DNA of 64,000 nucleotides from an uncultured Acidobacteriota bacterium (GTDB lineage: Bacteria; Acidobacteriota; Thermoanaerobaculia; UBA5066; DATFVB01), in contig CAWEYG010000002.1 in the NCBI GenBank assembly GCA_963813155.1, forward strand, positions 96,001 through 160,000. Direction: 5' to 3'. Below, piece after piece: positions 1 to 64,000 of this stretch. How positions within the stretch are numbered: the first letter of the stretch is position 1; the number at the start of each line of letters is the position of its first letter. The translations under genes and the position numbers were made by a program. Below the pieces are notes generated by a model. That model was not told the origin of the DNA and ran no database searches. It saw nothing but the letters and a program-made list of their open reading frames with translations.

Positions 1-642
1 AAGTTCACGCAGCAGAAGCCCGGCGGCCTGGCGATCGAGGCGGGAACGTGGAGCGACGCGCTCGAAACGACCACGTTCGACGGCCGCCCCGCGCTCAAGC
101 GGACGCAGGTCGCGAAGTACGCGAAGGGAACCGTGCTCACGTTCGTGAACGTCTTCGACCCGAAGACGATGGAGCCGTTCACGGCCGACTACGAGCGCAG
201 CGACAACGGCGACACGCGCCACGTCGACTTCCGGCACGAGACGGTCACGTTCCGACATGTCCCCTCGAAGGGCGCGAAACCCGAGGAGTCCACCGTGAAG
301 CTCGACCGCTCCGTCTTCGACTTCTACGACGGGATGTACGGCGTTCTGATCTCGACCCTTCCCTTGAGCGACGGGTACGAGGCGGAAATCCCCGCGTTCG
401 ATACGACGAAGATGGCCGTCGACTGGGTTCCCGTCCGCGTCACGGCACGCGAGACCGTTCCCGCCGGCCCGGGAAAGACGGCGGAAACGTGGGTCGTCGA
501 AACGCCGACGAAGCAGTACGGAAAAATGACGTGGTGGGTCACGAAAGAAGCTCCGTACGTCATCAAGGCCGTGCTGGAAATCCTGAAGAACGAAGACGGC
601 TCGAAAGACGTCGCCGCCATCATCACGTACACGATCGTCTGA
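1..642 (+). CDS. DUF3108-like beta-rich protein, 5' end outside the window
   Basis: Frame 1 is open from base 1 to TGA at 640-642. C-terminal RVTARETVPAGPGKTAETWVVET...WWVTKEAP resembles DUF3108-type proteins. Confidence 0.6.
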   Translation, partial: KFTQQKPGGLAIEAGTWSDALETTTFDGRPALKRTQVAKYAKGTVLTFVNVFDPKTMEPFTADYERSDNGDTRHVDFRHETVTFRHVPSKGAKPEESTVKLDRSVFDFYDGMYGVLISTLPLSDGYEAEIPAFDTTKMAVDWVPVRVTARETVPAGPGKTAETWVVETPTKQYGKMTWWVTKEAPYVIKAVLEILKNEDGSKDVAAIITYTIV

Positions 643-653
643 GGAGGAACCCG

Positions 654-1202
654 ATGAAGATGTCCCCTAAACCGTATAGCCTCGCTCTCGCGGCCGCGCT
701 GCTCGCCGCGCTCCCGGGTCTCCGCGCCGCGACGCCCCCGTCCGCGCCGCCGTGCACGGGCCCCGAGTACAGCGGGCTCGACTTCTGGGTCGGGACCTGG
801 GACGCGAGCTGGCCGGACGGCGGCGGGACCCCCGCGGGCACGGCGACGAACCGGATCGAGAAAATCCTGGGAGGCTGCGTCATCTCGGAAAACTTCGAGG
901 CCGCCGGGCCCTCGCCGCTCATCGGAAAGAGCTATTCGACGTACAACCCGCGCCTGAAGAAATGGCAGCAGACCTGGGTCGACAACCAGAGCTCGTACCT
1001 CGCCCTCGACGGGGATTTCACGAACCCGGAAGGCAAGATCTTCGCGATGGACGCGGTCGGGCCCGACGGCAAGCCGCGCAAGCTCCGAATGGTCTTCAAG
1101 AACGTCACGGCGGAGGCGTTTGACTGGAGCTGGGAGCGCTCGACCGACGGCGGAAAGACCTGGCAGGTGCAGTGGCCGATCCACTACACCCGCAGGAAAT
1201 GA
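654..1202 (+). CDS. Secreted DUF1579-like protein (paralog 1)
   Basis: GAGGAGG SD before ATG 654. Signal peptide, then CTGPEYSGLDFWVGTW...GGCVISENF...WQQTWVDN...WERSTDGGKTW. Confidence 0.7.
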   Translation: MKMSPKPYSLALAAALLAALPGLRAATPPSAPPCTGPEYSGLDFWVGTWDASWPDGGGTPAGTATNRIEKILGGCVISENFEAAGPSPLIGKSYSTYNPRLKKWQQTWVDNQSSYLALDGDFTNPEGKIFAMDAVGPDGKPRKLRMVFKNVTAEAFDWSWERSTDGGKTWQVQWPIHYTRRK

Positions 1203-1726
1203 TCCGCCGGGCCTTCCGCGTCTCGCTCGCGGCGATCCTCCTGGCGCTCTTCTCAGCCAGGGCCCGCGCCGCGAGCTCACCCGAGCCGTGCTCCGCGCCG
1301 GAGTACAAGCAGTTCGACTTCTGGCTCGGCGAATGGGACGTCTCCCCTTCGCCCGGGCAGCCCGACGCCGGCAAAACCGACGCGGCGAGCCGCGAGGAGA
1401 AGATCCTCGGCGGATGCGTCCTCGTCGAGAACTACACCGAGAAGGCGGGATTCGCGGGCAAGAGCCTCAACTTCTACGACGGCCATCTCAAGAAATGGCG
1501 CCAGCTCTGGACCGACAGCGCCGGGAACATGAGCGAGTTCTCCGGCGAATTCAAAGACGGCGCCATGCGCTTCGAAGGGGAATCGCATACGGCGGGTGGA
1601 AAGAAGGCCTACCGCAGGATGATCTTCACGCCCGGCCCGAACACCGTGCGCCAGTACTCGGAGATTTCCGCGGAAGGAAAGACCTGGAAGTTCTTCTACG
1701 ACCTCACGTACGACCGGAAGAAATAG
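1199..1726 (+). CDS. Secreted DUF1579-like protein (paralog 2)
   Basis: ATGA overlap with the upstream gene. Signal peptide, then CSAPEYKQFDFWLGEW...GGCVLVENY...WRQLWTDS...EGKTW, clearly homologous to 654-1202. Confidence 0.7.
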   Translation: MIRRAFRVSLAAILLALFSARARAASSPEPCSAPEYKQFDFWLGEWDVSPSPGQPDAGKTDAASREEKILGGCVLVENYTEKAGFAGKSLNFYDGHLKKWRQLWTDSAGNMSEFSGEFKDGAMRFEGESHTAGGKKAYRRMIFTPGPNTVRQYSEISAEGKTWKFFYDLTYDRKK

Positions 1727-1732
1727 GATCTC

Positions 1733-4507
1733 TCAAGTTGGCAGGCGTTTATTGCTTTCGAGCAGGAGATCCAACTCTTCCGAGGTAATCGCCGGGCTGT
1801 AGAGAAACCCTTGCAGGTCGTCACACTGGTTTTCGCAGAGAAACCGCAACTGTTCCGCGGTTTCAACACCCTCGGCAACAACGCGAAGTCGAAGCTCGTG
1901 CGCCATCACGATCGAAGCCCGAACGATGGAAGCATCGTTGGGATCGGTCGCGACGTCGCGAATGAAGGAGCGGTCGATCTTCACCGTGTTGACGGGGAGC
2001 ATTTTCAGATAGTTCAGGGACGAATATCCGGTCCCGAAGTCGTCCATGGTGATTCCGATGCCGAGGCTTCGGAGCTCTCGAAGCATCACGAGGCTGACGT
2101 CGAGATTCTGCATGGCGACACTCTCGGTGACCTCGAGGGACAAAGCTTCGGCGGGCAAGCCCGTGTCCTCGAGGATTCGGCGCACGTTCGCGACGAATCC
2201 CCGCTCCTGGAGCTGGCGAACGGAGAGGTTCACGGAGACGGAGAGGTCCCGGCCCCACTTGTTTCGCCACGACACCGTCTCCCGGCACGCCTCCTGCAGA
2301 ACGAAAGTGCCGAGCTCGAGGATCAGACCGGAGTCCTCGGCAAGTGAAACGAAATCGTCGGGAAGAAGAAGCCCGCGCTCCGGGTGTTGCCAGCGCACGA
2401 GAGCCTCGGCGCCGATGACCTCTCCGTCGCGGAGCCGGACGACCGGCTGAAAGTACACCTTGAATTCGGATCTCTCGATTGCCCGATGGAGCTGGGTCTC
2501 GAGGGCCAGGCGATCGACTCCGCCCGGATCGGCGTCGTGCGAGTAGTACTGAAAGTTGTCACGGCCCCTCTGCTTTGCGGCATACATCGCCGCGTCGGCG
2601 TGCTTGACGAGAGTGTCGGCGTCCTCGCCGTCAACCGGAAAAATGCTGATCCCCGTGCTGATCGTGACGAACATTTCGCGATCCGCGACCTGGAACGGCT
2701 TTCGAAAGCTCTGTTGAATCTTTCGGGCGACGGAGCCGGCGTTCTCGGATCGATCCAGCTTCGAAAGCAAAACCAGGAATTCATCGCCGCCGAGGCGAGA
2801 GAGTGTGTCGGATTCCCGGACCATCCCCGAAAGGCGGTCCGCGACTTCCTTCAGGAGCAGATCGCCGACCCGATGCCCCAGGCTGTCGTTGATGACCTTG
2901 AACCGGTCGAGGTCGATGAAGAGCACGGCGAGCGGATGGCGTTCGCGGCGCGCGCTGGCCAGGGCGACGTTGAGCCTGTCCTCGAGGCGGATCCGGTTCG
3001 CAAGACCGGTCAGGGCGTCCTGGAATGCGAGACGTTCGATCTGCTTTTCCGCACGTTTCTTCTCGATCGCCGCCGCGATGTGCTGGGAAACGAACACGAG
3101 AAGGTCCTTCTCCCGTTCGCCGTATCGGATCCTCTCGGTGTAGCTCTGGACGGCCAGGACGCCGAAGGTCCGGTCGCCTGTCCGAAGCGGGACGCCCAAC
3201 CAGTCGACTGCGGTGGCTCCCCGCGATACGATCTTCCCGCCGGCGTCCAATTCCCCGATTTCGTCCTCGGTCAGCAGGAGAGGCCTCCCGGTGCTGATGA
3301 TGTGACCGGTCAATCCCTGGCCGGGTTTGAGCGGAGGCGGCGGAGAATCGAACTCATCCACGAAATACGGAAATCGAATCTCCCCCGTGGCTTCATCGGA
3401 AAGCGCGATGAAGAAGTTCTGGGCGTACATGAGCTCGCTGATGACTCGATGCAGCTCGGCATAGAAGGAGTCGAGGTCCTCGGCGGCGTTCGTGATCTCC
3501 GCAATCCGGTAAAGCGCCGCCTGGCCCCTCTCGGCGCGCTTCTGGTCGGTGATGTCGCGGGCGATCGTCGAGGCACCGATGACTTTGCCGCCCGGCCCCA
3601 GGATCCGCGACATCGTCAAAGACACGACGATCTTCGTGCCGTCCTTTCGCAACCCCTCTGTCTCATAGGACTCGAGGACCTCTCCGCGTTTCAGTTTCTC
3701 CAGGGTTCCGGGGTTCGTCCCCGCCCGTTCGGAAGAGATCAGCAGGTCGATTTTCTTTCCGAGAACCTCCCCCGCCGAATACCCGTAAATCGATTCCGCC
3801 CCCTTGTTCCAGCTCGTGATTTCCCCGCTCAGGCTCTCTCCGATGACCGCGTCTCTCGAGGATTCGACGATCGCGGCTTCGATCGGCCGCGCGATCCTCG
3901 CGGCAAGCCGGCGTGCCACGAGCGCCATCACGGCGAGGGATCCGAGCATAAGACCCGTAAACGGCAGGGCCAGCGCCTTCATGGTGTGGATCAGCGAGCG
4001 GTAGTTGAACACGTAGAGAACTGAGCTCTCGTGGCGGCCCCATTCTTCGACGTAGGGAGAGACAATCATGAGAATGGGCCCCAGGTGCGGGTCGCTCGCG
4101 TGAAAAACGCGGAAGTGCAGTTTCGCCGAGGCTTCGATGAGTCGACGATCCTCCAACCTGCGGACCGGACGGTCCAGCTCGAGGTTGTAGTCGATGCTTT
4201 CGAGCGAGTCGTAGAGCACCTCGCCGGAGACCGAAAGGACCAGGATGCGCTGAACGTCCTGGTTCAACTCCATCGTGCTGCGAACGATCTCCAGGAATTT
4301 GTACGAGCCGGAGTCGTAATAGACGCGGTAGCCCTGGCAAATCTGGTCGTTGGTCGTCTGAGCGAACATCAACGCGTTGTTTTCGAGGAGTTTCTTCTCG
4401 TCGCGATAACGCACAAAGACGAGCGACGCGGCCACGAGAACCAGCAGGATTCCCGTCACTCCCGCCAGGACGAGCTCGAAACGGCGCGTGAGAGTGCGAG
4501 GTCTCAT
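1733..4507 (-). CDS. Membrane-anchored PAS-GAF-GGDEF-EAL c-di-GMP cyclase/phosphodiesterase
   Basis: True start MRPRTLTRR at 4507. Two TM helices flank a periplasmic domain. PAS (ITSWNKGAESIYGY), GAF (DWLGVPL), RLGGDEF, EALVRW, DDFGTGYSSL, AEGVET. Confidence 0.9.
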   Translation of the reverse strand: MRPRTLTRRFELVLAGVTGILLVLVAASLVFVRYRDEKKLLENNALMFAQTTNDQICQGYRVYYDSGSYKFLEIVRSTMELNQDVQRILVLSVSGEVLYDSLESIDYNLELDRPVRRLEDRRLIEASAKLHFRVFHASDPHLGPILMIVSPYVEEWGRHESSVLYVFNYRSLIHTMKALALPFTGLMLGSLAVMALVARRLAARIARPIEAAIVESSRDAVIGESLSGEITSWNKGAESIYGYSAGEVLGKKIDLLISSERAGTNPGTLEKLKRGEVLESYETEGLRKDGTKIVVSLTMSRILGPGGKVIGASTIARDITDQKRAERGQAALYRIAEITNAAEDLDSFYAELHRVISELMYAQNFFIALSDEATGEIRFPYFVDEFDSPPPPLKPGQGLTGHIISTGRPLLLTEDEIGELDAGGKIVSRGATAVDWLGVPLRTGDRTFGVLAVQSYTERIRYGEREKDLLVFVSQHIAAAIEKKRAEKQIERLAFQDALTGLANRIRLEDRLNVALASARRERHPLAVLFIDLDRFKVINDSLGHRVGDLLLKEVADRLSGMVRESDTLSRLGGDEFLVLLSKLDRSENAGSVARKIQQSFRKPFQVADREMFVTISTGISIFPVDGEDADTLVKHADAAMYAAKQRGRDNFQYYSHDADPGGVDRLALETQLHRAIERSEFKVYFQPVVRLRDGEVIGAEALVRWQHPERGLLLPDDFVSLAEDSGLILELGTFVLQEACRETVSWRNKWGRDLSVSVNLSVRQLQERGFVANVRRILEDTGLPAEALSLEVTESVAMQNLDVSLVMLRELRSLGIGITMDDFGTGYSSLNYLKMLPVNTVKIDRSFIRDVATDPNDASIVRASIVMAHELRLRVVAEGVETAEQLRFLCENQCDDLQGFLYSPAITSEELDLLLESNKRLPT

Positions 4508-4983
4508 TTCCCCTTGACGGTCAGGAACAGCTCGTTTCCGTTCGCGACTTCCGTCGCCGCGGACAGGAAAGCGTCCTTGACCGGGATCGAGCCGACCCAG
4601 CCTCGCACGAGCGTCTGCTGCGTGTCGTCGAGCTTTCGGAACACTTCGGAATAGAGCTTCGCCGCGGCGAGCGAGACGGAGAGCTCCGCGTCCGCGACGT
4701 CGCAGGATCGCTCGCGCACGAGCGCTTCGTCGAAGTCCGGCTTCGCGATCGCCTCGCGCAGAGAAACGCGCGCGGCGTCTTCGCGGTCGAGCAGGCCGCG
4801 AACCTCTTTCTGGTTGCGCAGCAGGAGAAAGAAGATCTCGGAGCGCTGCTCCGTCGTCAGCTGCAGCTTCGCGGCGACGCGGTCGAAGAGGTGGAGCGCC
4901 TCGAGTTTCGTGAGCGCGGACGCGGGCGCGGAGAGGAACAGCGCGAGAAGGATCGGCGAAAGGACGCGGGACACGTGGCGCAT
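4504..4983 (-). CDS. Spy/CpxP/ZraP-like periplasmic helical protein
   Basis: Signal peptide, two LTxxQ-like motifs (LQLTTEQR, LDDTQQ) and PDFDEALVR. Its stop overlaps the ATG of the GGDEF-EAL gene. Confidence 0.7.
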   Translation of the reverse strand: MRHVSRVLSPILLALFLSAPASALTKLEALHLFDRVAAKLQLTTEQRSEIFFLLLRNQKEVRGLLDREDAARVSLREAIAKPDFDEALVRERSCDVADAELSVSLAAAKLYSEVFRKLDDTQQTLVRGWVGSIPVKDAFLSAATEVANGNELFLTVKGK

Positions 4984-5033
4984 GACGGGCACCTCGGGAA
5001 GAGTTTAGCTCGTTGAATAGGCGAGCGAGCCCC

Positions 5034-7268
5034 TTATCCCGCGGCCGGCGCTTCCGGGTAGAGCTTCTCGAACTCGGGATCGCCATGGATCAGCGCGAGC
5101 GACGAATCGCGCCGCGCCCAGTCCGAGTCCCGGAAACCGGCGCGCCACGCCTTCGTCAGCGCCTCCAGCGCGTCGGGCTTCCTCTTGATCGAGCAGAACG
5201 TGCAGGCGGCGTTGTAGAGCACCAGCGCGTCGTTCGGGCGAAGCAGCATGGCGAGATTCGTCTCCCGAATGGCGTCGTCCTCGCGCCCGTCGTCCGCGTA
5301 ATAGCCGCTGAGGAGGATCCGCGCCCGCGCGTCTTCCGGGATCTCGCGCAGCTGACCCTCCAGCGCCTGGATCATCCGCTGCCGAATGTTCTTCTCCGCT
5401 TCCTCTTTTCCCAGCGCGGAGAGCGAATTCAGGATCGGCACATAGACGTTGTAGTCGGTGCCGCTCGCTTCGATCGCCTGCTCGGCGATGCTCGCGACTT
5501 CCGAATACTTCCCGGAAGCGTACAGCGCCCGCAGCAGCAGGTAGTAAGCGCCCTCGCAGTCGGGCTTGCGGGCGATCACGTTGCGGACGATCGCGGTGAG
5601 CTCGTCGTACTGGCCCTTCGCGTAGAGGATCCAGGCCTGGGCGACCATGACCTCCACGACGTCGGGCTGCAGCGCCATCGCCCGCTCGGCCGCGGATCGC
5701 GCCCGGTGGATCCAGACGTCTTCGCGGGCATAGTTCGTGTGGTAGTACGCGCACACGTTGGCAATGGCCGCGTAGGCGATCGCGAACTTCGGGTCCTGCG
5801 TCACCGCGTTCTCGAGCATCTGGAGCGCGAACTCCAGGTCCTGCCGCGTCAGGCGGCGGGCATAGCTGCGCCCGCGCAGGTAGAGGTCGTAGGCCTGCAG
5901 GTTGTCGGTCGGCTTCGCGGCGAGCGCCGCCTGCTCCTGCTGCGAGAGCTTGATCCGCAGCGCCTCGGCGATCTTGCGCGCGATCTCGTCCTGCACTTCG
6001 AAGACGTCTTTCATCTCCCGGTCGTAGCGCTCGGACCAGACCGGATAGCCCGTGGCCGCGTCGACGAGCTGGGTCGTGATGCGAAGCCGGTCGCCCGCGC
6101 GCCGGATGCTTCCCTCCAGCACGTAGGCGGCCCCGAGCTGCTGACCCACCTGCGACGACGTGACCGGCTTGTCCCGGAATGCCAGCACCATGGAACGCGG
6201 GTTGATCCGGAGGCCTTCGATCTTCGACAGCTCCGTGATGATGTCTTCGGTGATGCCGTCGCGGAAGTATTCGTCTTCCTTCGCGCCGCTCAGGTTCTCG
6301 AAATACAGGACGGCGACCGACTTTTCGGCGGCTTTCGCGGAACCGCCCTTCGAATCGGAAAGCTCGGCCGTGCGTTTCTCGCCGGACTCGACCTTGCGCT
6401 TCAGCCGCAGGAGGTCGGTCTTGAGCTCCGTCGCCGTCTGATAGCGAAGCTGGCGGTCTTTCTCGAGAGCCTTCTCGAGGATCGGAGCGAGACCGGCCGG
6501 CAGAGACGGGTTGATCTCCGAGAGGGGTTTCGGCTCGCGATTGAGGATCGCCTCGAAGACGACCGCGTCCGTATCGCCCTGGAACGGCATCTCCCCCGTC
6601 GCCATCTGGTAGAGCACGGCGCCGAGCGAGAAGAGATCCGTCCGCGCGTCGGTCAGCTGGCCGCGCGCCTGCTCCGGCGACATGTAATGCACGGTGCCCA
6701 TCACCGTTCCGGCGATCGTCAACGGGCCGGAGCCGACGGAAGTCTCCAGCTTGGAGACGTCCTCGCCCTTCCGGGTTGCCTCCGCCTCGACCTTCGCGAG
6801 GCCGAAGTCGAGGATCTTCACCTGCCCGCGGTCGTTGACCATCAGGTTGGCCGGCTTCAGGTCCCGATGCGCGATGCCCTTGGAGTGGGCCGACTCGAGC
6901 GCGTCGGCGATCTGGATGCCGAGGTCGAGCACGCCGGGGAGATCGATCGCGCGCTTGCCCGCCATCCGCTCGGCGAGCGTCGAGCCCTTGAGGAGCTCCA
7001 TCACGATGAACGGCCGCCCCTGGTGCTGCTGGATCGAAAAGACGGTGCAGATGCCCGGATGATTCAGCGCGGACGCGGCGCGCGCCTCGCGCTTGAAGCG
7101 CTCCAGCATCGGAGCGTCGTCCCGCAGGCCTTCGGAGAGGACCTTGATCGCGACGTGGCGGCCGAGCTCCGTGTCCTCGGCCTCGTAGACCATGCCCATG
7201 CCGCCGAACCCGAGCTGCCCGACGATCCGATAGTGCGCGATGGTCTGCCCGACGAGAGACTCCGCCAT
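5034..7268 (-). CDS. Ser/Thr protein kinase with TolB-like domain and TPR repeats
   Basis: LGFGGMGMVY, VAIKVL, HRDLKPAN, DFGLAK, YMSPEQ. Then KSVAVLYFENLS...DGITEDIITELS and helical TPR repeats. Confidence 0.92.
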   Translation of the reverse strand: MAESLVGQTIAHYRIVGQLGFGGMGMVYEAEDTELGRHVAIKVLSEGLRDDAPMLERFKREARAASALNHPGICTVFSIQQHQGRPFIVMELLKGSTLAERMAGKRAIDLPGVLDLGIQIADALESAHSKGIAHRDLKPANLMVNDRGQVKILDFGLAKVEAEATRKGEDVSKLETSVGSGPLTIAGTVMGTVHYMSPEQARGQLTDARTDLFSLGAVLYQMATGEMPFQGDTDAVVFEAILNREPKPLSEINPSLPAGLAPILEKALEKDRQLRYQTATELKTDLLRLKRKVESGEKRTAELSDSKGGSAKAAEKSVAVLYFENLSGAKEDEYFRDGITEDIITELSKIEGLRINPRSMVLAFRDKPVTSSQVGQQLGAAYVLEGSIRRAGDRLRITTQLVDAATGYPVWSERYDREMKDVFEVQDEIARKIAEALRIKLSQQEQAALAAKPTDNLQAYDLYLRGRSYARRLTRQDLEFALQMLENAVTQDPKFAIAYAAIANVCAYYHTNYAREDVWIHRARSAAERAMALQPDVVEVMVAQAWILYAKGQYDELTAIVRNVIARKPDCEGAYYLLLRALYASGKYSEVASIAEQAIEASGTDYNVYVPILNSLSALGKEEAEKNIRQRMIQALEGQLREIPEDARARILLSGYYADDGREDDAIRETNLAMLLRPNDALVLYNAACTFCSIKRKPDALEALTKAWRAGFRDSDWARRDSSLALIHGDPEFEKLYPEAPAAG

Positions 7269-7270
7269 CG

Positions 7271-9503
7271 CTAGTTCCCTTCCGCTTTTTCGGGATACAG
7301 CTTTTCGAATTCGGGGAGGTCGTGGAGAAGAGCGAGGTCGGGATCGCGGCGAGCCCAGTCTGCGTCTTTGAATCCCGCCTTCCAGGCCTTGGTAAGCGCG
7401 TCCATTGCCTCGCTGTTCCTACCGAGCTTGCAGAAGGTACAGGCGGCGTTGTAGTGCACGGTCGCCTCGTTGGGACGGAGCAACATTGCGAGGTTCGCTT
7501 CGCGAATGGCATCGACTTCGCGCCCCTCCTCCGCGTAGTAGCTCGCAATCAAGATTCGCGCCCGCGCATCTTCCGGATTTTCGCGCACATGGTTCTCGAT
7601 CGCCTGGATCGCCCGCTGGCGAATATTCCGGGCCGTGTCATCCTTGCCGAGCGCGCCGAGAGAATTGATGATCGGGACGTACACGTTGTAGTCCGTGCCG
7701 CTCGACTCGATCGCCTCTTCCGCGATTTTCGCAACCTCCGAGTAGCGTCCCGCCGTGAAGAGCGCCCGGAGCAGAAGGTAATACGCCCCCTCCGCGTCCC
7801 TCTTGCGAGCGATCACCGTGCGCACGATCTCGACCGCGTCGTCGTATTGACCCCGCGCATAGAGGGTCCAGGCCTGTGCCGCCATCACCTCGGGGAGATC
7901 GGGTTGAAGGGCTGCGGCCCGCTCCGACGCGGCCCGCGCCCGATCGATCCACGCGGGCTCGCGGGACAGGCTGTAGTGATACAGGGCGCAGACGTTGGCG
8001 ATCGCGGCATAGGCGAGCGCGAAGTTCGGGTCCTGAGTGACGGCGTTCTCGAACATCTGCAGCGCGAACTCGAGATCCTGACGCGTCAGGCGGCGGGCGT
8101 AGCTTCGGCCTCGAAGGTAGAGGTCGTACGCCTGCAGGTTGTCTGTCGGCTTGGCCGCGAGCGCCTCCCGCTCCTGCCTTGACAGTTTGATCCGCAGCGC
8201 CTCGGCAATCTTACGCGCGATTTCGTCCTGCACCTCGAAGACGTCCTGCATCTCACGGTCGTAGCGCTCGCTCCAGAGGAGCGAATCGGTTCCCGCGTCG
8301 AGGAGCTGCGCGCTGATCCGCAGGCGGTTGCCGCCGCGGCGGATGCTGCCCGCGAGCACGCAGGCGGCCTTCAGCTGCTGGCCGACCTGAGCGGTCGCGA
8401 CCGGCTTGTCCCGGAAGGGCAGCACGGCCTGGCGCGAGAGCACCTTGAGCCCCCCGATTTTCGACAGCTCGGTGATGATGTCCTCCGTGATGCCGTCCCG
8501 AAGGTATTCGTCCTCCTTGGTGCCGCTCAGGTTCTCGAAATAGAGCACGGCGACCGACTTCTCGGGTAATTCTGCGGATCCACTCTTCGAATCCGAGAGC
8601 CCGGCGGCGCTCTTCTGTCCCGAATCGAGCTTGCGCTTCAGACGCATCAGGTCGGTCTTGAGGTCCGTCGCCGTCTGGTAGCGCAGTTGCCGATCCTTCT
8701 CCAGGGCCTTGTCCAGGATCTGCGCGAGCCCGGCAGGCATCGAGGGGTTGACGTCTTCAATCGGCCGGGGGTCGCGATTGAGGATCGCTTCGAACACGAC
8801 GGCGTCCGTATCGCCCTGGAACGGCATCTCCCCCGTCGCCATCTGATAGAGCACGGCGCCGAGCGAAAAGAGATCCGTCCGGGCGTCGGTCAGCTGGCCT
8901 CGCGCCTGCTCCGGCGACATGTAGTGGACGGTGCCCATGACCGTGCCGGCGACCGTCAATGGTCCCGTGCCGGCGGACGTCTCGAGTTTCGAAACCTCCT
9001 CGCCCTTTTCGGTCGGGGCGACTTCGAACTTCGCGAGGCCGAAGTCGAGGATCTTGACCTGTCCGCGGTCGTTGATCATGAGATTTGCGGGCTTGAGATC
9101 CCGATGCGCGATGCCCTTGGAGTGGGCGGACTCCAGCGCGTCGGCGATCTGGATGCCGAGGTCGAGCAGCTCGGGAAGATCGATCGCGCGCTTGCCCGCC
9201 ATCCGCTCCGCGAGCGTCGAGCCTTTGATGAGCTCCATCACGATGAACGGGCGCCCTTCGTGCTGCTCGATCGCGAAGACCGTGCAGATGCCCGGGGTGA
9301 TTCAGGGCCGAGGCGGCGCGCGCCTCCCGCTTGAAGCGCTCCAGCATTCCCCCGTCGTTCTGCGAGTTTGCGGAAAGAACCTTGATCGCGACGTGGCGAC
9401 CCAGCTCGGTGTCTTCGGCGTCGTAGACCATCCCCATGCCGCCGAATCCCAGCTGCCCGACGATTCTGTAGTGCGCGATGGTCTGCCCGACCAGCGATTC
9501 CAT
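7271..9503 (-). CDS. Ser/Thr protein kinase with TolB-like domain and TPR repeats (tandem paralog; apparent +1 frameshift near 9295)
   Basis: Starts MESLVGQTIAHY at 9503. One extra base in the G run at 9294-9297 compared with the paralog (atgcccggggtgatt vs atgcccggatgatt) joins it to the 7271-9241 ORF. Confidence 0.88.
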
Positions 9504-9563
9504 GAGTGTCCTCCGATGCCGCGATGCAGAAGAGCAAGATATCACGGGGCACATTCCGACCGG

Positions 9564-9673
9564 GCGGGTCCCGTCGCGGGACTCGCTCCGCTTTTCCGCT
9601 CGCCGCGAGCCTGAGGACTTTGCTACACCTGCGTCGCGAGCGGCAAAAGGGAGTCTCGCCCCGCGCCACCCGC
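9564..9673 (+). repeat. 110-bp self-complementary repeat element, copy 1
   Basis: 106/110 identical by eye to the reverse complement of 14020-14129. Ends GCGGGT...ACCCGC, inner stem CTTTTCCGCTCGC/GCGAGCGGCAAAAG. Confidence 0.9.
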
Positions 9674-9967
9674 CCGGCCCCGCCCCGAGCGAAGATCCGC
9701 GAGGGATTGCGTCGTTCGAGGCGCGACGGCGGCTGTCGCGAGGGAGGGAATCGGCCTTGTCTGAGCTGGAGTTCTTCCACTCGAAGAGAAAGGAGAACTC
9801 CGGGGGCACCGGCATGAGGGGCAAAGCGATATCGCGAGTTGCGATTCCCGAGCGAGCGAGTTGCCGCCGGCACGCCGCGCAGATGTCGACACTCAGGCCG
9901 AAGAACTCCGCCAACCCGTAAACCCTCCGCTCGCCCTCCTCGTCTGAACGGGTGGAGGTAAAGAACG

Positions 9968-10297
9968 ATGACCACACTTCAGCGACGATCGCAGGCTGCC
10001 CTCGGAGCTCTTTGTTTCGCGCTGCTTTCCACCACCGCGTTCGGCGGAGAGATCCAGCAGCGCAAGGAGAATCAGCAGCAACGCATCGGCCAGGGCGTCG
10101 AGAGCGGACAGCTCACGGCCGGGGAAACGGCGAACCTGGAGAACAAGGAGACGCGCCTGAACCGCGAAGAGCGCGACATGCGCGAGGACAACGGCGGAAA
10201 GCTCACCGCGAAAGACCGCACCCAGATCAACCGCCAGCAGAACCACCTGTCGCGGAACATCTATCGCGACAAGCACAACGCCCGCACCCGGCACTGA
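9968..10297 (+). CDS. Small secreted conserved hypothetical protein
   Basis: GGAGG SD and signal peptide. RKENQQQRIGQGVESGQLT...GGKLT...NRQQNHLSRNIYRDKHN is a recurrent hypothetical family. Confidence 0.8.
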   Translation: MTTLQRRSQAALGALCFALLSTTAFGGEIQQRKENQQQRIGQGVESGQLTAGETANLENKETRLNREERDMREDNGGKLTAKDRTQINRQQNHLSRNIYRDKHNARTRH

Positions 10298-10302
10298 AGC
10301 TC

Positions 10303-10348
10303 GCGCGCGGGTAGTGTCCGGGATCACGCCGGGACCCTACCCGCGCGC
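10303..10348 (+). terminator. GC-rich hairpin after the 9968-10297 gene
   Basis: 12-bp inverted repeat GCGCGCGGGTAG...CTACCCGCGCGC. No clear U-tract. Confidence 0.4.
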
Positions 10349-10398
10349 ATCCTCGATGCCGCAAACCGCCCCGCGCAAATGATAAAATTCGACGAACG

Positions 10399-10596
10399 AT
10401 GGACCGAAGCAAATATCCTGTTCGGCAGATCTCCCTCCGGGACGAAGGCGGCCCCGCCGCCGAAAACCTGACCACCGAAGAGCGGCTCCGAATGGTCTGG
10501 CAACTCACGCTGCAGGCATGGATGTTCAAGGAGGGGCGATTCGATGAACCGCGACTTCGGCGAGATGTTGTCCGCACTCTCCGCGGAAAACGCTGA
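10399..10596 (+). CDS. Small hypothetical protein, partner of the downstream nucleotidyltransferase
   Basis: 65 aa (LTTEERLRMVWQLT...WMF...PRLRRDVVR). Overlaps the NTase gene. TGATAAAAT extended -10 just upstream. Confidence 0.65.
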   Translation: MDRSKYPVRQISLRDEGGPAAENLTTEERLRMVWQLTLQAWMFKEGRFDEPRLRRDVVRTLRGKR

Positions 10597-11002
10597 GTTC
10601 CTCCTCGTCGGGGCACACGCGCTTTCGGTTTACGGCGTGCCCCGCGCGACCGGAGACATGGACCTCTGGGTGCGGCCGACCGAGCTAAACGCGAGAAGGG
10701 TTCTCCGCGCGCTGGAATCCTTCGGAGCTCCGCTCCGGGACCTGTTGCTCGAGGACCTGACGAAGCCGGACACGGTCTTTCAGATCGGTGTTCCTCCAAA
10801 TCGAATCGATCTGCTCACGGGGCTGACCGGCCTCACTTTCGAATCGTCCTGGGACCGGCGCATAATGGCCCCGCTTGATCAACTCTCCGTTCCCGTTCTG
10901 AGCCGCGCCGATTTCGTCGCGAACAAGAAATCTGTTGGCAGGCCCAAAGATCTCAGCGACCTGGCTCTGCTCGAAGAACTCGACTCGCGAAAGGCGGACT
11001 AA
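10544..11002 (+). CDS. Nucleotidyltransferase (DUF6036-like)
   Basis: FLLVGAHALSVYGVPRATGDMDLWV (GG...TxDxD motif), RIDLLT, NKKSVGRPKDLSDL. Confidence 0.8.
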   Translation: MNRDFGEMLSALSAENAEFLLVGAHALSVYGVPRATGDMDLWVRPTELNARRVLRALESFGAPLRDLLLEDLTKPDTVFQIGVPPNRIDLLTGLTGLTFESSWDRRIMAPLDQLSVPVLSRADFVANKKSVGRPKDLSDLALLEELDSRKAD

Positions 11003-11004
11003 CC

Positions 11005-11559
11005 ATGCGACACCTCTTCGCCATTTCCGCGATCCTGTTCCTCGGCCTCCCTGCCGCCTACGCCGGCGACACACAGCAGCCGAAAGGGAACTGGCAGAAA
11101 CCCGGCGAGATCCAGCAGCCGAAAGGCACGTGGCAGGTCCCCGGCGAAATCCAAAAGCCGGGCGACATCCAGAAGGTCAAGGAATCCTGCGCGGAACGCT
11201 ACCGCATCGGCTCGGACGCCCTCTTCGCGTTCGACAAGGCAGACCTGACGCCCGCCGCGGAACAGACGCTCGCGAAGCTCGCCCCCATGATCCAGGGCGC
11301 CGGCAAGCACCCGATCTCCATCGACGGCCACACCGACGCGATCGGCGACCCGAAATACAACCAGACCCTCTCCGAAAAACGCGCCCGCGCCGTCCGTGCC
11401 TGGCTCGCGGACAAAAAGATCGTTGCGCCCGACACACCGACCAAGGGCTACGGAAAATCCAAGCCCGTCGCACCGAACACGAAACCGGACGGCTCCGACA
11501 ACCCGCCTGGCCGAGCGCTCAACCGCCGCGTGGAAATCGTCGTCGACACCTGCCGGTGA
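11005..11559 (+). CDS. OmpA-family peptidoglycan-binding protein with N-terminal short repeats
   Basis: Signal peptide, DALFAFDKADL, IDGHTDAIG...NQTLSEKRA, GYGKSKPVAPN, GRALNRRVEI. Confidence 0.9.
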   Translation: MRHLFAISAILFLGLPAAYAGDTQQPKGNWQKPGEIQQPKGTWQVPGEIQKPGDIQKVKESCAERYRIGSDALFAFDKADLTPAAEQTLAKLAPMIQGAGKHPISIDGHTDAIGDPKYNQTLSEKRARAVRAWLADKKIVAPDTPTKGYGKSKPVAPNTKPDGSDNPPGRALNRRVEIVVDTCR

Positions 11560-11771
11560 AAATTCTGGGCTACGCCCTCCTCGCGGCCGTCGTCGGCTAT
11601 GCCGCCGGCGTGGTCCTCGGTTTCGGCCTCGTCGGCGCACTCTCGAACAACCGGCACGACAAATCCATGGAAGCCGGCATGACCGCATTCTTCTTCGCGG
11701 GACCGGCATTCGCGGTTCTCGCGTTCCTCGGCTCGGTCGCCTACCAGCTCGTCGCTCGCCGGGGGCGCTGA
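11556..11771 (+). CDS. Small two-TM membrane protein
   Basis: GTGA overlap with the OmpA gene. Two hydrophobic helices around SNNRHDKSMEAGMTAFFFAGP. Confidence 0.65.
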   Translation: MKILGYALLAAVVGYAAGVVLGFGLVGALSNNRHDKSMEAGMTAFFFAGPAFAVLAFLGSVAYQLVARRGR

Positions 11772-11867
11772 GCGACGGGACAAACAACTTCTGAGCATCA
11801 ACGCGCTGCATGCACCCAGGAGAACGCTGAGTTCGGGTCGACGCCGGCGGCGCAACCGCTGTACCAT

Positions 11868-12152
11868 GTGGTCGTGGTTGACAATTCTCTCCCGGGAAGC
11901 GACCTCATCAGCGACGGTATCCGCGATCTCGCGCGCGGCGTGACGTCCGTGCCGGCCCTCCTCGTGCTCATCGGCGCGCCCCGCTTGAGGCGACTTGGCT
12001 ACGCAATTCCCACCGCAACCGAGGCCGACCCCGAGAGGAGGCTCTACGAGACTCTCGCCGCCACCGATTCGGATTCCGCCCATGCCCGCTACAACGCCCT
12101 TGTTCGCCGGCTCGTCAGCTTCGAGCGCGCAGCGGAATGCGCCAGCCCGTAG
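11868..12152 (+). CDS. Small hypothetical protein (type usually upstream of DUF6036 NTases); start may be GTG 11874
   Basis: LPGSDLISDGIRDL...LIGAPRLRRLG...PERRLY...AHARYNALVRRLVSFERAAECA. TACCAT box at 11862-11867. Confidence 0.6.
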   Translation: MVVVDNSLPGSDLISDGIRDLARGVTSVPALLVLIGAPRLRRLGYAIPTATEADPERRLYETLAATDSDSAHARYNALVRRLVSFERAAECASP

Positions 12153-12189
12153 ACGCCGAACGCGCCCTCCCTCCCAGCCCGAGCTCAAC

Positions 12190-12585
12190 CTCCATGCCTT
12201 CGAATTTCGGAACATTCATCCTGATTTTCCAACCGAGGTTCGGCGGCTTTTTGATAATGGTCACTTTGCTCAGTCGACTCTCGAGGCGTTCAAGTTTGTT
12301 GATGAAGAAATCCAACGAATAACGGGCAGCTCGGAATTTGGGACCTCCCTCATGATGAAGGCGTTCAGCGGTTCGCCCCCCGCAGTTGCATTGAACCCTG
12401 GAATGACCCGATCTGAGAAAGACGAGCAGGAGGGTTACAAGTTTCTTTTCGCAGGCTCGATGCTAGGGATTCGCAATCCAAGAGGTCATAAGACGGCCAT
12501 GGCCGATGACCCTGACTTATGCCTAGATCACTTGGGCCTCGCATCAATGTTGCTCAGGCGTCTTGACGACACTGGGCTTAGATAG
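12190..12585 (+). CDS. TIGR02391 (Ymh-like) family protein in a low-GC segment; start codon unclear
   Basis: NIHP...RLFDNGHFAQSTLEAFKFVDEEIQRITG...GTSLMMKAFS...EQEGYKFLFAGSMLGIRNPRGH...LGLASMLLRRLD. Visibly more AT-rich than the flanks. Confidence 0.75.
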   Translation, partial: LHAFEFRNIHPDFPTEVRRLFDNGHFAQSTLEAFKFVDEEIQRITGSSEFGTSLMMKAFSGSPPAVALNPGMTRSEKDEQEGYKFLFAGSMLGIRNPRGHKTAMADDPDLCLDHLGLASMLLRRLDDTGLR

Positions 12586-12791
12586 GCGAATAGCAACAGC
12601 CCCAGATGATCCTTGGCTTACTTCCCGCGGACTGTAAGGAACAGCGCCTTCCAACCGGCCCCTCCGTCATCGCCGAGCGGAGTGCGTCTTTGACGGGATG
12701 GAGCCCGGTGCGTCAAAGAAATCGTGAAACTTGCTCCCATCTTTGAGTTTGGCGCTGGAAAGCGTTTGGGTCTTCCGGTCTAATCTTCCCC

Positions 12792-13719
12792 ATGCGAATT
12801 GCGGTGGTTGGTACGGGAGCGGTCGGGGGGTATTTCGGGGGACGGCTGGCTGAGGCGGGTGAAGATGTCGTCTTTCTCGCGCGTGGCGCTCACCTGGACG
12901 CGATCCGGAAGAACGGGTTGACGGTGGAGAGCATCGCGGGAGATTTCAGGATCTCGCCCGCGCAGGCGACCGACGACCCGGCGAAGGTCGGCGCCGCCGA
13001 CGTCGCGATCGTCGCGGTGAAGGCGTGGCAGGTGCCGGAGGCGGCGCGCACGGTGAAGGTCTTTCTGAAACCGGACGGGGTCGCGATTCCGCTGGAAAAC
13101 GGCGTCGAAGCGCCGGATCAGCTGGCCGAGGAGCTCGGGGACAAGCGCGCGCTCGCGGGGCTGTGCAAGATCTGGAGCGCGGTCGGCGCGCCCGGAGTGA
13201 TTCGGCATCTCGGAGTGCCGCCGTCGCTCGCGTTCGGGGAGAGGAACGGGTCGGCGAGCGAGCGGGTCGAAAAGCTCCGCGACTCTGTTCCGAAAGGCAA
13301 AGGGCGTCACGGTCGAAACTCCGGCCGACATCCGGGTCGCGCTGTGGCAGAAGTTCGTGTTCATCGCGGCGTTTTCCGGAGTCGGCGGTGTGACGCGCTC
13401 GCCGGCAGGCCCGATCCGATTGACGCCCGAGACGCGGCGGCTGCTGCGGGAGTGCATGCGGGAGACGCAGGCGGTCGGGCTCGCGCGGGGCGTGCCGCTC
13501 GCGTCGGACACGTTCGAAAAGACGCTGAAGTTTTTCGACACGCTGCCGGAAGACGCGACGTGCTCGATGCAGCGCGACGTGGCCGAGGGGCGGCCGTCGG
13601 AGCTGGAGAACCAGACGGGCGCGATCGTGAGGCTGGGGCGCGAGGTCGGGGTGCCGGTGCCCGTCAACGAGTTTCTGTACGCGGCGCTGCTGCCGCAGGA
13701 AAAGCTCGCGCGTTCCTGA
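12792..13719 (+). CDS. panE: 2-dehydropantoate 2-reductase (apparent +1 frameshift near 13284)
   Basis: MRIAVVGTGAVGGYFG, AVKAWQ, PLENG. After the shift: WQKFVFIAA...SMQRDVAEGRPSELE...GVPVPVN. Confidence 0.88.
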
Positions 13720-13971
13720 CCAGGGCGAAGAATGGCCGCGTGGCCCGGGTCCGCGGGTCTCGGCACTCGTCCGCTGGCACGGCGCGTTCGATCGAGGTGG
13801 AATCACTCCCCCGCGCCTCTAGCGTTCGGCGCGAGATCTCGCCTCGTCCACTGACATCGGAGTTCCTCGTGCGCCTCACTCATGGCCTGCGGACGACCGC
13901 CTGCGCCCCGCGTTCCAGCCCCCCGAAAGCCGCTTTCCCGAATCTCGCTCGGGAGTGGGAGCCCAACCTCT

Positions 13972-14012
13972 GAGCGAAGGCCCGAGAGCGGTTGGGGCCA
14001 ACGCGCCGGCGC
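13972..14012 (+). repeat. 41-bp repeat module, copy 1
   Basis: GAGCGAAGGCCCGAGAGCGGTTGGGGCCAACGCGCCGGCGC, 37/41 identical to 33270-33310. Confidence 0.8.
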
Positions 14013-14019
14013 TACGAGA

Positions 14020-14129
14020 GCGGGTGGCGCGGGGCGAGACTCCCTTTTGCCGCTCGCAACGCCGGTGTAGCAAAGTCCTCAGGCTCGCGGCGAGCGGAAA
14101 AGAGGAGCGAGTCCCGCGACAGGACCCGC
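14020..14129 (-). repeat. 110-bp self-complementary repeat element, copy 2 (inverted)
   Basis: Reverse complement matches 9564-9673 with 4 mismatches. Enclosed by a further 15-bp inverted repeat (13979-13993 / 14152-14166). Confidence 0.9.
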
Positions 14130-14177
14130 TTGCCGGGCCGGCGCCGGGCTTAGCCGCTCTCGGGCCGAGCGAAGCCC

Positions 14178-16902
14178 CTACTCGCTCCCCTTCGCCGCGA
14201 TCCGGTCCGCGAACCCCAGGTCGAGGTACACGGTGCGCGCCGAGCCGCGCCCCTCGGGCGAGCGCGGCGTGAAGATGCGACCGTCCGGCGCCTCCGAATA
14301 CGTGTGGACGATGCCGGCCGTCGAGACGCGATCGATGATCATCTCCGGCTTTCCGGCGGAGAACCCCTTGCGGGTATCGATCGAAACCCGGTAGAGCGCC
14401 GAGCCGGAGCGGAAGAAAAGCTCTTTCTCGTCCCGACTCCAGCGCGGCTCGAAGGCCAGACCGGCGGAGATCTGCCACCTGCCCTCGCCGGACGGAAAGG
14501 GGCGAACGAAGATACTATTCTGTCCTCCCTCGTTCGAGCAGTAAGCGAGCCAGCGGCCGTCCGGCGAGACGACGCCGTCGCGCTTGGCAAAGGTGTCGTG
14601 GAGCAGCAGCTCCGGCTTTCGGTCTCCCGTCACGGGAAGCAGATAGATGTCGGAAATGCCGTTCTCCGAGGTCGCGCGATCGTCCCTGGCGTTGCTGTAA
14701 AGAAGCTTGCGGCCGTCGGGCGTGAAGCCGCTCGGCGCCAACGGCCGGTCGCTTTCCAGCAGGGTTTCCGCATCCCGACTGCCATCCGCCGGCTTCCACG
14801 CGAGCCGCCACCGGCGGTCCTCCTGTCCGCGCACGCGAACCATGTAGGCGACGCGAGCGCCGTCGGGCGTCCAGACGGGATTCGTAATGACGTCGCCGAC
14901 CGTGAGGCGGGTCTGCGTGCCGCGCTCGAGATCCGCGACCCAGAGGTCCGCGACGCCACCCTTGCCTCCCGTCAGCGCGGCATGTTTGCCGTCGGGCGAA
15001 AGGGCCGACTCGTTGTAGGGATCGGGGGAAATCGGGATCGGCGTCTCGACGCCTTTCCGGTCGATCCAGAAAAGCCGGTACTGAGCGCTCGCGCCGCCGG
15101 GCGCCCAGATCGCCGCTCCGCTGGCGCGAGACGGCGAATTGAACGGCGCCGGAGCTGACGTCGGTCGCGATGCCCTGGGCCACGATCTCGGGAGCGCCGC
15201 GCGTCGAGAGCGTGCGCGCGTCGAACGCGATCGCGAAGAGGGACCCGCCGCGCGCGAAGATCAGGCGGCCCCCGGAGCCGTACCGCGCCTGGCTCGATCC
15301 TTCGACGACCACCTTTCGCTCGCCGGTCGAAGGCCGAACCGCTTCGATGCGAGCGTCGTCGTAGTACTCCGTGGAGGCCGCGGTGTCGCACGTGAAGAGC
15401 ACGGCGCTTCCGTCCGGGAGCGCCTGCGGCCAGCGGTGGGTGCGCTCGTCGCGCGCGAGATCGAGCTTCGTGACCGCCGTCACGGGACCGCCGTTCTGCG
15501 AGACCCTCGAGAGCCCGACGGCGACATTCGGCGCGAAGTAGATGAAACCGTCGCGGCTCCAGGTGGCGCCGCGCGCCGCCGTGACGGTGGCGGTCGCCGC
15601 GAGATCGATCGGCGGGCCGCCGCTCGAAGGAATCTTCAAAAGCGTTTGATTCCGGAAAAACCCGATCCACTTTCCGTCCGGCGAAAAGAAGGGGGAAGTT
15701 GCGCCTTCGGTGTCCGCCAGGATGCGCGGCTCGATCTCGTCCATCGAGCGAACGAGCAGGTGCGTCGTCCTCGCGGAATCGACGACGACGGCGGCCTGCA
15801 GGCGGCCGTCTGCGGAGATCGCGAGATTCGGCGACGATTCGCCGACGAGCGAAAAACCATCCGGGATCGCGAGCGCCCATCGCGCGCCGGCGCCGGACGC
15901 AAGCGCGGCCGGGCGGCGCAGGAGCCAGCCCGCCGCGAGCCCGAGGGCGAGGGCAAACGCGGCGGCGCCGATCGCCACGGCTCGGCTGCGGCGACCGGAC
16001 GCGGGAGGCGCGGCGACGGCTGCCGGAGATTGCTGCGGTGTCGCGTGCCCGGCGACTTCGAGCGCGATTCTCGCCTCGCCGATGTCGCGGAGGCGGTTCT
16101 TCGGGTCGCGATCGAGACAGCGCGCCAGCAGAGAACGGACCGATGGCGGAGTCGCGGGAGGCAGAGCGTCAAAAGAGATCTCGTGCCGCAGCACCGCGGC
16201 GAGCGTGTCTGAAACGGTCTCCCCCGCGAACAGCCGCTGCCCGGTCAACATTTCGTAAAGGACGACGCCGAAAGCCCAGATGTCGGCGCGGCGGTCGATC
16301 GCCTTGCCGCGAGCCTGCTCCGGGCTCATGTACGCGGCCGTGCCGAGGATCATTCCCGCCTGCGTGCCGAGGGACATCGTCGGCGAGTGGGAAATATCGG
16401 GAGAGGACGTCGAGGCGAGGGGATCGAGCGCCTTCGCGAGGCCGAAGTCCAGCACCTTGACCTGCCCCTCCGGGTCGATCTTCACGTTCGCGGGCTTCAA
16501 GTCCCGGTGGACGATGCCCTTCTCGTGCGCGACCTCCAGCGCTTCGGCAATCTGTTTCCCGATCGAAAGCGCTTCGTCGACGGGAATCGGCCCGGCTTCG
16601 ATCCGGTCCTGCAGCGTCTGGCCCTCGACGAGCTCGAGGACGAGCGCCTTCACGGACGTCGATTCCTCCATGCCGTAGATCGACGCGATGTGCGGATGAT
16701 TCAGCGACGCGAGCACGCGCGCTTCCCGCTCGAACCGCGCGAGACGCTCCGGGTCGGCGGACAGCGATTCCGGCAGCACCTTGATCGCGACTTCGCGATG
16801 GAGCTTCGTGTCCTTCGCCCGGTACACCTCCCCCATGCCGCCGGCTCCCAACGGAGAGAGGACCTCATAGGGACCGAGTTTCGTCCCGGCCGCGAGCGTC
16901 AT
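14178..16902 (-). CDS. Ser/Thr protein kinase with TM helix and C-terminal PD40/beta-propeller (apparent +1 frameshift near 15125)
   Basis: MTLAAGTKLGPYEV, HRDLKPAN, DFGLAK, YMSPEQ. TM segment, then SPDG repeats continuing into the 14178-14843 ORF (VSPDGRWLAY, GEGRWQIS, PRWSRDEKELFF). Confidence 0.88.
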
Positions 16903-19521
16903 GGCCGCGTCCCCTCCGGCGTAAATCGCCACATCACCGAGCGCAGCTCGTTCGATTCGGCGATGACCTGGCCGTCCGGCGCCCAGGCCATCCCGTGGAC
17001 GTCGCCGAGAGAATCCGTCGGAATCCGGGTCATGCGACCAGTCGAGAGATCGATCATTCCCGGCACGAAGTACCAGTCGTCGAGCGACGCGAGCGGAACG
17101 AGGAGCCGGCCGTCGCCCGACAGCTCCGCCGAGTTGAGCGGATCGAAGGTCATGTGGAAAGGACCGTTCAGCGCGATTTCCCGAGGGGCGCTGCCGTCCA
17201 GAGGAACGCGCAGGAGCCGCGCCTTCGGGACCTCCAGCACCTGCACGAGCAGGCTCTTCCCGTCCGGGTCGGCGGCCGCGCTCTCGCCGGCGCAGATTCG
17301 GCGGGGCTGATCCTTCGCCGACCCTGCCAGGGGAATCGCCCAGATCGAGCCGCCCGCCCCGCAGTAGAGCGTTCTTCCGTCCGGGGAGGCGTCGAGCGAC
17401 CCGATCGGGCCTTTGTCGAACGCGATGCGACGCTCGATGCGTCCGGTCGCGAGCGAGGCCACCCCGATCGTCCGGCGCGGCTCACTGCCGAGGAGAAACG
17501 CGACCTCGCCGGCGCCGAGTCGGGTCACCGGGGGCGTCGTTTCCTCGGCGGTCGTGACGAGGTTTGCGGGGTCTTTGCCCGGCTGGAGCACCACGAGGCG
17601 GTTATGACCCGCCGTCCTTTGCCCGAGCACCACGCGCCCGCCGCGCAGCGAGGCAAGAGACTCCAGGAACTGCCCCGTTGGAACGGTGACGATTCTCGTC
17701 GGTCGCCCGCCCGCAGGCGGAAGGCTCGAGATGATCCTTCGAAAGTTCAGGGCCTCGAGGTAGATGCTTCCGTCGGCGGCGCAGTCGAGCTCATGGATGG
17801 ACTCGGTCAGTGTCAGGAGGGGACGCGAGGCGTGGCCTCCCTTTCTCGGCACCCGAACCACTTGCGTCAGGTCGCCGGCCGACATGGCGACCAGGAGGGA
17901 CACGTTGTCCCGCGACGGCGCAAGCGCGGTCGTCGATTCATCCGGAAGGCCCGGTCTCGATCCGTCGCAGGGTTCCCGAATCGAGGTTGACGGCGTAGAT
18001 GTGCGGGGACTTGCTGCCGGGCCCCGGCTCCGTCGAGCGCGCGAAAGCGACCGCCTCCCGGCCGTCGGGAAACGAGGCGAGCGGCACCCAGTAGGTGGCG
18101 TCGAAGATCAGCGGCAACTCGCGCAGGCGTCCGGAATCGGGCCAGAACCGGTACAGCTGCAGCGCCCGCTGAGCATTCGCTTTGACCACGAGCAGCGTGC
18201 CATCCGGAAGCGGGACCGGCGCCTCCGCGTCCTCCAGCACGAGCTGCTCGTCGCCGCCGAGCACCGGGACGCTGTATACCCCCATCGGAACGTCGGCGCT
18301 CCGGTCGTAGAAGATCCGGTTCCCGTCCGCGGACCAGGCAATCGAGCTCACGTAGCCCGCTCCCCCCTTGTGCGTGAGGACCTGCCAGTTTCCGCTCTCC
18401 GGCTTCATGACGGCGACCTGCGTCATGTCGCTGACCATCGCCTGAAAGGCGAGCGTGTGGCCGTCGGGGGAAATTCGCGGCTCCATCGCGATCTCCGGCC
18501 CGCCGAGGAGCGTTCCCGTCCACGTCGTTTCGGGACGGCTCCACAGTGCTCGACCCGCCAGAAGCGCAACCGCGGCGATGACCAGGGCGCCGACGACGAC
18601 CGGCGCGAGCGGCAAAAGTCGCCGCCGCCCTGGGACGGCGATTCCCGCCGACACGGCCGACGACGAGGAGGACGTCTCGCCGGCCGACTCCAGCGCGAAC
18701 GCGAGGTCGCCGGCCGAGTGAAAGCGCGCCTCGGGCGACTTCTCGAGGCAATGACGCACGATGCGGTCGAGCGCCGGGGGAATCCGTCTTCCGGTCTGCT
18801 CGGACTCCGGCGGCTCTTCTTTCAGGATGGCATTCATCGTCTCGACGGCAGAGTTGCCCTTGAACGCGCGAGATCCGGTCAGCATCTCGAACAGCACCGC
18901 GCCGAAGGAAAAGAGATCCGTCCGCTCGTCGACCTCCCGGCCCAGGACCTGCTCCGGGGACATGTAGCCGACGGTCCCCATGACGGTCCCCGGTTCCGTG
19001 CCGGCGGGAGTCGTCGGAGCGCTCGTCTGCGCGGACTCACGCGCGACGACTTTCGCGAGACCGAAGTCCAGGATCTTGACGCGCCCGTCCCGCGTCAAAA
19101 ACAGATTCTCGGGCTTCAGGTCGCGGTGAACGACGCCCTTTTCGTGGGCCGCGGCAAGGCCCTTCGCGATCTGGACCGCGATCTCGACGGCGCGGCGGCG
19201 GGGAATGGCGCCGCCGTCGAGTCTCTGGCGAAGACTCTCCCCTTCGAGGAGCTCCATGACCGCGTACGCGACGTTTCCTTCTTTTCCGAAATCGTGGAGC
19301 GAGAGGATGTTCGGATGATTCAGCGCGGCCACGGCCTTGGCTTCGCGCTCGAAGCGCGAAAGCGCGTCGCGATCGCTCGCGAGAGATTCCGGCAGCACCT
19401 TCACGGCCACGTCGCGGTCCAGCCTCGTATCACGCGCCCGATAGACCTCGCCCATCCCGCCCGCGCCGATCGGCGACAAGATTTCATAAGGACCCAGCTT
19501 CGTCCCCGCTGCGAGTGTCAA
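16899..19521 (-). CDS. Ser/Thr protein kinase with TM helix and C-terminal beta-propeller (apparent +1 frameshift near 17950)
   Basis: TTG start LTLAAGTKLGPYEI, HRDLKPEN, DFGLAK, YMSPEQ. Removing one base restores TGLPDESTTALAPS and joins the 16899-17903 ORF. Confidence 0.85.
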
Positions 19522-19534
19522 AAGAGGATCCTTG

Positions 19535-19560
19535 TCCGCCGAAGCCTTGGCGAAGGCGGA
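19535..19560. repeat. Short REP-like palindrome
   Basis: TCCGCCGAAGCCTTGGCGAAGGCGGA, an intergenic imperfect palindrome. Confidence 0.55.
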
Positions 19561-19601
19561 TCGTAGGGCCCGAGGCGGGTGCCGGCGGAGAGTGTCATGC
19601 G

Positions 19602-22298
19602 CTACTTCCCCGGCTTCCTCTCCATCATCCAGATCTCCGAGCGCGAGAAGTTCGTGATCGCGTAGAGGCTGCGACCGTCCGGAGAGAGATCGATTTCGCC
19701 TCCGAGGGAAGCTTCCGGCGGAAAACGGCGGAGGAGCTTCCTCGTCTTCGTCTTGCGGTCGTAGAGCACCAGCGCGGAACCGGACGTTGAGGTGCTGCCG
19801 GACGAGGGCTCCGCCGAATTCGTTTCTCCGTAAATCACGAAATCGTCGGAGAGCCACACGCCATCCAGACCCGCGCCGGTGATCGAGTCCAGCGACCCCG
19901 TTTCCGGCGAATAGATCGCCGTGCCCTTGACTCCGTTCAGCAAGAGGAGCCGGCCATCGGGAGACCATCCGAGCGGAAAATCGAACATGCCTGCCGGAGG
20001 AAGCCGACCCGGCAGCGTCTCCGGAAGGTACTGGCCGTCCGGCTGCCGGCGCAGAACCGCGACTCGGCTCGACATCCCCTGCTCGATCAGCGTCGCGACA
20101 CGCTCGCCGCCCGTGTTGGGAATCACCGCCAGGACCTCGCCGATCGAGGGAGACGTGAGCACCTTCGCCTGGCCTCCGTCCACGCCGATCTCCCAGAGCT
20201 GGTACGGGCCGCCGCGCGTCGAGTAGAAGAGGATCCGCTTGCCGCCCGCAGTCCAGCGCGGCTGGCGGTTCTTGAACTCGTCGTCGGTCAGCTGCGTGAG
20301 GCCGCCGCCGTTCGTGTCGCAGGTATAGAGGACCTCGCGAGTGACGCCCGCCTGGAAGAGAAGCCGCCGGCCGTCGGGCGAAACCGCGACGTAAGACGCG
20401 ACCGGGAGGCCCGACAGAATCGTGTTCGGCGTTTCGGCGAGCTCGCGGCGAACGGGATCGAACGCGAACCGCTGGATTCCGTAGTTCGTCGAATCGACCT
20501 CGAAGGCAATGCGGCTGCCGTCGCGCGAGAGCGAGAACGGCCCGGCGGTGCCCGCGGGAACGGAGACCCGCTGGGGCTCCGATGTGGCCTTGCCCGTCGC
20601 CTCGTCGACTCCGATCCGGTAGAGGTCGAGCGTCCCGCCCCGGTCGCTGCCAAAATAAATCGAGCGGCCGTCGGGAGCCCACACCGGCGCCCAGTCGAGC
20701 GGCTTGTCGTTCGTCAGCTGCACCGGCTTCTGCTTCTCCCCGGTCACGTCGAGCGTGAACAGGTCGCGCTGCGCACCGCTCCCCATCAAGCCAAAGAACG
20801 CGATCCGGCGGCCGTGGGGAGACCAGGTCGGCCCGACCGCGTTCTTGAAGACGTCTTTCTCCTCGGTCGGGTGGCCGTCGAAGAGCTTTCGCTTCTTCCC
20901 AGATTGGACATCCACGATCAGGACGTCGCCCGGCGTTCCGAGGTGGTACGGGTCCTCATTATCGACCGTTGTGTAGACGAGCGATGACCCGTCCGGGGAC
21001 CAGGCAGGCGCGAAGCCCCCGTCGGCGACCCGATGGACGGATTCTCCGGTCGCTCCCATGACGTAAATCCCGCCGCCGTCCCGCTCGGAACGGAACGCGA
21101 CGTGCGCCCCGTCGGGAGAGAACGCCGGCTCGGTGTTGTCGAAGCCGCTCCCGCGCGTGAGGTCGACGGCATTCTGTCCGCCGACCCGCTGCAGGAAAAC
21201 GTCGAGCTCCTTTCCCTCCCGGCGGACGAACAGAAACTGCTGGCCGTCGGGAGAGATCGAAGGGAACGTCGCGGTCGCGCCGAACGTCAGCTGTTGAAAG
21301 CGCCACCCCTCGGCTGCGCCGGAGCTGGGCGCGAGACGCCGGCCCGCCAGATATGCCAGGACCAGAAGCACCGCGCCGCCTGCAATTCGTGCCGCGAGCG
21401 CGAGAGGCGCCGTCCTGCCCGCCCGGCCGGTCACCGCCCGCGCCGACGAAGAGGACGCGTTCGTGATCGCTTCGAGATCGAACGCCACATCGCCGGCGGA
21501 ATGGAACCGGGATTCGGGGCTCTTCTCGAGGCAGTGGCGAACGATCCGGTCGAGCGCGGGCGCGATGTTCCGGCCGGATTCCAGCAGCTCCGGGGGATCT
21601 TCCTTCAGGATCGCGTTCATCGTCTCGACCGCGGAGTTGCCCTTGAACGCCCGTCTCCCGGCGAGCATCTCGTACAGAATCGCTCCGAAGGCGAAGATGT
21701 CGGTCCGATGGTCGACGTCCCGGCCGCGAACCTGCTCCGGCGACATGTAGCCGACGGTCCCCATGACGGTGCCCGGCTCGGTGCCGGCGGTCGTCGGCGC
21801 GCTCGTTCCGGCCGACTCCAGGCCGATTCGTTTCGCAAGCCCGAAGTCGAGGATCTTGACGCGCCCGTCGGAGGTCAGAAAGACGTTCTCGGGCTTGAGG
21901 TCCCGGTGAACGATCCCTTTCTCGTGCGCCGCCGCGAGCCCCTTCGCGATCTGGATCGCGATCTCAACGGCGCGCCGCTGGGCGAGCGGTCCTTCGTCGA
22001 CCCGGGCGCGAAGGGTTTCGCCCACGAGCAGCTCGGTCACCGCGAACGCGATGCCATTTTCGCTTCCGAAGTCGTGGATCGACAGGATGTTCGGGTGGTT
22101 CAGCGCGGCGACGGCGTGCGCTTCGCGCTCGAAACGGGCGAGCGCGTCCGGGTCCTTCGAGAGCGACTCCGGAAGCACTTTGATCGCGACTTCGCGGTTG
22201 AGCTTCGTGTCCTTCGCCCGGTACACCTCGCCCATCCCGCCGGCCCCGAGAGGCGCAAGGATCTCGTACGAACCGAGTTTCGTTCCTGCGGTGATCAC
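19602..22298 (-). CDS. Ser/Thr protein kinase with TM helix and PD40 beta-propellers
   Basis: GTG start VITAGTKLGSYEIL, HRDLKPEN, DFGLAK, YMSPEQ. TM segment, repeated PAFSPDG/PAWSPDG motifs. Confidence 0.9.
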   Translation of the reverse strand: MITAGTKLGSYEILAPLGAGGMGEVYRAKDTKLNREVAIKVLPESLSKDPDALARFEREAHAVAALNHPNILSIHDFGSENGIAFAVTELLVGETLRARVDEGPLAQRRAVEIAIQIAKGLAAAHEKGIVHRDLKPENVFLTSDGRVKILDFGLAKRIGLESAGTSAPTTAGTEPGTVMGTVGYMSPEQVRGRDVDHRTDIFAFGAILYEMLAGRRAFKGNSAVETMNAILKEDPPELLESGRNIAPALDRIVRHCLEKSPESRFHSAGDVAFDLEAITNASSSSARAVTGRAGRTAPLALAARIAGGAVLLVLAYLAGRRLAPSSGAAEGWRFQQLTFGATATFPSISPDGQQFLFVRREGKELDVFLQRVGGQNAVDLTRGSGFDNTEPAFSPDGAHVAFRSERDGGGIYVMGATGESVHRVADGGFAPAWSPDGSSLVYTTVDNEDPYHLGTPGDVLIVDVQSGKKRKLFDGHPTEEKDVFKNAVGPTWSPHGRRIAFFGLMGSGAQRDLFTLDVTGEKQKPVQLTNDKPLDWAPVWAPDGRSIYFGSDRGGTLDLYRIGVDEATGKATSEPQRVSVPAGTAGPFSLSRDGSRIAFEVDSTNYGIQRFAFDPVRRELAETPNTILSGLPVASYVAVSPDGRRLLFQAGVTREVLYTCDTNGGGLTQLTDDEFKNRQPRWTAGGKRILFYSTRGGPYQLWEIGVDGGQAKVLTSPSIGEVLAVIPNTGGERVATLIEQGMSSRVAVLRRQPDGQYLPETLPGRLPPAGMFDFPLGWSPDGRLLLLNGVKGTAIYSPETGSLDSITGAGLDGVWLSDDFVIYGETNSAEPSSGSTSTSGSALVLYDRKTKTRKLLRRFPPEASLGGEIDLSPDGRSLYAITNFSRSEIWMMERKPGK

Positions 22299-22379
22299 TT
22301 GAAAGGCATTATCGCTCAAGAAACCCGCCGCCGCGTTTTCCGTATCAACCTCCGGACTTTTTCGAGAAAGGAGACCTTC

Positions 22380-23522
22380 ATGCGCATCTCGTTTTCCTTC
22401 CGGCCGCTCGCAGGCCTCGCCGTAGTGCTCGCCGCGTCGGCCCTCGCCGCTCAGGACATCACGCTTCCCCCGAGCGGAGACAACCAGCGTTCCACGGTTA
22501 CGCAACACATCGGCCCGGTCGTTTTGACGGTCGACTACCACAGTCCCCGCGTGAAGCGGGCGGACAAGGGCGATCGCCGCGGCAAGATCTGGGGCCAGCT
22601 CGTTCCCTACGGCATGACGAACCTCGGGTTCGGCACGTGCAAGGAGTGCCCCTGGCGAGCCGGGGCGAACGAGAACACGACCCTGACCGTCAGCCACGAC
22701 GTGGAAGTGGAAGGACAGAAGCTTCCGGCCGGCGTTTACGGCGTCTCCATGATCCCGGAGGAGATGGACTGGACGGTCATCTTCTCGAAGGACTCGACCT
22801 CCTGGGGCGCCTTTTTCTACGACCCGGCGCAGGACTTCCTTCGCGTGAAGGTCAAGCCGGCCGCGAGCGAATATCACGAGTTCCTGACCTACGAGTTCAC
22901 CGACCGCGAGCCTGACCGCGCCGTGCTCGCTCTGAAGTGGGAAGAGCTGCAGGTGCCCATCGCGATCATCGTGCCAGATATCGACGGCGTGTACATCGCC
23001 GAGATCCGAAAAGAGCTGAAGAACTCCAAGGGGTTCGATTGGCGCAACTGGAGCGCGGCCGCGAAGTTCGAGATCGATCACAAGAAGAATCCGCAGGAAG
23101 CCCTGGCCTGGGCGCAGGCGGCCGTCTCGGGCCAGGTCGGGATCGAGAACTTCCAGACCCTGGAGACGCTCGCGGAAGCGCAGAAGGCCAACGGCATGAC
23201 GGCCGAAAGTGAAAAGACGCTCGCTCTCGCGCTCAACCATCGGACGGCCGGCCCGATCGACATTCATCTCTACGCCCGCGCACTGCTTCAGGGCGGGAAG
23301 AAGGACGAAGCGATGAAGGCCTGGCAACTCAACGCCAAACGCTACGGCAGCGAGTGGCCGGTCAACGTCGGGCTTGCGCGCGGATACTCGGCAATGGGCA
23401 ACTACAAGGAAGCGCTCAAGTACGTGCGCCTCGCGATTCCGCAGGCGCCGGACGACGCCAACAAGAAGGCGCTCGAAGCCGCCTCCAAGAAGCTGGAGTC
23501 CGGGAAGGACATGAACGTCTGA
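22380..23522 (+). CDS. DUF2911 domain protein with C-terminal TPRs, secreted
   Basis: AAGGAG SD and signal peptide. VTQHIGPVVLTVDYHSPRV...KIWGQLVPYG...PWRAGANENT...LPAGVY, then helical repeats. Confidence 0.85.
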   Translation: MRISFSFRPLAGLAVVLAASALAAQDITLPPSGDNQRSTVTQHIGPVVLTVDYHSPRVKRADKGDRRGKIWGQLVPYGMTNLGFGTCKECPWRAGANENTTLTVSHDVEVEGQKLPAGVYGVSMIPEEMDWTVIFSKDSTSWGAFFYDPAQDFLRVKVKPAASEYHEFLTYEFTDREPDRAVLALKWEELQVPIAIIVPDIDGVYIAEIRKELKNSKGFDWRNWSAAAKFEIDHKKNPQEALAWAQAAVSGQVGIENFQTLETLAEAQKANGMTAESEKTLALALNHRTAGPIDIHLYARALLQGGKKDEAMKAWQLNAKRYGSEWPVNVGLARGYSAMGNYKEALKYVRLAIPQAPDDANKKALEAASKKLESGKDMNV

Positions 23523-23547
23523 GCTCTTTCGGAGCTACTCTCTTCGT

Positions 23548-25401
23548 GTGACACGGTTCCGAAACCGGAGAAGGATCCTCGCCGCGGCGGGGATCCTTCT
23601 TTCCGGCATTCTCGCCGCCCGCGCTGCCGCCGAGACGGCGGGCCCCTCGTCGCGGGTGGGCGGCCTCGGCTTCGCACGGGACGCGCCCCGTCGGGTGCTC
23701 CTCGCCTCCAATGAGACGGGCGCTTTTCAGCTCTACTCGTTCGACCTCGTCTCCGGACGAAAGAGCCGTCTCACCTCGCTGCCGAACGGCAAGGCGTATG
23801 GAACGATCTCACCGGACGGCCAGTGGGTTTATTTTCTGATGGATACGGGCGGCTCCGAGCTCGGGCGGTACGTCCGCGTCCCGTTCGAAGGAGGAAAACC
23901 GCAGGAGATCGATCCCGGGTCGCCTTCCGCCTCCGGCCTCGGAATCTCGTGCGATCGCGCGGGAAAATTCCTCGTCGAGGGCCTCTCGGACGCCGGGGGC
24001 TTCCGCTTTCTGCGCCTGGAGCCGGGCAGGAGCGCCGAATCGCTCTACCGGTCGGACCATGAGGCGTACGGGCCGGCGCTTTCCGCCGACGGCCGCCATC
24101 TCGCGATCGTCGAGACCGAGAGAAAGAACGACCGCCACTACGCAACCCTGATTCTCGATGCGCGGACGGGCGCGCGCGAGGCCGAACTCTGGGACGGCGA
24201 GGGAATCAGCGCCACGCACGGCCCGTGGTCGCCGAAGGAGGGAGACGAGCGAATCGTCGTGCAGTCGGACCGCGGCGGCTACTTTCGGCCCGCGATCTTC
24301 GATCTTGGGAAAAAGACCCGCACCGAGCTGCCGGTCGATCTTCCCGGCGACGTGACGGGCGAAGACTGGTCTCCCGGCGGGACCGGCGTCCTGCTCCGCC
24401 AGCACCTCGCGGGGCGCGACGCGCTGTTCGTCTTCGACCTCGAATCGCGGAGGCTCTCCCCCGTTCCGCTTCCGCCGGGGAGCGCAGGCTCGGCCTGGAT
24501 CCGGCCGGACGGCAAGGTCTGGGCGCAATTCCAGAGCTCGACGATCTCTCCTCGACTGCTCGAGGTCGACAGAGAGTCGGGATCCTCGAAGACCGTCGTG
24601 TCGAGCGCGGAATTCCGCTCGGCGGCGCCGCTCAGCCAGGTCACGTTCCGCGGCGGCAACGGCGACCCGATCTCCGCATACCTGGGCGTCCCGCACCGGT
24701 CCCGGGCCAACGGCGCGGCGATCGTCTGGATCCACGGAGGCCCCCACTCCGAGGTTTCGGACGTTCTCTCGCCCGCTCTCCAGGCGTATGTCGACGCGGG
24801 GTTCGCCGTGCTCGCGCCGAACTACCACGGCTCGTCGGGATCCGGAAGAACCTTCGCCGTGTCGATCGAGGGAAACCCGATGGCTCTGGAGCTGGAGGAC
24901 TTCGCCGCCGCGCGCCGGTTTCTGCTCGATCGCGGCTTCGCGCCGGCGGGGCTCGTCTTCGCCGCAGGATGGTCGTACGGAGGATTCGCGGTGCTCTCTT
25001 GCCTGACTCGCCAGCCGGCGGATTGGGCGGGAGGTTCCGCCGGCGCGGCGATCGCCGACTGGACGATGCAGTTCGAAGACGCGCGCGGCCCTCTTCGCGG
25101 CTGGACGCTGTCGCTTTTCGGCGGGAGCCCATCGGAGAAGGGCGAGCTCTACCGGGATCGCTCCCCGGTCACCCGGGCGGGAGACATTCGGGCGCCGCTC
25201 CTGATCCTGCAAGGAAGAAACGACAGCCGCACGTCCGCGCGGCAGATCGAAGCGTTCCTTCGAAAACTGGATGAAGGGGGAAAGACCTACGAGGTCAAGT
25301 GGTACGACGCCGGCCACAACTCGCTCGATTCCGGAGAGCAGGCCGACCACGTGCGCAGGACGATCGAGTTCTTCCGAAGGATCCTGATGACCACCCGATG
25401 A
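23548..25401 (+). CDS. S9 family (prolyl oligopeptidase/acylaminoacyl peptidase) serine peptidase
   Basis: N-terminal propeller, WIHGGP, APNYHGS, GWSYGG nucleophile elbow, LQGRNDSR (Asp), DAGH (His). Confidence 0.9.
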   Translation: MTRFRNRRRILAAAGILLSGILAARAAAETAGPSSRVGGLGFARDAPRRVLLASNETGAFQLYSFDLVSGRKSRLTSLPNGKAYGTISPDGQWVYFLMDTGGSELGRYVRVPFEGGKPQEIDPGSPSASGLGISCDRAGKFLVEGLSDAGGFRFLRLEPGRSAESLYRSDHEAYGPALSADGRHLAIVETERKNDRHYATLILDARTGAREAELWDGEGISATHGPWSPKEGDERIVVQSDRGGYFRPAIFDLGKKTRTELPVDLPGDVTGEDWSPGGTGVLLRQHLAGRDALFVFDLESRRLSPVPLPPGSAGSAWIRPDGKVWAQFQSSTISPRLLEVDRESGSSKTVVSSAEFRSAAPLSQVTFRGGNGDPISAYLGVPHRSRANGAAIVWIHGGPHSEVSDVLSPALQAYVDAGFAVLAPNYHGSSGSGRTFAVSIEGNPMALELEDFAAARRFLLDRGFAPAGLVFAAGWSYGGFAVLSCLTRQPADWAGGSAGAAIADWTMQFEDARGPLRGWTLSLFGGSPSEKGELYRDRSPVTRAGDIRAPLLILQGRNDSRTSARQIEAFLRKLDEGGKTYEVKWYDAGHNSLDSGEQADHVRRTIEFFRRILMTTR

Positions 25402-25410
25402 CGGAGCTCT

Positions 25411-25493
25411 GTCATTCCCGCGCAAGCGGGAATCGCCCTGGTCGGGTTCTGGGAAGCGATGACGCTGGCGACCCCCGCTTTCGCGGGGGTGAC
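25411..25493. repeat. REP-type inverted doublet
   Basis: GTCATTCCCGCGCAAGCGGGAATC ... GACCCCCGCTTTCGCGGGGGTGAC between convergent genes. Confidence 0.75.
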
Positions 25494-25507
25494 GCCTCGG
25501 TCGGCGT

Positions 25508-25981
25508 CTACTTCGGCTCCTGAACCGTCAACGTCACCGTCGTCTGCCCGTCCGCAGGATTCGCGACGACCGTGATCGAGCGCTTCTCGTCGGCCGACTG
25601 GAGCAGCAGGACCTTGCCGCCGCCGCTCGACATCTCCATCTTGACCTGCCAGGTGGAGAACTTCGACTTGTAGAAAGCGGCGATTTTCCCCGGAGCGTCG
25701 GAGCTCTGGAACGTGACCATATGGCCCGAGGTACCCGACTGCGCTGCCGAAACCGCGCTCACGATCTTCGAGCCGGGATACACCGGCACGTCTTTGGGAA
25801 AGTCTTCCGGAAGCTTCACGGCCTCGCCGCTGACGACGGTGGAGCCGTCCGCCGTCTTGACGGTGACGTTCTTGCCTTTCGCGTCGTACGCGACCTGTTC
25901 GCCGTGCGGCCCCACGTATTCGCGATTGCGGCACGCCGCGGCCGCGAGGAGGATCGCCACGGCGATCACGAGGTTTTTCAT
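25508..25981 (-). CDS. Putative lipoprotein
   Basis: [17 protein letters not shown] lipobox, [25 protein letters not shown] overlap with the etfA stop. Confidence 0.75.
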
Positions 25982-26957
25982 GACTCGGATCTTATCGCGC
26001 GGACGGCTTTGGCGAACTCCGGCACGAAGGGAAACAGGTCCGCGACGACCCCGTAGGTCGCGACCTTGAAGATCGGCGCGTCGGCGTCCTTGTTGACGGC
26101 GACGATGACCTTCGAGGTCCCCATGCCCGCGAGGTGCTGGATCGCGCCCGAGATGCCGATCGCGACGTAGAGCGTGGGGGACACGACCTTCCCCGTCTGT
26201 CCGACCTGGTACTGGTGGTCGATCCACCCGGCATCCACGACCGCGCGAGACGCTCCGAGAGTCGCGCCCGCGCCGAGCGCCTCGACGAGATCCCGGATGA
26301 TCGGCCAGTTCTCGGGCCCCTTGATGCCCCGCCCTCCCGACACGACGATCGTCCGCCTCCGTCACGTCGAGCTCCTTGCCGCCCGATGCCTCGATGCCCG
26401 TCACCTTCGCGCGGATCTCGAGCGAGCCGAGGTCGAGCGTCTCGACTTTCGGGGCTGCGGCGCCCGGTCGAGGCTCCGCGGGAAACACGTTCGGGCGAGT
26501 CGTCGCGATCTGAAGCTGCGATGCTCCGCAATCCACCGTCGCGCGCGCCTTGCCCGAGTAAACGGGCCGCATGCCGACGAGACGGCCACCGTCCGCACTG
26601 CAGCTCCATGACGTCCGCGAGGACGCCCGAAGAGTTTCGCGCGGCGAACCGGGGAGCGATGTCCCTTCCCATCGACGTCGCGGCGATCAGCACGGCGTCC
26701 GGGGACTCTTTTTCCTTCGCGGCCTGGAGCGCGCCCACGTAACCGCGGTTCGAATAGAGCGAAAGCTCGTCGCGGTCCGCGACATAGACGACCGAGGCCC
26801 CGTAAGCGCCGAGGTCGTTCGCGAGGCCGGCGACGCCCTTGCCCGCGATGACGGCGGCAACCGGGCCTCCCGCAAGCTTCGACGCGAGCGAGAGAGCTTC
26901 GAGCGAGGCCTTGCGGACCTTGCCTTCGCGCTGTTCGATGAAGACGAGAAACTTCAT
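25978..26957 (-). CDS. etfA: Electron transfer flavoprotein alpha subunit (two apparent +1 frameshifts, near 26600 and 26351)
   Basis: [12 protein letters not shown]...[10 protein letters not shown] / RPVYSGKA...TTRPN / VSGGRG...[11 protein letters not shown]...[29 protein letters not shown]. Confidence 0.9.
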
Positions 26958-27748
26958 CAGATCACCTTCGCTTCTTCGCGCAGGAGACGCGCGAGCTCGC
27001 GGGCCGCTCCGGCCGGGTCCGCCGCCGCGCCCTCTGCGGAGGACTTCGGATCGCCGCCCGGGACGAAGTGGCACGGCTTGGGAGGAGGCGGAAGCTCGAG
27101 TTTCAGCGTTCGGCACGTCGGCTCGCCGGGAGAAAACGTCTTTTCGCGAATCGGCTTCTTCTTTGCCGCCATGATCCCCTTGAGCGACGCGTAGCGCGGG
27201 TCGTTCAAGCCCTTCTGCGCGGTCAGGACGCACGGCGTCGGCGATTCCACGTGCTCGTGCGCGCCTTCGATCTCCCGGTCGCACGAGACTTTCCCGTCTC
27301 CGGCCGAGAATTTCACGATGTTTCCGACGTGCGGAAACCCGAGGAGCTCGGCGACCATCGGGCCGACGAGCGATTCATCCCATCCCACGCCCTTCTGGCC
27401 GAACCAGACGAGATCGTAATTTCCTTCTTTGATGGCCTCGGCGAGCGCGCGCGCCGTCGAGAATGCGTCCAGCTCGGCGCCCTTCGGGTCGATCCACACG
27501 CCGTCGTCCGCGCCGCGCGCAAGGCACTCGCGGATGCCGGTCTTCGCCCGCTCCGGGCCCAGGGACAGAACGGTCACGGCACCGGCGCCCTTCGACTCCT
27601 TCGTCTTCAGCGCCTCTTCGAGAGCGAACTCGTCATAGGGCGAGACGATCCATTTCACGTCGCTCTCGTCGATCGACTTGCCGTCGGCGGCGACCTTGAT
27701 CTTCGTTTCCGTGTCCGGGACGTACGCGACGCAAACGATGGAATTCAT
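26957..27748 (-). CDS. etfB: Electron transfer flavoprotein beta subunit
   Basis: VCVAYVPDT, SPYDEFALEEAL, LARGAD, REIEG, NDPRYASLKGIMAAKKKP. Confidence 0.95.
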   Translation of the reverse strand: MNSIVCVAYVPDTETKIKVAADGKSIDESDVKWIVSPYDEFALEEALKTKESKGAGAVTVLSLGPERAKTGIRECLARGADDGVWIDPKGAELDAFSTARALAEAIKEGNYDLVWFGQKGVGWDESLVGPMVAELLGFPHVGNIVKFSAGDGKVSCDREIEGAHEHVESPTPCVLTAQKGLNDPRYASLKGIMAAKKKPIREKTFSPGEPTCRTLKLELPPPPKPCHFVPGGDPKSSAEGAAADPAGAARELARLLREEAKVI

Positions 27749-27812
27749 GCGCTCTTCACCATCCGGCGAGGGACGATATCACGGGGGGTTTTTCGAATGA
27801 ATGATGCAGATA

Positions 27813-29075
27813 CTAGGGATTGATCCCAGAGACGATGGAAAAGCCACTCGTCGAAGACACGAGGGACATCTCCCCGGCGATGAAGCCAAGCCCGGTGGGA
27901 TTGTCGGTGGAGAGGGAGATGACGCGAATCTGGCCCTCTTCGAGATCCTCGACGCCCAGTTGTGCGAGAACGTCCAAGAAAAAGAGAGGTTCACCGAGAG
28001 CGAGCGCCTTCTCCGTCGAGCCCAGCAGCTGACCTCCTTGCGAGCGAACCTCGATTCGAATCAAGACGGTCCCTGCTCCCAGATTTGCGAGGAAGAGGTC
28101 GGCCCTGGACCCGAGGTGCCGTGTCGCACCAGGAAAACTCAAACCTGACAGATTTGATGAGGCCCCGGACTCCCCGATAACTGGAACGTCCGCCGACACC
28201 GTCGGCTGGTCGAGATTCAAAATTCGCGCGGAGACGATCGGGAGCCCGCTTCCGATCGGAATGATTCGATAAGCGTCGACACCAATGCCCGCCAGTGAGT
28301 CCGAGAGGCGCAGAGTCGAGGAGCCTCTGGGTTCAAGGGAAAATATCGGGCAACGGGGGCATTCCGTCGAGACCCGGGCTATTTGGCCGGCAATGGGAAA
28401 ATCAGTCGGATTTGTCACCGTAATCTCCGTGTCCCAGCGTCCCAGCACCCCCACCCCGGGCAGGATGATCGAGTCTACGCCTCCAAATGGAGACGCCGGC
28501 GCAGCAACAAAGCCCGCAACGACAGACCTCGTACCGTCGGCTCTCGTAACAGCGAGCTCTCCCCAGAGCAATCCCCCGCTCGATCGCTTCGTGACGCGCA
28601 CTTGGCCGCCGGTCATTTCTCCCACCGCGAGCACTCCGAGCACGTCGGGGATGAACCTCGTCTCGCCGGAAGCCAGGGAATAGGAAACGGGAAAGCCGGC
28701 CGGTTCGCCTTCGGGCGAAAAGGCCTCAACTGTCACGGCCAGAGACGAGGGGGAACTGAGAAAGTCGGGGATTACGTTCGCGATGACGAGACTGAGCGCG
28801 CGATCGGGCGGAAGGAAGAGGGTCGACTTACGGGACCCGGATGCCAAACCACCGTCCCCAAAAGTCCACTGAGGAATACCCCCCGCGAGGGGATGGGCAG
28901 CGAAGCTCACCGTCTTGCCCGCCGAAGTCTCATACGAATACGTGACCGGGTTCCAGGTTGCGCCTGAAACGACTATGCAAATGGGTGGCGGTGGAACCTC
29001 ACCGCAGTCGGCTCGCAACTCGACCGCAATCGCGAGAACCGAAAAGGTGAGGAGCCCGGCGAGGAGAGCTTTCAA
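27813..29075 (-). CDS. Secreted hypothetical beta-sandwich repeat protein, lower GC
   Basis: TTG start with signal peptide LKALLAGLLTFSVLAIAVELRADC. PKD-like WTFGDG. Repeated units (ETRFIPDVLGVL..GGQVRV / EPLFFLDVLAQL..EGQIRV). Confidence 0.6.
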   Translation of the reverse strand: MKALLAGLLTFSVLAIAVELRADCGEVPPPPICIVVSGATWNPVTYSYETSAGKTVSFAAHPLAGGIPQWTFGDGGLASGSRKSTLFLPPDRALSLVIANVIPDFLSSPSSLAVTVEAFSPEGEPAGFPVSYSLASGETRFIPDVLGVLAVGEMTGGQVRVTKRSSGGLLWGELAVTRADGTRSVVAGFVAAPASPFGGVDSIILPGVGVLGRWDTEITVTNPTDFPIAGQIARVSTECPRCPIFSLEPRGSSTLRLSDSLAGIGVDAYRIIPIGSGLPIVSARILNLDQPTVSADVPVIGESGASSNLSGLSFPGATRHLGSRADLFLANLGAGTVLIRIEVRSQGGQLLGSTEKALALGEPLFFLDVLAQLGVEDLEEGQIRVISLSTDNPTGLGFIAGEMSLVSSTSGFSIVSGINP

Positions 29076-29086
29076 GCTCTCCGAGT

Positions 29087-30337
29087 CTAAAGCTTTTTGA
29101 GAAGCAGGCACCCGTTCGTGCCGCCGAAGCCGAAGGAGTTCGTGAGGGCGTAGCGGATCTTCGTTTCCCGCGCGACGTTGGGAACGTAGTCGAGATCGCA
29201 GTCGGGGTCGGGCTCTTCGTAGTTGATCGTCGGCGGGATGACGCCGTGCTTGACGGTCAGCGCGAGGATCCCCATCTCGAGGCCGCCGGCCGCGCCGAGG
29301 AGGTGGCCCGTCATCGATTTCGTCGACGAGATCGCGACTTTCTTCGCCCGGTCGCCGAAGACGCGCTTGACCGCGATCGTCTCGACTTTGTCGCCCAGGG
29401 GCGTCGAGGTCCCGTGCGCGTTGATGTAGTCGATCTCGTCCGCGTTGACGCCCGCGTCGTTCAGGGTGTTCTTCATGACCCGCGCGGGGCCGTCGCCGTC
29501 TTCGGACGGCGCCGAGATGTGGTACGCGTCGCCCGACATTCCGTAGCCGACGAGCTCCGCGTAGATGTCCGCGCCGCGCGCGACGGCCGCGTCCCACTCT
29601 TCGAGGATGACGACGCCGGCGCCCTCGCCGATGACGAAGCCGTCGCGCCCCTTGTCCCAGGGGCGGGACGCGCGCTGCGGCTCGTCGTTGCGCGTCGAAA
29701 GGGCGCGCATCGCCGCGAACCCGCCGACGGCGAGCGGCGTGATGACCGCCTCCGCTCCGCCGGTGATCGCCGCGTCCGCGTCGCCGTACTGGATCATGCG
29801 ATACGCCTCGCCGATCGCGTGCGCGCCGGTCGTGCAGGCGGTGACGGTCGCGAGGTTCGGGCCCTTGGCCCCGTACTTGATCGAGACCTGCCCGGACGGC
29901 ATGTTCGCGATGAGGCCGGGAATGAAAAACGGGGAAAACCGGTCCGGGCCGCCTTCCCACACGCGCCGGTGCTGGCTCTCGATCAGCGGCAGGCCGCCAA
30001 TGCCGGACCCGATGACGACGGCGACGCGCTCGGCGTTTTCGGGCGTGACCTTGAGCCCGGAGTCTTCCATCGCGTGGTGGGTCGCCCCCATCGCGTAGTG
30101 GATGAAGGTGTCCATCTTCTTGATGTCTTTTTTGGAGACGTAGAGGGAGGGGTCGAATCCCTTCACCTCGCCCGCGATCCGCACGGGGTACTGAGACGCG
30201 TCGAACCGCGTGATCGGGCCGACGCCGGAGCGCCCCGCTTTCAGGGCCTCCCAGTTTTCACGCGTGCCGATCCCGAGCGGGGAAACCAGACCCACTCCCG
30301 TGAGAGCCACGCGGCGTGAGGGACCGCGACGAGGCAT
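29087..30337 (-). CDS. fabF: 3-oxoacyl-ACP synthase II
   Basis: TGVGLVSPLG, TACTTG, NAHGTST, KSMTGHLLGAAG, NSFGFGGTN. Confidence 0.97.
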   Translation of the reverse strand: MPRRGPSRRVALTGVGLVSPLGIGTRENWEALKAGRSGVGPITRFDASQYPVRIAGEVKGFDPSLYVSKKDIKKMDTFIHYAMGATHHAMEDSGLKVTPENAERVAVVIGSGIGGLPLIESQHRRVWEGGPDRFSPFFIPGLIANMPSGQVSIKYGAKGPNLATVTACTTGAHAIGEAYRMIQYGDADAAITGGAEAVITPLAVGGFAAMRALSTRNDEPQRASRPWDKGRDGFVIGEGAGVVILEEWDAAVARGADIYAELVGYGMSGDAYHISAPSEDGDGPARVMKNTLNDAGVNADEIDYINAHGTSTPLGDKVETIAVKRVFGDRAKKVAISSTKSMTGHLLGAAGGLEMGILALTVKHGVIPPTINYEEPDPDCDLDYVPNVARETKIRYALTNSFGFGGTNGCLLLKKL

Positions 30338-30340
30338 TTG

Positions 30341-30586
30341 CTAGGTTTTCTGCGCGTGCTTTTCGATGTAGTCGTACGCGTCCTTGACCTTCTGGATCTT
30401 CTCGGCGTCTTCGTCGGGGATCTGGATGTTGAATTCTTCTTCGAACGCCATCACGAGCTCGACCGTGTCGAGCGAGTCGGCGCCGAGGTCGTCCACGAAG
30501 GAGGCCTCCGGCGTCACCTGAGCCGCGTCCACTCCCAGCTGCTCGACGATCTTGCTCTTCACCCGATCCTGAATGCTGTCCGCCAT
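30341..30586 (-). CDS. acpP: Acyl carrier protein
   Basis: [28 protein letters not shown]. Confidence 0.98.
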
Positions 30587-30688
30587 CGCTCCTCCTCAGT
30601 TAACAGTCTCCGGAAACGCGTTCCCGCGGAAACCCGCGTATTCTACACGACGGCCTACCCCCCGCAACTCGACGGCCGGGGCCTCCGC

Positions 30689-32431
30689 TCAGAGCGCCGG
30701 GCCGTCGGACCCGAGAAGCTCGTGGCGGATGAGGGTTATCGGGATCGCCCCTTCCTTCAGGAACATGTCGTGGAACCGGCCGAGGTCGAAGGTCCCGGCC
30801 TGTTTGGCCTTCATCTCGTCGCGGAGCTTCACGATCATGAGCTTACCGAGTTGATAGCGGAGGTAGCCGGGATCCTGGGTCCCCCGCAGGGCCTCGACCA
30901 TCGCGTTGTGTGGCGTCATGAAGGCGTTTTTCTGGAAGAAGGCGGCCGCCTCGTCGACGGTCATCCCTTCGGTATGCAACGCGATGCCCACGAGGTACCG
31001 GCAGGCCCGCTGGAGAGCGGCCTGGATCTCCGCCAGCCGGTAGCTCGGGTCGTCTCCGTGGAGCCCCTGGTCGAGCATCATCTCCTCGCAGTAGAGCGCC
31101 CACCCCTCGGAGTTGGCGCCCGACGCGAAAAGCGCGCGCACCGGATCGGGATTCAGCCGGTTGTTGAGAAACTGCGCGTAGTGCCCGGGATACACCTCGT
31201 GCGCGGAGAAGTTCGAAATCGACGGCGCCGAGAAGAACTCGAGCAGCTGCTCGGCCTGCTCGGGCTTCCACGAGGGTTCCGGGAGCGTGACGTTGAAATA
31301 CGCCTGCGTCGCCTTCTCGAACGGTCCGGGCGTGTCCATCGACGCGAACGAGGTGGCGCGCGCGAATGGAGGTGTCTCCTGCACGATCGGCCGGACCTCT
31401 GACGGCAGGGTCGCGAGCCGATGCGAGACGACGAACGCGCGAAGGTCCTCGAGGCCGGCCTTCACCGCCGGGATCACCTGAGTGGCCTCCGGGTGCCGAC
31501 GCGCCATCGTCTCGTACACCTCGGCCGGGGACTTCCCGGGATCGATCTTCGCAGCCGTCTCCCGGAACTGCGCGAGCAGCCGGTCGAGCTCCTTCTTTCC
31601 GATGTCCTCGAGCTTCGAAATCGGCGTCTCGACCATGTCGTCGTCGGCGAGCATGCGCCGGTAGACCTCCGCGCCGATCGCAAAATGGCCGCCCGCCTTC
31701 GGGATCAGGTCGTCTTTCAGCCACTTTTCGTAGCTCCCGATCGCCTCGATCACCCGCGCGTTCTCCTCGGCAAACGTCTTCTTCGCCGGTCCGTCGGGAA
31801 CCGACGCGAAAGCGGCCGGCAGGTCGTTCCGGAAGAAGGAAATCGTGCCGGGCATCTGCTTCAAAGCAATCTCGACGGATATCTTTGGAGTCTCTTCGGG
31901 AGTCAGCATCACGCGAGCAGCGGCGAGATTGGCAAGCGAAGCTCGCTCTCGAGCGGTCGCGAGGCGCATCCGCTCGGCCAGCGGCGCGAAGTCGCGCTTG
32001 ATCAACCCGTAAATCGCGGCGGTCGGCAGATAGGAACCCGGATTCACGCGGGCCGTCTTCCATTCCGTTTCGCGGAGGACCTGGCCGTCGATGCACGCGA
32101 GCAACCATTCCCGATCCGTCTCCTCCCGGGGCGAGAGAGTCCGCGCGTCGATCGATGAGAACGTTTTTTTCCATGCGAGCGCTCCGGCGAGACGCCGGCG
32201 ACCGCCCTCGGCGGACCGGTCCGTGACGCTCTCGTCGTAACGATGCTCCCCTGCCTCCGTGGCGCGCTCGGGATGGAGGCGGAAGTCCTCCTGGACAAAC
32301 CGGTTCACCTCTTCCCGGAACGCGGTGTCTCCGGAGCCGGCCACCGGGACCGGCGACTCGGCCACGACGGCCGGGGGAGCGGCCGCCATCGAAACGGCCA
32401 GAACGGCAAACGGAATCCACAGCTTCGGCAT
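30689..32431 (-). CDS. DUF885 family secreted protein
   Basis: Starts MPKLWIPFAV after an AGGAG SD. HEVYPGHYAQ, EGWALYCEEMM, PGYLRYQLGKL, FHDMFL. Confidence 0.88.
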   Translation of the reverse strand: MPKLWIPFAVLAVSMAAAPPAVVAESPVPVAGSGDTAFREEVNRFVQEDFRLHPERATEAGEHRYDESVTDRSAEGGRRRLAGALAWKKTFSSIDARTLSPREETDREWLLACIDGQVLRETEWKTARVNPGSYLPTAAIYGLIKRDFAPLAERMRLATARERASLANLAAARVMLTPEETPKISVEIALKQMPGTISFFRNDLPAAFASVPDGPAKKTFAEENARVIEAIGSYEKWLKDDLIPKAGGHFAIGAEVYRRMLADDDMVETPISKLEDIGKKELDRLLAQFRETAAKIDPGKSPAEVYETMARRHPEATQVIPAVKAGLEDLRAFVVSHRLATLPSEVRPIVQETPPFARATSFASMDTPGPFEKATQAYFNVTLPEPSWKPEQAEQLLEFFSAPSISNFSAHEVYPGHYAQFLNNRLNPDPVRALFASGANSEGWALYCEEMMLDQGLHGDDPSYRLAEIQAALQRACRYLVGIALHTEGMTVDEAAAFFQKNAFMTPHNAMVEALRGTQDPGYLRYQLGKLMIVKLRDEMKAKQAGTFDLGRFHDMFLKEGAIPITLIRHELLGSDGPAL

Positions 32432-32442
32432 CGTCGGTCTCC

Positions 32443-33184
32443 TCACATGTACAGCCCGCCGGACACGTTCAGCACGTGGCCGGTGACGTACGACGCGTCG
32501 TCGGACGCGAGAAACGCGATGGCCGCCGCGATGTCGTCGGGCGTTCCGAGCCGCTGCAGCGGGAATCTGGGATTCGAGCGTCTGTTTCGCCGCGTCGGTC
32601 ATCTTCTCGGTCATCGAGGTCGCGATGTAGCCCGGCGCGACGGCGTTGATCGTGATGTTGCGCGACCCCACTTCGCGCGCGAGCGACTTCGTCAGGCCCA
32701 CGAGGCCAGCTTTCGCGGACGCGTAGTTCGCCTGGCCCGCGTTGCCCATGAGCCCGACGACCGAGGTCACGTTGACGATCCGCCCGAAACGGTTCCGCAC
32801 CATCGCCTTCACGGCGGCCTGCGAGAGAAGAAAGGCGCCCGTCAGGTTCGTCGCGAGCACGCGGTCCCACGAATCCCGGCTCATCCGGAGGATCAGGTTG
32901 TCCTCCGTGATTCCCGCGTTGTTGACGAGCACGTCGAGCCGGCCGTGCTTCTCGAGAAGAGACTTCATGCCGGCGGCGATCGACTCGGCGCTCGCGACGT
33001 CGAGCGTGAGCGCCTCCGCCGAGCCGCCATCGGCGGCGATCCGCGCGACGAGCGCGGAGAGCTTCTCGGCTGTTCGCGCCGCGCAGATCGTCGTTGCGCC
33101 TTCGCGCGCGAAACGGACGGCGATCGCCTCGCCGATCCCCTGCGAAGCGCCCGTGACGAGCGCGATCTTGCCTTTCAGACGCAT
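32443..33184 (-). CDS. fabG: 3-oxoacyl-ACP reductase (apparent +1 frameshift at 32561-32563)
   Basis: [28 protein letters not shown]. After the shift [13 protein letters not shown]...[15 protein letters not shown]. Confidence 0.95.
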
Positions 33185-33269
33185 GAAGCCCTCCCGATGC
33201 GCGGGAGCTTACCAGATGAATTCGCTCGCGGCGACCGACGCAGGCCTTGGCGCCCAGCAGGGGCGAGGC

Positions 33270-33310
33270 GAGCGAAAGCACGAGAGCGGCCGGGGCCAAC
33301 GCGCCGGCGC
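33270..33310 (+). repeat. 41-bp repeat module, copy 2
   Basis: GAGCGAAAGCACGAGAGCGGCCGGGGCCAACGCGCCGGCGC, matches 13972-14012. Confidence 0.8.
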
Positions 33311-33314
33311 AGGC

Positions 33315-33374
33315 TGGTCTCTGAGATCCCGAGGGAAAGCGAACTGCGGCCGAGGGTCGAAGAGACTTGCCGAG
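33315..33374 (+). repeat. 60-bp direct repeat, left of the hydroxyproline operon
   Basis: 53/60 identical to 39381-39440 (core GAGATCCCGAGGGAAAGCGAAYTGCGGCCGAGGGTCGA). Confidence 0.88.
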
Positions 33375-33419
33375 ACCGGCGCTGGAGCCTCGGCCGCGAT
33401 CGAGCGCGAGCGCTCGCTC

Positions 33420-33428
33420 TGTTATGAT
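33420..33428 (+). promoter_or_regulatory. Extended -10 element (TGnTATGAT) for the hydroxyproline operon
   Basis: TGTTATGAT 11 nt before ATG 33440, with no SD in between. Confidence 0.45.
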
Positions 33429-33439
33429 CCCGCTTCGCG

Positions 33440-34891
33440 ATGTCGAGCTCTGCAGCGCCCCGGTTGGAATCTTTCATCGGGGGAAAGTTCGAGCCGGCAA
33501 GCGGACCGTTTCACGACGACATCAATCCCTCCGACCGTTCCGACGTGATCGCCCTCGTGCCCGCGGGAGCTCCCGAAGACGCGGCGCGGGCGGCGCGGGC
33601 GGCCGAAAACGCTTTCGAAGCCTGGAGGGAGCGGTCCGGGCCCCAGCGCGCCGACGCGCTCGGCCGATGGGCGGACGCGATCCACGCGCGGCGCGAAGAG
33701 ATGGCCTCCGCGATGTCGCGCGAGGTCGGCAAACCGATCACCGAGGCCCGCGGCGAGGTCGCGCGCTGCACGACGATCCTCCGCTATTACGCCGGCGAAG
33801 CGGTCCGCGCGTCGGGCGACGTCATCCCCGCGCAATCGCCCGGGGCGCTGCAGTTCACGCTTCGCGAGCCGCTCGGCGTCGTCGCGCTCGTCACCCCCTG
33901 GAACTTCCCCCTCGCGATCCCGCTGTGGAAGGCGGCGCCCGCGCTCGCGTTCGGCAACACGGTCGTCCTGAAGCCGGCCGAAGCGTCCTCGAAGATGGCG
34001 TCGCTGCTCGCCGAAACGGCCCTTGCCGCGGAGCTTCCCGCCGGAGTCTTCAACGTGCTGCTCGGCTCCGGGGCCGTCGTCGGCAAGGCGCTGCTCGCGG
34101 AACCCGGCGTCCGCGCCGTGAGCTTCACGGGATCCGGGACGGTCGGCGCGTCCGTCGCCGCGGCCGCGGCGGCGCGCAACATCCGCTATCAAACCGAAAT
34201 GGGCGGGAAAAACGTCGTCATCGTCGCCGAGGACGCGGACCTCGACCTCGCGGCCACGCTCACGGCGTCCGGCGCGATGCGCTACGCGGGACAGAAATGC
34301 ACGGCGACCAGCCGGGCGGTCGTCTCCCGGAAAATCGAACAGAGCTTCCTCGCGAAGCTCCGCGAAAAGATCGAGGCGCTGCCGCTCGGGCCGGTCGACG
34401 ACCCCGCCGCCGCGATCGGGCCGCTCATCAACGCGGAAGCCCACTCTTCCGTCCGCGAGGCGCTCCGCCGCGAGGGGCGCGAGAAGATCTGGGGCGGCAA
34501 ACTCCCGGAGGACGCCCGATTCGCGAAGGGGTTCTACAGCGCGCCGGCGCTCGTCCTGCAGCCCGAGCCCGATTCGGAAATTGCCCGCGAGGAGCTCTTC
34601 GGCCCGGTCCTCGCGACGTTTTCCGCCGGCGACCTCGAGGAAGCCATCGAGATCGCAAACCGCACCCGTTACGGCTTGAGCGCGTCGATCTTCACGCGCG
34701 ATCTGCCGACGGCCTTCCGCTTCGTCCGGAAGATCGAGGCGGGTCTCGTGCGAGTCAACGGCGACACGACCGGCGTCGATCCCCATGCGCCGTTCGGCGG
34801 AATGAAGGGCTCCAGCTCCGGAAGCCGCGAGCAGGGCCCCGCGGCGCGGGAGTTCTACACGGAAATCAAGACGGTTCAGATCCAGCCATGA
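33440..34891 (+). CDS. Aldehyde dehydrogenase, likely alpha-ketoglutaric semialdehyde dehydrogenase
   Basis: TPWNFP, LKPAE, SFTGS, EMGGKN, GQKCTATSR, EELFGP, PFGGMKGSS. Operon context. Confidence 0.85.
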   Translation: MSSSAAPRLESFIGGKFEPASGPFHDDINPSDRSDVIALVPAGAPEDAARAARAAENAFEAWRERSGPQRADALGRWADAIHARREEMASAMSREVGKPITEARGEVARCTTILRYYAGEAVRASGDVIPAQSPGALQFTLREPLGVVALVTPWNFPLAIPLWKAAPALAFGNTVVLKPAEASSKMASLLAETALAAELPAGVFNVLLGSGAVVGKALLAEPGVRAVSFTGSGTVGASVAAAAAARNIRYQTEMGGKNVVIVAEDADLDLAATLTASGAMRYAGQKCTATSRAVVSRKIEQSFLAKLREKIEALPLGPVDDPAAAIGPLINAEAHSSVREALRREGREKIWGGKLPEDARFAKGFYSAPALVLQPEPDSEIAREELFGPVLATFSAGDLEEAIEIANRTRYGLSASIFTRDLPTAFRFVRKIEAGLVRVNGDTTGVDPHAPFGGMKGSSSGSREQGPAAREFYTEIKTVQIQP

Positions 34892-35838
34892 CCCCGCTTC
34901 CCGAAGCGGTCCGCGTCGTCGATTCCCACACCGAGGGAGAGCCCACTCGAGTCGTGATCTCGGGGTGGCCGCAGCCGGAGGGCAAGACGATGGCGGATCG
35001 CCGCGCCGACATGAAGGCGAGGTTCGACCTGTATCGGCGAGCCGTGATCTGCGAGCCGCGGGGCCACGAGGCGGTCGTCGGCGCGCTGCTCACTCCCCCG
35101 GTGAACGACGGCTCCCTCACGGGCGTCGTCTTCTTCGACAACGCCGCGTACCTGGGAATGTGCGGGCACGGCTCGATCGGCGTCGTCCGAACGCTGGAGC
35201 ACCTCGGCCGGATCGGCCCGGGCCCGGTCTCCCTCGACACGCCGGCGGGAACGATCCGCGCGCAGCTCGACGCCGACGGGTCGGTCGAGATCGAAAACGT
35301 TCCCGCGAAGTGCCACAAGCGCGGAGTGACCGTGGAAGTCCCGGGCGTCGGAAGCGTGACGGGAGACGTCGCGTACGGAGGCAACTGGTTCTTCCTCACC
35401 GAGCTGCCGGCCGACCTTCGGATGTCCAACGTCGAGGAATTGACGCGCGTGACGAAGGCGATTTCGTCGGCATTGCGCGCGGAGAGCATCACCGGATCCG
35501 CAGGAGAAGAGATCGACCACGTCATCCTGTTCGGAAAGGCGGATCGGCCCGACGCCGACGCGAAGAACTTCGTGCTCTGTCCGGGCGCCGCCTACGACCG
35601 CTCGCCGTGCGGCACGGGGACATCGGCCACGATGGCCATCCGCTATGCGAAGGGGCTACTCGCGCCGGACGCGAAGTGGCGGCAGGAAAGCATCACGGGC
35701 AGCGTCTTCACCGGCTGGCTCGCGCGGCGCGGCGCCGACCTGATCCCGCACATCCGGGGCACGGCGTACATCACGGGCGACTCCACCCTGTATTTCGACC
35801 CGCGCGACCCGTTCCTGCTGGGAATCCCGCAGGGGTGA
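34888..35838 (+). CDS. 4-hydroxyproline 2-epimerase (proline racemase family)
   Basis: DSHTEGEPTR, EPRGH, two catalytic Cys (MCGHG, DRSPCGTG), DVAYGGNWF. Confidence 0.9.
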   Translation: MTPLPEAVRVVDSHTEGEPTRVVISGWPQPEGKTMADRRADMKARFDLYRRAVICEPRGHEAVVGALLTPPVNDGSLTGVVFFDNAAYLGMCGHGSIGVVRTLEHLGRIGPGPVSLDTPAGTIRAQLDADGSVEIENVPAKCHKRGVTVEVPGVGSVTGDVAYGGNWFFLTELPADLRMSNVEELTRVTKAISSALRAESITGSAGEEIDHVILFGKADRPDADAKNFVLCPGAAYDRSPCGTGTSATMAIRYAKGLLAPDAKWRQESITGSVFTGWLARRGADLIPHIRGTAYITGDSTLYFDPRDPFLLGIPQG

Positions 35839-36941
35839 GCGCCTCCGCCGACGCCATCGTCGTCGGGGCGGGAATCGTGGGAGCCGCCACGGCCGAGGCC
35901 CTCGCGCGGGAGGGGATGCGCGTCACGATTCTGGACTCCCGCTTCGCCGCGGCAGGCACGACCGCCGCGGGAATGGGTCACCTCGTCGCGATGGACGATT
36001 CTGAGGCCCAGCTCTCGCTGACCGACTACTCCAACCGACTGTGGCGCTCGCTCGCGAAGGAGCTTCCCCCCTCGAACGAATACGATCCGTGCGGAACGCT
36101 CTGGATCGCGGAGGACGCGGAGCAGCTGGACGCCGTCGAGAAGAAACGACTCGCCTACTCGCGCGCCGGGATCGCCGCGGAGAGCGTGGATGCGGCCGGC
36201 CTCGCCGCTCTCGAGCCGAATCTCCGACCGGGACTCGGCGGGGCGCTTCGGATTCCGGGAGACGCGGTCCTCTATCCCCCCGCGGCCACCCTCGTCCTTC
36301 TGGCGCGGGCCCGGGAGCTCGGCGCGAGGCTTCGCGAAGGCTGCCGCGTCGATTCCCTGTCGGCAAACGCCGTTTCGGCGGACGGCGAAACGCTTCGGGC
36401 GGCAGTCGTCGTCAACGCCGCGGGCGCAGAAGCCGGTCGCCTGACTCCCGAGCTCCCAATCGTCCCGCGCAAGGGACACCTCGTCATCACCGACCGCTTC
36501 CCCGGTTTTTGCCGGCACCAAATCGTCGAGCTCGGATACCTGGCATCTGCCCACTCGATCTCAGGATCTTCCGTCGCATTCAACGTCCAGCCGCGAAAGA
36601 CGGGCCAGATTCTGATCGGGTCCTCGCGAGAAATGGCGGGATGGGACGCCGCCATCAATCCTCCGCTCGTCCGCCAGATGCTGGCGCGCGCGATCGATTT
36701 CCTTCCGGGCCTGCGCCGGATGACGGCGATCCGCACGTGGACGGGGTTTCGGCCGGCGACTCCCGACAAGCTTCCGCTGATCGGCCGCTGGCCCGGTACT
36801 CCGGGGCTCTGGATCGCCGCCGGCCACGAGGGTCTGGGAATCACGACTTCGCTCGGCACGGCTGCCCTTCTTGCCGACCTGATTCTCGGGCGGGCTCCGG
36901 CGATCGACGCCGCGCCCTTTGATCCCTCGAGAATCCAATGA
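35835..36941 (+). CDS. FAD-dependent oxidoreductase, D-hydroxyproline dehydrogenase beta-like subunit
   Basis: VVGAGIVG, TTAAGMGHL, PRKGHL, WTGFRPATPD, GHEGLGITTSLGTA. Confidence 0.85.
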   Translation: MSASADAIVVGAGIVGAATAEALAREGMRVTILDSRFAAAGTTAAGMGHLVAMDDSEAQLSLTDYSNRLWRSLAKELPPSNEYDPCGTLWIAEDAEQLDAVEKKRLAYSRAGIAAESVDAAGLAALEPNLRPGLGGALRIPGDAVLYPPAATLVLLARARELGARLREGCRVDSLSANAVSADGETLRAAVVVNAAGAEAGRLTPELPIVPRKGHLVITDRFPGFCRHQIVELGYLASAHSISGSSVAFNVQPRKTGQILIGSSREMAGWDAAINPPLVRQMLARAIDFLPGLRRMTAIRTWTGFRPATPDKLPLIGRWPGTPGLWIAAGHEGLGITTSLGTAALLADLILGRAPAIDAAPFDPSRIQ

Positions 36942-38457
36942 GCGATTTCGACATTTCGATCAACGGACGGAAGCTCCGGGTCGCCCCCGGCTCGACCGCC
37001 GCGGCGGCGCTCTGGAACGCAGGCGAGACCGCGTTTCGGACTTCGGTCACGGGCACTCCCCGGGGTCCCCTCTGCGCGATGGGAACGTGCTTCGAGTGCC
37101 GGGCGACGATCGACGGGGTCGAGCACCGGCGGTCGTGCCTCGACTCCGGCGCGCCGTCGGAGAAGCTCGAGAGCGAGAACGATCGCTTCGACATCGCCGT
37201 CGTCGGAGCCGGGACCCGCCGGAATCGCCGCCGCCGTCTCCGCGTCGGAGGCGGGCAAGCGCGTCGTCGTTCTCGATTCCGGGGCGCGAGCGGGAGGACA
37301 GATCTGGCGGGGCGGTTCCCGCGCGACCGCTGCCGCCCGCGGCCGCGAAATGGCTCGACGCCCTCGAACGCTCCCGAGCCGTCGTCGTGCCGGGCGCCGA
37401 CGTCCTCGCGATCTCGCCCGGATTCCGGATCGCGGTTCAACGGGGAAGCGAAGCCGTCGCGCTCGCGGCGGAACGCGTCGTGCTCGCAAGCGGCGCGCGC
37501 GAACGGTTCCTGCCGTTTCCCGGCTGGACGCTTCCGAACGTCTTCGGGATCGGCGGCGCGCAGGCGCTCGCGAAATCGGGGGCGTCGTTCCGGGGTAAGC
37601 GCGTCGTCCTCGCGGGCTCGGGACCGCTGCTGCTTCCCGCCGCAGCGACGCTTTCCAAAGGCGGAGCGAACGTCGTTCTCGTCGCCGAACAGGCCCCCGC
37701 CGCGCGGGTCGCGCTCTTCGCCGCGGGTCTCTGGCGCTCGCCGCGCCTGTGGGCCGACGCGGCGCGCTACCGACGGGCTTTCGCGCCGGCCCGGTATGCC
37801 ACGGGGACCTGGGCCGTCGAGGCCCGCGGAGACGACCGGATTTCCGAGGTCGTCCTGACGAACGGGCGCCGCCGCTGGACGGAACGCTGCGACGTGCTCT
37901 GCACCGGGTACGGCCTCGTCCCGAACACGGAGCTCGCGCGCCTGCTCGGGTGCGAGATGGACGGAGAGGCCGTCGCCGTCGACGCGCGGCAGGAAACGTC
38001 GGTCCGCGGAGTTTTCTGCGCCGGGGAGCCGACCGGAATCGGAGGCGTCGACCTCGCGATCCTCGAGGGCGAGATCGCCGGAGCCTGCGCCGCGGGCGAG
38101 GGTCAGCCCGCGGACCTGCAGATCGCTGCTCGGCGGCGCCTCCGCGGCTACGCCGCGAGGCTCGATCGCGCCTTCCGGCTGCGCCGCGAGCTTCGCGGGA
38201 TGGCTTCTCCCGACACGATCGTCTGCCGGTGCGAGGACGTTCGCCTCGGCGAGCTCGATCCCTCCTGGTCTCCCCGCCAGGCGAAGCTCTACACGCGCGC
38301 CGGCATGGGGCCCTGCCAGGGACGGGTCTGCGGACCCGCGCTCGCGTTCCACTTCGGCTGGGGGCCGGACCGGGTGCAATTTCCCGTCTTCCCCGCGTCG
38401 ATCGGAGCGATGATCGAGACTCTGGATTCCGAACCTCGAAAGAAGGAGAACGAATGA
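36938..38457 (+). CDS. Fused [2Fe-2S] (gamma) and FAD-binding (alpha) D-hydroxyproline dehydrogenase subunit (apparent +1 frameshifts near 37212 and 37320)
   Basis: CAMGTCFEC...RSC runs in frame into DIAVVGAG. Then GARERFLPFPGWTLP, GSGPLL, AGEPTGIGG, VCRCEDV, GMGPCQGRVC. Confidence 0.78.
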
Positions 38458-39354
38458 AGAAAACCGACTGGCACGGAGTCCTCCCCGCGATCACGACGCC
38501 ATTTCGCGAGGACCTCTCGATCGATTTCGATTCGCTCCAGCGCCACGTGTCGTGGCTGATCGAGAACGGCTGCCGCGGCGCGGTCGCGCTCGGCTCGCTC
38601 GGCGAATCGGCGACGCTCGCCTTCGACGAGAAGGTCGAGATCCTGAAGGCCTGCCGCCGGGCCGCGGGGGCCGGGTTCGTCGTCGCGGGAATCGCGGGCC
38701 TGTCGACCTCCGAGTGCGTGTCGCTCGCCCGCGCGGCGGAATCCGCCGGATGCGACGGCCTGATGGCGCTTCCGCCGTACGTCTACCGGGGCGACTGGCG
38801 GGAGACGGAGGCTCACTACTCGGCGGTCATCGCCGCGACGCCGCTCTCCTGCATGCTGTACAACAACCCGATCGCGTACGGGACCGACGTGACGCCCGAC
38901 CAGATGGGCCTCCTGTCGGCGAAGCATCCGAACCTGCACTCGGTGAAGGAATCGAGCGGCGACGTGCGGCGCGTCACGGGAATCCGGGAGGTCCTGGCGG
39001 ACCGCCTCGCGATTTTCATCGGCGTCGACGACCTGATCGTCGAGGGGATCGCGGCCGGCGCCGTCGGATGGATCGCCGGCCTCGTGAACGCGTTTCCGGC
39101 CGAATCCGTCCTGCTGTTCGATCTCGCGCGCGACGGCAAGGCGGAAGAAGCCCGGCGCCTCTACGAGTGGTTCCTGCCGCTGCTGCGCCTCGACGTCGTG
39201 CCGAAGTTCGTCCAGCTGATCAAGCTCGTGCAGCAGGAGGTCGGCCGCGGCAGCGAGCGCGTGCGCCCGCCGCGGCTGCAGATCGTCGGGAGACGAGCGG
39301 GAAGCGACGTTCGAAGTCATTCGAACGGCGCTGCGTACACGGGGAACGCTGTAG
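38454..39354 (+). CDS. DHDPS-family Delta1-pyrroline-4-hydroxy-2-carboxylate deaminase (apparent +1 frameshift near 39289)
   Basis: WHGVLPAITTPF, LGSLGE, LYNNP, VKESSGD, GVDD, PKFVQLIKL. Corrected frame ends ...TRGTL* at 39354. Confidence 0.85.
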
Positions 39355-39380
39355 AAAACTCCTCGCCGAGGTTCGCGAGA

Positions 39381-39440
39381 TGGCCTCCGAGATCCCGAGG
39401 GAAAGCGAATTGCGGCCGAGGGTCGAGGAGAATTATCGAG
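39381..39440 (+). repeat. 60-bp direct repeat, right of the hydroxyproline operon
   Basis: Matches 33315-33374 with 7 mismatches. Confidence 0.88.
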
Positions 39441-40843
39441 CGGACCTCTGGCGAGGTGCTCCCCGCATCGCCCTTTCGACGTCCGCGATTTCGCGCGGCG
39501 CGCCGCAGGACAGGCATTCCATGCCGCCGGGCGTGACGAGCACGTCGTCCTCGATCCGCACGCCGATCCCCCGCCATTTCGGGTCGACGCCTTCCGCGTC
39601 GCCCGGAATGTAGATTCCCGGCTCGACGGTCAGCGCCATCCCGGGCGCGAGCTTCGTCTGCGCCATCGAGTACCGCTCGAGGCGCGGCGCGTCCGGGTTC
39701 GAAAAGCCGTAGCTGCCGACGTCGTGGACGTTCATTCCGAGCCAGTGAGACGACCCGTGCGGGTAGAACTTCGCGTAGGACCGTTTCTGGATGATCTCGG
39801 CGCGGTCGCCCTTCAGAACTCCGAGCTTCAGGAGCCCGTCGACGACGACATCGACGGTCGCGTCGTGCACCTCGTGGAACGCGGCGCCGGGCCGGACGCG
39901 GGCGAATCCCGCTTTCTGCGCTTCGAGCACGATCTGATAGATCGCCCTCTGCTCCGGAGAGAAGGAGCCGGAGACCGGATACGTCCGGGTCACGTCGGCC
40001 GCGTACATCTGGTACTCGCACGCCGAGTCGTTGACGATCACGTCGCCGGCGTTCATCCGCCGTTCGTTCTTCTCGTAGTGGAGGATCACGGAGTTGGGGC
40101 CCGAGGCCACGATCGGCGGATACGCGTTTCGCGCGGCGCCGCCCGACGTGCACACGTTTTCGAACGCCGCCTGGACGGCGTACTCGGGCGCTCCGGGCCG
40201 GGCCGCCCGCATCGCCGCGAGGTGAGCGCCGACGGAGAGCTCCGCGGCCCGCCGGAGGAACGCCTGCTCCGCAGGGTCTTTGACGAGGCGAGCCTGGTGG
40301 AGCACGGGCCCCACGTCGGCGGCGGGGCGAAGCTCGGTCGACTGAGCGTCCCGAGCGCGCCACTGAGCCAGGAGCCGCTCGCGGAACGGCTGTGTCGCCG
40401 CCGTCGCCGTAGCAGAGCGTCCGCGCCGCGCTCGTGAGCTTCGGCAGTTCCTTCCAGAAGTCGTCGACGGGATACGCCTCCTCCGCGCCGAAGTCCTTCT
40501 TCGCGCCGTCGACCCCCGCGCGCCAGCCGGTCCACTGCTCCTGCGCGAAGTCGCGCGGACGGACGAAAAGCAGGTAGCGCTTTCCGGGGGCCGCGCCCGG
40601 AACGAAGACCGCGACGGCATCCGGCTCGGTGAGCCCGGTCAGGTACCAGAAGTCAGAGCTCTGCCGGTAGAGAACGTCCACCTCCTCCGAACCGGACGGG
40701 GCGGCGTGAAGGACCGCGATCGACCCGGCCGGAAGCCGGGAGAGGAATGCGTCCCGGTGCGCCGCGAAGAACTCGGGCCCCGGCGCTGCGACGGGAGGGG
40801 GCGCGCCGGCCGCGAGGGCGAGTACGAGACCGAGTCCGAGCAT
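39433..40843 (-). CDS. Secreted Xaa-Pro aminopeptidase (M24B; apparent +1 frameshift near 40389)
   Basis: Signal peptide, YRQSSDFWYLTG, NSVILHY, YAADVTRT, HGSSHWLGMNVHDVG, TVEPGIY, GVRIEDDVLVT. Confidence 0.88.
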
Positions 40844-40866
40844 CACTTATCCTCCGCTTTCTTCCG

Positions 40867-41799
40867 CTAGCCGAGCTTTCCCAGGTCCTCCGCCTTCCCG
40901 ATCGAGACGACGGAGACTTCTTTGCGAATGCGTTTCACGAGCCCGGCCAGCACGCCGCCCGGGCCGAGCTCGAGCGCGGACGTCGCCCCCATCGCGGCGA
41001 TCTTCTCGATCGATTCGACCCAGCGCACGGCCGAGGCGACCTGCCGCCCGAGCGCCGCGCGGATCTCGCCCGAGTTCGCCGCCGGCGCGGCGTCGACGTT
41101 CGTGACGACCGGAAACCGCGGGTCGGCGATCGCGAGATCGTCGAGCTTCGGCGCAAGCCTGTCCGCCGCGGGCTGCATCAGCGCGCAGTGGAACGGGGCC
41201 GAGACGGAAAGCGGCATGACCTTGCGCGCGCCGCGCTGCCGGCACAGGTCGGACGCGTTCGCGACCCCCTCGGCGTGGCCGGCGATGACGGTCTGCTCCG
41301 GAGAATTGAAGTTCGCGGGCGAGACGATTTTCCCCGTCGCGAGCGCAGCCTCTTCGCAGGCGGACGCGACGAGGCCGGGAGCGAGCCCGAGGACGGCCGC
41401 CATCGCGCCGACGCCTTCGGGCACCGCCTCCTGCATGAATTGCCCGCGCTCGTGGACGATGCGAACGGCGTCTGAAAAGGCGAACGCCCCCGCGGCAACG
41501 CCCGCCGAATATTCGCCGAGAGAATGGCCCGCGGCGGCGACGACGTCCGAAAGCGCGTTCAAATGCCTCGCCCGGACGGTCTCGAGGACGGCGATCGAAT
41601 GCGTCAGGATCGCGGGCTGCGTGTTCGCCGTGCGACGCAGCTCGTCCTCCGGACCCTCGAAGCAGATCTTCGAGATCGAATACCCGAGCGCGGAGTCCGC
41701 CTCGTCGAACACTTTCTTCGCTTCCGGAAAGGCGTCGCACAGATCCTTGCCCATCCCGACGTACTGCGAACCCTGGCCGGGGAAAAGAAGAGCGATCAT
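40867..41799 (-). CDS. fabD: Malonyl CoA-ACP transacylase
   Basis: LFPGQGSQ, TQPAIL, GHSLGEYS, ANFNSP, VSAPFHC. Confidence 0.97.
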   Translation of the reverse strand: MIALLFPGQGSQYVGMGKDLCDAFPEAKKVFDEADSALGYSISKICFEGPEDELRRTANTQPAILTHSIAVLETVRARHLNALSDVVAAAGHSLGEYSAGVAAGAFAFSDAVRIVHERGQFMQEAVPEGVGAMAAVLGLAPGLVASACEEAALATGKIVSPANFNSPEQTVIAGHAEGVANASDLCRQRGARKVMPLSVSAPFHCALMQPAADRLAPKLDDLAIADPRFPVVTNVDAAPAANSGEIRAALGRQVASAVRWVESIEKIAAMGATSALELGPGGVLAGLVKRIRKEVSVVSIGKAEDLGKLG

Positions 41800-42782
41800 T
41801 ACCAGCGCAGCAGCGCGGCGCCCCACGTGAGGCCGGCGCCGAACGCGGTCAGCAGCACGAGGTCGCCGGTCTTCACGAGCTTGCGGTCGACGCACTCGTC
41901 GAGCGCGATCGGAATGGACGCGGCCGACGTGTTTCCGTAGTGCTCGATGTTCTTGTACACCTTGGTCTTGTCGATCTTCAGCTGCTTGCCGACGGCGTCG
42001 ATGATCCGCTCGTTGGCCTGGTGCGGAATGAAAAGCTGGATGTCCTCGTGCGTGAAGCCCTGTTCCTCGAGAACCTCCTCGGAGACGTCCGCCATCGCGC
42101 GGACCGCGATCTTGAACGTCTCGTTGCCCTTCATCTTGATGAACGGCAGGCGCTCTTCGATCGACTTCGCGTCGTTGGCGGGCCGGGACGAACCGCCCCC
42201 CGGCATGCAGATGAAATCCCCGAACTCGCCGTTGGATTTCATCGACGTTCCCAGAATGCCGTGGTCGCCGCGCGTGGCCTGGAGCACGACGGCTCCGGCG
42301 CCGTCGCCGAAGAGCACGCACGTTCCACGATCTGTCCAGTCGACGTAGCGCGACAGGATTTCGCCGCCGACGAGGAGCACGGTTTCCGCTTTGCCCGATT
42401 GGATGAGGCCGTCGGCCAGGTGCATGCCGTAGAGAAAGCCGGTGCAGGCGGCCGAGAGGTCCGACGCCGCGGCTTTTTTCGCCCCGATGTTCTGCTGCAC
42501 GAGACACGCCGTCGAGGGGAACAGCATGTCGGAGGACACGGTTCCCACCAGGACCATGTCGACCTCCGACGCCGCGACGCCGGAACTTTCTAGAGCTTTC
42601 GCCGCGGCAGCCGTCGCGAGGTCCGAGAATTTCTGGCCCGGCTCGACGATGTGGCGCTCCTTGATGCCGGTCCGGGTCGTGATCCAGTCGTCGGAGGTCT
42701 CGACGATTTTCTCCAGATCCGCGTTCGTGAGGAGTTTGTCGGGGACGCACGATCCCGTGCCGATGATTTTCGCTCGAAGCAT
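41799..42782 (-). CDS. fabH: 3-oxoacyl-ACP synthase III
   Basis: TSDDWITTRTGI, AACTGF, FGDGAGA, PHQAN, YGNTSAAS, FGAGLTWG. Confidence 0.97.
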   Translation of the reverse strand: MLRAKIIGTGSCVPDKLLTNADLEKIVETSDDWITTRTGIKERHIVEPGQKFSDLATAAAAKALESSGVAASEVDMVLVGTVSSDMLFPSTACLVQQNIGAKKAAASDLSAACTGFLYGMHLADGLIQSGKAETVLLVGGEILSRYVDWTDRGTCVLFGDGAGAVVLQATRGDHGILGTSMKSNGEFGDFICMPGGGSSRPANDAKSIEERLPFIKMKGNETFKIAVRAMADVSEEVLEEQGFTHEDIQLFIPHQANERIIDAVGKQLKIDKTKVYKNIEHYGNTSAASIPIALDECVDRKLVKTGDLVLLTAFGAGLTWGAALLRW

Positions 42783-42797
42783 TCTTCCTCCAGCGCC

Positions 42798-43820
42798 TCA
42801 GCGCGAGAGCATCGTCTTTTCCTTGACGTGCAGTTCCGCGATCGACTCCTGGATCCTCTCCGACAGCCGCTTCCGGGAAAACTCGCCGGCCATCCGAATC
42901 GCGTTCTTGACCGCCTTCGCCGAAGACCGCCCGTGCCCGATGATGCAGCACTTCTTGAGCCCCAGCAGCGGCGCGCCGCCGTATTCGGAGTAGTCGATCC
43001 GGGCCTTGAACGCGCGAAACGCGGATTTCGAGAGAAGAAACCCGACCGAGGCCCTGACCGACCTCGTGATTTCTTCCCGAAGCGACTTTTCGATCATCTC
43101 GCCAAGAGACTCCGACGCCTTGAGAAGCACGTTCCCGGTGAAGCCGTCGGTCACGATGACGTCGCAGCGCCCGTTGAAAACGTCGCTTCCCTCGACGTTT
43201 CCGACGAAGTTCAGGCCCGTCTCCTTCAGGACCTTGAAGGCTTCCTTCGTGCGGTCCGTTCCCTTCGTGTCTTCCTCGCCGATCGACATGAGACCGATCC
43301 GGGGTTTTTCGATCCCGAACAGGAGCTGCGCGTAGAGGTGCCCCATGACCGCGAACTCGCGGAAGTGCTGGTTCTTGCATTCGAGGTTCGCTCCGACGTC
43401 CAGGAGCATGCAGAACCCGGAAACGCTCGGCACGATCGCCGCGAGAGCGGGCCGGTCGACGCCTTCGATCGTCCCGATCACCATTTTTGCGGAAACCATG
43501 GCCGCCCCGGTGTGTCCGGCCGAGACCAGCCCGTCGGCCCGTCCCTCGCGCACAAGGTTGGCCGCGACCCGGATCGAAGAATTCCTTTTCTGCCGAATCG
43601 GCGCCGTGGCCGCGTCGCTCATCTCGATGACGTCGGGAGCCTCCACGATCTCGATCTCGGGCGGAACGGATCCGTTTCGCTTCTTCAGGAGCGCTTCCAC
43701 CGGCGCCGTCTTGCCGACGAGGATCGTCGACAAACCGAACTCGCGGAGCGCGGCGAGAGCGCCGTCCACCGTGACTTCGGGCGCATGGTCCCCTCCCATG
43801 GCATCTACCGCAATCTTCAT
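42798..43820 (-). CDS. plsX: Phosphate acyltransferase PlsX
   Basis: IAVDAMGGDHAP, LLDVGAN, GNVEG, DGFTGN, GGAPLLGL, GHGRS. Confidence 0.97.
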   Translation of the reverse strand: MKIAVDAMGGDHAPEVTVDGALAALREFGLSTILVGKTAPVEALLKKRNGSVPPEIEIVEAPDVIEMSDAATAPIRQKRNSSIRVAANLVREGRADGLVSAGHTGAAMVSAKMVIGTIEGVDRPALAAIVPSVSGFCMLLDVGANLECKNQHFREFAVMGHLYAQLLFGIEKPRIGLMSIGEEDTKGTDRTKEAFKVLKETGLNFVGNVEGSDVFNGRCDVIVTDGFTGNVLLKASESLGEMIEKSLREEITRSVRASVGFLLSKSAFRAFKARIDYSEYGGAPLLGLKKCCIIGHGRSSAKAVKNAIRMAGEFSRKRLSERIQESIAELHVKEKTMLSR

Positions 43821-43848
43821 GAGATACCCGGGTTCTCCGGGAGGGCCA

Positions 43849-44031
43849 TTATACGTGCTTGATGTCGATGACTTCCTTGCCCTTGTAATGCCCGCAGTGG
43901 GGACAGACCCGGTGAGGCATCTTGGGCTCGTGACAGTTCGGGCACTCGGAGAGCGACGGAGCCGTCAGAAAATCGTGGGCTCGCCGTTTGTCGCGGCGAG
44001 CCTTGCTGTGGCGGTGTTTGGGATTCGGCAT
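43849..44031 (-). CDS. rpmF: 50S ribosomal protein L32
   Basis: [19 protein letters not shown]...CPNC...[13 protein letters not shown]. Confidence 0.96.
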
Positions 44032-44048
44032 CGTGACCTCTCTTGCAG

Positions 44049-44612
44049 TTACTTGAAATTCTTCAGGACTTCGAGCCTGGGGTCGCCCGCCTTCTCGGCG
44101 CACGCGCACGTTCCCATGTTCAAATCCGTCCCGCAGCTCGGACACAGTCCCCGGCAGGCCTCCCGGCAGAGCGGCTTCATCGGGAGCGCGATCAAGACCT
44201 GCTCCCGCGCGATCTCTTCCAGCGGAAGCACCGGTTCGTCGAAAAACACCACGTCGAGATCGTCGCCGGAAATCTCGACTTCCTCTTCCGGCGCCGCGGC
44301 GGCGCGGCCCGGGCGCGCCGGCTTCGCCTCGGACGGCGGCGCGGGGCGCTTGCGGAGCCGCAGCCGGACCGGAAGGCTCTGCTCGAACGGGTACGCCGCG
44401 AGACAGCGGCCGCATTCGAGCTCTCCGGAATAGGAGAGGTCCGCATCGAGGAGGTACTCGTCGTCGACGGCTGTCACCTCGCCCGACATCGAGATCGGCG
44501 AAAGGGAAACCAGGGGCTCTCCGACGATCTCGACCGGCAGGGTCAGGACCTCGTCGGAGAACTGAAACGGCGCCTCTTTCGCGCCCTCGAGTTGAATTCG
44601 CGGACCGCTCAT
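44049..44612 (-). CDS. yceD: YceD/DUF177 family protein
   Basis: [32 protein letters not shown]. Lies directly upstream of rpmF. Confidence 0.9.
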
Positions 44613-44693
44613 TGGAACTGCCAAAGATAAGAAAACTCGGCCGAAGTGTCAAATCGAGGGGGTTCGGCGGCCCGCGGACTAGAATGCCCCCGA

Positions 44694-45806
44694 ATGAGGG
44701 TTGGAATCGACGCGCGCGCTCTCCTGACCCAGAGAACCGGAATCGGCGTGTACACGGAGAACATCGCCCGGAATCTCGCGGGCCGCGAGGGAATGGAAAT
44801 CGACCTGTTTACGCCGCGGGAGGTGACTCCGAGACCCGACTTCCCGCAGGGCGTCCGGTTCGTGCCCGACGCACACAAGTTCGGAACTGTCTGGATCCAA
44901 ACGCACCTTCCGCGCCGCCTCGACGAGGCCCGTTCCGAGGTGCTGCTCGCGGCGCTCACGATCTCTCCGGCACGAGTCTCCGTTCCGGCCGTGTCCGTCG
45001 TCCACGACCTGACTCCCCTGTCGCATCCCGAGTGGCATCGGAAAAAGGTCGTCGTCGCATTCCTGCCCTGGATCGAGCGAACGCTCGACCGGGCGGCACG
45101 GGTCATCGCGGTTTCGGAAGCGACCGCGCAGGACCTGAGAGAGCGATTTCCCGAGGTTTCCGGAAAAATCACGGTCGTCCCCCACGGCGTGCAGCCGACC
45201 TTTCGCCCGCCGGCGGACCCGGCCGAGGCGGACGCAACGCGGGCCGAGTACGCCCGCTCGCGGAAGTACATCCTCTATCTCGGGACGCTCGAGCCTCGAA
45301 AAAACCTCCTGCGGCTCGTCTCCGCGTGCGAGCGCCTCTGGCGCGAAAAGCGCTCGCGCCCCGATCTCCTGCTGGCGGGCGGCGCCGGCTGGCGCTCCGC
45401 TCCGCTGCTCGAGAGAATCGCGCGGTCGCCGTTTCGGGACAAGATCCACCGGGTCGGCTACGTCGATCCCGACGACGCCCCGCGGCTGTATCGGGCCGCG
45501 GAAGTCTTCTGCTATCCGTCGATCGAGGAGGGGTTCGGGCTTCCCGTTCTCGAGGCGATGGCGTGCGGCGTTCCGGTCGTCGTCTCCACGGCCGCGGCCC
45601 TGCAGGAGACCGCCGGCGGCGCCGCGCTCTCGGCGCCCGCCGACGACGACGCGCTCCTCGCCGAGGCGATCGCCCGCGTGCTCGAGGAGCCGAATCTCCG
45701 ACAGGATCGGGTCGCGCGCGGCCTCGCGCGAGCGGCGAAGTTTCGCTGGGAGGACAGCGCCCGCCGGACGGCGGAGGTGCTGCGGCTCGCGTGCGGCGAA
45801 CGGTGA
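44694..45806 (+). CDS. GT4 family glycosyltransferase
   Basis: [32 protein letters not shown]. Confidence 0.92.
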
Positions 45807-46936
45807 GCGACCGGAAACCGGAAATCGGCCTCGACGCGAGAAAGGCGAAGGATTTCGGGATCGGAACTTACACGCGCGAGCTCGTCGCCGCGATCGCCGA
45901 GAGCAAGGAGGCCGAAGATTTTCGCTTCGTCCTGTTCATCCGCGGTGAGGACCGCGAGCTCTTTTCCGGGTTGCCGGGAAATTTCTCGTTCGAGACCGCA
46001 AACTTCCCCGGGTACTCGCTCTCCGAGCTGACGTCCTTTGCGCGGCTCGTGAGGCGCCGCCGTCTCGCGCTCTTCCACGCGCTTCACTACGTGCTTCCGC
46101 CGTTCCTCGCGACAAGGTCTGTCGTGACGGTCCACGACCTGATCCATCTCGACCCGAGACTCTCGAGTCGGTCGTGGGCGTACCCGTACGCCCGTTTCAT
46201 GCTCGGGAGCTCGCTCTCACGGGCGCGCGCCGTGATCACCGGATCGAACGCCTCGCGGCAAAGCATCGTCGAGCGCTTCCCCGCGGCCGCCGGAAAGATC
46301 GCGGTCGTGCCGCACGGGGTGGCGGAGGAATTCCGCCCCGGACCCGACCCGGAAGGTCTCGCCGGGCTTTCGCGAAGATACGACCTGCCGCAGCGCTACG
46401 CGCTTTTCCTCGGGGGAGACCGGCCGCACAAGAACCTCCTTCGCGTCCTCGAGGCATTCCTTCTCGCCGTGCGCGACGGCGACGGCCTCGGGCTCGTTCT
46501 CGCCGGACCCCTGCCGCGCGACGCGCGAGTCCGGAAGCTTCTCGCCGCGCCCGAGCTCTCCGGCCGGACGCGGATCCTCGGGGTCGTGCCGCAGAAGGAC
46601 CTTCCGGGGCTTTACCGCGGCGCCGTCGTCTTTCTCTGCCCGACGCTCGAGGAGGGGTTCGGACTTCCGGCGCTGGAGGCCATGGGTTCGGGAACTCCGG
46701 TCATTGCGTCCGCGATCCCGGTCTGGCGCGAGACGTGCGGAGACGCCGCTCTTCTCGTCGAGCCGCGGGATCCGCGCGCGATCGCCGCGGCCATCGCGCG
46801 GGTCGCGGGCTCTCCGGAGGAGCGGGTACGGCTTCGCGACCTCGGTCTGCAACGCGCCGCCCGGTTTTCGTGGCGGGAGACAGCGAAGAAGACGGCGGAG
46901 ATCTACGGAAAGGCCCTGCGGGAGGGGACGCGGTGA
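45803..46936 (+). CDS. GT4 family glycosyltransferase
   Basis: GTG start overlapping the upstream stop. DFGIGTY, TVHDLIH, PHKNL, EEGFGLPALEAMGSG. Confidence 0.92.
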   Translation: MSDRKPEIGLDARKAKDFGIGTYTRELVAAIAESKEAEDFRFVLFIRGEDRELFSGLPGNFSFETANFPGYSLSELTSFARLVRRRRLALFHALHYVLPPFLATRSVVTVHDLIHLDPRLSSRSWAYPYARFMLGSSLSRARAVITGSNASRQSIVERFPAAAGKIAVVPHGVAEEFRPGPDPEGLAGLSRRYDLPQRYALFLGGDRPHKNLLRVLEAFLLAVRDGDGLGLVLAGPLPRDARVRKLLAAPELSGRTRILGVVPQKDLPGLYRGAVVFLCPTLEEGFGLPALEAMGSGTPVIASAIPVWRETCGDAALLVEPRDPRAIAAAIARVAGSPEERVRLRDLGLQRAARFSWRETAKKTAEIYGKALREGTR

Positions 46937-48012
46937 GAACGGCCGTCGTGCACGACTGGCTGACGGGAATGCGAGGCGGCGAGCTCGTGCTCGAAGAGAT
47001 TCTCTCGCTCGTGCCCGAGCCGACGATTTTCACGCTGTTCCATTTTCCCGGAACGGTCTCCCGAAAGATCGAATCGTTCCCGATCGTCACGTCGTTCCTG
47101 CAGAAGCTGCCCGTCGGGCCGTCGAACTACCGAAACTTTCTGCCGCTGTTTCCGCGCGCCGTCGAATCGTTCGACCTCTCCGGGTACGACCTCGTCGTTT
47201 CCTCGTCGCACTGCGTCGCGAAGGGCGCGCGCAGCGGCCGCGCTCCCCACTTGTGCTACTGCTACACACCGGTTCGCTATGCCTACGACCAGTTCGACGC
47301 GTATTTCCACCGGGGAGAGACGCGCCTGTACGGGCTGAAGAAGCTTGCGATCGCGCGGCTCCGCCGCTGGGACGTGCGGACCGCGGCGCGCGTGGGCCGT
47401 TTCGTCGCGATCTCGTCCCGCGTCTCGCGCCGGATCGCCGACGCGTACGGACGCGAGTCCGCCGTGGTTTTCCCGCCCGTCGACCTGGATTTCTACACGC
47501 CGGGCGGGCAGGCCGACGGCGGGTACGCCCTCTGCGTGAACGCCCTCGTCCCGTACAAACGCCTCGACCGGGCGATCGAGTGGTCGAACCGGACGAAATT
47601 TCCCCTGCGAGTCGTCGGCTCGGGCCCCGAAGAGAAACGCCTCCGCGCTCTGGCGTCGAGCTCCGTTTCCTTCGAAAGAGGGCTTTCGAGAGAGGACTTG
47701 CGAGAACGCTACCGAAAATGTGCTTTTTTTCTCCAACCGGGCGAGGAAGACTTCGGCATCGCCTCGGTCGAGGCTCAGGCCTGCGGCCGCCCCGTCGTCG
47801 CCCTGGCCCGCGGAGGGGTTCTCGACGTCGTGACTTCCCCCGACCAGGGAGCTCTCTTCGAGTCCGACTCCGCGGACCAGATTTTGCGGGCGATTGACTC
47901 TCTGAGCCGCGTGGGCTTTAATTCCTCGGGCGCCCGAAAAAACGCGGAGCGCTTTTCGAAAGAACGGTTTCGCAGGGACTTCAGCCGGGAGCTTCAGGCG
48001 ACGACTTCATGA
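46933..48012 (+). CDS. GT4 family glycosyltransferase (mannosyltransferase-like)
   Basis: VVHDWLTGMRGGE, SSHCVAKG, LVPYKRLD, EEDFGIASVEAQACG. Confidence 0.92.
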   Translation: MRTAVVHDWLTGMRGGELVLEEILSLVPEPTIFTLFHFPGTVSRKIESFPIVTSFLQKLPVGPSNYRNFLPLFPRAVESFDLSGYDLVVSSSHCVAKGARSGRAPHLCYCYTPVRYAYDQFDAYFHRGETRLYGLKKLAIARLRRWDVRTAARVGRFVAISSRVSRRIADAYGRESAVVFPPVDLDFYTPGGQADGGYALCVNALVPYKRLDRAIEWSNRTKFPLRVVGSGPEEKRLRALASSSVSFERGLSREDLRERYRKCAFFLQPGEEDFGIASVEAQACGRPVVALARGGVLDVVTSPDQGALFESDSADQILRAIDSLSRVGFNSSGARKNAERFSKERFRRDFSRELQATTS

Positions 48013-49409
48013 TCAAGCAAAACGCCCGAAAGCAGGCCTCGCTTCTGATCGCCGCGGATCTCTTCGCGACGTTTCTCGCGCTCGCCGCCGCATGGTTCCT
48101 GCGATTCCAGTTTCAAATCGTCCCGGTCACCAAGGGCGTCCCGGAGTCGTCCGCGTACTGGCGCCTGCTGCCGATCCTCGCGATCCTCTGGCCGGTCGTG
48201 TACTCGTTCCACGGGTTGTATCGGCCGCGGCGGGGGCGCTCCCGCTCGGAAGAAGCGTTCGTGATCTTCAGCGCGACGGCGCTCGCCGTCGTTCTGCTCG
48301 CCGGCATCGCGACCTTCTACCGCGACTTTTCGTACTCGCGCCTCGTTCTGGTGATCTTCTTTCTCTGCGACGTCCCGTTCGTCGTGGCGGCGAGGCTCAT
48401 CGTGAGAGCCCGGTGGGAATCGAACTGGCGCCGCGGGATCGGCGTCAAGCGCGCGGTCATCGTCGGGGCGGGGCGGCTCGGCCGCTCCGTCGTCGATCGG
48501 CTCGTCGATCACCCGGAGGCCGGCATGAGCGCGCTCGCGCTGCTCGACGACGACGCGACGCTGCTCGGCCGCTCCTACCAGGGAGTTCAGATCGCGGGCC
48601 CGACGGCGGATTCCGCCTCGTGGATCTCGAGCGGGCGGGCGGACACGGTGTTTCTCGCGCTGCCGCTCGAGGCGCACCGCAAGACGCTCGACCTCGTTCG
48701 CGAGGCCGTGCGAGCCGGCGGCGAGGTGCGCGTCGTCCCCGATCTCCTCCAGCACATCACCTTCCGCGCCGGCCTCGAGGACTGGGACGGTCTTCCCGTC
48801 GTTCACCTGACCGAGACGCCCGTTTCCGGTTGGTCGGGAATGGTCAAGCGCGGGATCGACCTTCTTCTCGCGGCAGCAGGGCTGATCGTTCTCGCGCCGC
48901 TCCTTCCGCTGATCGCGCTTGCGATCAAGCTCTCCGGCCGCGGCCCGATTCTCTACTCGCAGGACCGGATGGGTCTCGACGGACGGTCCTTCCGCATGTG
49001 GAAGTTCCGCTCGATGAAAGTCGACGCCGAGGAAGAAACCGGCGCCGTGTGGGCCCGCGAAAACGATCCCCGCCGCACGGCCGTCGGGGCCTTCCTGCGC
49101 CGATGGTCGATCGACGAGCTGCCGCAGCTCTGGAACGTCCTGAAGGGCGAGATGTCGCTCGTCGGCCCGCGGCCCGAACGGCCGGAATTCGTCGCGGAAT
49201 TCAAGGAAAAGTTCCCCCAGTACATGCTTCGGCACCGGGTGCGTTCGGGCATGACCGGCTGGGCGCAGGTCCACGGCTGGCGCGGGAACACGAGCCTCGC
49301 CAAGCGCATCGAGTACGACCTTTTCTACATCGAAAACTGGAGCCTCGCCCTGGATGTCCGCATCCTCTGGATGACCCTCGTCCACGACCTGCGAGTCAAC
49401 GCGCACTGA
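48009..49409 (+). CDS. wcaJ: Undecaprenyl-phosphate glucose phosphotransferase (priming glycosyltransferase)
   Basis: N-terminal TMs, [52 protein letters not shown]. Confidence 0.88.
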
Positions 49410-49447
49410 CCGGGTTTACAATGGCTCCCAAAGACAAAGGGGGGCCC

Positions 49448-50947
49448 ATGAAACGTCTTCTTTTCGCCGCCGTCGCCGCGTGCGCGCTGGCTCTTCCCGC
49501 CGCCGCGAGCGAGATCCGGATCGCGATCTCGAAACCGCCTTCGTACTACGACCCCCGAAAGGCGAGCGACTCGATGACCTGGGCGCTGATCTCCCAGGTC
49601 TACGAAACGCCGCTCCTCTACACGACGGCGCAGCCCAACGGCGCTCCGAATCTCTTTTCCGACGTCGCGCGCGTGGACAACAGGACCTACGTCGGCACGC
49701 TCGTGTGGGGAATCGTCTTTTCCGACGGCGAGCCGCTCACGGCCGCGCAGATGATCGCGTGGCTCTCGACCGTGCGCGACATCGCTTCCCGGGCGACGAT
49801 GACCTCCGGGCACAAGGGCACGCGCGAAACGATCACGTTTCACCTGAAAGAGCCGGACCAGTATTTTTCTCAGCTGCTGATGACGAACTACTGCCCGATC
49901 GCGAAAGAAAAAGGCAAGGGCGTCTTCCTCGGAACAGGCCCCTACGTGCTGGGACGCCACGACGATCGCGAGATCGTCCTGGAGCGAAACCCCCATTACC
50001 ACGAGGCCGGCCAACCGAAGGTCGACCGCCTCGTTTTCCGGGTCTTCCCGGCCGCGCCGGATGGCACGAACCCCGGGCTGCTCGACGCGATCCGGAAGGG
50101 CGAGATCGATTTCACGGAGGCGCTGCCACTCTCCTCGCTCCCGCAACTCCAGGGCGTTCGAACGGCGAAGACGATCGTTCTCGAGTCGAGGAATACCGGC
50201 TGGATCTCGTTCAACCTGCGGCGCGCGCCGGCGAGCAACCTGAAAGTGCGCCAGGCCGTTGCGGCGCTCCTCAACCCCGAAGCGATCGTGAAACGCCTCT
50301 ATCCCGTCGGCACCCGCGTCGCGACGTCCTTTCTGCCTCCGGCGCTCGCGGCCCAGGTCCGGGGAGTCGATTTCGACCTGCATATCCGCCCCGACCCGGC
50401 GCAGGCGAAGAGCGACCTCGCCGCCGCCGGATTCGGCGCCGGCAAGAAACTCCCCCTGACGCTCCTCATCCTGTGGACCTCCCGCCCTTACTGCAACAAT
50501 CCGGTGCTCTTCGGCGAGATGGTCAAGAAGCAGCTCGAAGACTCGGGCGCAATCGAGGTCAAGGTCGACCAGCCCGCCTCGGGGGACGAGTACTTCCAGG
50601 CGCTCCTCAAGGGAAACTTCGATCTCGCGGGAAATGGCTGGATCGCCGACACCCCGAATCCCGCCGATTTCGTGGAGGCGAATTTCGCGTCCAGCAAGAT
50701 CGGCTGCCTGTCCAACTGCAACAACATGCCGGGATGGACCGACGCGCGCGTCGACCAGGCGATCCGCAGCATCCGCGCGGCGGGCGCGTCCGCGGATTTC
50801 CAGGCGATCGTCGAGGAGATTCGAAAAGAGCTGCCGATCTTCCCGATCGTCCACGGGCCGGAAGTCGTCGTCATGTCGAACCGCGTCCACGGCATCGAAC
50901 CGTCGACGTTTTCGTACCTGTCGTTCCGGTCGGCAACCGTCGAGTGA
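49448..50947 (+). CDS. ABC transporter substrate-binding protein, family 5 (peptide/nickel-like), no permease nearby
   Basis: Signal peptide, FSDGEPLTA, GTGPY, LERNPHY, KVRQAVA, ELPIFPI. Confidence 0.82.
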   Translation: MKRLLFAAVAACALALPAAASEIRIAISKPPSYYDPRKASDSMTWALISQVYETPLLYTTAQPNGAPNLFSDVARVDNRTYVGTLVWGIVFSDGEPLTAAQMIAWLSTVRDIASRATMTSGHKGTRETITFHLKEPDQYFSQLLMTNYCPIAKEKGKGVFLGTGPYVLGRHDDREIVLERNPHYHEAGQPKVDRLVFRVFPAAPDGTNPGLLDAIRKGEIDFTEALPLSSLPQLQGVRTAKTIVLESRNTGWISFNLRRAPASNLKVRQAVAALLNPEAIVKRLYPVGTRVATSFLPPALAAQVRGVDFDLHIRPDPAQAKSDLAAAGFGAGKKLPLTLLILWTSRPYCNNPVLFGEMVKKQLEDSGAIEVKVDQPASGDEYFQALLKGNFDLAGNGWIADTPNPADFVEANFASSKIGCLSNCNNMPGWTDARVDQAIRSIRAAGASADFQAIVEEIRKELPIFPIVHGPEVVVMSNRVHGIEPSTFSYLSFRSATVE

Positions 50948-50962
50948 TTTTCGCGCCCGGAC

Positions 50963-53080
50963 TCAGGGGAAGAACGCCGTCCCGTCCTTCGGCTCGCCCG
51001 CGCTGACCCCGAAGAGCGCGAGCACGGAGGGCTCCACGTCGAGAATCGACGGAACGCCCTTCAGGCGCATCGGCAGGGACGAGAAAAAGATCCCCCGAAC
51101 GAGCTCCGGGTCGACCGAACAGTGGTCGCCGCTCCACACATCGGTGTTGTCCTCGAAGAGATCCGGGGTGGGGACGCCGAGCGAGGACTGCCAGGAAACC
51201 CGGAAGCCCGCCGTGTTCAGGACGAAGAGGTCGGGAATGAGGTTCGGGTCGAACCGTTTGTAGGCTTCCTCGCGGCGCACGACCCGGGATACCGCCCGGG
51301 CCCCCGACTTCGCGTCCGTCAGGGTAACCAGACGCTCGATGAGCTCGGTGCGAAGCTTCTCGTAGTCGGCCCCGGGATGCACGATCCCGTCCTTCTCCCG
51401 GCCGGCGACGTTGATGTAGATCTCGCCCAGACCCATCGCGTACGCCCGCGTCTTGCTCCAGTCGACGCTGTCCCAGAACGTGCCGTGGGAGAAGAGCTCG
51501 TCGAGATTCTTCCTCTGCGCCTCGCCCTTGAGCGCGAGGTAGCCGTTCTGCACGAGCCAGGTGTCGTAGTTGACCGAGCGCCGCCACGTCGCGAACCCGT
51601 GATCCGACGCGACGAGGAGAACGTCGGACGGCGAGAGCTTCTCCTGCGCCTGGCCGACGATCGAGTCCATCGTGTCGTACGACTTCTCGACCGCGTCGCC
51701 GTAGATCTTCGCGAGCCTCGCGTCGTAAGCGGGATGCTGCGGGTCCCGAAATCTCCAGAAAATGTGGCTCACGCGGTCGGGAAACTCGAAGTACTGGACC
51801 GCGCAGTCGACGGACTTGTCGGCAAGCACCGTGTCGAGGATCTTCCGCTCGCTCGCGACCGTCTGGTCCACGTCTTCCAGAAACGTCTTTTCGTCGATCG
51901 TCCCCGATTGGATCGACCAGGTGTCGATCGCCCATCCCATCGTCTTGAACAGGCCGGCCGACGAGACGAGGTCCCGCGCGAAGCCCGCCGGATTCGTGAT
52001 CTCGAAGCCGGGCGGCAGCGCTCGCGGGTCGAAGTTCACGGGGGAAAGATAGAGGCGGATCTCGGGCGACGCCGTGAGCAGGTGGAACTTCGCCATTCCG
52101 TGAAGCGTCACGAGCGTGTTCGCGGGAAACGAGATTCCGACCCAGTTGCTCCATTCGCCCACTTTCAGGTGGACCCGGGACCCGGACGTTTCGATCGTGA
52201 GCCCCGAATGGTCGGGGTCGACCGTGAGCCGCAGCGCCGCGTCGAGCCACGCGTTCGCGCGGCCGAAGTATTTCGCCGGGGGACCCGTGATCTTCGTCGT
52301 GATCGCCCCCTCGTTCGAGTCGAGCCGAACGAGCTCGATGGAGAAATCGTTGCCTCCCTTTGGCGCGAAGAACGGGTCCGACGTGTAGAACGACGGCCGG
52401 CCGATGCGGCCGGACAGGTCGGGCACGCCCAGCCCGGAGAGAAGCTCCCCGTCGGCGAACTGGTCCGGCGGAAACGTCACCGGCATCCGGATGACGACGG
52501 CTTTCTTGCCGGCCGCGCCCAGCGCCTGCCAGAGAGTCCGACCCTGGCGGTTGTTGACCGCGAACGGCTGCTTTTCCGGAACGTCCCGGCGGACGACGAC
52601 GAAGCCTCCCGCGGCGAGCGCGATTCCCAGGGCGAGGAAGACGATCCTCCCGGCCCGGCGCGCGAAGACCTGGGGCAGCAGGGCGACGACGAGAAAGATG
52701 ATCGCGCCCGCGACCGCCCCGTTCGCCGCGCCGAAGAAAAACGGCTTCTCGGATTCGTCTTCGATCGCGAAGGTCGGCGTCAGCGTTTTCGGGTCCCGCT
52801 TGAGAAAGTCGAAGATCCGGGTGCTCCCCGGATCGAGGCCGGTGGAGAAGGACGACCAGGAAACCGGCGTCTGCGCCGGGATCGGCGGCAGCAGCGGCGT
52901 GAAGCCCCCCTTCGCGCGAAGCGCGGCGAGATGGGGAAGCCGGCCCGCGGCCATCTGTTTCTCCACGAGCGCGGCGTCGACGCCGTCGAATCCGAGGATC
53001 ACGACACGCCGCTTTTCGGCTCGCGCCGCGGCGGAAACGAGGGAGACGAGGAGGACGGCAGCGGCGAACCTGAATTTCAT
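50963..53080 (-). CDS. Alkaline phosphatase superfamily (type I phosphodiesterase/NPP-like) protein
   Basis: Signal peptide, VVILGFDGVD, PAQTPVSWSSFSTG, PDRVSH, VASDHGF, WSGDH. Confidence 0.85.
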   Translation of the reverse strand: MKFRFAAAVLLVSLVSAAARAEKRRVVILGFDGVDAALVEKQMAAGRLPHLAALRAKGGFTPLLPPIPAQTPVSWSSFSTGLDPGSTRIFDFLKRDPKTLTPTFAIEDESEKPFFFGAANGAVAGAIIFLVVALLPQVFARRAGRIVFLALGIALAAGGFVVVRRDVPEKQPFAVNNRQGRTLWQALGAAGKKAVVIRMPVTFPPDQFADGELLSGLGVPDLSGRIGRPSFYTSDPFFAPKGGNDFSIELVRLDSNEGAITTKITGPPAKYFGRANAWLDAALRLTVDPDHSGLTIETSGSRVHLKVGEWSNWVGISFPANTLVTLHGMAKFHLLTASPEIRLYLSPVNFDPRALPPGFEITNPAGFARDLVSSAGLFKTMGWAIDTWSIQSGTIDEKTFLEDVDQTVASERKILDTVLADKSVDCAVQYFEFPDRVSHIFWRFRDPQHPAYDARLAKIYGDAVEKSYDTMDSIVGQAQEKLSPSDVLLVASDHGFATWRRSVNYDTWLVQNGYLALKGEAQRKNLDELFSHGTFWDSVDWSKTRAYAMGLGEIYINVAGREKDGIVHPGADYEKLRTELIERLVTLTDAKSGARAVSRVVRREEAYKRFDPNLIPDLFVLNTAGFRVSWQSSLGVPTPDLFEDNTDVWSGDHCSVDPELVRGIFFSSLPMRLKGVPSILDVEPSVLALFGVSAGEPKDGTAFFP

Positions 53081-53156
53081 GGATCGAGATCCTACCCCAC
53101 CCGGCCGACCTCGGAGCTCGCGAATTGCGCGCTCCGAATCGATTACGATATTCCTC

Positions 53157-54404
53157 ATGGACGATTCTCTCGAAACGTTCTCGGCGACCCTGCGCGAAGC
53201 GCTCGACCCGCCCGTCCGGGTCCTCTTCTCCCGGAATTTCGTGGTTTGCAGCGTCCATTTCGACCGCTTCACGACCGAGGTCGCCGGGCGCGACCTCGAG
53301 CGGCTCGGCCTCCTCCGCGCGTTCGAGAGCCCCACGACCGCGGCCGAAGCGCTTTCCCGCGCCGGGCTCTCCCCGCGCGCCGAAACGCCCCTCGAATGGA
53401 TGCTCGCGAAGCTCGAGGAGGAAGGATTTTTCGAGGCCTTGCCGGGGCCGGGCCCCGCGCGCTACCGCCTTCGCGACCCGCATCCGCCGGCCGACAGCGG
53501 AGCCCGGGAGAAGGCCCTCGCGGTCGACCCCTCGAGCGCGCCGGCTTTCACCGTCGTCGAGGAGCTCTCCAAAAACATCGTCGACTACTTCGAAGGAAAG
53601 AAGACCGGAGAGGAGATCCTCTTTTCTCCCGCCCGCCTCTCGCTCTGGTTCGACTACTTCAACAACGACAACCTTCTCTACGCGATCAACAACCGTCTCG
53701 GCGCGGAAGCGGTCGTGCGCGCTCTCGCCGCGACGCGATCCTCCGAAGTCCTCGAGCTCGGAGGAGGCGCCGGTTCGGCGGCGCTCGCCCTGTTCGAGCG
53801 GCTCGAAGCCGACGGACTTCTCTCGAGGATCGGAAAGTACACGTTCACCGAGCCCGTTCCGACCTTCCTGCGCCGCGGGGAGCGGTCGCTGCGAGGCCGG
53901 TTCCCGGGAGTCGCCCTCGAGGCCCGCAAGCTCGACATGAACGTTTCTCTCGTGGAACAGGGAATCGCGGCGGAAAGCCTCGACCTCGTCTACGCCGTCA
54001 ACACGATCCATGTCTCGCGGGACCTCGGCGCCACCCTGCGGTTCGTCCGCGAAGTCCTGAAGCCGGGCGGCGCCGCGATCTTCTCCGAGTGCGTTCGGCC
54101 GAAGCCGAATCAACCGATCTACGTGGAATACGCGTTCAACTTCCTCGAGAATTTCGTCAACGTCGTGAAGGATCCCGTGACGCGGCCGACCCACGGGTTC
54201 CTGACTCCCGCGAACTGGCGAGCCGCGCTTTCCCGGGCCGGCTTCGAAAAGTTCGAGATCCTGCCCGACGTGGAAGAGCTCGCGAAGGAATTTCCGAAGT
54301 TCTTCGTCGGAGCGATCACGGCGCGCAAGCCGAAGCTGAGAGAGGACTGGTCCACCATCTCGCCTTTCCGCTCGTGGGAGAGGCCGCTACGACTCCGCGG
54401 GTGA
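53157..54404 (+). CDS. Class I SAM-dependent methyltransferase (PKS C-methyltransferase-like)
   Basis: VLELGGGAGS, YTFTE, DLVYAVNTIHVSRDLGATLRFVREVLKPGG. Confidence 0.8.
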   Translation: MDDSLETFSATLREALDPPVRVLFSRNFVVCSVHFDRFTTEVAGRDLERLGLLRAFESPTTAAEALSRAGLSPRAETPLEWMLAKLEEEGFFEALPGPGPARYRLRDPHPPADSGAREKALAVDPSSAPAFTVVEELSKNIVDYFEGKKTGEEILFSPARLSLWFDYFNNDNLLYAINNRLGAEAVVRALAATRSSEVLELGGGAGSAALALFERLEADGLLSRIGKYTFTEPVPTFLRRGERSLRGRFPGVALEARKLDMNVSLVEQGIAAESLDLVYAVNTIHVSRDLGATLRFVREVLKPGGAAIFSECVRPKPNQPIYVEYAFNFLENFVNVVKDPVTRPTHGFLTPANWRAALSRAGFEKFEILPDVEELAKEFPKFFVGAITARKPKLREDWSTISPFRSWERPLRLRG

Positions 54405-54463
54405 GCGGCAAGGATCTCGCCCGGCCACCCGTACCGGCTCTCGCACAGGCGCGAGAGAGGGAG

Positions 54464-55453
54464 CTACGCTTCGGCGCTCTCCGCGCGGCGCTTCGGGCGC
54501 CTCGCGATTTCCGCGGCGCTCTCGATCCGGCTCGGGTCGTCCCAGAACGGGTAGAAGCAGTACCACTGCGTCGGATATCGGCGAATGTAGCTCTCCAGGA
54601 TGCGCACGAAGCGCTCGACGTTCGCTCGAAGGTCGTCCGCGTGCTTTCCGCCGCGCGAGACCGGAAGCTCGGGCCCGATGACGATGCGGTAACGGTCTCC
54701 CTCCCGCAGGATGAAGGAAGGGAGAACGGCCGCGCCCGACACCATCGCGGCCGCGAACGGCCCCCTCGGAAAGAACGCGGGCCGCCCGAAGAACTCGACC
54801 GCGACCCCCGTGTTGTTGAAATCGCGATCGCACTGGATCCCCAGGATCTGCCCCCGGGCGAGCGCCTGCACGACCGCGACGCCCGACAGAAACGTGTCGC
54901 CGACGGGGATCTCCTCGACGCCCCACTTCCGGTGGATGCCGCTTCGGAACTTCTCGACGATCGGAAACCGGTCCGGTTTCAGCACGACGTGGATGGGATG
55001 GTCGAGCCCTCCGAGCAGCATTCCGCCGAGGTACCAGTTGCCGAGGTGAGCCGTCGCGAGAATCACTCCCTTGCCGCGGCGCTCGGCCTCGATGATCTTC
55101 TCGTATCCCTCGATGGCGGCGATCAGCGCCTGCGCCTCCGGAAACGTCCGCTGGGAAACGTAGAAGAAGTCGATCCAGTGGTACGAATGCTGGTCGATCA
55201 TCTCGCGGGCCGCGGCGGCGACCCGGGGCGAATCGGGCGCCTCGCCGAAGATCTGCGCGAAATTTCCGCGAATGGCTTTCATGTATTTCGGCCGGCAGCG
55301 AAAAAACCGGCCCACCGTCTGCCGCGCGATCGATTCCAGCCCGCGCCGCGGCAGCACGCGCGTCATCGCGCGAAACAGGGGAAACCAGAGGTAGAACGTC
55401 GCGGAGTAGAGCGCGTTGACCAGGCGGTTGCGGGTGGCCATCTTGTCCTGCAT
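54464..55453 (-). CDS. Lipid A/phosphatidylinositol mannoside acyltransferase family (LpxL/PatA-like)
   Basis: GKGVILATAHLGNW, QCDRD, VEFFGRPAFFPRGP, IRRYPTQW. Confidence 0.85.
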   Translation of the reverse strand: MQDKMATRNRLVNALYSATFYLWFPLFRAMTRVLPRRGLESIARQTVGRFFRCRPKYMKAIRGNFAQIFGEAPDSPRVAAAAREMIDQHSYHWIDFFYVSQRTFPEAQALIAAIEGYEKIIEAERRGKGVILATAHLGNWYLGGMLLGGLDHPIHVVLKPDRFPIVEKFRSGIHRKWGVEEIPVGDTFLSGVAVVQALARGQILGIQCDRDFNNTGVAVEFFGRPAFFPRGPFAAAMVSGAAVLPSFILREGDRYRIVIGPELPVSRGGKHADDLRANVERFVRILESYIRRYPTQWYCFYPFWDDPSRIESAAEIARRPKRRAESAEA

Positions 55454-55455
55454 GG

Positions 55456-56673
55456 CTATTCCCGCGAGAGAACGCGCGGAGCGCCCGCGGTGACGAGAAC
55501 ATCGTCTTCGATCCGGGCGCCGAGCCCCAGCCAGTTTGCCGGCGCTCCGCTTCCTTCGCGAAAGTAGACGCCGGGCTCGACGGTCAGGACCATTCCGGGT
55601 TGAAGGACGCGCGGCGAACCGCCGGGGTGGGTCGCTCCCGCGTCGTGGACGTCGAGACCCAGCCAGTGGCTCGTGCGGTGAATCGTGAACGGCTGCTGGC
55701 GCCCGGCGGCGAGGATGTCCTCGACGGCGCCCTCGAGAACCCCGAAGTCCCGCAGCCCCGCCGCGAGAACGCGTTGGGCCGCCGCGTGCACGTCGTCGAA
55801 AGTCCGGCCGGGACGGCATTCGCCGACCGCCGCAAGATGGGCCGCCGCCACGACGTCCCAGAGAGCCGACTGCTCGCCCGTCGGAGCGCCCGACGCCGAG
55901 AACGTGCGCGTGACGTCGGCCGCGTAGAGGCCGTACTCGGCGCCGGCGTCGATGAGGACGGTGTCGTTCGCCTCGATCCGGCGGGAGTTGTCGTGGTAAT
56001 GGAGCGTCGTCGCGTTGCGGCCCGAGGCAACGATCGACGGGTAGGCCGGGCCGGACGCACCGCGATCCCGAAAATGAAATTCCACCACGGCCTGAACCTG
56101 GTACTCGTAGAGGCCGGGCCGCACCGCCGCGGCGGCCCGGGCATGGGCGTCGGCCGTGATCTTCGCGGCCTTTTCCAGCAGCTCGATCTCCGATCGCTCC
56201 TTGACGAGCCGCATTTCGGCGATCGTGGCCGCGGGATCGAACAGTTCGGGAGCCGGCTGACCGGTCCGGGAAGCCCGGTACTCCGAGAGCCAGCCGTCGA
56301 GCCGCGCGTCGCGCCCCACGGGCAGCCCGATCCGGTCGCACCCGGCGAGGCAACTCGCGAGCAGGTCCGGGAGCTTGTCGAGCGAGCAGCCGATCGCGCC
56401 GTAGCGCTGGACGCCCTCGACCCCCTCCCGTTCGCCGTCCCATGCCTCCCGCACGGGGTCGCGGGGCCGGACCGCGAGATAGAACTCGGCGTTTCGGAAT
56501 ACCGCCACGGCATCGGGCTCCGAATATCCGGTCAGGTAGGCGAAATCGGAATTCTGCCGGAAGGGGTGCTCCGTGTCGCGCGAACGCAGCTGCACCCTGC
56601 CCGCCGGCACGACCGCCGGAGCGCCGCCGAGGAGCTCCGCGAATCGCTTTCTCCGTCCGGCGAAATCGTGCAT
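55456..56673 (-). CDS. pepP: Cytoplasmic Xaa-Pro aminopeptidase
   Basis: FRQNSDFAYLTG, NATTLHY, LIDAGAE, DVTRT, HRTSHWLGLDVHD, TVEPG, RIEDDVLVT. Confidence 0.92.
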   Translation of the reverse strand: MHDFAGRRKRFAELLGGAPAVVPAGRVQLRSRDTEHPFRQNSDFAYLTGYSEPDAVAVFRNAEFYLAVRPRDPVREAWDGEREGVEGVQRYGAIGCSLDKLPDLLASCLAGCDRIGLPVGRDARLDGWLSEYRASRTGQPAPELFDPAATIAEMRLVKERSEIELLEKAAKITADAHARAAAAVRPGLYEYQVQAVVEFHFRDRGASGPAYPSIVASGRNATTLHYHDNSRRIEANDTVLIDAGAEYGLYAADVTRTFSASGAPTGEQSALWDVVAAAHLAAVGECRPGRTFDDVHAAAQRVLAAGLRDFGVLEGAVEDILAAGRQQPFTIHRTSHWLGLDVHDAGATHPGGSPRVLQPGMVLTVEPGVYFREGSGAPANWLGLGARIEDDVLVTAGAPRVLSRE

Positions 56674-56784
56674 TCGCGGATGATACGCGAGGGCGCGTCA
56701 GCCGAGCACCAAGGGTTGTCATTCCCGCAACAGAGCGTCGATGAGCAAGGTGTTACGCGACTTCCCCGATACAATCGTTCCAAG

Positions 56785-57741
56785 GTGCGCCTCGATCAGC
56801 TCGTCTCCAGCAGATTCTCCCTTTCCCGGCGGAAGGCGCGCGAATACGTGGAGACCGGCCGCGTCGATCTCGAGGGATCCCCGTGCCGCGAGCCGGGAAC
56901 CGACGTCGCCGAAGACGAGACCGTCCGCCTCGACGTGAACCGTCCGGCGCTCGGCCGGGTTCGTTCGAACCTTCGCGTTCTCCTCGAAGACGGCGACGTG
57001 CTGCTCGTCGAGAAGCCCGCGGGGCTGCTGTCCGTTCCGACCGAAGCGCAGGAGAGGGACACTCTCCTCGCCCGTGTCAACTCCTACCTCCAGTATCGGC
57101 ACGGGAAGAGGCCGTTCGTCGGGGTCGTCCACCGCCTCGACAAGGACACTTCCGGAGTGCTCGTCTTCACGCGGACTCGGGAGACGCTTCGGGAACTTCA
57201 GGAGCTGTTTCGGCGGCACCAGGTCGAGCGGGAATACGTCGCGATCGTCGAAGGGGAGGTGACCCAGGACTCCGGAACGATCGGCCTCGAGCTCGTGCGG
57301 GACCGCGGCGACCGGAGGCGCGGGACCGCGCGCCGCGGCGAGCCGGGAATACCCGCGGTCACGCATTTCCGCGTGATCGAGCGTCGCGCCGGCGCGACGC
57401 TCCTCTCGATTCGGCTCGAGACGGGACGCACCCACCAGATCCGCGTCCATCTCGCGGCTCTCGGCTTTCCGGTGCTCGGCGACGCCGTGTACCGGCCCCG
57501 GACGCTGCCGCCGCCGCGAATCGCCGCTTCGCGTCAGATGCTCCACGCGCGCACGCTCGGATTCCGCCACGACGGGCGTTCGATCCGGGCGGAGAGCCCG
57601 ATTCCGGAGGACTTCCGCAAGACCTGGGAAAAACTCGGCGCTCTTCGCGCCCGCCCTCCGGCGCCCCTCCCGCGCGCACGCCCGACTCCGAGCGCCGCGC
57701 CGCGACCCGGAAAATCGCCGTCAAAACGCCGGCCGGCGTGA
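56785..57741 (+). CDS. RluA/RluD family RNA pseudouridine synthase
   Basis: S4-like RLDQLV, KPAGLL, VHRLDKDTSG, TGRTHQIRVH, GDAVY, QMLHA. Confidence 0.93.
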   Translation: MRLDQLVSSRFSLSRRKAREYVETGRVDLEGSPCREPGTDVAEDETVRLDVNRPALGRVRSNLRVLLEDGDVLLVEKPAGLLSVPTEAQERDTLLARVNSYLQYRHGKRPFVGVVHRLDKDTSGVLVFTRTRETLRELQELFRRHQVEREYVAIVEGEVTQDSGTIGLELVRDRGDRRRGTARRGEPGIPAVTHFRVIERRAGATLLSIRLETGRTHQIRVHLAALGFPVLGDAVYRPRTLPPPRIAASRQMLHARTLGFRHDGRSIRAESPIPEDFRKTWEKLGALRARPPAPLPRARPTPSAAPRPGKSPSKRRPA

Positions 57742-57815
57742 GCGCGAGGCGCGTCATGTGCGCCGGCCCCGGCGAGACTCGATCCGGGTTACACTCGAGC
57801 GTTGAGGAGGAAGAC

Positions 57816-58256
57816 ATGAGCGAAACGATTCAGATGTCGTCGGCGGCGAAGAAACCCCGAGCTCGCGCGGCGGCGACCCGAAAACCCGCCCGGAAGCCGG
57901 TGGCGAAAAAGAAAACTCCCGCGGGAGCGGCTCTGCGCCAGGCCCGCGCTCTTCGAGCGATGCTTTCCGAAGTCTCCCGGAGCGCGAACCGCGCCGGCTC
58001 GAAAATCGCAACGATCTCCCAGCGGGGAGGCGCCGCGACGAAGAAGGCGATCGGGACCGCCGGCAAGGCCACTCGCCGCGCCGTGCAGAGCTCCGTTCGG
58101 GAATGGAAAAGACTCGATACGCCCCGGAAGATCGAATTCGTCGCGACGCTGCTCTCGGCCCTCGCGGCGGCGTCCGGAGCCGTCGTGCGGGAGCGCGGAC
58201 GGAAGAAGAGCCTATCGGGCCGCGCTGGCTCTCTGTTCCGGAAAGCGCTTCGTTAG
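57816..58256 (+). CDS. Small Lys/Arg/Ala-rich basic hypothetical protein
   Basis: GAGGAGG SD. KKPRARAAATRKPARKPVAKKK histone-H1-like stretch, hydrophobic C-terminal helix. Confidence 0.6.
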   Translation: MSETIQMSSAAKKPRARAAATRKPARKPVAKKKTPAGAALRQARALRAMLSEVSRSANRAGSKIATISQRGGAATKKAIGTAGKATRRAVQSSVREWKRLDTPRKIEFVATLLSALAAASGAVVRERGRKKSLSGRAGSLFRKALR

Positions 58257-58880
58257 CCAGGCCGACAGCTCCTCCGGGTGGAACCCGAAGGGACCGAGCT
58301 TGCCCTTGTACGCGACGCGCCCCCCCTCGTCGACAACGTAGATTCGCTCCGGCCAGCCGCCGTAGAGAAAGTCGGCGCGGTTGTCCATCGTGTCGGAAGC
58401 GAGGGGCAGCGTGTAGCGGAACCTTCCGATGAAATCGCGCGCGATCGCGAGGCGCTGATCGAGCGTGTGCGGCTGCGGGTAGCAGACGCTCTGTTCGTCG
58501 TTTTCGGGCATCTTCCACTCGTCGATCGGATGGGCCTCGCGGATGTAGACGGTGAGGAACTCGGCGCGTTCCCCGTACTTCTCGTAGATTTTCGCGATTC
58601 GCCCGACCGAGCGCCGGAACGGCGGTCAGGTGAAGCTGCCGAAGACGAGGACGAGAGGCTTTCTGCCGATGTGATCCGAGATGCGGGTCGTGCCCGACCC
58701 GTCCGGCAGCCGCAGAACGGCGTCGGGAGCGCGGTCCCCGACTTTCAGAGAGCCTTCCCGGCGCGTGTCGTAGCGCAGCATGCCGAGGATGTTCCTCGGC
58801 CCGATCTGCCAGGCCGCGAACGCCGTGAAGGCGACGATCCCGAGGCCGAGGACCGCGAGACCGCGCTTGACGAATTTCAT
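58212..58880 (-). CDS. Iodothyronine deiodinase-like selenoprotein (Sec at the in-frame TGA, 58626-58628)
   Basis: N-terminal TM, GDRAPD, PLVLVFGSFT-U-PPF, VYIREAHPIDEW, DTMDN...YGGWPERIYVV, YKGKLGPFGFHPEEL. Both halves are in the same frame across a single TGA. Confidence 0.92.
58600..58625 (-). promoter_or_regulatory. Candidate bacterial SECIS hairpin
   Basis: mRNA after UGA: CCGCCGUUCCGG-CGCUC-GGUC-GGGCG. 5-bp stem with a G-first apical loop 17 nt after the UGA. Confidence 0.55.
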
Positions 58881-58940
58881 CGCCGAAGATTGTAACCGCA
58901 GATCCGGGGCTTCGCTCCGCCGACGGCACACATCGAAGCC

Positions 58941-59007
58941 ACCCTCCAAATTCCCTCTCCCGGCGGGAGAGGGTGGCGGGCGACGCCCGCCGGGTGAGGG
59001 GGAGGGT
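58941..59007. repeat. REP-like nested palindromes
   Basis: ACCCTCC...CCCTCTCCCGGCGGGAGAGGG-T-GGCGGGCGACGCCCGCC-GGGTGAGGG-GGAGGGT. Confidence 0.6.
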
Positions 59008-59213
59008 CCCCACGCGGGTCTTCGGTGTCTCCTTCGAGGAGACGCAGCGCGCACCTCGGTGGCATCCATTTCGCGCGCTCCTCGGGCGGATTTTTTCGCG
59101 AGTGCACATCCCGTAGGTTCTGGCGGATACCGGCGAAAAAATCTACGCTCCTCTCGGGAGACACCTGTGACCCGCGTCAGGACCCGCGCCAGGAAATGCT
59201 TTAAGCTTTCGAG

Positions 59214-59942
59214 GTGAACCTCAAGTTCTTCGGCACGAAAGGGTATGTCGAGGAGCACTCTCCGACGCACTTCGGCCACTCGGCCTTCTCGGTCGCGACT
59301 CGCGGCTTTCGGCTGCTCTTCGATTTCGGCCAGAACCGGAAAGGCCTGCTCCGAGAGATCCGGCCCGATGCCATCTACGTCTCGCACGCCCATCCCGACC
59401 ACGCCTGGGGCCTCGAGGAAGGAACGGAGGCTCCGGTCTACGCCTCGGGCGCGACGCACGAGATCCTGAAGAATCTTCCGATCGCGCGCCGGATCGTCCT
59501 GAATCCCGGTGAACCGGCAAAAGCGGGACCGTTTCGCCTGACGGCGTTCCCGGTCGCTCACTCCGTTCGGTGTCCCTGCGCGGCCGTGCGGATCGGAGCG
59601 GGAAAGAAGGTCTTCGTCTATTCCGGCGACATCGTTTCTTTCGAGAAGCCGGAAAGCGCGCTCGCCGGGGCGGAGCTCTATGTCGGGGACGGATCGACCC
59701 TGCGGGGTTCGCTCGTGCGGCGCCACAAGAGCGGAGCGTTGATCGGCCACACGACCATTCGCGCGCAGTTGGGATGGCTTGCGAAGGCGGGAGTCGCGCG
59801 CGCGATCTTTTCGCATTTCGGGAAAGATCCGATCGAGATGGGGGACGAGCAGCTGAACAGCGAGCTCGCGGCGCTGGCGGCCGAGAAAGCGCCGGACTGC
59901 CGCGTCGAGGCCGCGACGGACGGCGCGGAATTCGAGATCTAG
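59214..59942 (+). CDS. MBL-fold metallo-hydrolase
   Basis: FFGTKG, LLFDFG, SHAHPDHAWG, VAHS, VYSGD, GHTT, FSHF. Confidence 0.88.
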   Translation: MNLKFFGTKGYVEEHSPTHFGHSAFSVATRGFRLLFDFGQNRKGLLREIRPDAIYVSHAHPDHAWGLEEGTEAPVYASGATHEILKNLPIARRIVLNPGEPAKAGPFRLTAFPVAHSVRCPCAAVRIGAGKKVFVYSGDIVSFEKPESALAGAELYVGDGSTLRGSLVRRHKSGALIGHTTIRAQLGWLAKAGVARAIFSHFGKDPIEMGDEQLNSELAALAAEKAPDCRVEAATDGAEFEI

Positions 59943-59955
59943 TCGAAGGGAAGCT

Positions 59956-60879
59956 TCACAGGTAGCTCTCGAGCCGGACCCGCCCGCGCGACGCGAGCAG
60001 GGGCTTCCAGAGATCGCCGAGGCGCCGGAGCCGGTCCGGCACGTTGTCGACCCGGAAGTCCTCGATCTCGACTCCCCTCTCCAGCTCTTTCCAGGAGACG
60101 GGAGCCGAAACGCAGGCCCGGGGATGCGGCCGGACGGAATAAATCGACGCGAGCGTGCGGCCCCAGGCGTTCTGGTTGTAGTCGATGAGGACTCGCTTCG
60201 ACGGCCGCTTCGCAATGCGGTACTCCGCCGTCGCGAGGCGCGGGGCGAGGGTCGCGAGCCGTTGGGCGAGGTCCTTCGCGAAAGCCCAGACCTGTTTCTG
60301 CGTCGGCCCCCGAACGATCGGAACGTAGACGTGGATGCCTTTCGAGCCGGTCGTCTTCGCGAAGCTCTTCATCCGAAGCCGGTCGAGCTGGTCGCGGACG
60401 AGAAGCGCGGTCTCTCGCACCTGCGCGAAGGTCGCGCCGCGGAAGGGGTCGAGGTCGAAGTGGAGATAGTCGGGAAGGTTCACCTCGTCGCACCGCGAGT
60501 ACCACGGGTTCAGGTCGATGCAGCCGAGATTGACGACCCAGAGCAGCGAAGCCAGGTCCTGGATCATCGGAAACCGAATGACGCTGCCCGAGGCGTGCCG
60601 GATCGAGCACGTCTCGATCCACTCCGGTCGGGGCTCGGGCGCCCGCTTCATGAAGAAGAACGCTCCCGACGCCCCGTGCGGATATCGCTTCATCACCATC
60701 GCGCGGCCGCGCAAGTGCGGCAGGAGCCAGGGAGAGACATCCGAGTAGTACCGAAGGAGGTTTCCCTTCGAAATGCCGGACTCCGGCCAGTAGAGCTTGC
60801 CGAGATTCGTCAGGGACACGGCCTTTCCGTCGACGGAGATCGTCGCCCCGCCCTCCGGGGACGCGCCGGATCGCTTCAT
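59956..60879 (-). CDS. ligD: Stand-alone LigD polymerase/primase domain (PolDom)
   Basis: LTNLGKLYWP, KRYPHG, FFMKRAP, FDLDP, KTTGSKGIHV, IDYNQN, TLASIYSVRP. No ligase or phosphoesterase domain. Confidence 0.85.
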   Translation of the reverse strand: MKRSGASPEGGATISVDGKAVSLTNLGKLYWPESGISKGNLLRYYSDVSPWLLPHLRGRAMVMKRYPHGASGAFFFMKRAPEPRPEWIETCSIRHASGSVIRFPMIQDLASLLWVVNLGCIDLNPWYSRCDEVNLPDYLHFDLDPFRGATFAQVRETALLVRDQLDRLRMKSFAKTTGSKGIHVYVPIVRGPTQKQVWAFAKDLAQRLATLAPRLATAEYRIAKRPSKRVLIDYNQNAWGRTLASIYSVRPHPRACVSAPVSWKELERGVEIEDFRVDNVPDRLRRLGDLWKPLLASRGRVRLESYL

Positions 60880-62033
60880 CGCGCGGCGCCCCGGATCTCG
60901 CGCTCCAGCTCCGGAGTCGGCTCGAGGCCGAGGCTCTTCGCGCGTTCGAGCTCGCGCAGCGCTCCCGCCGCGTCGCCTGACCGCAGGAGGGCGAGCGCGA
61001 GGTCCTGCCTCGCGAACGCGTCGTCCGGGTTCCGCTCCACGGCCTCGCTCCAGGCGCTTGCCGCGGACGCGTAGTCGCCTTCGCGAAGGGCGAGATCCGC
61101 CCAGCCGCGGAGCAGGTCGTCCGGCAGCGGCGAAAGGGGTGCGCAGAGACACGCCGCTTCCAACGGGTTCGCCGACTCGATAGCGAGGGCGCACGGGAGA
61201 AGGGCGTCGGCCTCGGCCAGCCGCGCGAGCGACTCGGCAGCCGACGACTCCGCGGCGGCGAGCTCCGGAGTCCATTCGCCGCGGCCTCGCGCTTCCGCGA
61301 TCTCGCGGTGGGCCTCCTCTTCCCGGCCGAGGAGCGCGAGGACCCGAACGAGCATCGTGGACCGGTCCCTCTCGTTCGCGGGAACGCCGCGGTCGTCCAT
61401 CGCCGCGAGGGCGCGGCCGTATTCCTCCCATTTCTCCGCCGGGACGGGAACGGGCTCGTCGAAGAAGCTCCTCTCCCGGAGGATCCCGACGAGCTTCCGC
61501 GAACCGGCGTCGAAGTCGCCCCGGCCCGCCTCCGGGTGCATCGGCGAGGAGAGGTCGCCGACGTGCACCGCCCCGAACACGTGGCCGAGCTCGTGCTCGA
61601 GAATCGCGCGAGGGCCGGGGAAACGCGTCGCGTCGCCGACGAAGATCGCGCTCACACCCCGGCGAAAGTCGGTGAGCCCGCGCCGAATCCCGGTTCCCGG
61701 CACCGCGAGCAGGAGGATTCGGCCGTTCCCGGCCCCTCGGGAAAGCCGGGCGAGGGTCGAACGGGTGACCGGGGCGCCCCTCTCGAACTCCGGAGCCGGC
61801 GCGCAATCCGATCCGGTGAAGCGAATTCCAAATTCCCGCTCGAAGTCTCGCGAAGCCTGGGCCAGGGCGGCCCGCACGACCGCGCACGGCTGCGTCGGTT
61901 TCCGGGTCCCGGCGATGAAGACGTCAACCCCCACGGTTCGGATTCCGTCCGTGGCGCCGGTTGCGACGGACGCCGAGGCGCAGTAGCCTCCCAGAAACGC
62001 GATGGCGATCGTCAAGAGTCCGCGCGCGCTCAT
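60876..62033 (-). CDS. Secreted metzincin-type Zn metalloprotease with C-terminal TPRs
   Basis: Signal peptide, HELGHVFGAVH plus Met-turn SSPMHP, then TPR-like helices (GDYASAASAWSEAVERNPDD). Confidence 0.7.
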   Translation of the reverse strand: MSARGLLTIAIAFLGGYCASASVATGATDGIRTVGVDVFIAGTRKPTQPCAVVRAALAQASRDFEREFGIRFTGSDCAPAPEFERGAPVTRSTLARLSRGAGNGRILLLAVPGTGIRRGLTDFRRGVSAIFVGDATRFPGPRAILEHELGHVFGAVHVGDLSSPMHPEAGRGDFDAGSRKLVGILRERSFFDEPVPVPAEKWEEYGRALAAMDDRGVPANERDRSTMLVRVLALLGREEEAHREIAEARGRGEWTPELAAAESSAAESLARLAEADALLPCALAIESANPLEAACLCAPLSPLPDDLLRGWADLALREGDYASAASAWSEAVERNPDDAFARQDLALALLRSGDAAGALRELERAKSLGLEPTPELEREIRGAAR

Positions 62034-62070
62034 CCACGGCCATTTTAGGCCGCCTCCGGCCGGCCGGGCG

Positions 62071-62910
62071 ATGCCTCTCGTCTTCCTGCTCTTCTTCCTG
62101 TTCTTCCTCCTGTTCTTCTGGGCCGCGCCCGGCGTCGCCGGAACCCAGCCCGTTCCCCCGGGGGTTCTCGACTTCTCCCGCGCGCTGCCCCGCCTTTTCG
62201 ACGATCTCGGAAACACGGTCGCCCGCGAGGAAATGGTGCAGCAGCTCTACCGGCGCGGCCGGCTCGCCGACCGCAGAGTTCTCGTCTCCGACTACCAGGT
62301 CGCCCACCTGGACTCGGATCCCTCGGCGCTCTGGGAGTTCCGGTTCGTCCGGATGGTCGACGGGCGCAAAGTGCGCGACTTCGACCGCCGAATCTCCGAC
62401 TTCTTTCTTCTGCGCAACGCGAGCGCCCGGGAGGAGCGCATTCGGCTCACGCGGCTCGCGTTCGACCAGTCCCTCCCCTTCTGCTACTGGCACAACCTGA
62501 CCCTCGCGCTCGAGGCGTTCGGCGAAGGGCTGCTGTCCGACTTCGACTGGCGCGCGACGTCGGAAGGCGCGAAATTCCGCCAGGTGCGCGGCCTCGGCCT
62601 CCCGGAGGATTTTTTCGATCCGCGCTCCCCGCGGCGCTATCCCAGCGGGGAGATCCGGCTCGCCGGAGAACGGCACGAGATTTCGCGGCTGACGCTCGAA
62701 TTCCCCTTCCAGGGCGATCTCGTCCGCGCGACGCTCCGCTTCGCGCCGGTCGAGGCGCCCTCGGGCGCGGTCCTGCCGCGGGAGTACGAGGTCATCCGCT
62801 TCCGGCGGCAATCGGGAGAGGTCGTGACGCGAACGACGTTTCGCTACTCCGAGTTTCGCCGGTTTTCCGTCGAGACGAGGGAAAACGCCGGGAATTCCCC
62901 CGAAAAGTAG
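62071..62910 (+). CDS. Secreted hypothetical protein
   Basis: Phe/Leu-rich signal peptide. Beta-rich body ending TRTTFRYSEFRRFSVET. Confidence 0.6.
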   Translation: MPLVFLLFFLFFLLFFWAAPGVAGTQPVPPGVLDFSRALPRLFDDLGNTVAREEMVQQLYRRGRLADRRVLVSDYQVAHLDSDPSALWEFRFVRMVDGRKVRDFDRRISDFFLLRNASAREERIRLTRLAFDQSLPFCYWHNLTLALEAFGEGLLSDFDWRATSEGAKFRQVRGLGLPEDFFDPRSPRRYPSGEIRLAGERHEISRLTLEFPFQGDLVRATLRFAPVEAPSGAVLPREYEVIRFRRQSGEVVTRTTFRYSEFRRFSVETRENAGNSPEK

Positions 62911-63026
62911 CCTCCGGCCCGCGGAAAGCCTGGAACTTTCCGGTTCGGCCTCCGTATGTGCTGGATGAACGGCGGCCGAGTTTCCGGAGCGCTCGAGTGC
63001 CGCTTCTTGAACAAAAGGATGGCGTC

Positions 63027-64000
63027 ATGAAGAAACGATGGATCTGGATCGGTTTGGTCGCGGTGCTGGCGGCGGGCGGGCTCCTGGCGGCGAGGAATCG
63101 CGGCAAAGGGGACCCGAAGGAAGAGAACAGCCCGTTCCGCCTCGGGAAAGTTCAGACCGAGGACCTGCAGGTGAGCGTCCGCGAAGTCGGAGTCGTCGAT
63201 CCCGTCACGAAGGTCGACGTCAAGTCCGCGGTTTCCGGACGGGTCGTCGCGATCCGCGTCCGCGAAGGCGACCGGGTGCGAGTCGGCGACATGCTCGCGG
63301 AAGTCGAGCCGGACGTCAACCAGGCCCAGTCGCTCTCCGACGTGCAGGCCGGGGTCACCGAGGCGAAGCTCCGGCTCGAAGACGCCCAGCGGGAATTCGC
63401 GAACCAGAAAGCTCTTTTCGACAACGGCCTCATCGGCGCCGACGCGATGAAGTCGGTCCTGAACAAACGCCAGATCGCCGAAGAACAATTGCGGGCCGCG
63501 AGTACGCGCTACCAGATCGTCGAGGCCCGCGGCATTCCGATCTCGGGCGACGCGTCTTCGCAGAAGGCGAGGGTCGCGAGCCCGATGAACGGCGTCGTCA
63601 TCAAGAAGGGAATCGAGATCGGGCAGACGGTCACGTCGGGAGTTTCCTCGTTCAGCGACGGCACGGTCCTGTTCACGGTCGCGGACCTGAAGTCCCTGAT
63701 CGTCCGCGTCAACCTGAACGAGGTCGACATCGCGAAGGTCACGGTCGGCGAGCCCGTGCGGATCACGCTCGACGCGTATCCCCAGAAGGTCTTCACCGGC
63801 CGGGTCCGGTTCGTCGCTCCGGCCGCGAAGCTCGTCGAAAAGATCAAGGTCTTTGAAATCGAGATCGCGCTCGACCGGCTCGAGGACTCCTTCCGGACCG
63901 GCATGAGCGCGAACGTCGAGATCCTCGGCGAGAAACGCCATGCCGCGATCTCGATCCCGCTCGAAGCGCTCCAGCGCCGCGACGGCGAGACCGTCGCTTA
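63027..64000 (+). CDS. Efflux RND/ABC periplasmic adaptor subunit (MacA-like), 3' end outside the window
   Basis: MKKRWIWIG TM, VDVKSAVSGRV..VREGDRVRVGD, ASPMNGVV, NEVDIAKV, TLDAYP, RTGMSANVEI, IPLEAL. Confidence 0.9.
   Translation, partial: MKKRWIWIGLVAVLAAGGLLAARNRGKGDPKEENSPFRLGKVQTEDLQVSVREVGVVDPVTKVDVKSAVSGRVVAIRVREGDRVRVGDMLAEVEPDVNQAQSLSDVQAGVTEAKLRLEDAQREFANQKALFDNGLIGADAMKSVLNKRQIAEEQLRAASTRYQIVEARGIPISGDASSQKARVASPMNGVVIKKGIEIGQTVTSGVSSFSDGTVLFTVADLKSLIVRVNLNEVDIAKVTVGEPVRITLDAYPQKVFTGRVRFVAPAAKLVEKIKVFEIEIALDRLEDSFRTGMSANVEILGEKRHAAISIPLEALQRRDGETVA

Follow-up and report, generated by a model that had tools for sequence, protein, structure and literature searches.

An in-frame UGA codon in a deiodinase-like selenoprotein gene of an uncultured Acidobacteriota bacterium

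A short reading frame in the genome of an uncultured Acidobacteriota bacterium raises the question of whether the TGA at its end closes a gene or stands within one. The locus lies in a 64,000-nucleotide stretch of DNA (the window; contig CAWEYG010000002.1, positions 96,001 to 160,000). On the minus strand, an open reading frame starts with ATG at 58880-58878, runs through 84 sense codons to ...PLVLVFGSFT and reaches TGA at 58628-58626, after which the same frame reads PPFRRS...YIREAHPIDEW...DTMDNRADFLYGGWPERIYVV...YKGKLGPFGFHPEEL and ends with TAG at 58214-58212. Translated with TGA as U, 58880-58212 forms one continuous frame of 222 codons in which TGA occurs once, at codon 85, and gives 222 residues including U85; read on the plus strand, 58212-58880 holds no gene. 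An initial annotation, made from the letters alone and naming no strand, had proposed this continuation through the TGA to 222 residues, and on the minus strand the proposal is exact. The earliest in-frame start 3′ of the TGA is an ATG at 58511 (a 99-residue frame, 58212..58511), and because it falls beyond the conserved YIREAHP motif, the second half alone cannot yield an intact domain. The features discussed below are the following.

58212..58880, minus strand: complete coding sequence of a deiodinase-like selenoprotein, 222 codons plus TAG (translation with TGA as U, PF00837, matched over its full length in 28 further related genomes).
58626..58628, minus strand: UGA codon 85, almost certainly read as selenocysteine (Sec), catalytic residue of FGSFT-U-PPF (alignment to Dio3 and Dio2, orthologs, Cys homologs).
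58599..58614, minus strand: bacterial SECIS-type hairpin (RNAalifold consensus, covariation, synonymous suppression).
58803..58859, minus strand: N-terminal hydrophobic segment, residues 8-26, signal-anchor or transmembrane helix (Kyte-Doolittle, model).
58767..58802, minus strand: juxtamembrane motif GPRNxxGMLRYD, residues 27-38 (20 of 20 orthologs; modelled helix 28-37).
58245..58751, minus strand: catalytic domain of the deiodinase family with a thioredoxin fold, residues 44-212, containing the loop-D insertion from H117 to P137 (Pfam range, model).
58482..58484, minus strand: Cys133 in loop-D, the sole other cysteine and a candidate resolving residue (ortholog conservation).

The locus is a real, intact single gene, which gene finders split at its Sec codon, and it is a further member of a known bacterial family, which is not itself new. 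Taken jointly, the gene, the reading of UGA85 as Sec, membership of the deiodinase family and a generic selenolate redox cycle have a probability of roughly 0.9 in our estimate; this figure does not cover the substrate.

Membership of the deiodinase family, as claimed at the outset, is indicated by a sequence profile, by alignment to PDB entries and by a fold search, and the three agree. With the TGA translated as U, Pfam PF00837 (T4_deiodinase) matches with an E-value of 1.5e-38 (132.9 bits versus a cut-off of 27), residues 44-212 lying on positions 72-236 of the 237 in the profile. This match spans the TGA and is the only one of its kind in the genome, and none of 14 control genomes has one. 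Sequence comparison with the PDB returned mouse Dio3 (4tr3, E 1.1e-28) and mouse Dio2 (9h48, E 5.9e-26), and in both of them U85 aligns with the catalytic Sec-to-Cys position. Foldseek likewise ranks Dio2 (9h48, E 1.7e-16, TM-score 0.82 on the target) and Dio3 (4tr3, E 1.0e-15) at the top, seven orders of magnitude ahead of the peroxiredoxin (Prx), ResA and DsbE chains, the next match standing at 5e-9. Within NCBIfam the best match is NF038285 (deiodinase_rel, a hypothetical equivalog of 347 positions), with an E-value of 6.1e-57 over profile positions 177-337 and a score of 193.6 bits that misses the cut-off of 250. Positions 1-176 are left unmatched because just 43 residues, the anchor region, precede the catalytic domain here, where homologs of 373-384 residues (P0059, P0062 and P0066) have a long N-terminal part.

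Conservation of the TGA and the genome's own machinery both indicate that codon 85 almost certainly encodes selenocysteine. Full-length matches were found in 29 of the 61 genomes searched (the own genome included), each with one internal TGA, at 55-100% protein identity, and the parts before and after the TGA are both conserved in a single frame. All 20 ortholog loci inspected keep TGA at this catalytic position. Whether homologs carry Cys or TGA there had been set as a check, and both occur: 51 of 52 homolog loci in named genomes have TGC or TGT at the Sec column, and the nearest named Cys-form homologs are Acidobacteriota metagenome-assembled genomes. Among the 120 database homologs listed, 40 are longer than 160 residues, of which 30 have Cys at the column and seven have W. 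We suspect that this W is TGA read as Trp by the gene caller, since TGG stands at the column in none of the 52 named-genome loci. The remaining 80 are 160 residues or shorter, and 79 of them lack the active-site motif, which bears out the initial view that the gene is split by gene calling and extends it to the family. Contigs from four soil runs of four studies, one of which (X1) may be the source sample, cover 58626-58628 with no letter other than TGA listed, and thus neither TGC nor TGT. The runs listed as containing this stretch are soil metagenomes, with no RNA run among them. As for the Sec machinery, selA, selB, selC and selD are all found in the genome, with selD at 331.9 bits, selA at 456.5 bits, selB at 351.2 bits and tRNA-Sec at 71.3 bits, each above its curated cut-off. 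The selD is of the Sec type, with a TGA of its own, and ARAGORN detects a tRNA-SeC with anticodon TCA. In the order sample, selA is present in 60 of 61 genomes.

Directly downstream of the UGA, comparison of the orthologs reveals a hairpin of the bacterial SECIS type. RNAalifold recovers it unprompted from the 20 loci, with a consensus stem of six pairs. In the own copy, five pairs join 58613-58609 with 58604-58600, one of them U-G, around a GGUC loop at 58608-58605; the sixth pair (58614 with 58599) is present in most orthologs and is a G-A mismatch here. The hairpin starts 11-12 nt downstream of the UGA and places GGUC at nt 21-24 counted from the U of UGA, and in the genome's own Sec-type selD the apical loop occupies nt 20-24 after the UGA. 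Across the 20 loci, 95% of cells are paired versus 86.4% in shuffles, and the covariation score is 0.232 versus 0.093 in shuffles; none of 500 shuffles reaches either value, and sliding the structure lowers the score to 0-0.032, although this control overstates the support because the 20 sequences are related and not independent. Two pairs covary (GC:10/CG:6 and UA:9/UG:6/GC:3), and one of them links the third positions of two Arg codons, where the changes are synonymous. The codons at +5 to +7 are invariant (CGC in 20/20, TCG in 17/17, GTC in 20/20), and the synonymous entropy of the hairpin codons is 0.48 bits versus 1.20 elsewhere, a value that none of 10,000 random codon sets reached. Taken by itself, the hairpin has a folding energy of -6.6 kcal/mol. 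The 81-nt region around the UGA, folded as a single sequence, is no more stable than its shuffles (z 0.29), and the minimum-energy fold of 49 nt is a different, overlapping hairpin. As the GGUC hairpin is not the single-sequence minimum, the case for a SECIS element is a purely comparative one. A search of 58100-59000 against Rfam at E-values up to 10 gave three matches at chance level and no SECIS family.

The N-terminal membrane anchor that had been read from the sequence is present, and similar segments occur in 20 of 20 orthologs. Residues 8-26, 19 in all, have a mean Kyte-Doolittle value of 1.97, the orthologs falling at 2.0-2.9 (1.97-2.91 overall), and the structure model (pLDDT 93.5) has a helix over residues 2-26. 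The juxtamembrane motif that follows is carried by the Cys-form Acidobacteriota homologs as GGPRNVYGFLRY. In the catalytic domain, the model shows a helix at 86-102 directly after U85. The N-terminus ahead of the anchor is short and basic. The flanks of the anchor carry a charge of +1 to +3 after the helix versus 0 to +4 before it, a modest bias; together with the likeness to anchored periplasmic redoxins, it suggests that the catalytic domain probably lies outside the cytoplasmic membrane, although the positive charge on the far side of the helix counts against this.

The gene neighborhood is of little help in assigning a function. Within the window, the neighbors are a divergent MBL-fold hydrolase, a convergent RluB-type pseudouridine synthase and a LigD primase-polymerase, with no functional link to the deiodinase-like gene. 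All-against-all BLAST of flank ORFs of at least 90 residues, over flanks of about 1.5 kb, yielded no neighbor common to all 20 loci; many shadow ORFs arise from the high G+C content, which makes this screen coarse. The largest neighbor cluster covers eight loci, and its three scanned ORFs have no Pfam match. Other neighbors found locally include Nramp, an M16 peptidase, an IS200-like transposase, a response regulator and an AhpC/TSA-thioredoxin-like gene. In 57700-59300, the scan for sigma-70-like promoters returned none, and terminator-like sites were not above shuffles.

In bacteria, the complex of SelB, GTP and Sec-tRNA(Sec) binds the SECIS hairpin while the ribosome stands on the UGA. At the present locus, this complex would dock on the GGUC hairpin and insert Sec at UGA85, giving the 222-residue protein. 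The conserved network that the protein has in common with the deiodinases (S82, T84, U85, Y112, E115, H117 and W122) suggests what may follow: the U85 selenolate would attack an electrophilic substrate atom to form an Se-X intermediate, a thiol would resolve this intermediate, and the enzyme would then be re-reduced. For the resolving thiol, the candidate is C133 in loop-D (SVCYPQP), or else an external thiol. Apart from U85, C133 is the only cysteine, and it is kept in all 20 orthologs as (V/I)CY(P/A/S)QP, whereas a loop-D Cys occurs in only one of the 52 homolog copies from named genomes. It counts against recycling through C133 that the Cys-form relatives are nearly all without this residue.

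With no gene neighbor conserved, the choice among organohalide, peroxide and disulfide stays a matter of inference, and our ranking of substrates is a guess. Placed first, and held tentatively, is a halogen carried by an activated (phenolic) aromatic ring and removed by reductive dehalogenation by analogy with the animal deiodinases. A wider proposal can be built on this, by which the single-anchor U-P-P-F soil clade would be an extracytoplasmic reductive dehalogenase acting on natural halogenated phenolics in soil organic matter, ancestral to animal deiodinase chemistry and recycled through a C133 selenenylsulfide in loop-D; we consider it doubtful. A substrate outside the three kinds named is unlikely.

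Second in the ranking, and a possible reading, is that the Sec enzyme acts as a peroxiredoxin-like peroxidase, in which hydrogen peroxide or organic hydroperoxides would oxidize U85 to a selenenic acid, resolved by C133 or an external thiol, in antioxidant defense of the envelope. The fold neighbors that follow the Dio chains are indeed the 1-Cys peroxiredoxins LsfA, Bcp and AhpE, and a redox function is what the 2005 paper proposes in its account of the family (PMC1088965). Pfam also gives a weak AhpC-TSA match (PF00578, 27.2 bits versus a cut-off of 26), with Redoxin at 25.1 versus 26.6, but the deiodinase profile is far stronger at 132.9 bits. The peroxiredoxin signature, Pxxx(T/S)xxC, has Pro at -7 and Thr or Ser at -3 from the peroxidatic residue. 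Half of it is present here, with S82 at -3 from U85 but Leu78 at -7. The AhpC/TSA-thioredoxin-like gene lies directly downstream in one related genome (L024), but as one of 12 flank ORFs scanned it is not a conserved neighbor.

Quite unlikely, and less probable than any of these, is that the substrate is a protein or small-molecule disulfide, the protein being an anchored extracytoplasmic selenol-disulfide oxidoreductase of the ResA, TlpA or CcmG kind that is fed by a membrane reductase of the CcdA/DsbD type and reduces a protein partner. An anchor ahead of a thioredoxin fold is the architecture of ResA, TlpA and SdbA, ResA and DsbE account for many of the fold neighbors, and there are weak matches to NCBIfam ResA (E 4.4e-4) and to SdbA in the PDB (5um7, E 7.7e-7). 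However, the motif is U-P-P-F, with no second redox residue of the CxxC type, the sole remaining Cys lies 48 residues from U85 and is not family-wide, and no cytochrome-maturation or CcdA gene occurs among the neighboring ORFs scanned at this locus and in relatives.

Finally, it is most improbable that the TGA is a true stop or a sequencing error and the locus a pseudogene or a pair of small genes: public gene calls do treat the TGA as a stop (hence the 80 short entries among the 120 homologs listed), the single-sequence fold has no outstanding structure and a same-genus genome (G001, 78% complete) carries the gene in three shifted pieces, but TGA stands in 29 of 29 full-length matches with both halves in one frame, no start precedes YIREAHP in the downstream half, the hairpin covaries under suppressed synonymous change, the Sec machinery is complete, homologs have Cys at the column, and the contigs of the four runs hold no variant at the TGA.

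The reading preferred here, a Sec-containing member of the deiodinase family, is not a discovery of a family, which had already been catalogued. Its significance lies elsewhere. The gene is annotated as a truncated fragment without an active site, and database entries indicate the same for most relatives of the Sec type; this leads to an under-count of selenoproteins in soil Acidobacteriota, Planctomycetota and Verrucomicrobiota. Among bacterial proteins, the family is also the one most closely related to the thyroid-hormone deiodinases, and it has gone two decades without an assigned function. The present protein is a practical candidate for assay: it is compact and comes from a single-copy gene, its Sec site is clear and its SECIS defined, it has relatives of the Cys form, and its structure model is of high confidence. 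Such an assay could reveal whether selenium-dependent dehalogenation predates animals.

Compared with the vertebrate enzymes, the bacterial protein has 33-35% identity over the catalytic core and TM-scores of 0.80-0.82 on the target. Common to Dio1-3 and the bacterial protein are FGSxT-U-PPF, YIxEAHPxDxW and an N-terminal anchor ahead of the catalytic domain, and the loop-D insertion has the same length as that of Dio2. Counting the alignment against residue numbers that appear in the text of PMC11592359, Dio2 S127, T129, U130, Y157, E160, H162 and W167 correspond to S82, T84, U85, Y112, E115, H117 and W122, of which Y112, E115 and H117 are invariant across a 39-sequence alignment. From the conserved His to the position of His182 there are 20 residues in both Dio2 and the bacterial protein. 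This second relay His (Dio2 H182, at the far edge of loop-D) is replaced by Pro137, which is followed by H, R, K or T in the 20 orthologs. The thyronine carboxylate clamp (K241 in Dio2, R275 in Dio3) is Leu195 here and L, T, P or V in 20 orthologs, with a conserved Lys194 one residue before. In place of the proximal Cys of SCTU stands Phe83, as had been claimed from the sequence (12 of the 20 orthologs have Tyr), and Leu158 takes the position of the distal Cys, C205 in Dio2. C133 aligns with neither of these but with Glu178 of Dio2 and a Val of Dio3, a loop-D position for a Cys that no animal deiodinase is known to use. The gene thus differs from the animal enzymes in its candidate recycling Cys and its missing clamp residue. 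The absence of the relay His, the clamp residue and both recycling cysteines counts against a deiodinase-like substrate chemistry, and thyroid hormones are not expected as substrates. The Dio SECIS is an element of the 3′-UTR, whereas that of the bacterial gene is an in-frame hairpin.

Bacterial 'deiodinase-like protein' selenoproteins were first described in 2005 (Zhang, Fomenko and Gladyshev, PMC1088965), and the family is listed in two reviews (PMC9312934, PMC13188914), whose entries give its function as unknown and presumed redox. The initial annotation was therefore right that such proteins had been reported and, going by the family descriptions in PMC1088965 and PMC13188914, that their substrate is not established. 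With the family as described in 2005, the present protein has in common a bacterial PF00837 domain, Sec at the catalytic position, a SECIS right after the UGA and the existence of Cys homologs. The examples given in the catalogued descriptions come from marine metagenomes, whereas the present clade is one of soil bacteria. The family entries of the two reviews give the motif as UxxC and the corresponding part of the GOS paper gives none; the present protein has U-P-P-F like the animal deiodinases, and Cys at +3 is found in none of 38 homologs aligned with it. A single N-terminal anchor and the conserved GPRNxxGMLRYD also characterize the clade, which is set apart from the catalogue examples by description only.

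Among more distant systems, ResA, TlpA, SdbA and the 1-Cys peroxiredoxins LsfA and AhpE likewise join an N-terminal anchor to a thioredoxin or peroxiredoxin fold, and ResA-type reductases and 1-Cys peroxiredoxins are fold neighbors at E-values of 5e-9 to 2e-7 with 15-22% identity. Unlike ResA, TlpA, SdbA and the peroxiredoxins, the present protein has neither CxxC nor the peroxiredoxin Pro, and it carries the loop-D insertion that is specific to the deiodinase family.

The deiodinase-like gene is encoded on the minus strand at 58880-58212, where its translation matches exactly the split, membrane-anchored selenoprotein that the initial annotation had described without naming a strand. The plus-strand reading of 58212..58880 gives a charged low-complexity translation interrupted by a stop, and therefore no gene. 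The gene and its neighbors are laid out as follows.

Features of the deiodinase-like gene and its surroundings
59214-59942, plus strand: MBL-fold hydrolase gene, divergent from the deiodinase-like gene
58880, minus strand: start codon ATG, from translation
58628-58626, minus strand: in-frame TGA, codon 85, from translation
58614-58599, minus strand: SECIS-type hairpin, RNAalifold consensus (five pairs, -6.6 kcal/mol in this copy)
58214-58212, minus strand: stop codon TAG, from translation
Ending at 57741: pseudouridine synthase gene, convergent with the deiodinase-like gene
Beyond the pseudouridine synthase gene: LigD primase-polymerase gene

The TGA is preceded by 84 sense codons, the last of which encode PLVLVFGSFT, and the same frame continues through PPFRRS, YIREAHPIDEW, DTMDNRADFLYGGWPERIYVV and YKGKLGPFGFHPEEL to the TAG. 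With selenocysteine (U) at codon 85 this gives the predicted 222 residues, in which C133 is the only other cysteine. The earliest in-frame start 3′ of the TGA (ATG at 58511) is already past the YIREAHP motif, and that half can therefore not stand as an intact gene by itself. The original observation of one gene across the TGA is confirmed.

Translated with TGA as U, the protein gives one Pfam T4_deiodinase (PF00837) match, which spans the TGA (residues 44-212, E 1.5e-38) and scores 132.9 bits (cut-off 27); the AhpC-TSA and Redoxin profiles reach only 27.2 and 25.1 bits, and PF00837 matches nowhere else in the genome. The only solved structures whose sequences match strongly are those of mouse Dio3 (4tr3, E 1.1e-28) and Dio2 (9h48, E 5.9e-26), whose catalytic Sec-to-Cys residue pairs with U85. 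An AlphaFold2 model built from a 39-sequence alignment (mean pLDDT 93.5) again retrieves Dio2 and Dio3 first in Foldseek (E 1.7e-16, TM 0.82 on target, 33% identity; and E 1.0e-15, 35% identity), with subsequent matches beginning at 5e-9 and comprising a Sinorhizobium hypothetical protein, the 1-Cys Prx LsfA and DsbE-/ResA-type reductases. The top NCBIfam model, NF038285 ‘deiodinase_rel’, scores 193.6, below its cut-off of 250, and is covered only over positions 177-337 of 347, indicating a shorter architecture than that equivalog. The identification as a deiodinase-type gene was right.

Conservation of the TGA was interrogated by a six-frame search of 61 genomes (this one and 60 relatives of the same order). 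A full-length match with exactly one internal TGA was found in 29, the 28 non-self matches having 55-84% protein identity, and in all 20 extracted loci the TGA occupies the same column of FGS(F/Y)T-U-PPFRR(S/A)V; two of these 20 (L023 of genome G002 and L031 of G008) belong to genomes marked as unpublished and enter the conservation and SECIS claims only as two rows of 20. A genome of the same genus (G001, 78% complete) carries the ortholog in three frame-shifted pieces (G001:C14:488535-489199), the middle one retaining the TGA; assembly indels or a decaying copy could account for this. In the other 31 genomes the match was weak or absent. Most of these belong to family f2, where 26 of 27 gave no match and one a weak match; outside it, G003 (97% complete) and G006 (51%) gave none or only a weak one, G044 (97%) none and G048 (92%) a weak one only.

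Given the 60 nt surrounding the UGA in each of the 20 loci, RNAalifold yields one hairpin, a GGUC loop closed by six pairs. Paired cells amount to 95% versus 86.4% in shuffles (0/500 as high) and the covariation score is 0.232 versus 0.093, shuffle statistics that are inflated because the 20 sequences are kin; sliding the partner strand drops pairing to 27-67%. One covarying pair (GC:10/CG:6/other:4) connects synonymous third positions of two Arg codons, and a second (UA:9/UG:6/GC:3/UC:2) is tied to an S-V-G / S-V-E / A-V-A protein change. Codons +5 to +7 are nucleotide-invariant, and synonymous entropy in the hairpin codons is 0.48 bits versus 1.20 bits in comparable codons elsewhere in the gene (0/10000 random sets as low). 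Counted from the UGA, the stem starts at a distance of 11 nt in orthologs and 12 nt in this copy, and the loop is at nt 21-24. The E. coli fdhF element is closely similar, with a GGUC loop and, 11 nt past the UGA, a minimal upper hairpin. The genome's own selD serves as an internal control: the hairpin following its in-frame TGA has its loop at nt 20-24. The single-sequence fold at the UGA is not unusually stable (z 0.29), its minimum being a different, overlapping hairpin, and Rfam gave no match to a SECIS family in 58100-59000.

The genome encodes the Sec machinery that the initial annotation called for, with selD (331.9 bits), selA (456.5), selB (351.2) and tRNA-Sec (71.3 bits, anticodon TCA) all above cut-offs, and selA is present in 60/61 genomes of the order sample. 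The selD gene (921620-922561 of contig C3, minus strand) itself has an in-frame TGA (…AGSAG-U-ACKLG…) with a hairpin after it, marking a Sec-type selenophosphate synthetase. Among the database matches listed, 40/120 homologs exceed 160 aa, and their Sec column holds Cys in 30, ‘W’ in seven (including P0004, P0015, P0048, P0054, P0058 and P0060) and Ser in two, with no motif in one. Named MAGs of Acidobacteriota, Planctomycetota and Verrucomicrobiota supplied 52 loci, in which 52 motif-bearing copies read TGC or TGT and one further paralogous copy reads TGA. None of the 52 loci has TGG, so the Trp residues are probably TGA codons that a gene caller translated under a different code. One Planctomycetota contig (JAKBCS010000072.1) carries a Sec/Cys pair side by side, FGSFT-U-GPF and FGSFT-C-GRF, from TGA and TGC paralogs. 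Finally, contigs covering 58626-58628 in four soil metagenome runs, each from a different study, show no other letter there; one run may be the source sample, and contigs lose rare variants. Five independent lines (conservation, SECIS, machinery, Cys homologs and independent DNA) make it almost certain that TGA85 encodes selenocysteine.

The remaining 80/120 listed homologs are at most 160 aa long, and 79 of them lack the active-site motif; 11 inspected use alternative starts soon after the Sec column, e.g. at YIREAHP. The splitting noticed here is thus systematic, public calls truncating the Sec forms.

The expected N-terminal anchor is a single 19-residue hydrophobic window (mean KD 2.0-2.9), present in 20/20 orthologs behind a very short, basic N-terminus. 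A GPRNxxGMLRYD segment, also in 20/20, forms a second short helix in the AlphaFold2 model. The 10 residues ahead of the helix carry a net charge of 0 to +4 and the 15 behind it one of +1 to +3; this small bias, with the free N-terminus, favors N-in/C-out, so that the catalytic domain likely lies on the outer side of the membrane, like that of ResA or TlpA.

The gene stands alone, and no partner gene is common to the flanks of the 20 orthologous loci, which leaves context uninformative on substrate. In genome G004, of a related genus, an AhpC/TSA-thioredoxin-like gene directly follows the ortholog (L024:135-1208, minus strand), an arrangement not conserved elsewhere; this gene also gave a weak hit in the six-frame search. 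The 5′ intergenic region (58895-59060) has strong predicted structure (MFE -87.2 kcal/mol, z -2.18) with a perfect palindrome at 58953-58973; segments of 22-77 nt from it are repeated at 22 further genomic sites, soil contigs accumulate over it, and it looks like fragments of REP/REPIN-like hairpin repeats. On the plus strand, the tail (57750-58256) of a long ORF at 56883-58256 overlaps the last 45 nt of the deiodinase-like gene, and this putative small convergent gene has a basic stretch, one hydrophobic segment and no Pfam match.

Residues were compared with Dio2 on the alignment to 4tr3/9h48, using numbering from excerpts of the Dio2 structure paper (PMC11592359). Catalytic U130 (U85 here) and the active-site network S127, T129, Y157, E160, H162 and W167 (S82, T84, Y112, E115, H117 and W122) are conserved, and loop-D is of equal length. 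In contrast, the terminal relay His H182 is P137, the distal recycling Cys C205 is L158, and the carboxylate clamp (Dio2 K241, Dio3 R275) is L195 (L/T/P/V in orthologs), with a conserved Lys one residue before. Phe does replace the proximal recycling Cys, F83 standing at Dio3's Cys position (Ala in Dio2). C133 pairs with Dio2 E178 within loop-D and is kept in 20/20 orthologs, but 51/52 named-genome copies and 32/40 motif-bearing homologs among the matches listed have no Cys in the equivalent loop.

The data establish a Sec codon where a deiodinase fold has its catalytic residue, together with its recoding signal, the Sec machinery and an N-terminal anchor. SelB-dependent Sec insertion would supply a selenolate to attack an electrophilic atom, and the resulting Se-X intermediate would be resolved by a thiol, C133 or external, before the enzyme is re-reduced. 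Dehalogenation of an activated aryl halide, to which we assign a probability of roughly 0.35, is consistent with the mostly retained Dio-specific network, the retained loop-D and the soil habitat, while the loss of thyronine-specific residues speaks against it. Prx-like and ResA-like fold neighbors point to redox functions in general, among which a hydroperoxide substrate is almost as probable as the aryl halide and a disulfide the least probable of the candidates; some other substrate ranks just above the disulfide.

Bacterial Sec- and Cys-containing deiodinase-like proteins, with a bacterial SECIS, appear in excerpts of the Sargasso Sea study of Zhang, Fomenko and Gladyshev 2005 (PMC1088965), whose authors proposed a redox function. 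The family is also listed in the GOS analysis (PMC2398784), whose table gives no motif, and in excerpts of 2022 and 2026 reviews (PMC9312934, PMC13188914), which give UxxC, the latter describing functions of such proteins as largely unknown. The main use of the finding is annotation correction and a compact candidate for the family's first biochemical test. Compared with the catalogued UxxC family, by the description in those excerpts, position +3 is Phe here and in 38/38 aligned homologs. The protein belongs to this already catalogued bacterial deiodinase-like family, and what is new is this member.
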